Shown: piece after piece, positions 1-64,000 of the stretch
Layout of the letters: each line of letters starts with the position of its first letter
Numbering within the stretch: the first letter of the stretch is position 1
From: Oopsacas minuta
Taxonomy: Eukaryota > Animalia > Porifera
Direction of reading: 5' to 3'
DNA: 64,000 nucleotides
Assembly (NCBI GenBank): GCA_024704765.1
Contig: JAKMXF010000016.1
Coordinates: 1 to 64,000 of the forward strand
Position numbers and translations under genes: made by a program
The notes under the pieces: generated by a model
Told to the model about the DNA's origin: nothing
Seen by the model: only the letters and a program-made list of their open reading frames with translations
Database searches by the model: none

Positions 1-35
1 AGAGGAGAGATCAGCTGCTTGTTCAGCTGTTCAAT

Positions 36-1056
36 ATGAAACAAGACTATCTAAGAAAGGAGAACATAAGAAAGAAACAAGTAGCAGACCTGGAGAAGAT
101 GATCAGACAATTCAATGAGACTTCTATTCAACAGAATGAAATAGTAAAGTTTCAAGAAGAACATATGTTGCAAACAAGAGCTGAAATACAGAAATACGAA
201 AAAGAAACACCTGTCCCATTTCCTTCCTTCAATACTGAGGGTCTAGCCTCTCTCCTAGAACAGCTGGAGAAGTTGGGGTCTATTCAGGATATAGCTGTAC
301 TCTACAGAAACAAGACAGAACCAATCAGAAGGATAGGAAAATATGGTAGTGTGAAAGGAGAGTTGAAATACCCTAATGGACTAGCTCTAGATGGGCATAA
401 TATCTATATAGCAAATACAGGCAATAAAAGAATACAGATCTTCTCTACAGAGGGTAAGTTCATTCATGAATTTGGTAAAGGGCAGCTAAATTTTCCACAC
501 GGTATAGCATTAAATAACGAATGGGTGTTTATAAGTGATTCGAGACTTAATGCTGTAATTAAATTCTCTAAAACAATTACAAATTGATTAAGAGTGTTAA
601 GGGCGGTTTTTTTACTCCTCTGGGCCTAACAACTGATGCAAATGGAGAAGTGTTAGTTGCAGATTGTAATTATAATATAATTGCAGTATTCAGCTCTGAT
701 TTAGAACATATTAGAGAAATAGGAAAAGACAAACTCAGATCACCGCGTGACGTCAAAATAAATAATAATAAGATATTCGTCGCAGACAATAATGAGATTA
801 ATAATATTCACATATTCTCTAAATCAGGTGATTTATTAGAAGAAATGTAGGAGGAAAAGCACCCAATTTTATGTGTTTTGATTTGTCTAATAATATTATT
901 ATTAGTGATTATTTGAGAAATTCAATAAATATATTTACTAAAGATGGACAGCTGATACACAAAATTATATGTAATACACCTACAGGAATAGTTGTTAATA
1001 ATAACTTTGATATTATTTGTGTTAGTAGTTATGATAATATAGTAAATATATATTAA
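36..1056 (+). pseudogene. Coiled-coil + NHL-repeat beta-propeller protein (TRIM2/3/71-like C-terminal type), disrupted
   Basis: ORFs 36-587, 584-850 and 871-1056 carry NHL motifs (GELKYPNGLALDG, QLNFPHGIALN, FFTPLGLTTD, LRSPRDVKI). They are joined by a frameshift near 575-587 and a TAG at 848-850. The 5' end may lie upstream of the window. Confidence 0.8.
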
Positions 1057-1399
1057 TTCAATTGTTGTGTTTACATATTTGTTTGTAATTAAATTATCAT
1101 ATTTCACTTTTGTTATAATAATATTTACGGTACTACTAATCCAGGCTTAAATGATAATTCCCAAAATTACAAATTTGACTGACTGGTGAAAAGAGTTAAA
1201 TAACTCTTGTGTATTATGGTTGTTAGCTAACTGATGATGACATAACATCAAGAGAATTGCAAAGGTAATCTGTTCTTAACCTTCGAGGCTATTGACCCTT
1301 TGGTTGCCCTCGGGTAACAACAAGATGTATACAGGATCCCAAATTTGGGTTAGGAATAACTGCATGGCTTCGACATGGCTTTCGCGACCCGAAGGTTAT

Positions 1400-1845
1400 G
1401 ACTGTCTTCTTCTTTATTCTAATGGTAGCATTACATAATGAATGGGTGTACTTAAAGACACGCTACGACACCAAACCATGACTACACCTGTTGATGTAAA
1501 ATTCACAAACAGTGAAATGTTTGTGTTGAGTTTTGGAAACAATCTAAGTATACATGTATTTACTCTCTCAGAAGAGAACTCCCGCTCCTTAGTAACCAGA
1601 GGAATAATAAGTATACAAGATGATGTAGCATTCTTCTTCTGTTTGGAAAGACACAATAACATTGTCATTAGTGACTACTCTACTCACCGAATCAAAGTAT
1701 TCTCACCAGAAGGAGATGCACACACGATAGGATAGAGAGGACAGAAACCTGGAATGTTTGACCCCCTCTCGGTATTACAATACACAACACAAAACTAATT
1801 TGTATTCTTGTAACAAGATTTCGGTTTACAGATATTTTCTGATGA
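1400..1845 (+). pseudogene. NHL-repeat C-terminal fragment
   Basis: MTTPVDVKFT...FFFCLE..NNIVISDYSTHRIKVFSPEG matches the last blades of the other NHL proteins in the window; no N-terminal part, and a frameshift near 1735. Confidence 0.65.
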
Positions 1846-2893
1846 ATTGTTAATTAACACCTTTTGTTATGAATAATATTATTGTGTGGTTATACAAACA
1901 ATAACAACTCCTATAGTTTATGAGTTAATTGAATAACTGTTAAGAGCTACAAAAGGTGCATAATGAGTTTGTTATATCCAGTAACATGTAAGTGGTTTCC
2001 TTACTACAGTACAACCTCTATATGTGAGGTATCTATAAATGTGGAACCTCTATAAGCATGAAATGGTGAATGTGGCATACTTTAGAGGGCATTATGCCTC
2101 ATCCCATTGGAATATATTCCATGAATTCTATTAAATATTTTGTTGAATAATCAATTTCTGTGATAAATTTGGAAATTAATATTACTTATTTATCGCTATG
2201 ATGGATTGACTTTATGAGTTTCTCTAATTAATTGGTGACTAATGTTCTATCCCGTGTATAACATCAGAAATTGCCCTCAATATCCGAATATTCATGTTAA
2301 CATAGACGAGGTGTTTATGGAAGGAATTGACAGTGAGACTCAAATATAACACGACAAGACTTAAATTATAATTTATCAATATATTGCTCGGTTTAGGAAG
2401 TATTATTGTATTGTATTGTCTAAATTTATCCATTCTTGTTGCTGTTTACAATTCGACATACCGGTTATGATATGTAACAAAGTATTAATTATCTCTTAAA
2501 CATTGATAATACAAATATTCACATATATACTAAAACTTGTATCTAATGATCACACAAAGGTATTGCATTGCATTGTATTGACCCAGAGTGATCGCTAACA
2601 CTAATTGACTATACATTAGAAACAGGATAATTAACATTTTTTTACACAAAATTGTATAAACAGTGCATTTCCCTGAATAAATCAACTGTAGAATAAACTT
2701 GTGAGAGGAGTATTAACTTGAATTCAAAACATATCAAAAGAATAATAATAACAACAAAACCAACAAGAATACCCAACTAATGAAATTCATTAGAAAAAAG
2801 AAAGATAAACAAAACGAATATACAAAAGGTAGAAAGTTCAAATGACTTTAAAGAAGTAGAGTAAAAGTATTAGACTCTATTAGGAATAATTGT

Positions 2894-5800
2894 CTAATTA
2901 TCAGGAATTTTCTCCAATGAATAAGTCTCGTTTTCATCAACCTTTGAAGGATTCGCATTTCTTGCCTTCTTTGAAAGATATCTCTTCACACAGAATGCTG
3001 AAAGACAAGCAGTAATGAATAACCCAATAATTATGAGTAACAGAAGGACGATAATTGCAATAAGGAACTTTTCCTGGGTAAGAAAGGCCAGAGAATCGCT
3101 CTGAAAAGCTGCTGGTGTGGATAATACTACAGGCATGAGGGAATGGTACACAGTCTCAGAATATGTCACTGTAGAATATGCAAACTGAAGATCGACACGG
3201 ATAGTATAGTTGAAGTTAAGAGTTAAGCCAGTTATGCTGAAGTACAGACTCTCAGTGGTACCAGCTAAGTAATAGACATCGTCATATCCGTAATATATTG
3301 AGAATTTCTCATCAGAGAGGGGAGTCTGTTCTGCTAACAAACCCCAGGTAACCAGGATGGAGGTGTCACTAGATGTCACAGCTGTCAGATTAGTTACAGC
3401 TTGTGAATAGGTTGCTAGAGAGAACAGAAAACAATTCAAGATTTTGTAATTTGTTATATATTAACTGAGGAAGTGATTACATTAACATTACTCACGAGAA
3501 AGAGAGAGTTGGATTTGAATAGCTAGCTTCTGTTTATTGTACCAATCTGTCACATAGAACTTGTATACTCCTACATCTGACTCATCAAAGGATAAGAAAC
3601 TAATTGAATTGTCAGGGATATGAGTGTCATCAGGTCTCTGCCACTTCCCAACAAGATTGGCTGTCATTACTACGTTCTGTGTCTCAACGATAATATAAGC
3701 TGTGTTTCCGTTAGAAGTGAGTGACTCGAATGTTTGTACTGTTCCCGTATCCACGCTTATGACAGGTGGTCCTGTGAAGTGATAGGAAATGGAATATCAT
3801 TATTAGGAATTAATTAAAATGAAAGTGACTAAATTCATATGTTTAATTCCACAGAACAAACCTTGCATAGAGATTTCAACACTCAGAATATTATCAGTAC
3901 AGGTTTGATCTAGACATTCCATTAGATAGGTGTCTGTGTATTTGAACAGATTTCCTACTTCTAATACATCTAGAGGATTCTTGAAAATAGGAAATGACTC
4001 ACTCTTCATCCAAACCATGTCAGCTGATGAGATGGAGTTGTCAGGTGTGTGACAGAATAGAAATATATCATTATCTACTCCGAGGGTGTATAGGTAGGAT
4101 TCAGATGTCTCAATGACTAAAATGAAAATATTTAAATAGAAATATACAAAACAATGAATTGACTGATGTGTAACCTTGTAAGAGAGTTGTATCCAGAACA
4201 GCTACAGTGTATGTGTTGCTGATACCATCTGGTTGTTGTGTCACTTCACAGCTGTAGTAACCTGGATTGTCTATGTCCACTGACAATACATTAGCTCCTG
4301 TTGTGGCATCAATTGTACCAGTTTTAGCAGTAGTACTACTACCAGCTAGATCTCTGTAGCTCCAGGTAACTGCTCCATTCAAACAGTAGAGAGCTGTGTT
4401 TGCAGTCAAGATAGAATTTGTTGATAATAGTCCATATGTTGTCGAATCAATCTTCTCTCCAAATTGATTCACTAAATATTATAGAGAAGGTTAGAACACG
4501 TATATGTTTTGTCAATGTATTTCAATTACAAGGTTAGAAACAATACCTGTAAGATCGATCTGAATAGCTAGTGTTTCCACATTATCCAAATCTTTGACAT
4601 AGAACTCGTACAAGCCCTGATCAGATAGTAGAAAAGTAGGGAATGTGATTGAACTAGCTGTAACCCAAGAGTAATCTGGTAGTCGCCATCTCCCGACTAG
4701 ATTTACAGATAGGACGACATTCTGTGAGAGTAGGTCAAGATAAGCTGAATTGGTGTCACCAGGGAGCAGAGGGTAGGATACCACAGATCCTGCGTTCAGT
4801 GTTATGACAGGTGGGCCTGTTCATGAATAGGATGATTACAATACTGATACACTAATGATATAACTCTAATGCACAAACCTTGAATGAGGATGTGTACATT
4901 GAATATTGGAGTATCATCCAATGCATCTAAACATTCCATTGTGTGAATGTGTCCGTCGTCAGGAATGTCTGCAATGTTTAGAGGGTTCTGCTTTCTCTCA
5001 TCTGTATCCATCTCTCTCCAACCGATCTCTCCAAAGGGAACAGAGTTGTCAGGTTTGTGACAGAATAGGAAAGCAATCATTCTGTCTGTCCTGACAGTGT
5101 ATGTTAATGATTCTGCAGCCTCAACAACTGAAGAATAGAAAAGTAGATAATTATTACATTCTCGCTGAATGGTTGATTGGATAATTGAATGTTACAACAA
5201 GTATTGAGCAGGACATGCACCCAATTATCATAGTTACCTGTATAAATAGAAGGATCGAGAAGTACAAATGTATATGTGGTGATTCTACGATACTGTATTA
5301 CATCACAGCTGTGATATCGTGATACAGCTATTGAGAATGATCTGAGTGGTGCTCTGACAGCACTTGTTTCTTCATCACCATCAAAATCCTGATATCTCCA
5401 GATTGGTGGTTTCTGTGATGTGCAGTAGACTTCCGAATCAGTAGTTATAATGGAATAATCTTCTAATATAATAGATGAAGGAGTAAGTGCTCCAAACTCG
5501 TGTACTAAAAGAGAAAGTAGACACATAATAAATACTGTAGTGAATATTTGGATTATTCGATTAATAGCAATTCCATTTTGACTATATTTTGTTACTATCC
5601 AAGAACGAAGTGTCACACCAGTTGCATTTCTAGTCACCAGTGGGCGGGGCCGGATTTACCCTGGAGTGGCCCGAAGGCTGGACCATACAAGTGGGCCGAA
5701 ACATGGTCGACATTGGTCGGTGCCCCCCAAATTTCAATTATTTTACAAACTAGAAAGTGCCATATTTTTACAGTCAGGGATTTCTGTCAATATTGGGTGG

Positions 5801-8800
5801 GAATAAATGACTGACCTGAAGTGGCATGATGGTTAATATAACTTATTTCAAAAGTAAACAATGTATAAAATGAACTGAATTGAATTTTGGAATCACACCA
5901 AAGAAGAATGTATACTTTTCTAGAACTGATTAGAACCACTAAATCAAGCAAATAGAGATTTTGATAGGGAGTTCAACTTCTTAAGTTCGAATTGCAATTA
6001 TATTTCTAATTTATAAATTTTAGTCTCTAAGAACGACCCTTTTTATAAGTGGCCCGAAGGCTATAGCCTACTTAGCCTAATGGTAAATATGGCACTGGCA
6101 GTGGGTCTGAGGACTTCACTTCACATTTTCACATAACATGCATTAACATATGAAGAAACATACAATCACTGAAGTGCTACCTCGAATGTAAATCTGAAAA
6201 GCGATTACTTCATTTTCCTTCCAGTCGATCACACGGAACTCGTGTAATCCCTGATCTAAGAAATCGAACTCATTTACAGTTATGGGTGAGTTCTCTGGTA
6301 GAAAGGTGCTATCTACTGTCCTCCATCTCCCAACAATATTAGCTGTCAATGCTACTTTAGAGTTTAATTTCACATAAGCACTGTTTTGATCAGGAAAGAG
6401 TGATGTGAGATATTCGACAGTTCCATCATCGAATGTTATCACTGGTGGACCTGAAAAATACACGATAAATATTTCCAAATCGTATCTGCTCTAATACGTA
6501 ACCTCAGACACAAGATATAATGCAATACCAAATCTTTCGGAAATGTAGTTACAAACCTTGTAGCATTATATCAACTACAAGTATAGTCTGATTGTTAGAA
6601 CTATCTATACACTCTGCAAAGTATTCATTTCTGTATGCAGCTAGTCCGCCTATGTGCATGGGGTTTCGTGAGACATCAGTTGTACCCCGCTCCCTCCAAA
6701 ATACGTCTCTAAATTCAGCTGTCTTGTCAGACTTATGACAGAACAGGGATGTTTCCTCACTGTCTACTCCCTCTGTATATTTGTAGGTAGACGAAAATTC
6801 AGCAACTGTGAGTGAAATAAAATTCGTATATCAAAATTCGAGTTATGGCTTAAACTTGAATATTTTGTATAATCTATTACAAACAACATACCTGTATACA
6901 CAGACGGGTCCAGAAGAGCGATGATATGTGTAGTAATTGTACCGCTGTCTTGAGCAACTACACAGCTGTAGTAGCCTGACTCCTCTGTGCTTATTGACAA
7001 ATAGCTTATCCCAGTGATTGGGTCTGTTTCAGAAGGTCTAGATGTACAATAGTTGTCAAGATCTGTATAACTCCATGATACCTGTGGATTATATACACTA
7101 GTCTCTGTAATGCAATACAGAGTTTTGCTAGAAATCAAGATAGAGTTATCCTCTATGGAGTAGTGTGTATTTGAAGCATCGATTTCTCCAAATGGATACA
7201 CTATAAGAGATTTGAATAGATTAATATCGATGAATTGAAGCGATATATTAATTGCTTACCTTTGAGTAAGATCTGAATTGCTAGTTTATGTTCATTCTCC
7301 CAAGAGATTACAAAGAATTTGTACAATCCCTGATTGGATGTCTCAAAAGTAGGGAAATTAATGATTGTACCTTCAATGAAGCTACCATCTGGTAGTTGCC
7401 ATCTCCCCACCATTAGATTAACAGATAATATTGCTTGCTCATTGACTTGCAAATATGCTGTGTTAATGTCAGGTATAAGAGCTTCATAATTTATAGGGGA
7501 TCCTGTAACTAGTGTTATGACAGGTGGACCTGTTGAATAGAAGTGATATATCAATAAATCATGTTAGATTGCTAGCTTGGATTGTAAGTATATAAACAAC
7601 ACTAGAGACTATGATATACTTAACAAACTCTCTGAACCAAACTTATACTGTTATATTATGACATACCTTGCTTATAGACTGTAGCTCTGTAGGTTATAGA
7701 AGATTGATAATCACATGTAATCTCAACATTCATATCATTAAAAGAAATACTTCCAATATTTATTGGATTCGAGTCATAAGTATTAGATGGACCAAGTAAG
7801 ATTACGAAACCAAGTACATTAAGGCCGTCCTGTGAACAAAATAGGAAAGTATTGTCGCTATCAACTCCAGTTGTGTATGTGAAGTCTGTTGACTCACCAA
7901 TAACTATACAAATAAAGTAGAATCAGGGTTTTAGTCAATTTCTTTACACAAGGAATAAAGGTTAAATGTCCGAATGTATTATTACAGTCAAAAGCCTATT
8001 AGTTTACAATGTAAGAGTATTTTGAGGATAAATAATCCGTTAATTAAATACACTGGTGACAAAATAACCAGCATAAAAAGCGACGTAATGGTAAAACTGT
8101 AAAAGTCAATCCATTCTGAAGTGAATGCACAAAAATACATTGAATATATGTGATGCTATCCGAAATACATTTACAAATACCTGTATATCTTGATGGATCA
8201 AAAACTCCTATCTTGTATAAATATACCCCTGTACCACCAACAAAATTATCTACACAATAATATATTCCAGAATCCTCAATGCTAACTTCTAATAAACTGA
8301 TACCAGTTACTGGGTCTACGTCAGCTGCTGTGCGTATATCAGTACTAGCAGTTGTTTCTCTGTAGTACCATTTTAGCGTTGAAGTCAAAGGTGCTTTGCA
8401 GTATAGAATCGTGCTAGTTGTCAAAATCGTGTCTGTTACCAAATTTGTGTAAGTATCTTGTATCTTTTGCCCAAATGGATAGACTAAAATATGAATTTGA
8501 TTAATGGTCTGAAACTCTAATGCAGCGGTTCCCAACCTGGGGTGTATGGACCCCTTTGTGGTCCACAGAAAAGAGTAGGGATCCACAGGATCTATTGCAG
8601 TCTATGGGAAGGGGTCCACTGGTGAAAAAGGTTGGGAATCGCTGCTTTAATGTAATTATGTATGATATAATAATATCATCTTCGTAATGTATATGGCCTA
8701 CCTCGAAGCATTATATCAAAAACCAAATTTGATTGTTTATCCCAGGTTGTTACATAGAATTCATAAATTCCCTCATTATAAACCTCAAAAGATGGAATTG

Positions 8801-11800
8801 TTATAGAACTCTCTGTCACATAACTATCATCTGGTAGTTTCCATGTCCCAAATAGATCCACACTTATGGTAACGTTCGGAGTTTTATAATTTATTTGAGA
8901 AGAGATAGAGGGATCAAAGTATGTAGTAACAGAACCTGAGTCAAGTGTGAGGGCACGAGGACCTATGAAAAGATGTGCAATTATTAAATAATATTCTCTT
9001 AAAGTTATTGAAAAATATTTCATAACATTTCCACTTTACATACGTTGAGCGTCATGTTCCGTCATAGTTAAGGAGGAAGCGAAAATATATGTATATATGC
9101 ATGCATGTAGTAATAATATATGTAGGATCGATCAAAACAATAATAAACCATCCTGCTATTTCTCTTAACCGTAGTATATATGCACGTGATAGCCACGGTT
9201 GTCAAAGGTTAATTCATACATCATATGGCTAATTAGTACGCGCCTACTGCGTATTAATTATTATCAACTTCCCATGGTGCAGTATAGTAACATCAAGGGC
9301 AGCTGAAGGTGCTAAATAGCGGTCACACCATTGGCTTGAGGCCATAGCCTGACCGTTTGCGAGCCGCTCCTGAATATGTTCATAATTGTGTCAATATATT
9401 TAACGTTGTTCTGGATTCAACTTGTAAATAGAGTAGTATATTTTGAATCACAGCAATATGACGAAAACATGATGAGCTATTTGCCGTCATTATTGAACTG
9501 ATAATTATTGCATATAATAATAATTATTATTATTGCAACAAACTTTGCAGTATTAGGTCGATAATCAATATCTCCTCATTGTTACGTGAGTCTAGACATT
9601 GCATTTTGTGCTTCTTTCCATCTATTTCCAGATTGTTGATATATAATGGATTCTCCATTTCATAGTTTGTATCCAATTCTCTCCAAATAGTGTATTCAAA
9701 TGGAACTGAGTTGTCAGCTTTGTGACATAATAAGGAATTATCTTCTGAATCTATGTTCTGGGTGTATGTGTAAGAATCTGAAGCTTCAACAACTAGAAAA
9801 CCAAAAATGTTTCAAGTATATCTTTGGGCCCAATATAGATATAACAGTTCTTTCAGAATATCAACAAACCTGTAGTCTCTTCTGTATCCACAGACCAAAT
9901 CGTATGTCTCATAATGGAACCGTCAGCCTGAACAGATTCACAGGTGACGTACAATACAGGGTTTCCAACATTTGTGGCGAATATGCTAACACCTACATCA
10001 TCTATTCCAGCGTCATAAGTTACATCCTCACGAATACCATCACGTGTTAAGAACCACCTCACTGGTATTTGTGGATATCCGCTCATACAGTAGAATTCAG
10101 TATAATCTGTAACTAATGAATTGTCTTCCAATGGTTCATATATAAATGGGCTGAGTTTCATTCCAAATTGATAAACTAAAGAAAATTGAATTTGGTAATA
10201 ACGGAATTTACCTATCTTATGCTTCACAAACTTTTAACCAAGATCTGTATTGCTAGTGTTTGTTCCATTTCCAAATTCGTAACATAGTATCTGTATAATC
10301 CAGCATCAGATAACCCAAAATTCTCAAATGTAATATCCCTCTCTGTTACATAACTGCCGTCAGGCTTCTGCCATTTCCCGACTATATTCATGCTAAGTAC
10401 CAAATCTGGTGACTGTAAATTCACATAAACTTCGTTCACAGCTCCAGGGAGCAGATCGTATGTCGCAATAACTCCTGTATCCAGAGTTATGACAGGTAGA
10501 CCTATTTGGAAATATTTATGTTATTATAATCACACTTTATTTTGTCTTTGTAGTATATTATTTGTATTTGTATATTGTTTGTATTTATGAATGCATGCAC
10601 ATGTCCAATTGTCCGCCATTACTTCTTTGTTACACAAACCTTGGATGAGGATATCAACATAATGTATCACAGTTCCTGAGGATGTATCAAAACATTCCAT
10701 CTGGTAAATGTTTTGATTTACAGAAAAGCTGTTAATGTCTAAGGGATTTTCCATGACAGATGTGACACCAGATTTTCTCCATTTATAGTCCTTAAATGGT
10801 ACAGAGTTGTCCAATTTGTGGCAGAATAGGAATGCTTCTTCTCTGTCTATGTCAATAGTGTAAGTGTAGGAGTTTGAGGCTTCAACAACTAACAATTAGA
10901 TACAGTTAGAATTGGTTCCACTATTCAAACTTAGCTGAAATATACGTAACCATATTTCTCTGAAAAAGCGCCAGGGGCAAGACTTGTGAATACAAACCCC
11001 AGCATATTCAGTGAAATTCTGTATTTATACTTGAAATATTCCAGAAAGTTAATGATTTGTCAGTAACATACATTAATTAAGTTTGCATACCTGTATGAAT
11101 GGATGGATCCAGAAGTGCTACAGTATATACTTTTTTGACATGATCATCTTGAAATACTTCACAGGAATAATAGCCAGGGGAATCAATGTTAATTTCCACT
11201 GTATCAGTCCCTAATGAGGGCGTGGTAGCAGGAGGTGGACTCTCTGGAGCTAGGCTACTTATCGCCTGAAACCCTCTGACGATTGTTGTAGTGTCCTCTG
11301 TTATACACTGAAGCATTGTGGTAGCAGTGAGAATGGAATTATCCTCTACTGCTGTATATCTATTTGCATTAACAAGTTTTCCGAATTGACTCACTAAATA
11401 CATTTACATGAATATCCACTATCTTATCTAATTCTGAATATTAATTCATAAAATGATAATAGTTATTACCTTGAGTACTGCAGTGATGACAACTCAATGT
11501 ATTAGTACAATCTAAGTCTGCCCATGTGCCATCTTCTGTATACACACAGTCACCTGAAAATGACAAAGACTCCTGCCAGTTTAAATAGGTTATGGGACTG
11601 CCATCAATCCAGCTATATACATCATCATCATTGCCAATTTGATCCAATCCAATCCAACATTTTGTAGGGGTTGTAGTGAAACTATCAATAAATATCTGTT
11701 CTGCATTTGAAGATATAGAAGCTAGATTGAATCCTTTTCCTTCACAATTTGATTGAGCTTCTGTCCTATCAATTGAAGAAGAACCAATATTCTTTTCAAA

Positions 11801-14800
11801 GCATTTTCCATTTTCTGTAATTATATCACATCCTTCTTTCAGCACTATTGGAACAAACTACAGATAACTGCTTGTATACGAATATGCGCCTAATTCGGAT
11901 CTTTTATCGATCTCATTCCTATTTTATGCACCTAATTCAGATTATTCATCATTTTAATCATATATATTGTATAATTGTTATCACCGATTCTCCAGGAAAT
12001 AGGAAAACGAAGATTTATGAAATTTCAATGAAACTAATTGAAAAGCAGACAATAAGACTAATAATATTTAGAGGCTTAATTCGTAGCCTTTTAAACAGTA
12101 ATAATCTTTCTATCACATTATTAACATTTTGGTGTTGGTGTAATCCTAATTGGTATTTAATCTTCTCTAATACACATTGTACGAATGTAATTCACTAATT
12201 AGTTTGAATCGTACTTAATGGTCTCTGTAACATTGTATTTTAACCAATTGTACTCTTCTATTACATAATTCGTAAGCTTAAGTACCTTGATATGTCCTGG
12301 GAAATAGTACTGCAGTATATATCTGCTCACTTCCATCATTCAGTGTTACTATACAACTGTAAGAGCCTGGATTGGTTATACTGGCCCTCAATACACTAAC
12401 TCCTCTGCTGGAACCTGTATCAGAATCTAGGTATGTGCTGATGCAATCTAGATCTGTGTATTTCCAAACAGTCTGTTGTGTGTGTATAGTATTCGTTACA
12501 CAGTAGAGAGTTGTACTGACTGTAAATACGGTATTCTCTGCCAAAGGTTGGAACAGATATGATCCAATCTCTTGTCCAAATGGATCAACTAAAGAGTAAT
12601 TATTCAGAATTTATGTCAGTTGTTCATATTCAAATCATTAATCTCTACAAAAAATAGTGGAACTCTCTATAACAGCAGCCTTTAGCTCTATACTGTTTGT
12701 TATTACCATGTTCTATTGGATTTCTAATTTCCTTACAACACAATTACATACAAATATTTACATTTTGATAATTATTACAATATGTACCTGAATATATCGC
12801 CGGTTCCAATAAAGCTACTGTGTAGATTCTTTCTATACCACAATCTTGAGTGACATCACACATGTAGAAGCCAGGGTTTGTTAAGTCTAGTGTTACAGTA
12901 CTAACTCCTTGACTATTGGTTGGGCTTGGGCCTCCAGAAGAAATGGCACCTTCGAGGTTAACATATCTCCAGGTGATGGATGGCGTGTCCGATAATATCT
13001 CTGTTCCACAGTATAGTTGGGCACTTTCAGTGAATATAGAATCGTCTGGCAGTGCTTCAATTTGACCACTAGTATACATTACACCGAATGGAGACACTAG
13101 AAATAAAGTACGAGTAATGCAATATTTGTAACAAATATTCATAATTTCAATTAATCAGTTTGTACATAATGTAATTGGAAATGAATCAATCTATATATTA
13201 TTAAATAACTATTGTTGTTTGTTTGTCAGTTGTCAAGGGAAGGATTTACTGTAGGGGTGCTTGACTCTTATATCTACGGCCCACTTAAAAACTTAGGCAT
13301 TGCCTTACGGGCCACAAATCATAGATCGTCTCTGGCTTTAGTTTCATCAATTTTGAAGCTATCCTATTTGACCTCAAATTGCATTACCAATGTATTCTAC
13401 TTGTAAATTCAGGTTATTGACTTAGATTGTAATCTTTTAAAGGGATTCTAATCATTTGATGTCTCTTTTGTAATCAGCTTGTATTCTAGCAGTATACTAT
13501 GTACTTTTCATAGTAGAATAACTTTGCAGAAAAATCTCGCCAATTCATTTTATGTTCTGCCTCCTATGCTATACTTATACTTGTGAAGCTCTAATAATTG
13601 ATAGAATTCTAAATGCAAACTAGAGTTACCAAATACTTTATTCGTACTAGGAACATTAATGCATTTGTAGAGTATCTATAAGGGGAAATTTCGCTAGTCA
13701 GAATATCCTTAGTTGTCACAAGTCAGAATCCACTTTTCTGACTTGTCGGGTGACAAAACAAGGCCCGGCAAAACTTTATATTGTTTTAATTATATACCCG
13801 TACCATTTGAAGGGGATTAGGAATTGGTTCACTACCTTATGGATCTGGGATTTTTCATTTGTACTCGTTATTAGGCTACCTAGGTGCGGGATGTGGACTT
13901 CATGGTAATTTTGTGTTTGGATGGACTTTGGTTGGACTAATTATTATTAGAAAAGTTTGCAAAATAGCGGATCGTTGGATTTTTTGTTTTTACACTTGTG
14001 ACAACAGTCGGAAATCGATTTGACTTGTGACAACCTAGAAATTCTGACTATTGAATGCGCCCCATCTATAGTTATTCTATATGGTTATAGAATAAATAAT
14101 TATTATCTGAAGATTGAAGCACGTCAATTTACTGTATATATATATATATGAATAATGAAAACAAGCGAATAGTCTTGCGGGCCACGGCTTGAGCACCCTC
14201 GATTTACGGTATGCAATTTTCAAATTGTCGCATAACTATGTATTTATCGTGTTTATCAAGGAAGTAAATAGAATTCAATAAAACTTCACTGAATATACCC
14301 AACATGCTGAATCCGATTTTGACACTTTTGGATTAATCATGTGTAAATTTATTGTTGTTTTTATGAATATATAGTAAACAAATTTCAAATTTGAGATAGA
14401 ATCATACTTTCAACGACTATGCTGGCATACTCGAGTATGCTGAGTCTGAATATGTAAACAACATCAATATCATTAAATCTCAATTGTTGTTTGTCTGTTT
14501 GTTTGTCTGATGAATACCTCAAAGAGCAATGCGCCGAGTTCATCGCAAAGCGACTAGCCAAAGACTCGTATATATATATATATAATGATTACCTGGTGAG
14601 CTACAGAAATGACACTCTTTTAGGTCACCACACGGTACATCAAACCACCTAGAATTCCCAGTTATTTCTGCGCAGTCTTCATTTCCCGATTCCTCTCTTG
14701 GTTGACCATAACCCCAGTTGGTATAGTTAACTGGACTGCCATCTTTCCAGAAAAATACATTTTCAGTGAATTGGTCACTAAACCCGATCCAGCAGTTGTC

Positions 14801-17800
14801 AGCTGATTCCTCGATCATCTTTGCCACAATCAAATCATTTTCTGTATTTGAAGTTACTGAAGCTATAGTCTCCCCATTCCTCGCACATGTTGCTTTAGCC
14901 TCATTCCAGTCTCCACCCCCACTCGTAGTTCTGTAGTTGAAACATTTCTCTCCATTATAGATACAATTACATCCTCCCGGAACTAAATGAATGAATTGTT
15001 ATATCTTTACTGAAAATTTCTTTATTGTTTACTCTTATAATATTCGATTAATTGGACCTATCACGCTATGTTTGATTATTGTAGTTAATATACCCTCGGA
15101 TAATTCTAATGATGAAGAGAGGGTTAAGTTTAAGTCGGACCAGACGGTGGTTTAAGATTTTTCAGTTCTAGAATCTCCCTCGAGCTTCGATTCAATATGA
15201 GTTGACTGTTCTCAGCTACCTGATGTACTAATCCCAGTGGTTATCGCTTATAAGAAGCAAAATATGTTCTTACAACCGGTATACATAATACAAGAGTATT
15301 TTAGAACAGTTCCCCAGAGGATGGTTTTTATATCCTATGTGTTTTATTTAGAATACCCACTGAAATAGGACAATGGCGATTACTATCAGGAAAGGCGGCG
15401 CAAACAGTCAGGCCGCATAGTCTCATATCAAATTTGACTTTAGAAATTTTAACATTTCTATGAATACACCAAATTACTCGTAAACACTTAACAAACAAAT
15501 GTGAAAATATGATTGATCATATTCTAAATCACTGAATGAGAGATTTGAAAATGTCATTATTGGTATCTACACATTCGATCACCCCTGACTAGAAGTTGAA
15601 ACGAAATCTCTAGCATCATTTTTGAAATATTACCAAAAAGTGTGAAAATAGAATTATACAGGCCAGCAAAAAATATTTTTGTTTCTGTTGCCTAAGATTT
15701 TAGATTGAATTTATACTATATTTGCTGTGCTGAGTTCGAAAATGACATGGCTTTGCTGAATTGACTTTGGTTTTAGTCCACATTTGTGTTTATATTGTTA
15801 TTTGTCATTTTCAAATGTATATTCAATGTAATCAATACTTTTATAATTATGAGTATCTAGCATATTCTAACTCTATGGCATCGTCAAGAAGAAAATGTTC
15901 TAATGATCCTAATACGTTCTGTTACATATGTGGTGAATATACGTTGAAAGATCAGAGAAGAGGTATCTCAGACTTCGTGTGAAATGCATACTTTGCTTAC
16001 TTTGAGGTGAAGCTTGAAGACAAAGACAAGCGATGGGCTCCGCATATTGTGTGTAAAACATGCAATGAATATCTAAGGCTGTGGACTAATGGCAAGAGGT
16101 AGAGCTTTAAGTTTGGCGTGCCTATGGTATAGAGAGAACAGAGGAATCATTATGATGATTGCTATTTTTGTATGGTCGATATGAAAGGATTTAATCGACA
16201 TAAGAAAGAATGTGGAGTTACCCTAATTTGGACTCTGCTAGGCGTCCTGTGCTTCACTGTGAGGAGGTTCCTCTGCCAAAATTTATTCCCTTCCGGACCT
16301 CTCAATAGATTGTGATGGAATAGATGAAGATTTGAACACAACATGTCATTGCAGTGAAAGTGAACTCGAGGTTAGCTCATCATCATCTGGTGAATTCAAT
16401 CAGGAAGAGCTCAATGATCTAATTAGGGATCTCAACTTGTCTAAAGAGCGTTCAGAAATTTTTGCATCCAAGCTCAACGAGAAGAATATTCATAGCCCTG
16501 GAACTAAGATGACATATTATCGTCATAGAGAAGAAGAATTACTTCATTACTTTAGCCAACAAGAAGGTTGGAGGCTCCAGCGAGATTGCTCTCTGATATC
16601 CCATAACAGAAAATCAAATAAGAGATGATTTTTAGATGTTCTTCAATAAACAAGTTTAGTATTCTTTGTAATATTATTACTTAAAATCAATTAATAGTTT
16701 TAACAATGATAAATGTATTTCATACGGAATAGCTGTAATGATAAAATCATACTTCCCAAATTTTCGGTTTGGCTGTTAATAGTTACATTCAAAAACTACA
16801 AATTTCAATAATTCAAATTCTACACTTGGAAGCATAAAAAGTTGAATGTCACGACTGAAACAACATGCCACTATTAATGTGAAGAAATTTATGTATAATA
16901 GGCTATGGTTCAGCTTAGGACTAATGCTATTGGCGGAATTTCTTAAGCCAAACGCCTTGGCCTAGGCTAAACCCGTTTTGCCTGAAAACGCATTTGTCCT
17001 GCAGCACATAAGTACATAGAGTCAATACTGGGTAGTGTATATGTAGCTCACTCTCAATTAAGACCTCTATACGAAAATACGCTAGCAAAACATTGCAATG
17101 GACTGTAAGAAAGTTTACACGAACAACAATTGAGATACAAACATACCAGAATATTCATTTGTGCTTGTCATTATTGCTGCATATGTTATACTTGTTCCCC
17201 CATCCTCAGTGACATCACAGCTGTAGTAACCTGGCTGAGTAGTGTACACTTGTATAGTACTAACTCCTGTACTAGCATCAGTTGTCGTTGTAGAAGTGAG
17301 ATCAGTACTGATACCAGCTAGATCTACATAACTCCACATCACTTCTGGTGTGTTCATATTCTCTGTGACACAGTAGAGAGTAGTATCTGTTATTAGGATA
17401 GCATTGTCTGCTAGTGCTGATGGTATGGAAGCAATTATTTCTCCAAATGTGTTCACTAAGGAAATATTGTAATATATGAATGCATGCTATCGAATGTGAA
17501 TCATATCTCAAGGATTTTCCAGATTTGTAAAAATCTAAAGTAATAAGTTTCTATATGAATAAGAATCAATTTTTCTGAAATATCATTGCAATGTTTAAAG
17601 AGCTATGTTTATACAATACAAAGTATATTTATCTAACTATGCTCTTACCGTGAGTACTACAGAAGTAGCACTGCAGAATGTTTGTGCATGCAAAATCATT
17701 CCACTTTGCATTTCCATAAGTGTGTACACAATCTTCATTACCATAGTTATCGGGTTCCCCAGAGGCCCAATTCCTATGTGTACTATCACTACCATCAGCC

Positions 17801-19495
17801 CAAATATATGTCCCTTCAGCATTTATGTCATTTAGTCCTATCCAACACCAAACAGTTGAATCAGTTAATGTACCATACATCAATGCATTCTCTTCTGTGG
17901 ATGTCACTGTAGCTAGGTCGTAACCACCTACAACACACTGTACTCTAGCATCTGCCCAGTTAACACCAGTGCTTGTGAAATAACTAAAACATGTCCCTTC
18001 ATTTGATATTGCATCACAACCAGTTGTTGGCACTACAGTTTACCATGAATAACCGTATTATAGGAAGACAATTTCCATATATCATTACATTTATCACGAT
18101 AGGACAACAGACAACAATTAGATACAAACATACCTGTATACTTGTTAGTATCTGCCATTATTGCTGTATATGTTCTACTTGTTCCTCCATCCTCAGTGAC
18201 ATCACAGCTGTAGTAACCTGGCTGAGTAGTGTACACTTGTATAGTACTAACTCCTGTGCTAGCATCAGTTGTCGTTGTAGAAGTGAGATCAGTACTGATA
18301 CCAGCTAGATCTACATAACTCCACATCACTTCTGGTGTGTTCATATTCTCTGTGACACAGTAGACAGTAGTATCTGTTATTAGGATAGCATTGTCTGCTA
18401 GTGCTGATGGTGCGGAAGCAATTATTTCTCCAAATGTGTTCACTAAGGAAATATTGTAATATATGATTGTATGCTATGGGAAAGTGAATCATATTTCAAG
18501 GATTGTACAGATTTGTAAGAAATCTAAAGTTATACGTTTCTATAAGAATAAGAATCTATTTTCAGAAAGATCATTGTAATGTTTCAGGAGCTATGTTTAT
18601 ACAATACAAAGTATATTTATCTAACTATACTCTTACCGTGAGTACTACAGAAATAGCACGTCAGACTGTTTGTGCAGCTAAGATCATTCCATTCTGGAGT
18701 TGCAAAAGTGTGTACACAATCTTGATTACCAAGGTTTGTGGGTTCACTAGGGAACCAATTCGTATATGTACTATTACTACCATCAGCCCAAATATATGTC
18801 CCTTCTGCATTTATGTCATTTAGTCCTATCCAACACCAAACAGTTGAATCAGTTAATGTACCATACATCAATGCATTCTCTGCTGTGGATGTCACTGTAG
18901 CTAGGTCGTAACCACCTACAACACACTGTACTCTAGCTTCTGCCCAGTTAACACCTGAGCCCCTGAAATTTCTGAAGCATGTGTTTTCGATAGAAATCGC
19001 GTTACAACCATTTGTTGGCACTACAATACAAATACATTTATGATTTATTCTTTAGCACTACATATACAACGAACACATTTTTGTCTTGAACAAAATTGTT
19101 TGTATCAATTTACTTTTGTATTATTGGATGGGAACACTTGCAGTGATTTCGCATCCCAGAGCAAAGGGTTTTCCAACATTCTCACAGTACTCTTAAACGA
19201 GAATTGTATGATTTAGGATACAGGATCCCAACTAGAACATCAGTAACAATTTAAGAGGCTAACGATGCATACTGCATAATTCACTAAATTGACACCTGTT
19301 ACACTAATGTGATGCAAAAATGGGGCGTTGGCTGCGCACTCTGCATACACTCCGCCTCCCCTTGTTAGCGTACCGTGATGTTTAAACGGCCCCTAATGAT
19401 ATATTTCTAACTACATTATACTTACCTTGTAAATATACAGGTGCTAGCTGAAGAAGCAGAATTACCAAGAATACAAATATAATATATATTTTCAT
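2894..19495 (-). CDS. Type I membrane receptor: signal peptide, (CTL-IgA)x2, CTL, IgA, IgA, CTL, (IgA-IgB-IgC)x6, FN3, TM, short tail; 28 exons, about 2747 aa
   Basis: Exons read from GT/AG sites: SP 19495-19426; CTL1 19020-18637; A 18442-18134; CTL2 18032-17649; A 17455-17147; CTL3 14982-14593; A 13096-12788; A 12588-12286; CTL4 11844-11470; A/B/C 11393-11091, 10888-10640, 10501-10232; 10175-9870, 9792-9544, 8962-8702; 8483-8181, 7903-7667, 7529-7260; 7200-6892, 6805-6557, 6450-6181; 5504-5238, 5127-4879, 4816-4547; 4471-4175, 4116-3862, 3771-3496; FN3-TM-tail 3414-2894. All internal exons are multiples of 3 and phase 1, with no in-frame stops found. CTL motifs: WIGLND, WND, C..C. Ig motifs: C..W..GYYSC. 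TM: FLIAIIVLLLLIIIGLFITACLSAFCV. Confidence 0.85.
5645..6097. mobile_element. hAT-type MITE in intron
   Basis: Degenerate TIRs cggggccggatttacc / ggtaaatatggcactg; flanks ccagtggg / gcagtggg (7/8 match, 8-bp TSD). Confidence 0.6.
8523..8644. mobile_element. hAT-type MITE (122 bp) in intron
   Basis: TIRs cagcggttcccaacct / aggttgggaatcgctg; flanks ctctaatg / ctttaatg (7/8 match). Confidence 0.75.
13690..14065. mobile_element. Non-autonomous element with subterminal inverted repeats
   Basis: agtcagaatatccttagttgtcacaagtc is inverted to gacttgtgacaacctagaaattctgact. The internal sequence recurs at about 55170-55430. Confidence 0.5.
15875..16628 (+). mobile_element. Chapaev-like (CMC) transposase N-terminal remnant in receptor intron
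   Basis: Across stops and frameshifts it reads MASSRRKCSNDPNTFCYICGEY...WAPHIVCKTCNEYL...WREQRNHYDDCYFC...FNQEELNDLIRDLNLSKERSE, the Cys/His Chapa-domain pattern as recalled. The catalytic half is missing and no TIR pair was identified. Confidence 0.6.
17125..19026 (-). repeat. Tandem duplication of an Ig exon + CTL exon unit (period 987-988 bp)
   Basis: 17147-17455 matches 18134-18442 and 17649-18032 matches 18637-19020; the intervening introns also align. Confidence 0.95.
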
Positions 19496-20319
19496 ATCAC
19501 AATGACAAAAATGTCAGATAATATTGATGTATAATAAATGTGATAAGAATTGATGAAATTCTTATCATTGATTGGCTTTATACTTTCGCTGATAAAACTA
19601 CATCACAGGTTAAGAAGGAACAAATACATTTATTCAAATTCATAATATGTTGAGATTTGATGTATCAAATAGTTTGTGTTGGATTAATATTTGGATAATA
19701 TCCTCATTGAACAAAATAGATATCCTCAGTAATGATATATACATATTCAAATTCGTACTTAGTTGCTAAAATGCTTTTAGAATCGCTAATTGAACTTTGC
19801 GGATGCAAATTATAGTACGTACGCAGACTTGTGAATCTTAGGAATTAGAATAGGGCAAATTTTCCAACTAATCTATTACTTACTAGTGAAGGCATGAATA
19901 CTATGCCCGTATGTACATACAAGGTTGTTTGTGGCTATGCCATGAAAGAAATGTATTTTTAGTAATATATGCCATGAACAGAACGTCACACTACAGGGTA
20001 ATGTTTCTAATTGCTACAATTATGTTGTTAAATATGTTCTTTTTGTCATCTCATGATATTCCTGTAGATCATCATCATTTTCATCGCCATAACGAAAGAA
20101 TATGCACGTAATATAAGCATTCTGCAATGCCAAATTAGTATGGTTTTGGCTTCCTACAATATAAATGAAAAATAGTGAAACTTTCTCAATTCTTGACCGA
20201 TTGTTGCGTTCTTTTCACCTATCTTCATTATTTTCCAAATACTGCCACACTACAATAACCACATCTTCATTAAAAACTTTTCAACAAGGTGTGCATTAGT
20301 ATAGTGACCGTAAATATAT

Positions 20320-21480
20320 AGAGGGTGTAACAAAAGTGTTGCCCCTTCTAATAATCCATTGCCTGAATGTCTGAATATATAATACTCAACCTTAATAATT
20401 TTATCAGATTAACTGATTTTTGTTGTAAACCTAACAATTCTCAACTATTTCTAATACAGTTAAATTCAAAATATTTCTTTCTCATATTTTTCATCCAGAT
20501 TTCTTAAAATCACGAGCCTTCGTCTAGTCGCTTCGCCGGCGCATTGCGACTCGAGGTATTCAACCGACAAACAAACAGACAAACTTTGGCGAATTTGTTT
20601 ACTTGATATTCATAAAAACAACAATAAATTTACATATGATTAATCCAATAGTATGAAATCGGATTCAGCATGTTTGATATGTTTAGTGAAGTTTTGTTGA
20701 ATTCTATTTACTCCCTTGATAAACACGATAAATACATAGTTCTGATACAATTTCAAAATTGCATACCGTAAATTCTTTCCTTCACAACGGACAGACAGAC
20801 AGACAACAATTGTGATTTAATAATATAGATTATCTGTGTAAAGAATGGATGTGACCACAGTTTAGAGATTAGCTCCGAAGCAATAGAGATGCTAAAGAGT
20901 GGTATTACACAGCAAAAGGTAGCTCTCGATCTGGAGGTTTCGGTATGATCTATCAAGAGGTTTTGGAGTACCTATAAAAAGGGAAAAGTCTCGAGACCAA
21001 GACCCGTTCTGGCAGGCCGCCGATTTTGAATCGGGTCCAGAAAATTATTATCTCCAAAACTTTAGGTAAAGAGAGCAATCAACTCGCAAGATCGCATAGA
21101 AGTTAAATAAAAGTAATGACCCTGTCTCTCACATGACAATCTATCGGAATTTGAGTGATTCTGTTGGTGCATCAGCGTTTATCAACAAATAGCATTCAAG
21201 ACCGACTATATTTTTCCAAGAAACATCAAAATTAAGGGTGAAAGACTGGAAAGGGGTTCTTTGGCCTGATGAGTCTCCCTTTGAGTTGTACACAACACCC
21301 AATCGGCATTATGATCGAATTTGGGCTAAAACAACCAGCCAAAGATGTTCCACGCACCTTGTCAGTGAAATTTCCTCAAACAATACAGGTGTGGGATTTA
21401 TGTCCCATCGAGCACTCTCTGGGCTCCACATGATTCCGCAGGTGACAGACTATAAATTCGTTATATTTCAGGAATGAAAT
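20320..21480 (+). mobile_element. Tc1/mariner transposase remnant
   Basis: Decayed frames give GITQQKVALDLEVS (HTH), SGRPPIL and DWKGVLWPDESPFELY (first catalytic Asp motif). A TIR-like tagagggtgtaacaaaagtgttgcc lies at about 20320. Confidence 0.7.
20510..20810 (-). mobile_element. Copy of dispersed Helitron/DINE-like non-autonomous family
   Basis: Reverse-strand match to the family at 47495-47830 (hairpin acgagcc..ggctcgt, gcgaagcga, TGTC/TTTG microsatellite, tatcgtgtttatcaagg core). Confidence 0.55.
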
Positions 21481-21850
21481 ATTAGCCAAGACTTGTAGAC
21501 ATGCCATCAATCGTAATAATATAGCTTCAATGATCTACCAAATTAATTTGGTAAAGTTTCAGTCGGCATAGACTGAAATTTCATATTTTGTTATTTTTTT
21601 GCAAATTATGCAAAAAGTGTACTAAGAAAGAACTTTCAACCACATTCCTTACAGTAGTATCCTAGCTACTAGACACAATAACATACAACCTGCATAACCT
21701 CGTGATTATTCTGCAATATTATACTCATATCTTCTAATTATTATTGTTTGTTTTATTGTTCAAAACTAAATAATATTACAGCTCTAAATACACAAGATTA
21801 TCCCTAGCAACCAATCCATAACTAAACTATTCAAAATTTTCACTATCAAA

Positions 21851-22165
21851 ATGGCAGGACGGTACCCAATCGGCCCACAAGTCGTAGACCCCATAGAGAC
21901 ACACCAATTACACCACAGATTATGCTAAATTCCAAACTTCCACTGTTGTTACTGGGAAGAAAGGTTCAGGTCCTAGCGAGTTGAATATATTCCATCAAGT
22001 GTAGCTATACGTGAAGATACACACCAAATATTTGTAGCTAATTCCGGCAATGACAGAGTAGATATATTCTCTGATACAGGAGAGTACCACAATCAGTTGG
22101 GTGTAGGACAGCTGATTAATCCATGGGGTATTGCTATACACAGAGAGAATGTGTATGTCAGCTGC
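21851..22165 (+). pseudogene. 5' fragment of an NHL-repeat gene
   Basis: MAGRYPIGPQVVDPIET resembles the N-terminus of the 57825 NHL gene (APVIAPVDPIET); followed by IFVANSGNDRVDIFSDTGE and GQLINPWGIAIHRENVYVS. Confidence 0.65.
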
Positions 22166-23525
22166 AACAAACAGCTGGAGGAAGATCTAGCCAGCTGGTA
22201 CTTAACGTGATGGATGTTGTGCATACTTCTTCTAAGCTGGAGAGAAGGCGATTGGCTGCCAGGAACCAACCAAATAAGGGCATACAGCACTTCACTAGAG
22301 AGAATAAACAGATGTTAGAAGGGTATGAGAATTTGTTCTATCTTTTACAGACTAATCCTTATCTTTGAAATGCCAAGCGGAAAACTACCGCATTCATGCA
22401 GGACGTGATTCTAACCGTGCGCTTCAACTAATAGGGAACAATTCCTACTGTTACGGTTGTATAAGACAGCTCTGCTTAAAGGAGTAGAATCTAAAGGGGG
22501 AAGGATTGATAACGTCATGACGGGAATTCTACTGTCATAAAGCTCATAATATGATTCACATCATCGGATGGATTATCAACTGCATTCTCTTAAACTTATC
22601 CTTGGTCCGTTAGTTAAAAATGTACTTCAATCAGAGGATAGAATCAGTTTGAATGCTGTGGACATCTACAAGGCCTGGCTGTCTCAAACAGAAATAGATA
22701 AGGGAGAATCGACGACCAAGCTCCCCTATGAAGTCTCAATTGTACAGGATTGGACCACTCAGAGATGAGAAATAGACTCCAAGAGGCCATAGAGATCGTT
22801 AAGAACTCAGCTGACGAATTCATGGATGCTATATTCAGTAATGTTAATAATCCGGCTTATGGATTGAGGTACATGGCTTATAAACTCAAAGAATTCTTAG
22901 AGAACAAATTCCCATCAGGTGATCGAGAAGATATCAGTAAAGTTATAGGAAATCTAGTATACTACAGATTCTTGAATCCTGCTATAGCTACTCCGGATGC
23001 TTTTGAGATTGTAGAGCTAGAAGCCGGAGAGAGTCTAGAGAACGAGTAGAGAAAGAAGCTAGGAAGTATAGCATGTATCCTACAGCATGCTACTTCTTGG
23101 AAGCTATTCGAGGGCGAATACAACTGTCTAGATGATCTGAACCTTATTAACAGTTACGGAAGGTTCATGGAGTTCTTCCAATCAGCTGATGTTTGTACCG
23201 CAGAAGAGAAGTTTGGTATCACTGAGTACTCAGATATAGTCGTGCTTTCTCGAATGGTTATAATTTCTACTCATGAGCTATTATTAGCACATCTTAACGC
23301 TATCACAGAGGATAATGATCCTCTCAGAGAGGTGTTAAAGGAACTAGGGATATACGAGACCTCTTGGGAGATATAGACGAAAAGAAAATACCCGCGACGG
23401 AGACGGAGGAGAGATGAATCGAACTAGGGAGACAAGAAATATTGCTAACACTCATAAACAAATTCGAGAACATTCCAAAGGACAATCAGTCTCTAGATAC
23501 GAACGCTAAGTTCCTGGAGACAAAT
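22166..23525 (+). pseudogene. IQGAP: IQGAP RasGAP-related domain, intronless processed fragment
   Basis: NKQLEEDL, YENLFYLLQTNPYL, YGLRYMAYKLKE, VIGNLVYYRFLNPAIATPDAFEIV and LLTLINKFE match the IQGAP GRD as recalled; many stops and frameshifts. Confidence 0.85.
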
Positions 23526-23727
23526 TTTCGTAATAATCAATTATCTTACTAAATTTGCAAATATCATTGAAAAACAGTCATTGGAGGAAGTGGCTATTAA
23601 CTCACAAATATCTGATCCAAGTACAATTAAATCGGATATTATACATGGGGAATTATGAGGATATTATACAGGGGGAATTATGAGGAGATTCTCCTGCCCT
23701 ACTTATAGAGGCACTACTGTACACTAC

Positions 23728-24153
23728 CAGTGGCGTATCCATTGGGGGGATTTGGGTGTTCAAACACCCTCCTCATTTCTGGTATCCAAAAGGGACATGT
23801 TGTATTTATAATTTGATTTTCCTTAATATTTACATCATGCTATCCAATTTTCACAATTATTTTTCAACGAGTTTTCCAAACAATATCCCAGAAGACTCCA
23901 GCTGACTAATGTATTAGCAGACTAAATTTGTATTTACTAAATAGTATTAATGAAATTATGTAACAAAATTATTATGTTATCTAAACATAAACATCTAAAC
24001 AACTTTGGTACAAATGTACAATACATTCCTCCTACTATGTGACAAGAATAGCTATACATCGATGTTTGAGCGTCTAAGATTCAAAAGTTTTTCTGGAGGA
24101 CTTGCCCACAGCCACCCCCTTACCCCCTCACGATAATTCTAGATACCCCATTG
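23728..24153. mobile_element. Probable hAT-like MITE
   Basis: Left end cagtggcgtatcca and degenerate right end tagataccccattg; no TSD seen. Confidence 0.4.
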
Positions 24154-24199
24154 ACTATAATAAGATTACATGAATACATAACACAAATGTATACTCAAA

Positions 24200-24457
24200 T
24201 TATAACATAGGTAATGGAGGATGTCCTAGTCTTAAAAATTCTATTTTCCTGGCCATATGAATTCCATAAGTCTTAGTTCGTAACTCATAAGCTATTCTCC
24301 TTCTACGAACGGTTGGTTTCTCATAGAACTTCCTCTCTCTCATTTTCTGATAGGTTCCCTCGCTTTCAATTACAGAATGTAGTGCTTTAAGATATTGGAT
24401 AGGATTAGAGTTACCGACATAAGCCATACGGTTAACTATGTGAATTCCTTTAGACAT
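24200..24457 (-). CDS. MRPS21: Mitochondrial ribosomal protein S21
   Basis: 85 aa with RERKFYEKPTVRRRRIAYE and MARKIEFL, the bS21m signature. Confidence 0.85.
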   Translation of the reverse strand: MSKGIHIVNRMAYVGNSNPIQYLKALHSVIESEGTYQKMRERKFYEKPTVRRRRIAYELRTKTYGIHMARKIEFLRLGHPPLPML

Positions 24458-25576
24458 ATTGGTTGCTAAGTGGGATGTCTAAAGAGCAAAATATTGGAGA
24501 ATTCATAAAAAGATATTTCGGGACTATTTTAACCTACACACTATATTAGAATCTGCTTAATCACCTAACTTAGCCAGAAACAGAACCACATAAATGGTGT
24601 TACATCCGGTTAATCAGTCCAAAATAGTCTGGTACAGGAGTAACACTCTTAAGCGGTGATTACATTAAGTAGAATCATAAGATAATTTTCATATTCGATA
24701 ATCCCATATTTTTATGGCGTTTTAGAACAGTACTCGCTCTGATAATAATCTTCTGGATAAATTTGATTCAGACTCAATGTATATCAATAATATCAAAGTA
24801 GGATTTTTCAAAAACAAAATGTTCATAAGAATGGAATTGTTAGCATAAATTATGAAAGGAAAATGATAACTAATCGCTAAATTCGAAGCCATATGAGACC
24901 CTATAGAGATATGAAATTGCTGAATCATCACATTTGTTGAAAATTTACATGTTTTGGAACATTTTGTATTAAAAAAATTTTCTCATCGAAAAAATTTTCA
25001 GTGACATGTGTATTATGATTCTCCTTAAGTAGAGTTTATGGAAACGGTTGATGAAGTAGAAATGTTTCATTTGTCTATTACTTTACATTAGGGATGAAGA
25101 CAAAATAATTAAAGTTAATATTTTGTCAGAAATGGTTATTGGAATTTTGACCATGGATAGTGGATTTTATGTTTTAGAGAAATTCCGAAAAAAATGTCTG
25201 AACAACATTCAAGCAGAAATAAGAAATCCGCCATCCATGGTTAAATATTGAATAAGCATATACAGTGTCCATTTCTGTCATTACAGTACTTACAACCTAA
25301 AAGCCTACTTATTTACAATTAAATGCCTTTTCCACGACCAAAAATATAGAAAAATCTCAAATCACCGTTTGTGCGGACTAAAATTTGCCAAATTAATTCC
25401 AGTGGATAATTGAAATTACATTATTCTACTAAATATAGATTTTAGCAAAGAAAAATAAAATTGTATTTACTAATCTTGTTAGATATTTAAAATATTAAAA
25501 TCGAATTCTACGTCCCTGTTAACCCCCATTTAACAAGTGGAAGCTAATCTCTAGGATAATTTTGAAATGTTCCTTG

Positions 25577-26230
25577 GGGTGCTGCATTTTGTCAGAATTT
25601 TGAAGTTGTCATTTGTCAAAATTTCGAGTTCTGACTTTGTCAGAATGGTTTTTACTGTGCTCTGATTTGGGAGAATCAATTTTGCATTTTGGTTTCTTAC
25701 TTAAATGTCAATCAATACTATATGACTCAAAATAAATAACTATGAGAAGATAGGACGGGATCATGACGGGATATTTCTGGGATTAGCTATAAATTTGGTT
25801 ATATGTGTGTAGTTGATCGGGGATTTGAATATTACTATATAGTGATCGAATGTTTTTCTTCTGGTAGTTATATCACGGTCTGGAGTGTGAGATATGACCT
25901 TGTAAATGAAGGAAAAGACGAAATAGGGTTTTTAACTATCATTATTGTTGTTGGAACCGACTGTAATTGTGTCTAGGTGTTTTTATCTATGGAGAAATTG
26001 GGACCAGGGATGTTTTGAATTTTAGCTCGGTTCTAATACGGTTCTTTGTTTTATGGAAAAACAATCTTTTCCAAAACAACAAACAACTAAATAGTGTCGA
26101 AACTAAATGCAAAATTAATTCTCCCAAATCGGAACACAATTAGCTCGATAAGAACCATTTTGGCAAAGTCAAAACTCGAGATCCTAACAAATGATAACTT
26201 AAGAATTCTGACAAACGCAGGCGCCCTGTT
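25577..26230. mobile_element. MITE with long (about 120 bp) imperfect TIRs
   Basis: gggtgctgcattttgtcagaattttgaagttgtcatttgtc...ttgggagaatcaattttgcattt at 25577-25700 is inverted at about 26095-26230. Confidence 0.65.
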
Positions 26231-26491
26231 CCTTTTGAATAGATATACGAAACCCAACATAACATCCATGGTTGGTTAAATATCTGACAAGTGGGACCAT
26301 TTCTGTCACAACGATACGTCACAAATACTGAGATAATGATAATAAAATTCCTCCTGCCCGTACGCATGTTCCTGCGGAGCTGAAACAAATCTCTCATTAA
26401 CAGTGATAATAAATTAAATCATTGATAGAATTAGATGAATAAGAAAGTAAGTACATTAATTCACAATTCATCAGCTGGGTGATTATTCTAA

Positions 26492-27586
26492 TTAATTCGT
26501 GTATATATCATCATCACTGCTGGATGAATATCTAAAATCTTCTGTAAGAGAGGAAATCAATAGTTCTGTAAGAAACATAGCCTGTGCTGCTCGCTTCTCA
26601 TCGAATGCTTCCTTCTTCTCTTCCGATTCTTTGGACATTTCTTTAATCTGTTTAGACATAACTTTAAGAGGTACTGCTACTTGTATTGCGGACTGTTTAG
26701 ACTTCACGTGGTCCTTACCTCCCTTACCCAAGGGAGTATCACCTGGAGGCTTGTAGAGGAATGGGTTCTTAGCTTCATGAGAGGAGGGCTTATCATAGAA
26801 CTGATTCAGAGCGTACTTGCTATGGTCTGTGTATTGTTTTGCTAATTGCTCGAAGCGATCCTCATTGAATGAATCAAAATTAGTCATACCAGCAGAGTGG
26901 AGCTGTATGTTATCTCTGTGAGAAGTAGTCAGTTGAGAGAGGAGGTCAGCTAGTGGATCAGCCTCCCCTCCGTGTTGGTGAGAGACCCCAGACCCTCTCT
27001 CCTTTCGAGGGAGATACCCGGAGTTAAAGAGGGAGTTAGCACTGCCTGAAGATGGCGGTGGCTGGTAGGCATTGGCGTAGAGACGATGGTAGCCCTTCAT
27101 CCGCCCCCCTCTCTGATGGATGCGACGGATTAACCGATGAGAAGACTCGTCTACTTCCTTTACAGCTTGGTGTTCTATCGCCAGATGCTCTTGAAAATCA
27201 TCTGATATGAAGTTAGCATCACCGTCTGGGAGAGCTGCACACACCGGACATACAACCTCTGTCCTCTGGTCAGGGTGTTGTGTGTTAACATGATCATGTA
27301 ATGTCTGTTCTGTGTAACCGGGTACTGCACAGTAGGGACAGGTGAATGAGTACGAATACTCTGCTGAATTCTCTCCCCCGTAGTACAGTGACATATCAGT
27401 ACGGGTTAGAATACATTGTACGGGATGAGAGGACGTGTGTCTACCGTTATTAGCAGTCTCATCTCCAAGGGAGTCGAAGCAATCAGCACAGAGATCAAAA
27501 TCAAAACAGAGTAGACATTTATAACGCTTCCCTGTGAATCCAGATCTCCCACACTTATCACAACTGACTCCTCTATGTACTGACAT
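26492..27586 (-). CDS. KCMF1: E3 ubiquitin ligase KCMF1 (ZZ zinc finger + Di19-type C2H2 fingers)
   Basis: MSVHRGVSCDKCG...YKCLLCFDFDLCADC...HPVQCILTRTDMSLYYGGE...FTCPYC...VVCPVCAALP; single intact ORF. Confidence 0.92.
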   Translation of the reverse strand: MSVHRGVSCDKCGRSGFTGKRYKCLLCFDFDLCADCFDSLGDETANNGRHTSSHPVQCILTRTDMSLYYGGENSAEYSYSFTCPYCAVPGYTEQTLHDHVNTQHPDQRTEVVCPVCAALPDGDANFISDDFQEHLAIEHQAVKEVDESSHRLIRRIHQRGGRMKGYHRLYANAYQPPPSSGSANSLFNSGYLPRKERGSGVSHQHGGEADPLADLLSQLTTSHRDNIQLHSAGMTNFDSFNEDRFEQLAKQYTDHSKYALNQFYDKPSSHEAKNPFLYKPPGDTPLGKGGKDHVKSKQSAIQVAVPLKVMSKQIKEMSKESEEKKEAFDEKRAAQAMFLTELLISSLTEDFRYSSSSDDDIYTN

Positions 27587-27620
27587 CTATCTAATGACTA
27601 TAGCTCTTAGATTGGTAAAT

Positions 27621-27985
27621 ACAGTCAATGCCGGTTATAAGAACATCGTCGGGAACTGAACATAATGTTCTTATAACCGGCATGGAATGTTCTTATATTC
27701 GGTAAAATTCAATGGTGTGAGATACAAAAGATTCGGTAAATCGGGTTATGGTTCTTATAACCGGCATGTCGTATATATAAACATGTTCTGGTAACCGAAA
27801 TAAATTATACAGGAATATATGAGAACCGTTTTCTGAATATGGTTCTTATATCCAGCATGTTCTTCCAACCGATAAAAATTCAATGAAGATACAAAAGATT
27901 CGGTAAATCGAGTTATTGTTCTTATAACCGGTGTTCTTATAACCGGTGTTCTTATAACCGGTGTTCTTATATCCGGCATCTACTA
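27621..27985. mobile_element. Tc1/pogo-type MITE with internal gttcttataaccgg repeats
   Basis: TA-cagtcaatgccggttataagaac and gttcttatatccggcatctacta-TA ends; 15-bp internal tandem repeats at about 27918-27975. Confidence 0.65.
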
Positions 27986-29499
27986 TATAAATACAGAAGA
28001 ACCGATGGTTAATGCAAGATCATGTTCAGTCAGAGTGACTTATCATAAAGGTGCTCTCAGAGAAGGAACCGGTTAGCGTCTTTATGACCCGGTCCATTCG
28101 GTAGGGATGCCAGATTTCCAAACTCAGACAAATTGTCGTCATTACGAAAATCAGGTGTTTCTTTTGATCGGACAGGAGGAGTAACGGATACCTACTTCTT
28201 TTCGGAGGCGTTTTCGCCAAGGTTTTCGAAAATGTTTCTTAATAAGAACGCAGCATTTGGGACAAGACACCAGTCACACCACTGTGGACTATTTTAATAC
28301 GAATTTCCCGATAATAAGAAAATATTTATACAAAATTCAAGTCACTACAATCGTTTTTCAACTGTTATTGCATTCTCCGGTAATCAGTGCTCTCAACTCG
28401 ATCTCGTCGTGAGTCTCACGATTTCGAGCCTTCAATACTGCATAATCCCTGGTCTTATCACAGAAAACTAATACTAAATTGCGCATCTCACGTTAGATTC
28501 ATGAGATTTTTGACGAATCTCACTTTTTTGAAGGTTCCCAGGTTGAGAACCCTGGGTTAATACGTACTCCGGATAAGAAGTACAAACTCCGCTCGTGTAT
28601 ATATTAACGAGATTCTACTGGTACAATGCTCTCAAATCTCACGATCTCGTAGGCTTACCGAATTCACGGAACAGAACGGACAAGTTTTATTGAAGAAATT
28701 TCCAATTTGTTCCTTGTACATTTGGCCGTAATCACACAATATTGTAACATAACGGTTGTCAAGCATTTGTTATGACTTTTCACTTTTTGGGTAATCAATT
28801 TTCTCAATTTATAACGAATCTATAAATATCTACTAACACCTCCTCCATTTTAATCTTGATTATTATATGGACCACCTTTCTGCTGGATAACTACCTCTCT
28901 CTAGCCAAGAAAAGGAAATCGAAAATATGAGAGGACTGTTTCTAGGCGTAATTACTTGAATATTGTACAAATGGATACAAGTTTGGCATATTGATTACCA
29001 TTGACGTGAAATGTCATAACAAATGCTTGACAAATGTTGTTCTATATTATTCTGTGATTTTCAATGTCAAATATGTGTCAAGCGACAAATTTAAGAACTT
29101 GTCCGTTCCCCTCCGTGAATTAGGGAAGCTCGATCTCGTCGTGTGTCACACGATTTTGCGTCTGCACACAGTCACATACACAAAATCCTTGGTCTATTCA
29201 CTGAAAACTAATACTACTTCATAAGGTCCAACTTTGGTATAATAGTTTCACGATTTGAAATTTACCAGTCTGGGACTTGAGGGCTCTGTATTTACCGGCG
29301 GGGGGAAATTTTTCCAGGCGGGAGTAAGAAACAAGTACAGTATAATCCCATTATGACAAGTTCGGATAGGAGCTTCCCTACTTCACAGAACGAAACGGGA
29401 AAGTTTTGCTTGAATTAACTTAAATAGACATACAAATTAAACTAACATTCAATTAGGCATAAATGCGTAAAAATAGTTCTGTAGATTTGTATCTGTTTC

Positions 29500-30400
29500 T
29501 GAGTTCTGACCCTGTGCCAAGTGGCTGTTGCAACAGGATATGATTGAGTGTACCGAAGTTCCTATAATACTGTTACTATCATCTATCCATACATATGCAT
29601 TAGCAATAGCACCAGCATCATTTTCTATATAATTTAACCCTGTCTAGTATGTATTTAAATCTGTACTGGTATAAATAATATGCTATCTACTGCTGTTGAG
29701 TTGATTGTAGCAAGATTTCCTCTCGACTAGTATATCATGTTGTATCAGTGGTAATGAAGAACTCAATTGCTGAAGTGTAATATGTTAGTTCAATAGCTGG
29801 AGTTCCTATAAGATATAAGAATATATGTATTTATCAAATTCGACTATTTTTCGTTAGGATCGAAAGCTTTTCAACTGATTATATCGGATGTGAGTGATAA
29901 ATGTAACAGTTGAATATCGTAGTTGAATCTGGGTGATAAATACTTCAATATTATCCCAGTTGTTAGTATATAACTTGTACATTGCAATTTGGAATAGTTA
30001 AAGTAGATCCTGTAGAGTTCGTATCATTTGGAAGAGTCCAAATACCATCAATATTAATTAACAGGATATCACATTGTACAGGTGAAGGAATTGCTAGCGT
30101 ATTTATCTATGGATAGAGTAGTGAAAAGCTTTCAGGAGACACAACACCGTAACTTATAGCTACAGACAATATGAAGTGATAATTGCAATCAAAAGAATAT
30201 TTCATTAAAATACAATATGTACTTATTACATTGATGTGTTTGCTGAAAATACATAAGCCACCTCTCTTGCAAGTAAATTGGGTAGAATCAGTTTTTATTT
30301 TATTTTCAACTTCACATATCACAACCTCCTGTGTCGTTGGGGAACAGACTCATGTCAATTCAAATTCAATCTCACATATGCTGACTTATTCAACACACCT
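29500..30400 (-). pseudogene. Decayed exons (IgB-like, IgC-like, CTL) of a CTL/Ig receptor paralogue
   Basis: GIWTLPNDTNSTGS...LYTNNWDNIEVFITQIQL resembles the exon at 42313-42588. GNLATINSTAVDSILF...ENDAGAIANAYVWIDDSNS resembles the CTL at 40150-40586. Multiple stops. Confidence 0.65.
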
Positions 30401-30652
30401 TCATCCTCTCATTATACCCCCAATTACACAGTATTTTCTCTAAGACAGAAGAATTCTATATTACAAGAAAACGAATTTCAGGTAGTTAGATTCAATGGTT
30501 GTGTTGAGTAATATTATATTTATGGAAAATATCTCTAGATTTGATAGCAAGACAAAATAGCAAATTGGACGGATAAACAACTTTGAACAACAGTTTGTAC
30601 AGTTACGTTACAGATAGGACAAAATTGTGAGATTCTTAAAACAAGTAAAACA

Positions 30653-30654
<2 letters not shown>

Positions 30655-30708
<54 letters not shown>
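30655..30708. repeat. (TG)n microsatellite
   Basis: Direct reading. Confidence 0.95.
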
Positions 30709-30711
<3 letters not shown>

Positions 30712-31477
30712 TTGGAGTGTATTTGGAGTGTATATAAATAATGAAATATTATAAAACATATCTTTCTCTCAACTTGACTACCTAAAGGGAGTAGGGATGC
30801 ACAAATCTTTTATAGATCAACCAACATTGGGCCATTTTAGTAGGAGGTTTCATGTTAATTAAGGCGCAATGGCCCATTAAGACAACATAAACCTAAACTA
30901 CTGAATTACTTAATTAATGAATTAATGAACTTCCATAATGCTTTCCAAGCCTAATTGGAAGTGAAAATTCTGATTAACTTAACTGGTAATTTATTAATTA
31001 CACTTTTCCCGCTATTTCAATACTTTGATCATCACTGATATAAATACTTAACTTTGTAACTATTCACAAATGAATACTAATCAACAAATTTCGAATAGAA
31101 GGGGAAGTCGTAGACCTGGTGGGCCTGGGCGTGGTGACCATGGCCACTCTAATTTAAACCAATTACTGAAAACATATACAAATATTGTAATGGTAAGTGC
31201 ACATTGTAATTACAATCTATATAAATCAACCGTTCACCCTTTATTTCAATTTAGTGCGAAAATGGGAGCCGGAGGAGGGGTGAAAGGAGGCGGCAACAAC
31301 GCCTTCACCACCGCTAACGACAAAAAACATATGTGATGTGTCTGTGTCTATATTTCGTATTTTGTTTAGTCTGTTGTGTAAATATCGCATAGAAATTAAA
31401 TTCTTACATAGAACCAATTAAACAGCATAATTGTAGAAAATTTGGGTATTAAGGAATGAATTTAACACTCAACTGTT

Positions 31478-32944
31478 GAGGTTATAGCATAAAGTTATAG
31501 AGGTTATAGCATAAAGTTATAGAGGTTATAGCATAAAGTTATAGAGGTTATAGCATAAAGTTATAGAGGTTATAGCATAAAGTTATAGAGGTTATAGCAT
31601 AAAGTTATAGAGGTTATAGCATAAAGTTATAGAGGTTGTAGCATAAAGTTATAGAGGTTATAGCATAAAGTTATAGAGGTTGTAGCATAAAGTTATAGAG
31701 GTTATAGCATAAAGTTATAGAGGTTATAGCATAAAGTTATAGAGGTTGTAGCATAAAGTTATAGAGGTTGTAGCATAAAGTTATAGAGGTTATAGCATAA
31801 AGTTATAGAGGTTGTAGCATAAAGTTATAGAGGTTATAGCATAAAGTTATAGAGGTTATAGCATAAAGTTATAGAGGTTGTAGCATAAAGTTATAGAGGT
31901 TGTAGCATAAAGTTATAGAGGTTATAGCATAAAGTTATAGAGGTTATAGCATAAAGTTATAGAGGTTATAGCATAAAGTTATAGAGGTTGTAGCATAAAG
32001 TTATAGAGGTTATAGCATAAAGTTATAGAGGTTGTAGCATAAAGTTATAGACGTTATAGCATAAAGTTATGGAGGTTATAGCATAAAGTTATAGAGGTTA
32101 TAGCATAAAGTTATAGAGGTTGTAGCATAAAGTTATAGAGGTTGTAGCATAAAGTTATAGAGGTTATAGCATAAAGTTATAGAGGTTATAGCATAAAGTT
32201 ATAGAGGTTATAGCATAAAGTTATAGAGGTTATAGCATAAAGTTATAGAGGTTGTAGCATAAAGTTATAGAGGTTGTAGCATAAAGTTATAGAGGTTGTA
32301 GCATAAAGTTATAGAGGTTATAGCATAAAGTTATAGAGGTTATAGCATAAAGTTATAGAGGTTGTAGCATAAAGTTATAGAGGTTGTAGCATAAAGTTAT
32401 AGAGGTTGTAGCATAAAGTTATAGAGGTTATAGCATAAAGTTATAGAGGTTGTAGCATAAAGTTATTGAGGTTATAGCATAAAGTTATAGAGGTTATAGC
32501 ATAAAGTTATAGAGGTTATAGCATAAAGTTATAGAGGTTGTAGCATAAAGTTATAGAGGTTATAGCATAAAGTTATAGAGGTTGTAGCATAAAGTTATAG
32601 AGGTTATAGCATAAAGTTATAGAGGTTGTAGCATAAAGTTATAGAGGTTATAGCATAAAGTTATAGAGGTTATAGCATAAAGTTATAGAGGTTGTAGCAT
32701 AAAGTTATAGAGGTTGTAGCATAAAGTTATAGAGGTTATAGCATAAAGTCATAGAGGTTATAGCATAAAGTTATAGAGGTTATAGCATAAAGTTATAGAG
32801 GTTATAGCATAAAGTTATAGAGGTTGTAGCATAAAGTTATAGAGGTTATAGCATAAAGTTATAGAGGTTGTAGCATAAAGTTATAGAGGTTATAGCATAA
32901 AGTTATAGAGGTTATAGCATAAAGTTATAGAGGTTGTAGCATAA
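31478..32944. repeat. 22-bp minisatellite gaggtt(a/g)tagcataaagttata, about 66 copies
   Basis: Direct reading; nearly invariant except one a/g site. Confidence 0.97.
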
Positions 32945-35527
32945 GTGAATTACATTGTTCTAAATATATCTATAATATAATACTCAAAGGGGCGTAAATT
33001 TGGGGAATAATGGATAACTCAAGGTACAATGCGACGAATTCATCGCGAAGCGATACATAAATATATAACATACCAATATCCATATTATATTGCTGGGGTA
33101 GAACAGATCCGTTCGTCAGCTGTTGTGACACATTTTTGACACCTTTTAGCTGTGCTATTGCATTCTTTAAATCTATATCTTCATTTCTATCAGCTCTGTG
33201 TTCTGATTGGTTAAAACATCCCTCTCAAACCACTTATCACCTCTGGAATGTGACACATTTCTTCCTATAGACTAACAAGAATGTATAACACATTCCTACA
33301 ATTACTATGCTAACACTACAAATATGTACCTCTGTTAGAATTGGTGCCTCATCATTACTACTGTCGATAGAGAATGTGTCCTCAAGTGGCCCATGTCACT
33401 TTTGAATGTGTCAAGCAAATCCTCTTCATCTCTCATGTCGATCTTTGTATTCTTCATTTGTTACACAATCGTGTAGTTTTCTTATGAACCAAGAAACACC
33501 ATCATCTGATGATATGTATCTGTACCCTCAGAAGTGTCATACACGATTAGGATGTCACCTATCCTCCTTTTTCTATGATGGTGTACATTGAACACTTTTT
33601 CATCTGTTGGATTATAGTGTACTTCCATACGATCCTCTCTGCATGCTTGTATTAGGAAGATCTTTTGGATATCTAATATGTTCTCATTTGAGGTAAATAG
33701 TATATTCCTTGTGTCATTGTTACGCTATCACAATCGGTTCCCAATATCATCCCATTTTTACCCGGTGTGACGCAATGGATATGAATAATACTGGACATAT
33801 AGGTACATTGTCTGAAAATTCTACTAATTTCTTTCTCATTTCTTTTCCTGTCAATTCGAAATGGAGGTATCCATCATAATTGACCTTATATTGATCGTAT
33901 ATCCGTGTTAAATAACGCATTCCTCCTACAGCACCTTTCTCTCCTTATACATCTTTTACGGAACGTTCGGTTTGCTATTATGATCCCATAACCTTGAGCT
34001 TCTTCATACCTCTTCCTCTGATTAACAGTTTCATTGAATGAGTAGGTCAGTTCGGAATCAACTACATGAAAAATACATTATGAAGACGTACACGTGATCA
34101 CTCGCGGCATTCGAGCTATTTATTTGTGCGAATGGTGTTAAAAATTGGTGCTAGAACACTGCACTCGATGACAACCGATGGAATTTATTTCTTTGACGGT
34201 TGAGAACTATATTTGTAAGTTTCACACTTCGATATAAGCAGTAGTTGACTGTAATGATAGTATAAGTACATTAAATTACTCACAGCTGGATGATCTTGTT
34301 TTAACTTAGGAGGCTTTTCTTTCTTTGGAGCCAAAGGACTGATACATTCATCACTTTCGGCCATATTCTATTTATTTAATTGTTAATTTGTCGCTAGGGG
34401 AGTGAGGTGACGTATCAGAGTTAGATGCACTAAGAGGGCAATTTGGAAGCTAATTCCTGTCAGCGTTCCATGACCCGAACGGACAGATATAATTTCGGGT
34501 AGAATAGTGTCATGGAACGCTGACCGGTTTAATAGGACACTGAGATTTGTGTATTTAACCTCACTGTAAAAATGTATTACCACAGAAGTATAACACCATT
34601 ATCTGAAGTTATTATCTACACAAATTTGTTGACTGTTTTACTAAACTTACACTCAATATTGTTATTACTAGCTATGGTAAACAATACATACTATTGAGTC
34701 ACTATAGGATATACTTCACACTTTCACAACTAAAAGATGGGAGAATGTTATTTATTATCGTAACATAGCAACAAGTTGTCATATATGGAATGTGTAAATG
34801 GTACGGTTAAGCGAAGTAATTATTTATCATATTGATTTCTTATTTTAACACATTTTTGTGCATCAATAAAGTCTTTTTCATCGAAATTATCATTTCCAGC
34901 TTAAAAGTAATTTATCCCGCATTTACCCGCCTAATTTGCATTCTTCTATGTACATATTCACGCGCGTAAATTTAACTCACCTTTTTCTTCTTAATTGAAT
35001 CACACCACTATATTTCATCTCCTTTTTCGACCCCTTGCACGCTTGCATAATAAACACTTTTGGAATACCAAGTAAGTTCTCGTTACCCAAGGGTCCAAAC
35101 AAGTTTTCTTAAGAACTTCAATCAAAACTTATTTACAAAAACAAGACTGAGTATATATACACAAAATGCTAATATCAATAAATAACGACAAATAATCAGC
35201 CAACTTTCCAACTTCTTAGCTTTTGACACCTAAAAATATTATTAATTGAGCATTTGTAGTGAAATTTCCATATTGTTATTATTTAATTTATCATATTTTC
35301 ACACCTTTACAGAAGGTGATTAAATCGAAGTAATACTTGGACCAATTTTAGTGTAGCTCCTAAAGGGAGATGCCCGAATGGCATCGACGATGAGCGACCT
35401 CCTTACATACGTCCACATGAATCATATTTCACACCTTTCTATGTACATCAAAAGACGCTATAGATTAGTTTTCAACATGTTGTCAAGGATCAGTGCCATT
35501 GTCCAATTTATGGTACCAATTTCAATA

Positions 35528-36022
35528 CAGTGAAACCTCTGGAATCGGGGCATGCGGGATACTGGGAAAATTTCTGACGCCCTGATTGTGGAAATTCCCC
35601 GATTCTAGATTTCAGTGTGGTATTGTGTCAAAATCACCATTTTTCGTATATATGTAGTCATATTATGTCACACTATTGTTTCGTATTGCTAGTCACACTG
35701 TAACGTTAAAATATTTAATTCTGCTACATATTTACCCTCAGAGGCGGATTGAGTTGATTTCTTGTTCACTTACGTAGCATTTATATTGTGTTTGATTCGA
35801 TAGTTATTGCGAAAATAAGAATTTATTGAGTTGATTTCAGTATTGATGCCCCGATTGCGTAGGGATTTTAGTATTAGTTCTATGCAAGCTGAAAGAATTG
35901 GATTTTCAGGATTTCCCCGATTCCAGAGGTTCATTTGTATGGGAAATATTTTCGCGAAATTCAAGTGCCCCGATTTCAGAGGTTCCCCGATTCCAGAGAC
36001 CCCGATTCCAGAGGTTTCACTG
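35528..36022. mobile_element. Tc1/pogo-type MITE overlapping the caspase 3' end
   Basis: TA-cagtgaaacctctggaatcgggg and ccccgattccagaggtttcactg-TA perfect TIRs with TA TSD. Confidence 0.85.
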
Positions 36023-37160
36023 TATACGGAGGATAGCAATCTGAAATTAATATAGTACTCGCATTAACGCTAACGAATTCCTCAACGGTTAAGTAACTTA
36101 CTTTCATGTTTTTTTCCTTCACTGGAATATGTAGGAATTTCGTCAGGGTAGAATGGTATGTTGGGGTCTCAGTCACCCTCACTTCAGTAATTTCCTTACC
36201 TTTTTCTTGATCCTCTTTTGCATCATCAGATATCTCCCGATGACTGTTTAAAACCCAAAACGTACAGACGGTTACAACTTCCACGAAGTGTAGATTTCTA
36301 TATTTTTGCATCGTCACGCATTTGTATAGAATTTCTAAGAGCCATGAGCCTTGTTCCTCACTCCTAAACGACACGTACCCTTCCGTTGTCGAGTAGATCA
36401 TCAGGAAATCGCTCTGCTTCGTTGCGAATTGTATCGTTTCTTCTTCTTGCATGTCATCAACACCACTGAACGCTTCCTCACGTTTTTTTCCTCTGCATGC
36501 TTGTATAATGAACACCTTAGGAATGCCCATTAATCTGTGGTTTTGCGCCAAGATGTTGGCTAACGTTTGCACTGTTGTTTGGTTGTTAATAACCGCCTCT
36601 TGTAGCTTTCCTTGCTTCCCACCGTGTGTAGCTATTGACACGAATACTACCGGGCAATTTTGCTTCACATTATCAGCAAACTCTTGTACTATTTTCTCCA
36701 TTCTCTCTACCTCTTTATAATTCTTATCCTCTACTACCTTTATTTCATTTATCTCCTCATAGTTCTTATCCTCTAGCTCCTCAGTTTCTTGCTTGCTTAC
36801 TATTTTCCGTCCTTTCTCCGTTACTTTTGCATCTTCGGTAGTTTTTTCTTCTACTGGCAGTTGATTAAAATATGATTGACAGTCTATGCCATAACATTTG
36901 TATATCCCTTTAAGATACTTTAAGTCCTCATCTGCTCCCTTCCTCTCTTTGTCCACCATTTTGCAGAAACGATCCTTTTTATTTTTCGAATCATGAACCT
37001 TTATCCAGAAATCTTTGTTTACAATTATTATGCCTTCACCTCTACCCTTTTTTTCGAAAGGGTAGTTCAGTTCATCCTCACATTCTCTGCAAACTATAGA
37101 ATGAATAAATGATAATTCAACATCACAATATTTTTTGGAATAGACAAAATCTATCCCCAT
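35976..37160 (-). CDS. Caspase (C14A), no obvious CARD/DED prodomain
   Basis: Catalytic His in VSIATHGG, catalytic Cys in VFIIQACRG, p10 motifs SDFLMIYST..GYVSFR..QGSWLL. A possible short upstream exon at 37240-37346 could not be joined in frame. Confidence 0.88.
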   Translation of the reverse strand: MGIDFVYSKKYCDVELSFIHSIVCRECEDELNYPFEKKGRGEGIIIVNKDFWIKVHDSKNKKDRFCKMVDKERKGADEDLKYLKGIYKCYGIDCQSYFNQLPVEEKTTEDAKVTEKGRKIVSKQETEELEDKNYEEINEIKVVEDKNYKEVERMEKIVQEFADNVKQNCPVVFVSIATHGGKQGKLQEAVINNQTTVQTLANILAQNHRLMGIPKVFIIQACRGKKREEAFSGVDDMQEEETIQFATKQSDFLMIYSTTEGYVSFRSEEQGSWLLEILYKCVTMQKYRNLHFVEVVTVCTFWVLNSHREISDDAKEDQEKGKEITEVRVTETPTYHSTLTKFLHIPVKEKNMKVSYLTVEEFVSVNASTILISDCYPPYTVKPLESGSLESGNL

Positions 37161-38587
37161 AGAGTTAATGTTATTTCTACTGCATATGCTTTGTTCCCTT
37201 ATCTCATTATCACTAGCATATTAAAACAGAAACAACTTACTTGGGCGAATGTGATACATCACTTCACCATCTTGCAGAGTTTTTCCCTTAAGATCCTTTG
37301 TTACTTCAGTGTATTTTGAAGTGTCTTCCGACGTGTCTACTGCCATTCTTCAGAAATTTGCTAAAAACAGTTAGACATATATAACCATCAAGCATGCTTA
37401 TGTTTAACAATACATATATTCTTACAGCTTATATTACTGAAACTTGTTCATTATTTGAGAATTTTGAATAATTCGTCAGAAATTATTTTTCTGATATCTA
37501 CCTGATTCCACCAATTTGTTACGTATTGTATTTGTAAATTTGTGGAGCGAACCTGGAGCGCGCACCATCTTTGAAGGAGCGAACACACTGGAGCGGGGTC
37601 CTATTTAATTGCAAACAATTTACAAATTCATCGCTATTTCTGCATAAAATTCAATATTTTTGCTATAAAAATGGATACTGTGACACTTTTGTATAATTCA
37701 CAATTTATTCAAATGGTTTGACGTTACACATTTAGTTAAATTCAATCCTAATTAATACAAATCTGATGTAAATCTGAAAGAATGAAAAAGGACCGCGATT
37801 GGAGCGAGACGCGGAGCAAGACCGCGCTCCAAAAAATAAGAAGCGTTTAATGTTCTGTGTATTTGTAAAATTAGAATATCATGTCCTATTTATGGAAATT
37901 CTATGATCTTCTAGATCTATCCCTGATACCCATCATGTACCATGTGATTATTTCACACCTTATCTCTATTTGCTAATTATTTGCAAATTCAAGAAAATTA
38001 GCATATTATTTACACAGAAATATGCTAACGATAATTTGCTAATTTCTGCAATAAGAGAGTATAGCTATTACTGATTGTCTTGCAATATTATGTGTTACAT
38101 TCATTGGAATTTTGTATTATATCTTTCTTCCAAAATTGCTAATTTATGCCAGAAATTTCTTAATAGAATAGTTATTTGATTATTGGGGAGGTAGTACTGA
38201 TGTTGTGTAGCCTTAAGGACGCTTTCCACAAATAGTGTCAAAGCGTTTACCTTTCAGATTAAGTATGTATATGCTAAAGAATAAAATACAAAACAGTACA
38301 AGAAAATTATGTTCAAGTTACTTCTAATTCGTAGTGAATAAATGGGTCTTTAAGTGTTTCTTTGCCCCCCATAGAATGACTAAAATGTAAGATCGAAAAT
38401 CATTTAATGGTTAAACAGTCTTACAAACCTTCATTTGCCCCCCTTACATAAAATTCTGAAAGAAACCCTGCACCGTATAATTATACATATATATATATAT
38501 TGTATTTTCTTGAATAATCGCCGCCCTGAGGGGATAATCATTTCATTGCGCAACTGTGTTCCCCTTCCCTCTATCGATTTAAATGCT

Positions 38588-38634
<47 letters not shown>

Positions 38635-38635
38635 G
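38588..38635. repeat. (TAT)n microsatellite
   Basis: Direct reading. Confidence 0.95.
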
Positions 38636-38639
38636 TTCA

Positions 38640-38950
38640 CAGTAACCCAACTAACTTCTCAGACTGTATTAACCTCAATACAATCACCATCATTAGTTGT
38701 TGGTTGTACAGTTTGAATTACTTAATACTGTATCATCAGATCATGTATATATTCCATCTCCATCTATATCATTCAATCCTATCCAAAGTTATTACTCATG
38801 ATAATTGTGTATAAGTAATTATTCTCTCTCTCAGTAATACTAGTCAAGTCACCACCCCATACAGCACAACTAGATTGAGCATCTAACCAGTTGATTCAAT
38901 CACTCACTTCATATAATCGATAACATGATCCTTTTAGATGAGATCACATC
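38640..38950 (-). pseudogene. Inverted, decayed CTL exon paralogous to 41152-41556
   Basis: 38800-38922 is the reverse complement of 41193-41315 with 2 mismatches (one creates TGA); the remainder is diverged and contains stops. Confidence 0.85.
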
Positions 38951-39963
38951 CTTGGGAGTTAAATATTCACAAATATTGAAGCTATAACTTGAGAATCAGT
39001 ATTTCTTGAAAATAATGGAATTGAAGTTATACTTGTATTTCTCAGTTTTTCCCCCTTTTAGCATGTATTATCTTCAGGCGTTATGTTTCGTGTTTAATTG
39101 TAAAACCCTACAATCTGATTGAGCCAAATACAGAGGTGTCAATAGGTGTGAAAAATTTCAAATGTCAGGTGCACAACTAGATAGTACTTCGAGTACACAT
39201 GCCAAATTTGGTGCCTTAATATTTAAGGTATGAACAGCAGAGCGAAAAATGTATATACACTAAGTCAACCATTTTATAACTGAGCCACAATAGTTTAGTC
39301 GGCACAGTAAAATTGGATAATTACTTTTCTTTTCACAAACATTCTTATTCTAATCAACTCTATAATGAGGTAGGTAACTATGTAGGAGATTTCGGTGATT
39401 CTCAAAGCAGATTACTTTATGCAATTTTACATACTTCAAAATTGAGTCATTTATGATCCAGTTCATAGACTTCTATAACTCAACTGTCTTGCAAAATGGA
39501 AATACTTTGTGGAAGATATCCCCGGTTTGTTGATTCGTCTCTACTCATTTTACCATTTCATGCTGTTCAGCTACTATTAGACAGTTTAATTTATCCAAAT
39601 AGTTGGGGGTTGTCTTATCCATGAACTTCATAATTCAATTTTAAGCTATTTCATTACATTCCAGAATCACTCGCACTCTTGCATTGGAATTATAGTGGGT
39701 ATATTTCTGCTGTAATAATGTGGATCATAATATCTTATTACACATATTTTGTAGATTAAGATAATCTACAAAATTGGGAAAGAATTACTAGAGATGGTAT
39801 CTGTGTGTGAACCTAACACACGGATACCATGCCAAACTCTTCTAATATCAAATTTCAAACCATTAATGTATTGCAATGTACTCCAAGGACATATCAAATT
39901 GTATTACTATATAATGAAATGAGTATATATTTGCATAAATTTGAATCTAAGCTGTAAAGAAAT

Positions 39964-42900
39964 ATGAAATCTTTCAGTTATAAAATTGGTTTATTCCTAG
40001 CTATAATTGGCTTATTGGTTCGAATCAAATCAGGTAAGTATTTAGAAATTATCTACGAATATTAGTAATGTATTTGACTTTTAGTTAACATGAATAATCA
40101 GTTAATTATTCACATATTTGAATGTATTTGTTTCAAGCTCACATTCTAGAACTCTCATTTACATTCGATGATACTAACTTCGCTTACTTCACGCTCCCGG
40201 GAAATTTTATCAATTGGCCGGAAGCTGAAGCAAGCTGCATAAATTGGGGAGGATATCTTGCTACAATCAAGTCAGAACAAGTGGATAGCTTATTGTACTA
40301 TACTCCAGAAGATATACAGATACATTTTGGATGTTTTTTAGGTCTGAATGATATGGAGAATGAAGCTGGTACTATTGCTAGTGCATTTGTATGGGTAGAT
40401 GGTAGTAACAGTAGTTATAGAAAGTTTGGTAATACTCCTGGCACGGACATATATCCATCGGATCAGATCCAGATGACAATAATGATTGTGTTAGGTTCAG
40501 GTACAAGAGTGGGACTGTGATATCAAACGGATGAATAAATGGACCTTGTGCCCTAGGTAGAAACTGTTACTTCTGCAATAAACCTGGTGAGTTATTAATA
40601 ATGAATAATTTGTATGAATACGTTAGAATGCAAATATCTTAACTCTATATTACTGTAGTATAGTAGAGTCTCTGAATAACAGATACGTTGGAGACATCTC
40701 TTCTGTCCGCTTCATTCTGTTCCAGGAGGTTTGTCTGTTGTAGAGGGATTGCCCGTTTTGGGAGAGTCCACTGTATTAGTGAATAATAGCAATTACATAG
40801 GTGTATGAGGAAGGTCAAATGGGTATTAGCAACAAGTAGAATGTTGAATGAATTATTGAGGGACTTTATCTCCGTAACTTCATTTGAGTTAAATTAATTA
40901 ATACACGTCACTGTAAACTTTGACTAATAAATAGTCAAATTTCATTTTACAAATACCTTGTATATCACGTAGCTATACTATCGTACAGTTTTTGTGGATC
41001 AGCTGTTCTATGTTCGAGGAAAGGTCATTTTTCGGAGTAATCAAAGTCACCTTTTGGAATGAGGGTATGGGGTTTTGTATTGCAAAAAAGCTGTACTATA
41101 CTATTAGCTCAGCTATATATCAAGAATCTCTTCATTTTATATATTTTTCAGCAACACCCAGTGCATGTGATCTGATCTATAATGAATCTTGCTATCGATT
41201 ATATGAAGTGAGTGATGGAATCAACTGGTTAGATGCTCAATCTAGTTGTGCTGTATTGGGTGGTGACTTGACTAGTATTACTGAGAGAGAGAATAATTAC
41301 TTATACACAATTATCCCTGATGCAGTGAGTAATTGCTGGATAGGATTGAATGATAGAGATACCAATAATGGATCATACACATGGATTGATAATTCAACAT
41401 CTAATTTTACAAACTGGGCAGGTAGTACACCGAGTGCTGGCGATGAAGATTGTGTAGACATAACAAGATCTGGAGCTGGTAATTGGGAAACTGTGGACTG
41501 TGAAACAACAACGATAAATGCTTTTCTATGTAAAAGATCTTCAGACGTAACAACAGGTCAGTACATATTCATACTACTTCCTTGGACAATATTTATGTCA
41601 ATCATATTTAGATACCAGTTTTGGTGTACTTATCAATGAAGGTTTAGACTTTCAATCTATGAGTGGGAACAGATTCTTGTACGAATCTTTGACGTTAGCG
41701 TGTGGAGGAGACGAGGGTAATGCAATTATATGGAAATTTTCAGAAAAATTCAGATTTATCAAATAGTGAAGAGCTTACAGCCACATATAATAGCACACAA
41801 ACTGGATTCAGTTGGTTAAACATATATAATACTAGACAAGGTTATTATCAGTGTCAAATAGACGATACAAACAGTTGTACAATTGGATTGTTCAATCAAA
41901 CTACAACAAGTAAGTGATAGAATATATCATATAATCATTTACTTGCTAATGTCTCCTTTAGTTGCTATTCCAGGGACTACATACACATATACAGTAGGTA
42001 TAGACAGAGAGGATGTATTACTGCTCTGTGATCCTATGGATAGTAATTATAGCTTGAGTAGCTTGATATGGAGTATAGGAGGAGGAGACACATTGAACAA
42101 TCCTATAAATATCTTTGAGTAGAGCAGTAACTCAACTGAACAGCCTAGTAATCAATGGACTTGTGATAGTAACGGGATTGCGATCCAGTTGAATACAGTA
42201 AATATATATAGTAAGTGTATATTCCTAATACATAATCATTCTTTGGAAGCCCACAATTTGAAAATTTTTCAGTGTGTTTGTTCACTTATCTCACATTCAA
42301 ATGCTCCTATAGCTCCAATGATTACAGTATCTACATCTATATCATATCAACAACACACTACTTTATACCCTGGTGTCAATAATATTTCACTTCAGATTAG
42401 TGTAAGAAATTTCTCCATCTCAACAAATCTACAAGGCAGATGGATACTTCCAAACAACACGAATTCTTCGTCTCAAACTATATCTTATGGAACTCTTGAT
42501 TATGAATACTTTGGACTGTATCAATTCTATACCATGACTTGGGATGGAATTGAAGTGCTTGCGATTCAGGCAGATTTAATTCGAAATGGTGAGTTCGAAA
42601 ACGAAATTCTCCACCTGAGTTAACCATATGATATATTAGATGACATTAATTTTAGGTTATTTTGTGACAAGTACAGTTTCAACTTCATCGACTGCCATCC
42701 AGAATGATTCAACCATTGTACTGAAAGAAGCTACTACAATGATAGAGTGCTCAATTTCAAACTTAGGAGATAGTATACAATGGTATTATAAGGCTACGAA
42801 GGATGATATGGAAATGAACAGAAATTCATCATCAACATTCTCAATTGAAACTGGGATTAGTAGTTTGACTGTGAATTCAATGAAACCGGTTACAATAGCT

Positions 42901-45003
42901 GTGTGATCGATTCAGATATGGTGTACGCATTCTTTGTAGTGAATACAGATTCTATAGGTAACTCTTAAGTAAATTGACTTATAGGCATTTAAATTACTCA
43001 ATATTGTATTTCTAGTTGAAATATCAAGCTTTGATAACCCTTCTCAACAAGTTGATTATATCCTGGGTTCAACCATCTCAATGCTCTATTACTCAGATGA
43101 TATCATCGCAGATAGTGATATCCTTTGGACAACAGACGATGCAGAAGACGGTGATATATTGACGTATAGTGCTGAGTATCAAAATCCAGTCCTCTTGATT
43201 GTAGTATTCAACGACGTGGGAGCCGGTATACATACAGTGAGTTGTTTCTACAGGATGAGTCCAGTAACACTGTTGGGTAGCGTACAGCTATCTCTCAAAG
43301 GTAAATTGCTTGTTTCGGGTGTCCAACGTCCGCACACATCAGTATATTCTTCAAATTTCAATGGTAGTATTACAATTACATAATCTCTAGATACTACAAC
43401 AATAACAGTCAGCTATGAAGAATTTAGTATGTCATTTAGTGATGTAAACAATCCAATGTTTCCATCTCCACAAGAAATCAGTATAATATTGGGAACAAAA
43501 ATATTTCACTCACCTGCAGCCTACCTGAATGTGTTTGGATAATTCCAGGTGGATCAACTATTACCATATCGACCTACATTATATCAGAGTTAACCTTTGC
43601 CAATAGTGGAAACTTTTCGTTGATGCGTGTGACTAGCACTGGAGTCAGCTATACAACAGCTCATGTATTTATACGTGTTTTAATTCCTACTACACAATCT
43701 CCTGATCCTACTACACAATCTTCTGATCCTACTACACAATCTTCTGATCCTACTACACAATCTCCTGAAGCTATATCACCATTAATATTACCCATAATTG
43801 TGGTAATAATTGTAATTGTAATAGCTGTAGTTTTGATAATTATTGCGATACTCTCTCTGGTGCTCTGCTGTAGAACGCTGCGAAAAAAATACTCAAGAAT
43901 TGCGTAAAAAACCAGATCCTTCCGATTCTCCAAGTAGGGAACCTAGGTATAAACCTGAAGAGCCTGTAATACAACATACACCATCAGATGAGTATATTGA
44001 TCTCTCAGCTATCGAACGTCCTTTGTATAATACTATAGATGAAGAGATGGTTACGTATGGGGGATATTATTCAAATGAGATTTACGACTATAATCTAAAT
44101 GAAAATAACAGTGAATATGTTGATGTCAACAACAACGTTGATGATCAAACTTATAATGCAATTGGAAATTATAAGAGGTCCAATTCTAAATTTATTGCTA
44201 CAAAGAACTTTCCTGCAACATGTCAATTGTTTGTGGAATCTGGAATGGGAGCTAATTCATTATTTTCTGTTGAATCCCAAAATTTGAATAAGGATACTAA
44301 TAGCATTGCGCAGCCTGACTGTACTGAAGCTTTGAAAAGGCAAAATGTGCCCAAAACCTCAATCAATAACATGCCATTTGATGAGAATAGAGTCTTGCTT
44401 TCTTCACCACATTTTGACTGCAATTATATCAATGCAAGTTATATAAATGAAAGCAAATTCATTGCAGCTATTCATCCAACTAAAGACAGTTATCAAGATT
44501 TCTTACAAATGATATATCAAACTGAGGCTAGTATGGTCGTTATGTTGACTACGAGAAAAGATAAAGCAAAAATCGTCAATGGATATTCTAATTATGTTTG
44601 TTATTGGCCTAAAAAGGATACACCTTTGAACTGTAAACCTTTCGTTTCTAAGTTGATTGCCTCGACAGAAACAACAGCCTTCGTGAAACAAGAAATCTCG
44701 TTGAAGAATAGTATAGAAGGAAAGGATCATTTGTTCACTCACTGTATATCTCCTGTATGGAATGAGGATGGTACTGTTGGTGAAATTTCATGCATCATAG
44801 CACTATTAATCCGGATTATGAAACAATCACAAGAGACTCCATCTAAGCCAATTATAATACATTGTGATGATGGCATTGCTAAGACTGGCATTGTTCTGAC
44901 GACGATAAATTCTGTGAAAGAAATGACTACGGAGAAGTCGATTAATATCTTCAATACTGTTAAGAACTTGCGTAGACAAAGGATGAACATGGTCCCTACC
45001 TTG
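39964..45003 (+). pseudogene. CTL-CTL-IgA-IgB-IgC-IgA-Ig-Ig-stalk-TM-Tyr-rich-PTP receptor (RPTP-like), disrupted
   Basis: Exons: SP 39964-40033; CTL about 40150-40586 (frameshift, plus TGA 40532); CTL 41152-41556; A 41612-41909 (+1 A); B 41962-42210 (TAG 42120); C 42313-42588; A 42656-42957 (-1 nt); Ig 43016-43300; large exon from 43391 with frameshifts. TM IIVVIIVIVIAVVLIIIAILSLVLCC; PTP motifs PFDENRV, DYINASYI, CYWP, IIIHCDDGIAKTG, LRRQRMNMV. The 3' end probably continues after the donor at 45004. Confidence 0.85.
43686..43769 (+). repeat. Coding 21-bp repeat x4 (PTTQS[P/S][D/E]), mucin-like stalk
   Basis: cctactacacaatct(c/t)ctga(t/a) four times just before the TM. Confidence 0.9.
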
Positions 45004-47494
45004 GTAAGCTTTTATTGATTTTAATGCAGCTATTATAACGAGTTAAGTTTCTAGAAATTCGCTACAGTCAAGTTCGTTTTTGGCGAATGTCATATTTCTG
45101 CCATGCAAAATACCCAAAATTCGCCTGTTTATACATTTTACTGTGCTGACTAGTTACATTTATATGTTTCCGCTCTGCTGTTCACACCTTTAGAGATTAA
45201 GACACCAAAATGACATTTGTAGAATTTTTAATGTGTATATTTTCACACCTTCTGACACTCTGTATTTTAGCCTAATCAGATTGTAGGGTTTTACAATTAG
45301 GCATAAATGCATAAAATTAGTTCTGATGGAGTGTTTGTAATTATTTAGTACTGTAATGTATTTGTATTAATGTAGACTGTAATTCTATTGTTCAGGATAA
45401 TGTATATACACTGATTTATCATATGATTAATCATATTTCACAGCTTTTGGTGAACATTTCAGAATTATTTTAGAGATTAGCTTCCACTTGTTAAATTGGG
45501 ATAAACATGGACGTAGAATTGGCTTGTATTATATAATTGCAATTGTTGTTTGTCTGTCTGATTGTTCGTTGGCACGGAAAGGATTTATGGAATGTCGTAT
45601 CAAATTCGAATTTCTCAATCATGAGATGTCACATAACTATGTAATTATCGTGTTTATCAAGAAGGTAAACAGAGTTAAATACAACTTGAGTAAATATATC
45701 AAATAATACTAAATCTGATTTCACAAATTTGAATTAATCATATGTATATTTATCGTTGTTTCTGATTATAAAGTAAATATATAATGGAAGAGCCAAATAT
45801 TCATACGGCTATACATAGGTATTGTTACGCTGAATCCGAATTTCGCATTTTCAGTTTATCACATGGAAATCTATTGTTGCTTTTATGAATATTTAATAAA
45901 CAAATAGTTGGAGTATTAATTAATTAATTCATTTTGCAATTATATACCTTGCTAATTTCGAGGCACGAGTGTCGAGTACCTTGCAAATACAAAATCATCG
46001 CAAGCCGCATAGCGCCAGCAAACGAAGCTTGTATCTATGAATATTTGGATGTATTTTTCGATATGGATTGGATTATAAATGGAAAGTATCGATTGCTGAA
46101 GTCTCTATTTTAATTTGCTCAACATTTTAGATTGGATTAGCACCCATCCATTCTATTTATTATTTGAATACAGGAATGGGCGATGTCGGAGGAGGCGATA
46201 GGATTTGCATGCCTTTACAGATATCAAATTAACTCAAATGCTAACAGGAGTAATTGCTCTAATACTTTTAATATTTTGTGATATGTGTCTTTGTCTGGTT
46301 ATCGATCTTTTATATGAAAATCATACAGGTCAGTTGCAACAGGCTAGATTAACCTCCCCACACAGTTTAACCCCAGGTATAATCTGGGCTGGGACAGATT
46401 ATACTCCCTGCCTTTATTCTGTCATGTGCAAAAGTGTGGGCCATCTGGTATCATCTGTGTATTCATAAAGCCCACCATACAGGATATAACGATGATATGT
46501 TGCGTTTTCATGCAACGTGTATGATGGTTTTATGAATACATAGATGACATCAGACACACCACTTTGACTCTCATAACTTCATAACCCTTCCACAGATTAT
46601 CCTGAAAATTTCATTCACAACTACAGTATCTCAAGTATAGCTTTCCGTTAATTTATTTATTAACACTTAACACTGAAAACCACGTGACAGTGACTTTGCA
46701 AAAATTCCCAATTTTTACTATTGTTGACTGTGACGTGTTTTTAGTGCTAAGTGTTAATATCGGTGAGTTTTAATAACTTTCCCTGAGAGATTATTCCTGT
46801 ATTTACATATCTTAAGGGATAGTATTTAAGCTAGATGTGTGTAGGTGTAGAATACTCTGCTCCTATATTTATATAATCACATTGTAACACAATTTATGTG
46901 ATTATATCTTCTAATCCTAAATAACCTCTCAAACCCAAGCACGTTCCTGATAACAGTCATAGTTTTGTCTGATTCTAACTAGAATCTTCAGTTCAAAGTT
47001 CAAACTATAATTCAAAATCTCAGGAGTTTCGATGCTTTCAAATTATTTTCCCAAATTCAGAAACCACCTTCTCATTTGTAAGAATGATTTTCAGACGCGT
47101 GGATCCCTACACTTGTCACAAAGCCATTAAACCTATAATGGTATACATATACGTATATTATTCTAGTACTTAGATGGAAACAAAACATATTGTAGGAACG
47201 TTTTGCGAAGATATCTATTCTTGCTTGTATTTTCTGTTCTCTTTGCATGACCAGAAACATTTATTAAAATTATGCGTATACAAAATCTGAATTAACGTTT
47301 GGGGCCCCTCTGGACATCAGGGCCAAGGTTCAATGAACCACCTGAACCGTTTTGATTGCGCCACGGATTTGACTGTATAGTTCTGTCCGTCAATTATAAA
47401 CTTGTATTTTGTATGAATTTCCCTGCTAATAGACGAACATCACTGTAGTAAAATTTATGTAAATATATTCCATATAATCTATATAATGAAATGA

Positions 47495-47830
47495 CAATTG
47501 TTGTCTGTTTGTTTGTTTGTTTGTTTGTTTGTTTGTTTGTTTGTTTGTTTGTTTGTTTGTTTATTTGTCCGTTGTCAAGGAAAGGATTTACGATATGCAA
47601 TTTGAAATTGTTGCATATGTATTTATCGTGTTTATCAAGGAAGTGAAAAGAAATCAATAAAACTTCACTTTTATATTAATTATATGTTGTTTTATGAATA
47701 TAAAATAAACAAATTAGAAATAAATCTATATTATATACTCAAAGGTGCCGTCAATTTCGAGAATAATGGACACCTTGAGGCGCAATGCGCCGAGTTCATC
47801 GCGAAGCGACGAGCCAAAGGCTCGTTATTA
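47495..47830 (+). mobile_element. Dispersed Helitron/DINE-like non-autonomous repeat (most complete copy)
   Basis: 5' (TTTG)n tract, core ttgtcaaggaaaggattta...tatcgtgtttatcaaggaag, 3' gcgaagcg plus hairpin acgagcc-aaa-ggctcgt. Related pieces at about 13210, 14200-14570, 20510-20810, 32990-33050, 45540-46030, 54945-55030 and 61195-61930. The class assignment is inference. Confidence 0.6.
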
Positions 47831-48574
47831 TGTAAATTTTGTGATATCTATGAAAATATTGGTTGCAGTTTAAGGCTGTCCGTTCTTGGGAGATAAATTT
47901 GCATTAAGACACGCCATTCGAGCCAGTTCCCTGTCCGTTTTTCGGAATTCGGAGTTGTCCGCTCCTCGAAGACTGCTTAAGTATTATATGCTTGGCAAAT
48001 TCAATCCGTGCCACGAAGTTTGTCAGTAGTAGGGGGTTGTCCGCTTCTCGGAGTGTCCGTTTTGGGAGATTCCACTGTACCATGAATCAGAGCTATTAAG
48101 TATACGAATAGTAACTAATCAGAGAATTTGGTAAACATTATTTGTCTTGAAAACAGATGGAGGTTAGTTGTCAGTATTTGTACTCTTGTTATCGTGAAGT
48201 TGTTCGTTCAGTGTTACATTTACTTATTACAACATTCCATCTTTTAGACCAAGGGTACTCAAACGGCGATCCTCGTAGCATTTGCTCCTATTTTGGATTA
48301 TTCTGTCCTCCAAGAAACCGTATATTAATTTGTGAAGAAATACTAAGCTTTTAACCTTATTTCTACAGTATTGTCATAACTCTTCTATTCTAGTAAATAT
48401 AATGTGAGTATAACAGTTATCTTCAGTATATCAGTAATTACTAAGGATGTATGATGTATTAGGATAAGTAAATTGACATAAAGTCATACAGGAACACGGT
48501 ACTGTTATGAGCTAATTATTATACCTCACAAGGTGTCTTTAGTAATGTCTGTTAGTAGGTTTAGGTTAGCTATA

Positions 48575-51551
48575 CACAGTGGGCATTTTTGGGGGGTGAA
48601 ATGGAAATAGGAAAACCATGCAAGATAGAGATATATAATGCATTATTAGCCAATAGGAAATTACCCCTGAGAAAACGATTTCTTCATAAAAAAAAAATCT
48701 AGGTCATCTCATTAAAAAGTTATGACGTCATTGACACCTTTCATATTATCATAAATTATAGTTTTTGAGCTTAAAATTCAGTTACTAGACGCGATAGAAA
48801 GCTTATTTTGGATCATAGACACACATTTAACATACCCACATTTTAATAGTATCTTATGCTTCCATCTATTTCAATCATTATTTATTAGCAAGTTAATTGT
48901 GAGAAAAGAATTTCTTGGTCTGGAGGTTCAGAAGAGTGTGTTTTCTTGCTTGCTTTAGTAAATTTTCTATACACATTGAGGACAGGATCACTATTACACA
49001 TCAGTCGTATAAAGATATCTCGAGTATTCAGAGAAAACGACATTTTTCGGGCAAGGTGTTCGCGATACCTTCGAACGAGTTTGTTTGAAACTTCAACTGC
49101 TTCTTCAGAGAAGACTTTAAGTCCATGGCTATTGTTACAAGTTCTAATGAGTTCTGAAGAATGGGCTAGCAATTTATGCAAGGTTGGACTGATGTTTGCC
49201 AAGGGAACCTGATTACAATGTATTCGTATGTGTCCTTGCAAAGAATATCCAGTCTTTCAGTGTTTATCTCTCGGTCGCTGTTGTAAATACGCAAACATAC
49301 TGAAAGGTTAGTGTGGATGACCTTTATATTTTCATGGTATTCTGTTGGTATCAAGGAACAAACCCAGTAAAGAAATTGGTTTTTGTCCAAGAAACAATTT
49401 CGAGCAACATTGCCAGTTGATGTAGTGCCACCATCACTGCTGGGTTGATCAATCTTCATACCAGTCTTTTCCATCAATAAGCCTGAAACAAACTTCATTG
49501 AGTTTTTTATGCCTAAGGATGATGGTGACCACTTCCTTGCACCTGATTGCAGATGATAAACGAGGGTCATAAACCATCTGAAGATGCACAAATATGAATG
49601 TAATGGAGAAGAGCAAATTATATCGATGTCGGAAATAGGTTGGTGAGTCAATCCAAGACGGTCATTGGAACTTAGAGATAGAAATTCTACTTCATTCACA
49701 CTTTGAAACAGTTCTTTAGCCGATGTTATTGAACGATTAATAGGAAAACCATCTCGTATAAGTTCGACATCATGCAGTTGTTTGAAAGTCGCAGTACAGA
49801 GTTGGCAGTGAGCACCACCGGCTCCAGATAGAATTCCTGCCATTTTTCCATCGAACATGGTCCTGAGCAGTTTTATCCTCACAAGTCCTTGCGAGAGTGG
49901 TATCCCATTTTCTTCCATGTCTGCTACGTAAGGATTGATATAAGTATCCATTAGATGACGTACATTTTCGCTATTTTCTTTGGCAGCTAGTAAAGTGACT
50001 GGGCGAATCTGAAATTGTGAGTTGGGCCTTTCGTTTTCCCAAATAAGTTTGTTTGCCTGTCGTGAATAGCGAGAGGTTTGAAAGCAAAGAGAATGAAATT
50101 TTTGGAACCAATATCTGGTGACTCTTGAATCTGATTATAAACTTGATGGGATCCAGATCCATCCAAACCATCTGTTGCAGAAAATGTCAACGGGAATTCA
50201 AATTCAGAATCTGTGGGAAGTGATTCGAGTAGGCGGGAAATTGTCTGTTTGATGATAGAGATGTAAGATATCCCTACTCCCATAGGTGCATCAGACACAT
50301 TGCGGATAAAAATGAATTCCTTCTCCAGAGTAATATCTGCTCGATACTGGGAAATTAGCTCATACTTAGGGAATAGTACATTGTCTGACTTACAAAGTCT
50401 CCTCAATTCAATGTACTTTCGCTTACCTATTTCCAGTTGCCCTAGGAGGAACGTAGACTTAGCGATTGAGATGTGTGTCTTTATATTGCCTTGAAATGTG
50501 CCCTTGCTGACTATTTCCAGACAGAAGGAACTGGTGGAGTAATCTCCTGAAGAAGATGAGACAAATTGCAGAGCCATGGCTGCCATCGTTTTGCTATCCA
50601 CGTTCTCACTAGCTGCTAAGCTTTTAATCAGGGCTAAAAGAGGTTCCAGACGTACCCTTTGTCCTTTAATCGTTAATTCTAGGAGTGGTTTCCTGATAGC
50701 CTTTGCATGAACATGATTAGGAGTACAAATATCACCTTCAGACGATAACCGCCTCTTCTCTGCCAATGTTGAATTGTCAAAGAATATCATATCATCCCAT
50801 GTATTTAGGTCGTTTCTTTTACGAAATATCTCTCTATCACCCTTCAACTCAACGAATTTGTATCGGATACAACTATAATATTTATCATCAAGTTGCTGAC
50901 TATCCATAAATACGATTGTTGCATCTCTGACAGATTTACGTGAGGATAGAAAGCCAAAAGCTTCCTTGTTATTCATAATGCTAATATTTCATAGGGAAAT
51001 TTTACATTAAAGTTACACCCATTCAAATGAATGTTTGATACTTTGGGCGCCCTCCGGCGGGTCTAAACTATTATATTTTTTGAATGTATTATTATAACCT
51101 ACATTTTAAGACCAGTGAGAGTTCACGCAACGAAACGCCACAACAAGTTTCAGCATAAAATATCCTGTGGACGCCGAAAAAAATGTCCTAAATAGTCATC
51201 GCGTTTTATCTAGTTTTAGAATAGAAAGTTAGAAACCAAACGACATTTCAAGATGTAAATTAGATACTTGAAATATAAATGTTTCATTATTGTAAAGGAA
51301 TTCTTTCTTCTTAGTTGCAAGTGCTAAAAATATAACTATGAAACTTGATCGATTTTGATATACCACACAACAGAAATTCCAATTACAAGAAGCCGCAAAT
51401 ATTCATCACCATAACAACCAATTTACTTGTTGAATCAGAATGAAATTACTAATTTCTAGGTTTGAAACGATTGTGAATTCAATGATAAAAAGGAAATACA
51501 ATTCTGAGGGGGTAAAAATTTCATGCTATTTCCAGCAAAAAGCCCACTGTG
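48575..51551 (-). mobile_element. RAG1-like (Transib/RAG1L) DNA transposon, 2977 bp, complete ends
   Basis: TIRs start CACAGTGGGC at both ends (48575-48584; 51542-51551 reverse). 5-bp TSD CTATA at 48570-48574 and 51552-51556. Encodes a RAG1-core-like transposase. Confidence 0.93.
48885..50976 (-). pseudogene. RAG1L: RAG1-like transposase, about 697 aa if two 1-nt deletions are repaired
   Basis: NBD-like RKPLLELTIKGQRVRLEPLL; catalytic D in TDGLDGSG, D in TMFDGKM, E in SEEAVEVSNKLVRRYR; Zn ligands HCQLC and HKLLAH; PNSQFQIRPVTL equivalent to RAG1 PNSELCCKPLCL. Frameshifts near 50040 and 49200. Confidence 0.9.
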
Positions 51552-51970
51552 CTATAGGTAGGAGCAGTTATACTATTAGAATGTTTGTCTAATTTGTTTG
51601 TATTTCTATTTACTATTTACTCAGTATTGCCTTAGCATTATTCTATAGTCTTGAACAGTACTATCCCATTTTGACCGGATTAACTGGTGGAGTCTACTGT
51701 ATTTCATTTTTGCTGTATAACAATACTAGATACTTTCCTAAGGTGTGAAATGATTAATATTGATCTGACTGAACCCTGACTAACTGGATCGTCTCAAATG
51801 GAACTAAGTTTAGTGATATATGCTAACAGCTACTATTTTCCGTTTTCTCTTAACAGCTTAGCTGTTTCCATTCCTGTAACTATTCGATATGTAATAATTC
51901 AATTATCATTACTCAGGTTACTCTTATTTATATAATAATTCTATTCAACAAAACATACGTAGATTGTATA

Positions 51971-53408
51971 ATGGCAGAGAAGATAACAGACTCAGAAGGG
52001 AGAGAGGACCTGGTCTACATAAAGACAGAGAATGGTAGCTACAGAGGCTGGAGGGTTGATTTATTGGTAGAGAACTTATCAAGCAAAATGGAACTGAAAC
52101 TATTATTATGTAGCTCCTGTAAAGGAATGTTAAGAGATGCTTGTCTCTATGAAGAAGAATTGAGGTGTGGTGTCTGCATTCCTGAGGGTGTAGCATGGCA
52201 ACCAGTAAAGATGAACCGTGAAATTGTCTCCGATAAAATGGTAGTTTATTTGTTGTTATTTACAAATGTTTGTTTGTGTCTACAGATGAGTTATTTATTT
52301 GTAGATTAGTTGTCCCCTAAAGAAGAGAGGGTGTGAATGGAGTGACACAGTGACTTCAGCAATACACCACCTGGAAGAATGTGAGTTCTTTCCTGTACTG
52401 TGTCCTCTGGGTTGTGTCTGTCTAGATGGAGAGAGGAAGGGGAAAGTTCTGAAACTAGAGAAGAGACTGGTTCCAGAACACCAGAGAGACTCGTGTCCCT
52501 TAAGAGAACTTGTGTGTGAATTCTGTATGAATAAAGTGAAGGCTTGTGAGATGAATCCTCATTTGGAGGACTGTGGGCATTTTCCAGTTCCTTGTCCTAA
52601 TGGATGTGTGAAAGAAGGAGAGGAAGTGACCAAACAAATGAAGAGGAGAGATGTTCCTGTCCATCTAGCTGACCTGTGTCCTCTACAGAAAGTAGAGTGT
52701 CCTTATTGGATCTATGGATGTAGAGAGGAGATGGAGAGGAAAGAGATGGATCTTCATGAAAGAGAATTCATGCACATTCACTTCAGATTATCCATGACTG
52801 ATATGAAACAGAAACAAATTCAAACATCTCAAGAATTGGATAGAGCAACTGAGAGAATAATATTCTTAGAAAATGAAAGTAAAACAAAAGAGCTATCAAA
52901 AGTTAATTCAGAACTGAAATCAATTATAGAAGTACTCTCTTCTTATACACCTCTGCCTTTATCTACAGGACAATTGGAATGGAAGATTAAAGGTGTTAAA
53001 CAGAAGATAGAAAACAAAGAGTATACTTACAGTGATCCATTCTATGTAGGTTTATATAAGTGTCAGGGCTGTATTGAATGGAATTGGTTAAATTTAGGTA
53101 GAGCATATGTTTACATTTGCATTATGAAAGGAGGTTATGATGATAAACTACACTGGCCTATCAGATACAAATATACGTTTATTCTACTCAATCACATTAA
53201 CAGTAATAATAATTATGAAATCACTAAGCAAGTAACTAAGGAAGATTTGGAGAATTTTGCTGATCGCTTCAAGAGACCTACTCAGCTGAGAAATGAAGGT
53301 TTAGGAACTTATTCATTCATTTCAAACACTGAAATATTAGAAGCTAAATATTGTAAAGAAGACAGCATAACTCTTCTAATTAAAATAGAATTGTTACCAT
53401 CATTATAA
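51971..53408 (+). CDS. TRAF-like protein (degenerate RING, TRAF zinc fingers, coiled coil, MATH domain)
   Basis: Exon 1 51971-52240, intron 52241-52304, exon 2 52305-53408 in frame. HLEECEFFPVLCPLGC, CPLQKVECPY, LEWKI..YSDPFYV, GGYDDKLHWPI. Confidence 0.88.
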
Positions 53409-56031
53409 CTTTATTTGTATTTTTGTTTACTCCTTACTCATACTGTATTTTCCTGAACATTAGTATATTGATTATTTCCATTATTCATAACTAACACAGA
53501 TTATTTCTTTTCTAAATATTCTATAGTCTATTAAATACTTTCAACAGTTTTCTTAATTTGTAACTTTGAAGCTCCGTTTTGGCCCGATTAACCTGTGTGT
53601 CTATTTCATTTTTGCTGTATAACATTTCTGTATTCATCACTTCTACTCCTATTGATATCATTATATCCCAATTTGTTTCTACAATACTTGTCTCCTGTCA
53701 CTAACTTAATAATCAACAACGGAATAATTAACAAACAAGTAAACAGCATTGTCATACTCATATCTCAATGGAATGAAACCATCTTTGAAGTGGCCAGCTG
53801 GCGAGTATTTCTCATAACAGCTATTTAGTCATATTTCTGCCACAATTCTTGTAATTTCATTTTCCACAAAAAACTCCCGCCCGAACAGAGATTAATTCAC
53901 GCCTTTTTCTCCTGAATTAGAAATCCAGAAAACGGACGATGCGATTAAACAGAGCGTATAAAATATGCCATATAAGGGCCTTGGTTATGAGAATGAATGT
54001 GCTTAAGGAATGTGAGAACCACGCGAGTATTAGGTGAGTGGGATTTGCTAATTTCTCACATTGTATAGCTAGAACATTTTCGTTATTTATCCTCAGGACA
54101 TCTAGGGGGCCTCTCTGTCTGGTTGATGCTTGTCAATACCTACAATTATTTCCATTCCTGAGTCAATCCGGGGCCTGTCTCTCTGTCGCGTCCTTCTCAA
54201 TCATTAGGTTAGGTATACCGGCGGTTACAGCTGCTGCCATCCCTCCGTTCCATCGAATCGAGTGATTATCTCCATCGCTCGGTCGCACAATTGGTCTGTT
54301 AGTGTCACCATGAAATATCATGAACCCAGGGGTCTGCTACCCATCCTATTCCTGTCTCCTGCTGGAGGACAATCTGAAACTAATTGCAATTATTTCCTTA
54401 AAAGGAATTTTCCAGAGAGAATGTGTATCGAGAATTATGTCAGAGCTAGGTGGTGGAATGTGGCGTCTGTTTGTGTCCCGCCTCTTCTGATGCAAATGGT
54501 TACTCTCCACCCAGTCAGGATTGTTAAGAAAGGAAATACTTTAATTTGTAAGTAACCTAACACTTCTCATAGTTCTTATAGAGATAGCCTTGCTAGGATA
54601 CCAGATAGCTCACAAGGAATTTGGCCTTCCCAGTGAATGGCACAAGAATTCCTTTCTTAAAAATACAAGAGAGTCTATTTTCTTATAAATATTCTAATCA
54701 TAAAATAATCTCAGCGCCACATGCATTACAACCATCTAAGAGACACTTAATCTCATTATCCTATTGGCTAACAGATTCAGCTCAGGATCTAATTTATTTT
54801 GACCTTCAATTCTGATTTATTTGTTACTAGGTGGCAGATTAGTTGCTATGGTAACGTGATTCCCATGACCTTGTTAACACCTCAGGAAGTATATCCATTT
54901 AACATATTTGTGTATATTTTCACACCTTTTGTTGTATACTTAATATGAGCCTTTGTCTCGTCGCTTCGCGATGAGCTACCCGCATTGCGCCTCGAGGGAG
55001 CCATTATTCTCCTAATGGACAGCACCTTTGAGTATTATAATATAAATATTTAGAACAATTGAATTCACAAATATACATAAATGGGGAATGCTGAATCTGT
55101 CCTACGATTATTCTAAGTTCGGAATCTTTCCTACGGTAAATTAGATTCCATTGAAATGTCTATATTGTGAGTTGTGATGGATCGTTGGATTTTTTTGTTT
55201 TAGAAAGATTGTGTAGATTTTTTAGAAATTAAAGAAATTAAAGGAAGCATTGGCGTTAAAAAGAAGATATTTATAGAAATTAAGAGATAATTATAGGAAA
55301 AATGATGTGATAGCACTTTGTATATTATTAATTTTATACGGATAGGATTGGGAGGGGATTAGGGATTTAGTTCACTACCTTATGGGTTTGGGAGTTTTCA
55401 TTTGTGTTCGTTATAAAGCTACCTAGGGACAGGAATGTGGACATTATACTAATCATTAAGTATTTTATCTATTATATTATTAGGAAAATTAGGACAGATT
55501 CTGGTAATATAGTTGTACAGAATCAGGCGACTCCAAACAAACATACATACAAACAGACGAAGGGATTCCTGACCTGTCTGCTGGTTGCTAGGTAATAATA
55601 TACAACTTAAATGTTACGATAATTACAATCTAGTAATTAGCTAATTGGTTCGATAATCTTACCACGACGTAGCAACGTAGCTCAGCATTAGGAATGTTCA
55701 ATTTCAATCGTGATACTTTTCAGGAAATTTATGTCATAATAGCCACATATTATTGTACACATGGAATTTTAGGAATAGTGTCATGTTATTTCCAAATATG
55801 CAATGATTTGGTGAACAAACCACTTTTGACACTCAGTAGACTTTAAATGAATACAACTTAACGGCTACAAGGTGTGAATTAATGATGGGGATCATTCGCC
55901 ATATTTGATTTCTTATTTCTAGTCAAATAGAGAGACACATTTCAAGAATATTTCTCCTTTAAATAGGAGGGACTAATAACTAGCAGTACTTCGTATCTTT
56001 TCTGTCATTCAACTACGAGCAACCTACTACT

Positions 56032-56400
56032 TCAGTGATACCATTTGCATACTTTTGTCGGTCTGGGCCCTCTGGAGCTTTGGTAGAGTACATGAAAATA
56101 TTTTCTGCATGCCAAACACGCATACACGTTGTTATTGGTGAGAGAAATTGAACTTAAAATTTCAAAATCTAAATCTAAAACAGCTCTGTCGATTGTGTCG
56201 AGGTAAAGACACCTAATCGTGTCACTTGATGTGTTTGGTTCCAGCTTGTCATTAGTTTCAGTTCCGGAATGGGGGTGGGCTCGTTTAGAGCTTGGCTCAT
56301 CGCTTTCAGAGGGTTCAGCGCCACTATTCGAGCCACTTTTCGTGATGTTTATGGCAATTGTGTCTTCATTTATGGCAGTAGTGGGAAACCTAGTTCCTAG
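56032..56400 (-). pseudogene. USP39: USP39/Sad1 N-terminal UBP-type zinc finger fragment
   Basis: RCLYLDTIDRAVLDLDFEILSSISLTNNNVYACLACRKYF matches the USP39 motif PYLDTINRSVLDFDFEKLCSISLSHINAYACLVCGKYF as recalled; similarity ends there. Confidence 0.75.
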
Positions 56401-56565
56401 AGTGTCACGTTTAGATATAATAATGCTGGAATTTGATTGGTTACAATTGAGTAATTGAAAATGTAAATTGTAACTAATTAAGCATCCACTATGCCACAAT
56501 TCTCCAAATTTCCATTTAGTATATTTCATATTGTATAATTTATTTACTGATATCATAAAGATATA

Positions 56566-57825
56566 TTATAAACATGAAAATATTCGTAAACAATAATCAC
56601 TATGCAAATACACAAGTACTAAATTTAGATCTTTCGTTAGAACTAATCCTTGCCCTAATCCTAGCGGGTAGGTTAACCTTTCATCTTGTCTTCCTATTTC
56701 TATAGTATGAATGAGAGTTCCTTCTTTATTGAATATCTTCACTTTACCAAACATGTAATCACTGATAATTATATTCTTTGCTGAGTCTATACAGAAGAAA
56801 TGGGAATCACAAACATCCCTCTGTCTACCCATAGACACCAGAGAACGGAGTCTCTCTCCCGCGTGAGATAGCACCAGTATACAGGGATTGTCAACACAGA
56901 GCACGTAGACCTCATCAGCTGTCAGTTTGATGTCACGGGGGTACTTAATTGGCTGTTCAGTGAGGTTTCGTATGGATTGTAGAGAGCTGTTGAGGATCTG
57001 GATTCTGTGGTTACAGTAATCTGTCACGTATACGTCTCCGTTAGTAGAGACAGCGAGGTTATGAGGATCGTTAAACTGTCCTATCTGAGATCCTCTAGTC
57101 CCTAGCTCAGCGATCAGAGGGTAGCTAGTCTCTATTTTGAAGAGGAACACTGCATGTACTCGTGTATCTGTGACGTATACATTATCCACATGTATAGCTA
57201 TACCGTATGGATGGTGCATATCCATGTGGTTAAAGCTGTCTAGGTAGTCTCCTCCATCTGTAAAGATGGAAATACGTGCTTGTGGGCCGGATAAGCTTGG
57301 TACCCCCTCTGTAACAAAAATCCTGTTGGTATTGTAGTCAATAACTACAGCTCGAGGATCATTCAACTCTCCATGAGCTGTCCCTCTCTTCACAACAGCT
57401 ACTACCTCTCTCATAGCTTGGTAATTGTGTATGATTGGTACCTCCTCCTCTAGAACCTCTCCCAGTTCTGCAATCAACTGCTCTAGGTGTTCGGATTGGT
57501 TCCTGAATACAATATGGGTCTCAGGCTGGTGTGCATTAACCTCTGCTAATTTTAGCTCTATATCAGCTAGAATTCTCTCCTGCAGCTCTTGGAGTTCATT
57601 AATTTGGAGACGACGCTCCGTATCGGCCTTTATCCCGACCAGTTCCTCAAACTTTTTAATTCGGGCTGATCTCCTCGCTGCCTTTTCGTCACGTAGTTCG
57701 TGGTACCTGTTTAGGAGAGCTGCCCGTCTCTGGTTGAGGCGATAAACAATCCGATCGACTAGGTCATTGATTTTTGTCTCGATAGGGTCTACGGGAGCAA
57801 TTACTGGGGCGTTATAATGTGCTAT
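56566..57825 (-). CDS. Coiled-coil + NHL-repeat protein
   Basis: The frame is open for 116 codons upstream of the tracked ORF (APVDPIETKINDLVDRIV...), with NHL blades GELNDPRAV, HHPYGIAIH, QFNDPHNLAV, IKYPRDIKL. No ATG: either ATA at 57823-57825 or a splice acceptor. Confidence 0.75.
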   Translation of the reverse strand: MAHYNAPVIAPVDPIETKINDLVDRIVYRLNQRRAALLNRYHELRDEKAARRSARIKKFEELVGIKADTERRLQINELQELQERILADIELKLAEVNAHQPETHIVFRNQSEHLEQLIAELGEVLEEEVPIIHNYQAMREVVAVVKRGTAHGELNDPRAVVIDYNTNRIFVTEGVPSLSGPQARISIFTDGGDYLDSFNHMDMHHPYGIAIHVDNVYVTDTRVHAVFLFKIETSYPLIAELGTRGSQIGQFNDPHNLAVSTNGDVYVTDYCNHRIQILNSSLQSIRNLTEQPIKYPRDIKLTADEVYVLCVDNPCILVLSHAGERLRSLVSMGRQRDVCDSHFFCIDSAKNIIISDYMFGKVKIFNKEGTLIHTIEIGRQDERLTYPLGLGQGLVLTKDLNLVLVYLHSDYCLRIFSCL

Positions 57826-58099
57826 TTGTTGTTATTTATTTCTAAAAGTATGAAAAAAGAAAAACAGTTAGTGAGTTATTATAAACAAATATTCTGGTGT
57901 CTTATATTAGCAGAGCTGTCTTATAACTACAGACAACTTCTGTTATATCTAAGCTAAAGGGACCACTTAGATATAACCGATGGAATATATGTTACATTGA
58001 CGGTTTTGTACCATATTTGTACATTTTCACACTTCGATATAAGCGGGGAGGGAGCACTAGCTGGCGGTATGGCGGCGGACGCGAAGTATGTAATAATAC

Positions 58100-58290
58100 T
58101 CCGGTTAAGCGTGTTCAAGACTAAAGTAATACTAAGTAAATAGTAAATAGTAAATAGAAATAACAACAAATTAGACAAACATTCTAATAGTATAACTGCT
58201 CCTATTTATAGCTAACCTAAACCTACTAACAAACATTACTAAAGACACCTTGTGAGGTATACTAATTAGCTCATAACAAGCCTCCCTACA
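58100..58290 (-). repeat. Uninterrupted copy of the sequence into which the RAG1L element inserted
   Basis: The reverse complement matches 48500-48574 joined to 51557-51655, with a single CTATA (58207-58211). Confidence 0.9.
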
Positions 58291-58586
58291 TCCACCACTG
58301 GATTAGCGGGTATTTCAATATCAGTTAATCATATTTTCACACCTTTTTAACTATAGCAAAATGAATGATATGGAGAATATCAGAATAGTTGCTCAATTCC
58401 TCTACGAGCACAATAATATAACCAACTTAAAGCCATTTTAAAATGAAAGTGGCACTGAATTTGTGGCAGAAAGTATAGCCCACAAAACGGGAGAATTGGA
58501 CCTAATTTTGGACGAGCATTGCCTCCAAAAAATCAAATATAATCATCTTTGACCCTATTTGATCGATTCCCCAAAGGTGACAAGCT

Positions 58587-59072
58587 GTGACACATTCCAC
58601 CATCTCGTATTTGTGGCGCATCGAAGATATGACGTGTGGTAAGAATGTAATTGTATCGTGTTTTAAGACAAGATGGCACACTTTTGTGACAGCCTCAGAT
58701 GCTCTCTTATATAAAGTAAATTTAGGCGGGGAAATAGATAAAGTAGCAGCCGACATTTTAGCCACAATTGATAAAGAAATGCCACTAAATGAGCCACTTG
58801 CTAAGTCATTAACACCTATACCAACCACTTACAATATAGACAAAGGCACCATTTTAAGTATAGATATGCATTCATGCCACCGAGACATAATTGTGTCGAG
58901 TTCAATGGATAGAAGTGTCGCGATTTGTGACACATCGCTTTACCCAGAAGACACAGATCTGATCAAACAAAATTCAGAGATGAAATATGTGGTAGGTCGG
59001 AACTTAATGTGTACCTTGGTTCTATATACCACTTACGACACAATTTCAAAAAAGTTTCCAAGCGACACATAA
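58587..59072 (+). pseudogene. Possible WD40-repeat fragment
   Basis: ILSIDMHSCHRDIIVSSSMDRSVAICD resembles one WD40 repeat; the rest is unconvincing. Confidence 0.3.
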
Positions 59073-59419
59073 AGGCGCCATCGAGGGTATAGCATTTGCC
59101 CGCCCCAAAAAGATTTGCTGGCTACTTGCTGTCGCATCGCTTCTTTGTACCATTGCATAATTGTTTCGATTATATCAAAGGAATCGCATTGGGGAAGAAT
59201 TCTTGCTTCCATTCTAAGATATCTTTTGGTTTTTGGCTCAATATTTTATGAATTTCGCAATGCAGCTCTGAAAGATATGTTTCTGATTGAATACTACAAA
59301 TTATCGATGGTTTCATTGGGTTTAATTGTCAATTATCTTTTCTTCAATGTTTGGAATTCTTACCACTTCCTCTACATTTAAGAGTTGTGATTTAGGTGTA
59401 AAGTCGTCCGTTCCAAAAT

Positions 59420-59765
59420 TATATAATCACTATGCTTTTCCTATAATAAACTTTTCCTGAAGTTCTGCCATCAATTTTTGTTGGTGAATTATTTTCCATT
59501 ATCTGGTATTATCTGAGTAGGTAAACCTTTGCTACAATATACAGAGAAAACACCCCTCGCAACTTCAGTAGCTTCTTTGTTTCTTTATTTTCTCGTTTCA
59601 ACCAATTTTGTGAAATGATCCACCATCCTAAGAATGTATTGGTGTCCATTTGACATGATCAAAGGTCCAGTCAGATCTATCCTTACACGATACCACGGCA
59701 TAGCAATTACAGGTAGGGGCTTAATTGGGCGTTTGAGTGAATAAGTATTGAGACTGCACCGTTCA
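59420..59765 (-). mobile_element. Gypsy/Ginger-type integrase core remnant
   Basis: PIKPLPVIAMPWYRV.IDLTGPL...YIL.MVDHFTK...GLPTQIIPDNG (rve D..D motifs) with stops. Confidence 0.75.
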
Positions 59766-61270
59766 CAATTTATTCAATGTATTTATGATTAAAAGGCCGT
59801 ATAAAGTTTGTTATTCAATTAGTGCTCCGTATTGTAGGAGGACTATTGGTACCAAAATGTATTATAATCTGGTACAAATGGTCCCCCTTAGTTAATGTAT
59901 ACGATTTTAAGCGAAAGGTAAGGGAAAACCAAATAAATAGAAATGAAGCCATATTGAATTGTTATTAACAAGGGCTTCGGAATTAAGAGGAGACCATTTA
60001 CCAGAACAATACCACTCTATAATTGCTCAGTACGAATTAACAAATCTATTTCATATTGAGAGGGAAGTGTTATAGTTAATAATGGAAAATTGGGAGGGAA
60101 TCCGCATTTCCCATAACCCTGTATGAAACCCTGTCAGTGGAATGAATTGAGACGATATTCAGAATCGATTTCTGTAAATTTCTAACTTATTCTGTGTGAA
60201 CTTAATCTATAATACTTTAGTGTACCATTCCCCGCCAAGGATAATAGCCAATATGAATATTTTAAAATTTTGAATATTATCAATAAGCAGTTTAGTATTA
60301 GAATGCGATTCTTTAGAATATGAATTAGTTTGACCAAGAAATCGGTTCGTATATAGTCTCAATCCATTCCACTGACAAAGATGAGTGTTTTGAAACTTTA
60401 AACATAAGGTGATCATTTTCCAACCAAAATGATGTCAGCGACGCTGTGAAAAGGGACCCAAGTTCCTAACCTGTATGACGCCCCTGAGAAGTGGAGTATT
60501 TCCACATTGGGTGCAGAGTCTTGCATATACACTCCACTCTGGAGGTAATACTGTATACGCTATGCCTATTTTATTATCTCTATTCTCCCAATAACTATTA
60601 GCCACAAATGACGTCATACAAAGAGACATTTCTTATCCTAATCTTGTTCCTACTTGTTATATGTCTAGGAATAGGCTATTTTGATAAAGTACATAAATGT
60701 AATGAATTGGGGGAAATAACTTCAATGGAGAAAGTTCTGATAGTTGATGGATTGGAAATTGAAAGTAATATCAGCAAAGAGGAATTATCCATGAAATTAT
60801 GTGAAGAAGAGATACAGGAAAAACGTAATTACATTGATAAATGCATTAGCAATAATGAATTACAGAAAAAGAATATCCCTGAACTAACAGATAAAGAAGA
60901 ACATAGAGAAAGTCCTGAGGATACACCTTTGATACAATTGATCGATGGTAAGTTGATAGCAGAGTCCTGTCATTAATGCAGACTGACCTGCTCAGACCGG
61001 AGCAGAATTTTCCAGGACAGGTTAATCGCAAACGATTTCAACTTTCATATTTATTCTGCTATAATAAGTGGATGAAGAGACACTTTATATAATTCACAAT
61101 TTATTCAAATGGTTTCACATTATTTAGTAATTTCCCGGATATACAATGGATAATTCAATCCTGGTTACTGAAATACGAATATCTTTTATTAATTCTCAAT
61201 TGTTTGTTTGTTTGTCCGTTGTCAAGGAAAGGATTTATAGGTATGCAATTTTGAAATTATCGCATAATTA

Positions 61271-61784
61271 CACTCCCTGGCCAATAGTATTGGAACACTC
61301 TACCACAATTGACACAAGGCACAAAATATGTATCTACTTCAGTTGCATAGGGTGAAGATAATTTAAAACATCTATGAACTTATTTCAATCATTACTTTTA
61401 TCATTACAATCGCCTTTTTCTGATATATTTTCGGACTATTCAATACGTATATTCTCGCAATGTGCTACATACCACATGTGTCATTAATGCTATGGTGCAG
61501 GGCCGTAGCCAGAGCGTAGTGATAAGAGGGGCTTGTATACTTAAGATTTTTATATCTATTTTTTGGGGTAGGCCCATACCCAAACTCTCAAGCTACTTTG
61601 GGGGAAGGTAAAATTATGTATAGTCAATTTGACATATTCACAAAGATTTCCTTGGTTTAACTAATATTTAAGATCTAAGATAGTAAAGATCAATATAGCT
61701 TAGCAAAAATTTACGGGGTGGTTAAATTTGCTAGGGGGGGGCTCAGCCCTGCTATGGTGTTCCAATACTTTTGGCCAGGGAGTG
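61271..61784. mobile_element. Tc1/mariner MITE
   Basis: TA-cactccctggccaatagtattggaacac and gtgttccaatacttttggccagggagtg-TA; 28-bp TIR with 1 mismatch. Confidence 0.88.
61498..61751. mobile_element. hAT-type MITE nested in the Tc1 MITE
   Basis: Ends cagggc / gccctg; perfect 8-bp TSD ctatggtg (61490-61497 and 61752-61759). Confidence 0.8.
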
Positions 61785-62444
61785 TATGTATTTATCGTGT
61801 TTATCAAGGAAGTAAATAGAATTCAATAAAACTTCACTAAATATATCGAACATACTGAATCCAATTTTCACACTTTTGGATTAATCATACGTGAAGTTAT
61901 TGTTGTTTTTATTAATATAAAGTAAACAAATTAGCCAAATCTCAAAATATACATACAGGCTCTGTCAACCTTGTAATAACCACCACCGGGAATATTCCTC
62001 CTGGGACGTTGGATTAAATTGGTTTTGGTATATTTTCCAGGGCTGTCTTAACTCCACATTCCTCCCCTGTGAATATGTACCCAAAAATTAATTAAGCTAT
62101 TCACTTATAATTCTATTTCAAATAGGTTTACAGCAAATACTAAAGTTTGGACAAGTAAAGTTGGATGAATGCTATCAGGAAAGGTAATTTACATAAATTA
62201 CAATATTCTACTCATTTCTAATGTTATATACCTACAATAGAATCTCAGTAATCTGGATAATAAGAACAAATATTTACACAAAATACGGTCCTTGTAGGGC
62301 GTTCCCAGGATTGGGCATACCAGGGACCAACCCGGCCTGAAATTTCGAATCCGGACAAATCCCCCGTTTGCCTTCCTCCCCTTGAGACCGTCACTGGTCC
62401 CTACAATTGTTTTTCAATTGATATTGCATGTTACAATATACTGT

Positions 62445-63060
62445 ATACTCTACACAATATACTGTATACTCTTCACAATATACTGTATACTCGACACAAT
62501 ATACTGTATACTCTACACAATAGACTCTATACTCTACACAATATACTCTATACTCTACACAATATACTCTATACTCGACACAATATACTGTATACTCTAC
62601 ACAATAGACTCTATACTCTACACAATATACTGTATACTCTACACAATATACTGTATACTCTACACAATATACTGTATACTCGACACAATATACTGTATAC
62701 TCTACACAATATACTGTATACTCTACACAATATACTGTATACTCTACACAATATACTGTATACTCGACACAATATACTGTCTCTTATACACATCTACACA
62801 ATATACTGTATACTCTACACAATATACTGTATACTCTACACAATATACTGTATACTCGACACAATATACTGTATACTCTACACAATATACTGTATACTCT
62901 ACACAATATACTGTATACTCTACACAATATACTGTATACTCGACACAATATACTGTATACTCTACACAATATACTGTATACTCTACACAATATACTGTAT
63001 ACTCTACACAATATACTCTGTACTCTACACAATATACTCTGTACTCTACACAATATAGTG
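62445..63060. repeat. 21-bp minisatellite tacacaatatactgtatactc, about 29 copies
   Basis: Direct reading; it generates the spurious ILYTIYC/STQYTVY ORFs. Confidence 0.95.
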
Positions 63061-64000
63061 GTTACACGCGCTAATTATTGCATAATAATTAATTAACAAA
63101 CATAGCTACATGTTGTTGTAATTGGAATTTGAAAAATTTGCGGAATTGGAACTATTGAGCAATTTTTGCCATTGAATTATCCTGCTTCAAACCCTCTAAT
63201 CTGATAGGTCAATACATTTTGAGGCCAATCTCAGAGCGTTTTTGAGATATCGCTTAGATCTTAGATTTGTTCCCAGATTTATCATACTACCAAATTACAA
63301 GTCTCTAGCTCTTACCAGTTCTTTAATTAATTCCTAACAAAAACAGTTTTACTTATGACTCTATTATCGTTAAGTTATATCCGGTCAGAACAGTCCCCTG
63401 TAACTGGAAAATTTGTCCTATCGGGGCTGGATTCGGTTAGCCAGTTAACCGATGCTATCTCCAGTTCACTGCTAGGGAAATATACCTGCTTAACCGAATA
63501 GTGTCATTTCTACCAATTTATTCTGTGTTCTGCTAGTTATGTATTTATGAGATGTCACATTTTAGTTAGTTATTCTCGAAATTCTATCATTTTGTAAGAT
63601 ACAATCGTACATGAATGCATATATAATAGCTATGTATTGATATCTTCAATTTGTGTAACAAAACTTCATTGATTGTATTTAATTCTGATTGCATTGGTTA
63701 ACCAACTCATCCCTGGTCCTATAAACCATTTTCCATTGAATTTTGGTGTAAATTGGTCCAGGAAGTTTCTCGTATTAGTGTCCAGGCTTCCAGGAGAGTG
63801 TTTGTTCGTATGCCAGACTACCTTCTGATTGTTTGATAGCTAGTTCAGGTCTTGGTCTGGATATCCCTTTAAAATTGCATATCAAACAACTTGACGAATG
63901 TCCGTTTATCATATATTGTATGTTCAATAGAATTACACTAAAGAGCACGTATAAAGATTGTTATCATAAAGATACAGTGAGTCGTGAAGACACGAGTATA

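Follow-up and report, generated by a model that had tools for sequence, protein, structure and literature searches.

The two tandem units of a C-type lectin-like (CTL) exon and an immunoglobulin-like (Ig) exon in a window of 64,000 nucleotides from the glass sponge Oopsacas minuta (contig JAKMXF010000016.1) are, on balance, probably the N-terminal cassette pair of a large type-I membrane protein, in which two tracts have been homogenised and the long loop of the lectin domain has been under diversifying selection. The unevenness of divergence along the unit is far beyond chance. The alignments make a shaping of the unit by recombination or gene conversion, that is by non-reciprocal exchange, appear well supported, and a loop replacement rate about three times the silent rate indicates diversifying selection, predicted to act on ligand specificity.

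Organization of the locus

Two units of 988 bp follow a signal-peptide exon on the minus strand, each with one CTL exon of 384 nt and one Ig-like exon of 309 nt (Table 1). The measured period of 988 nt and the exon limits found uphold the duplication described in the initial annotation of the window, and the loop strings quoted there for both CTLs are present. All cassette exons are of phase 1-1, with AG before and GT after as splice limits. The membrane-spanning stretch in the putative last exon of the gene would put the cassette pair at the N-terminal end of the protein, far from the membrane, the continuity between the cassettes and this exon being suggested by exon phase and order. When the signal peptide was used as a tblastn query, the regions upstream of the two arrays of related cassettes termed C44 and C14 yielded no counterpart, and intron b did not align with the sequence downstream of Ig2. 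A 6-nt insertion, encoding an extra Thr-Thr, is found in Ig1 and Ig2 only and is absent at all other loci of the family.

Table 1. Positions of the features in the window. Unit 1 and unit 2 are the first and second CTL-Ig cassettes of the gene.
Feature	Position	Strand	Remarks
Signal-peptide exon (MKIYIIFVFLVILLLQLAPVYLQ)	19427..19495	-	phase-1 donor GTAAGT
CTL1 exon, C-type lectin-like domain of unit 1, 384 nt, phase 1-1	18637..19020	-	Pfam Lectin_C E=7e-17; splice sites
CTL1 N-terminal segment	18938..19020	-	first-unit type; groups with C44_a, not unit 2; old and constrained (dS 0.93, dN 0.21)
CTL1 centre, framework tract 1	18758..18937	-	5/180 nt differ from the unit-2 counterpart at 17770-17949
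CTL1 long-loop, predicted Ca2+/sugar-site region (WFPSEPTNLGNQDC...PEWNDLSC...)	18656..18757	-	unit 2 differs at 24/102 nt and 15/34 aa
Intron a of unit 1	18443..18636	-	89.7% identity to unit 2; nearer C44_a/c (9/142) than unit 2 (17/142)
Ig1 exon	18134..18442	-	V-type topology in model; codons 1-90 are framework tract 2 (6/272 nt differ)
Intron b, inter-unit junction	18033..18133	-	conserved, with 11-15 differences from internal junctions in C14 and C44
CTL2 exon, C-type lectin-like domain of unit 2	17649..18032	-	Pfam Lectin_C E=1.6e-16
CTL2 long-loop region (WASGEPDNYGNEDC...AKWNDFAC...)	17668..17769	-	segment comparison
Intron a of unit 2	17456..17648	-	splice sites, unit alignment
Ig2 exon	17147..17455	-	tail of last-unit type
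Putative last exon of the gene	2897..3460	-	open frame encoding a hydrophobic segment that would span the membrane, and a short cytoplasmic tail

Domain identity

Searches, family scans and folding were each run on single exons. Both lectin exons match Pfam PF00059 (62.5 bits for CTL1 and 61.4 bits for CTL2; gathering cut-off 22.6), and the top PDB matches of the CTL exon are CTLDs, the best among solved structures being the mannose receptor family, DEC-205 and DC-SIGN/CD23 (E 1e-35 to 1e-17). Cysteines C5, C14, C32, C102, C116 and C125, the extra pair C62/C122 and the CWIGL motif constitute the framework of a long-form CTLD, in which these cysteines would be joined as disulfides. In canonical CTLDs the five calcium and sugar ligands of site 2 comprise an E/Q-P-N/D motif, a Glu approximately seven residues further on and the Asn-Asp of WND. 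The CTL2 motif, EPD...E...WND, is near-canonical, whereas that of CTL1, EPT...Q...WND, is non-canonical, two of the calcium-ligand positions being changed (to EPT and Q), and sugar binding by CTL1 may therefore be absent. Other CTLs of the family carry EPN, QPD, QPN, EPH or EPS at the ligand motif. The loops of the family may bind sugars.

The Ig exon scores below the Pfam gathering thresholds (Ig_3, 15.8 bits with a cut-off of 30; I-set, 13.9 bits with a cut-off of 23.7), and a phmmer search against the PDB matched it to MuSK Ig3 (E=6e-4). Residues C28, W40 and Y77-S-C79, corresponding to the B-F cysteine pair, the core Trp and the Y-x-C motif, do not vary across 28 cassettes. The AlphaFold model of the exon (pLDDT 85.5) contains ten strands that place it in an Ig-like β-sandwich fold; its top Foldseek and VIA matches are all Ig V-type domains (E=3e-4; a middling Z of 8.3; 88/102 residues aligned, rmsd 3.2), the V-set and I-set not being separable with confidence.

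A family of tandem cassettes

At least 37 CTL-Ig cassettes are located in tandem arrays on eight contigs of O. minuta, in a single hybrid assembly of 61 Mb whose breaks fall inside these arrays. The cassettes have 50-100-nt stretches of perfect identity in common. When the CTL is compared by blastn with distant family members, the alignment stops no later than the start of the loop, at nt 243-264; the Ig exons are still 80-86% identical. A haplotig origin of the C44 and C14 arrays was ruled out, as they have only cassettes in common with the window, and neither flanks nor downstream exon order. By sequence, open frames in ENA at 54-63% identity each represent one CTL exon of this exon type, which a prokaryote-style gene caller has extended into introns.

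Divergence along the unit

Identity between units 1 and 2 is 97.2% in the CTL centre and 97.8% over Ig residues 1-90, falls to 89.7% in intron a (17 mismatches and 3 gap columns in 195) and reaches 76.5% in the loop, confirming the intermediate position that had been assigned to the intron by eye. The CTL N-terminus is ∼74-75% identical and the last 12 Ig codons 69%. The residue counts of the initial annotation are exact for the N-terminal 21 aa (9 differences) and the Ig exons (8/102), and its figure of 18 differences in ∼39-40 residues of the binding region agrees with 15/34 in residues 88-121 plus 3 just upstream. The near-identity of the central 60 aa also stands, although at 4 aa and 5 nt in 180 as against the 2 aa and 4 nt in ∼185 given before, a small difference that reflects the choice of segment. 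At sites variable in the eight closest cassettes, compared by chi-square over six segments, the two units differ at 11/85 framework, 18/46 intron and 24/37 loop positions (chi-square 42.8, p=4e-8); frameworks against intron alone gives p=9e-4.

A plain recent tandem duplication, or an unequal crossover between two different cassettes, after which constraint on the loop was relaxed, involving neither continuing homogenisation nor positive selection, is an unlikely explanation of this pattern, although it is the rival that survives best. In this reading the loop would simply be where any C-type lectin domain is under the least constraint, and several of the results below bear on such a history, in both directions.

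Exchange between cassettes

The relationships of the units change from segment to segment. Maximum likelihood (ML) trees of the frameworks join unit 1 with unit 2 (support 100/97; AU test against the alternative, p=0.0012), whereas the loop and intron a place unit 1 with C44_a/c (support 90/93; AU p=0.046), the clades for these AU tests having been picked after the data were seen. The N-terminus of unit 1 groups with C44_a (support 98/97). Quartet site patterns likewise switch topology by segment (8:0 versus 0:5, Fisher p=8e-4), and both switches argue against a simple duplication with subsequent relaxation. The PHI test on the cassette alignment is significant (p=0.0005), as are many concordant runs, among them those shared by unit 2 and C14_b/c at the N-terminus (p=4e-4 to 2e-3). 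The strict Sawyer-type identical-run test of unit 1 against unit 2 was not significant (p=0.16), and the comparison of silent sites in the frameworks with intron differences is borderline (3/106 versus 17/192, p=0.054), two results that favour duplication and relaxation. The earlier proposal that gene conversion homogenises the scaffolds is thus backed by the incongruence seen with PHI, quartets and ML/AU but not by the run test specific to the pair; conversion, and not another route of exchange, would be the maker of the framework tracts.

The corollary that conversion spares the loops does not hold for the family in general. Cassettes C44_a and C44_c, C44_b and C44_d (the latter pair nearly so), and C14_b and C14_c are identical with their loops included, the loops having been copied along with the frameworks. 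Nor is the N-terminal segment of 21 aa hypervariable. It and the Ig tail display dS values of 0.9-1.8 and omega of ∼0.2-0.3, and are old position-specific modules under purifying selection. Two kinds of module are found: the first-unit N-terminus, and an internal-junction tail, intron b and next N-terminus that are common to C14 and C44. The last 12 codons of Ig1 are of the internal-junction type, common to C44_b/c and C14_a/b, and the N-terminus of CTL2 is nearly identical to that of C14_b/c (3/83 nt differ).

In the mechanism that we favour, unequal crossing-over and short-tract gene conversion would move pieces between cassettes, both within and between loci, a movement that the uniform 1-1 phase and the shared stretches of perfect identity make possible. 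Homogenisation between the window units would have affected two tracts: ∼190 nt that make up the CTL centre, and ∼290 nt that cover most of the Ig exon. Between these tracts, the loop and the intron would retain an older relationship, in which unit 1 is nearest cassette a/c of C44, and the ends of the units would be junction modules that are old and specific to position. Against this mosaic background the loop, with its EPN-type and WND calcium/sugar-site motifs, would gain replacements by point substitution.

Selection on the loop

Between the two units, 21.3 of the 24 changes in the loop are nonsynonymous (89%) and 2.7 synonymous, and loop pN exceeds intron divergence (0.26 versus 0.089, p=4e-4), so the divergence of the loop is neither mostly synonymous nor equal to the intron rate. 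Against C44_a, the loop of unit 1 has a pN 3.7 times that of the flanking intron (0.21 versus 0.056, p=2e-4), an excess that argues against relaxation, which cannot pass the neutral rate. The GY94 omega estimated by ML in IQ-TREE is 3.06 in the loop (LRT p=0.025, perhaps slightly optimistic, the null kappa lying at the grid edge), compared with 0.96 in the CTL centre, 0.31 in the Ig exon and 0.32 at the N-terminus. The NG86 Z-test on the loop gives an omega of 3.9 (p=6e-4) for the four window and C44 types and 2.2 (p=0.02) with C14 added, from a small sample of 34 codons and ∼20 synonymous sites. These values, and the omega of 2.37 (p=0.076) for the loop in the independent clade C343-S, are in line with the diversifying selection on the binding loop that the initial annotation had put forward and speak against relaxed constraint. 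The relaxed-constraint history draws in turn on the loop omega of 0.68 in the C188 clade, on a test of nonsynonymous against synonymous change inside the loop that is not significant for the window pair alone (p=0.25), and on unit 2, which has equal rates of divergence in its loop and its intron (p=0.17). The omega of ∼1 in the CTL centre points the same way, as the entire CTL of this clade may be only weakly constrained. Nine near-identical copies on C343 carry one and the same loop, which likewise counts against diversification. Weighing both sides we retain diversifying selection on the loop; the Ig-like domain and the N-terminus are, by their omega values, under purifying selection.

That the loops were instead brought in as short conversion tracts from diverged relatives or pseudo-cassettes in the family, as happens with chicken pseudo-V genes, is quite improbable. 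Mosaicism is pervasive in the family, many loop codons differ between the units at two or three bases, and pseudo-cassettes are present on C343, all of which would suit such swapping. However, a DNA search of the whole 61-Mb assembly revealed no donor, the nearest loops, 84% identical for unit 1 and 86% for unit 2, being those of the C44_a/c cassettes. The silent sites of the loop have hardly changed, synonymous divergence from C44 being ∼0.05, whereas paralogues distant enough to provide residues so different would have a dS of 0.5-2, and the single residue pair in common with C14 (NL) has different Leu codons. The segment swapping mooted earlier is not borne out by these data. The remaining possibility, that bubble collapse or short-read polishing over ∼1-kb repeats made the frameworks look too alike, has very little to commend it: the assembly is a Pilon-polished PacBio and Illumina hybrid (PMC10280926) and scaffolds break in the family (C14 ends in the array, and the N-joint of C111 lies inside a CTL exon), but the frameworks do differ (at 5 and 6 sites, longest perfect run 106 nt), the equally exposed intron between them is 10% diverged, every cassette retains its reading frames and splice sites, a like mosaic is seen independently at three loci, and framework identity has no bearing on the dN/dS result.

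Comparison with known systems

In the MHC, the KIR/Ly49 NK receptors and the snail FREPs, conversion or unequal crossover homogenises or shuffles sequence and dN exceeds dS at ligand-contact residues. PMC12674619 is a case study of the MHC. These families differ from that of O. minuta in domain architecture and phylum, and in O. minuta conversion also copies whole loops. Gene conversion with diversifying selection is an already familiar evolutionary pattern, of which this is an example from a new lineage, and what gives the case its value is therefore its lineage and its candidate function.

Closer in domain content are the snail families that combine IgSF and C-type lectin domains (CREPs, VIgL group), discussed in PMC10075465 and PMC12074976 as diversified immune recognition molecules. 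The Biomphalaria CREPs and VIgL, relatives of the FREPs, are like the O. minuta cassettes a multigene combination of IgSF and C-type lectin domains in an invertebrate. The likeness is at the domain level: CREPs are small secreted proteins with one or more IgSF domains N-terminal to one CTLD, whereas the O. minuta units are alternating repeated exon cassettes at the predicted tip of a very long membrane protein. Crayfish PcLec3, for which an opsonic role was shown, has an Ig-like domain and a CTLD in tandem (PMC4944128), but in 252 aa it holds one copy of each and, in contrast to the O. minuta arrays, neither forms a cassette array nor gives evidence of concerted evolution. Vertebrate multi-CTLD receptors share the long-form CTLD with WIGL and WND, again a likeness at the domain-family level only, and are without interleaved Ig domains.

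Among sponges, the Ca2+-dependent C-type lectin of Aphrocallistes vastus is a putative aggregation factor (AF) implicated in cell reaggregation (Gundacker et al. 2001, as cited in PMC5400394), and PMC5400394 presents it as the sole recognition or adhesion lectin described for hexactinellids. It is small with a single CTLD, unlike the CTL-Ig cassettes, and is likened to them here by description. Demosponge AFs form a clustered, variable family proposed for self/non-self recognition, and AF genes are absent from every hexactinellid surveyed (PMC5400394). Built of Calx-beta and Wreath domains, AFs are unrelated in sequence to the CTL-Ig family.

Candidate function

Glass sponges tell self from non-self without the AF genes of demosponges, and their recognition genes are not known (PMC5400394). 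The large tandem family, the predicted membrane anchor, the alternation of a conserved Ig-like scaffold with lectin domains and the replacement excess in the loop make the cassettes concrete candidates for such genes. The selective agent may have been non-self, either microbes or conspecific tissue, and the architecture and evolutionary pattern suggest that the proteins may have an immune role; allorecognition and symbiont or food recognition would fit equally well as the pathogen pressure to which the pattern was first ascribed. It is a rather improbable proposition that the family is the missing self/non-self or microbe-recognition repertoire of glass sponges, an independently invented variable/constant system providing individual-specific receptor sets. 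Were it true, unequal recombination would reshuffle the cassettes, whose phase 1-1 exons might also be combined by exon skipping, and constant Ig scaffolds would present variable lectin loops in an early-branching class that lacks aggregation factors. CTL1 and CTL2, 97% identical outside the loop and ∼55% inside it, are near-isogenic domains suited to tests of loop specificity.

Organization and domain identity of the cassettes

The two tandem units, each comprising a C-type lectin (CTL) exon and an Ig-like exon, are spaced at 988 nt. CTL1-Ig1-CTL2-Ig2 probably forms the membrane-distal end of a type-I membrane protein, because more CTL and Ig-like exons lie 3' of Ig2 on the minus strand and the last open frame supplies a hydrophobic membrane span with a short tail; continuity of the exon chain to this frame was judged by exon phase and order only. 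The 2-kb gap that follows Ig2 holds a repeat which, like a second sequence in the window, probably represents a small mobile or satellite element.

Coordinates of features (window positions unless a contig is named; C44, C14, C101, C111 and C343 are other contigs of the assembly)
Feature	Position	Strand	Remarks
Signal-peptide exon	19495-19427	minus	MKIYIIFVFLVILLLQLAPVYLQ, donor GTAAGT
CTL1 exon	19020-18637	minus	AG/GT boundaries, phase 1 at both ends
Ig1 exon	18442-18134	minus	AG/GT boundaries, phase 1 at both ends
CTL2 exon	18032-17649	minus	AG/GT boundaries, phase 1 at both ends
Ig2 exon	17455-17147	minus	AG/GT boundaries, phase 1 at both ends
6-nt insertion	18276-18281 and 17289-17294 (approximate)	minus	common to Ig1 and Ig2
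Repeat, ~150 nt	15497-15656		tandem copies at C44:616759-617184
Second element	14337-14569		recurs within introns of C14 and C101 arrays
Last open frame	3460-2897	minus	membrane span, short tail
Distant lectin gene	40167-41534	plus	two C-type lectin exons
Ig exons with shared stop	C343, about 610240 and 618330		
Ig exon with insertion	C343:353159		
Ig-like exon pair	C44:604618-604917 and 609941-610240		3' of C44 array
Truncated CTL exon	C111:1923335-1923526		

CTL1 and CTL2 match Pfam Lectin_C far over threshold (E about 1e-16), and the nearest solved structures are mannose-receptor-family, DC-SIGN and CD23 domains. The lectin domain contains eight cysteines, the six of the long form plus C62, which lies in CWIGL, and C122; this additional pair is kept through most of the cassette family. 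The putative calcium/sugar-site motifs are EPT...Q...WND in CTL1 and EPD...E...WND in CTL2, with EPN, QPD, QPN, EPS and EPH forms elsewhere in the family, and the variable loop residues sit around and within them. Despite profile scores under the Pfam thresholds for Ig families, the evidence points to an Ig-like domain in the second exon type: a Cys...Trp...Tyr-x-Cys pattern is invariant in 28 cassettes, MuSK Ig3 is a weak match (E=6e-4), and the predicted fold is a ten-strand sandwich (pLDDT 85.5) for which every top structural neighbour is an Ig V-type domain (Foldseek, E=3e-4; VIA, 88/102 residues at rmsd 3.2, Z 8.3).

A large cassette family in the genome

The assembly searched comprises 61,460,524 bases in 365 contigs; the genome was published as 365 scaffolds of about 61 Mb with 36% G+C, in a paper whose main text nowhere uses the word lectin (PMC10280926). 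At least 150 CTL-exon matches were found in this 61-Mb, ~16,400-gene genome, a very large expansion of C-type lectin domains. The subfamily hallmark is an exon of the type VP(T/S)xGC...CYFC(S/G)xx, ending at a gt boundary and followed by a conserved Ig-like exon. The extracted set of 37 CTL and 37 Ig exons came from the window contig (C16), C44, C14, C101, C343, C188, C6 and C88, with C343 holding four arrays of up to seven units. Open frames in ENA from other assemblies, 54-63% identical to CTL2, are of the same exon type.

Family-wide, conservation is far higher in the Ig exon than in the CTL exon. Between the window and C343 the Ig exons share 70-76% aa identity (about 81-86% nt) and the CTL exons 46-59% aa, and CTL-exon DNA matches to farther members do not extend into the loop, stopping at nt 243-264. 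The Ig exon resembles the CTL framework in synonymous divergence (about 0.4-0.6), and the conservation of the Ig exon is therefore attributable to purifying selection, not extra homogenization. The arrays include pseudo-cassettes, as two C343 Ig exons carry the same in-frame stop, between QPG and YSC, and two stops lie in an insertion in a third. Two Ig-like exons 3' of the C44 array, with identical scores and 5.3 kb apart, suggest a further recent tandem duplication in that gene.

Mosaic structure and exchange between cassettes

Similarity between units 1 and 2 extends from the CTL acceptor to ~30 nt past the Ig exon and is strongly uneven (p=4e-8, conditioned on sites varying among the eight closest cassettes), with longest perfect runs of 106, 75 and 71 nt. 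Recounting bore out the differences given in the initial annotation for the N-terminus (9/21 residues), the Ig exons (8/102) and the binding region (18 of about 40); the central 60 aa are nearly identical as described, but differ at 4 residues and 5/180 nt, not 2 residues and 4 nt. A 6-nt insertion, encoding an extra Thr-Thr (TSTTTTDAS), occurs in both window Ig exons and in none of the other cassettes examined.

Unit 1 versus unit 2 by segment, with informative sites in the quartet W_u1 (u1), W_u2 (u2), C44_a and C14_b (letters denote cassettes within an array; dS and dN by Nei-Gojobori)
Segment	Identity	dS	dN	Quartet sites
N-terminus	74%	0.93	0.21	8 for (u1,C44_a)
CTL centre	97.2%	0.025	0.029	3 for (u1,u2)
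Loop (102 nt)	76.5%	0.148	0.319	2:1 for (u1,C44_a)
Intron a (CTL to Ig)	89.7%			3 for (u1,C44_a)
Ig codons 1-90	97.8%	0.032	0.020	Ig, 5 for (u1,u2)
Ig tail	69% (last 12 codons)	1.8	0.25	with intron b (between units), 9 for (u1,C14_b)

The nearest relatives of the window units are four C44 and three C14 cassettes; these are paralogous arrays, and not haplotigs of the window, because their flanks and downstream exons differ. Different segments of the units have different affinities. The Ig exon groups by locus, with 6 differences within the window pair and none among C44_a, b and c, against 17 between the window and C44 and 41-46 between the window and C14. In the CTL centre both window units, C44_a and C44_c are of one type (3-11 differences), and C44_b/d and C14_b/c of others. 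The CTL1 N-terminus is of the first-unit type, like C44_a, and that of CTL2 is nearly identical to C14_b/c (3/83 differences). The Ig tail of unit 1 and intron b form an internal-junction module common to C44_b/c and C14_a/b, while the Ig tail and following sequence of each last unit are different.

Exchange between cassettes, as the initial annotation proposed, is well supported as a force shaping the unit. The PHI test was significant (p=0.0005), numerous concordant runs among cassettes reached significance, and quartet sites differed between the frameworks (CTL centre plus Ig codons 1-90) and loop plus intron (p=8e-4). Maximum-likelihood (ML) topologies switched along the unit: with groups named after distances had been seen, the frameworks united the window units (support 100/97; AU test rejecting unit 1 with C44_a/c, p=0.0012), loop plus intron a placed unit 1 with C44_a/c (90/93; the window pair weakly rejected, p=0.046), and the N-terminus placed it with C44_a (98/97). 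A strict identical-run test on the window pair alone was not significant (p=0.16).

Probable selection on the putative sugar-binding loop

Loop divergence in the window pair is not mostly synonymous, 21.3/24 changes being nonsynonymous, and it exceeds the intron rate. Loop pN was 0.26, whereas the adjacent intron gave 0.089 (p=4e-4), or 0.093 when the loop's own silent sites were added to the intron (p=5e-4). The excess was also evident between unit 1 and C44_a, its closest loop/intron relative (0.21 versus 0.056, p=2e-4), but was not significant between unit 2 and C44_a (p=0.17). A codon Z-test on the four distinct window/C44 loop types gave dN 0.253 and dS 0.065 (Z 3.2, p=6e-4), and with C14_b added loop omega was 2.2 (p=0.02). 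ML under GY94+F1X4 gave omega 3.06 for the loop (likelihood-ratio test against 1, p=0.025), 0.96 for the centre, 0.31 for Ig (p=7e-6) and 0.32 for the N-terminus (p=0.002). An independent clade on C343 had a loop omega of 2.37 (p=0.076). Elsewhere in the family loops are relaxed only, with omega 0.68 in C188 and one shared loop in nine near-identical C343 copies. Diversifying selection on the loop is thus moderately supported, and on few sites. The dS and dN values of the N-terminus and Ig tail show that these segments are old and constrained, and therefore not hypervariable.

Variation in the loop could instead have arrived by segment swapping, as had been suggested. When each 102-nt loop was searched against the whole assembly, identity peaked at 84% and 86%, in both cases with loops of C44_a/c, and loop silent sites have scarcely changed relative to C44. 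These sequence comparisons make import from a diverged donor unlikely and favour substitution in place. Nor was there any sign of a mechanism sparing loops from conversion: conversion or duplication elsewhere in the family takes loops along (C44_a=C44_c, C44_b~C44_d, C14_b=C14_c). Collapse in the polished hybrid assembly, whose scaffolds do break within the family (C14 ends inside a cassette array, and on C111 a C14_a-like CTL exon gives way after its initial 190 nt to a single N, a scaffold joint, and then to unrelated sequence), would hardly produce the exon-versus-intron contrast, the intact frames or the dN/dS result. Both principal mechanisms of the original interpretation hold up, exchange between cassettes with good and selection on the loop with moderate support; loop swapping is unlikely, and the divergent N-terminus is constrained.

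The joining of Ig-like and CTL domains resembles the known Ig-plus-CTLD lectins, snail CREPs and crayfish PcLec3, and the cassettes repeat the already known pattern of families subject to conversion plus selection. An immune role may be envisaged. Glass sponges lack the aggregation factors of demosponges, and a single C-type lectin is implicated in their aggregation (PMC5400394); the CTL-Ig family provides a concrete candidate for a recognition family in these animals. The window also contains a second, more distant gene, on the plus strand, whose C-type lectin exons are 36-41% identical to CTL1/2.
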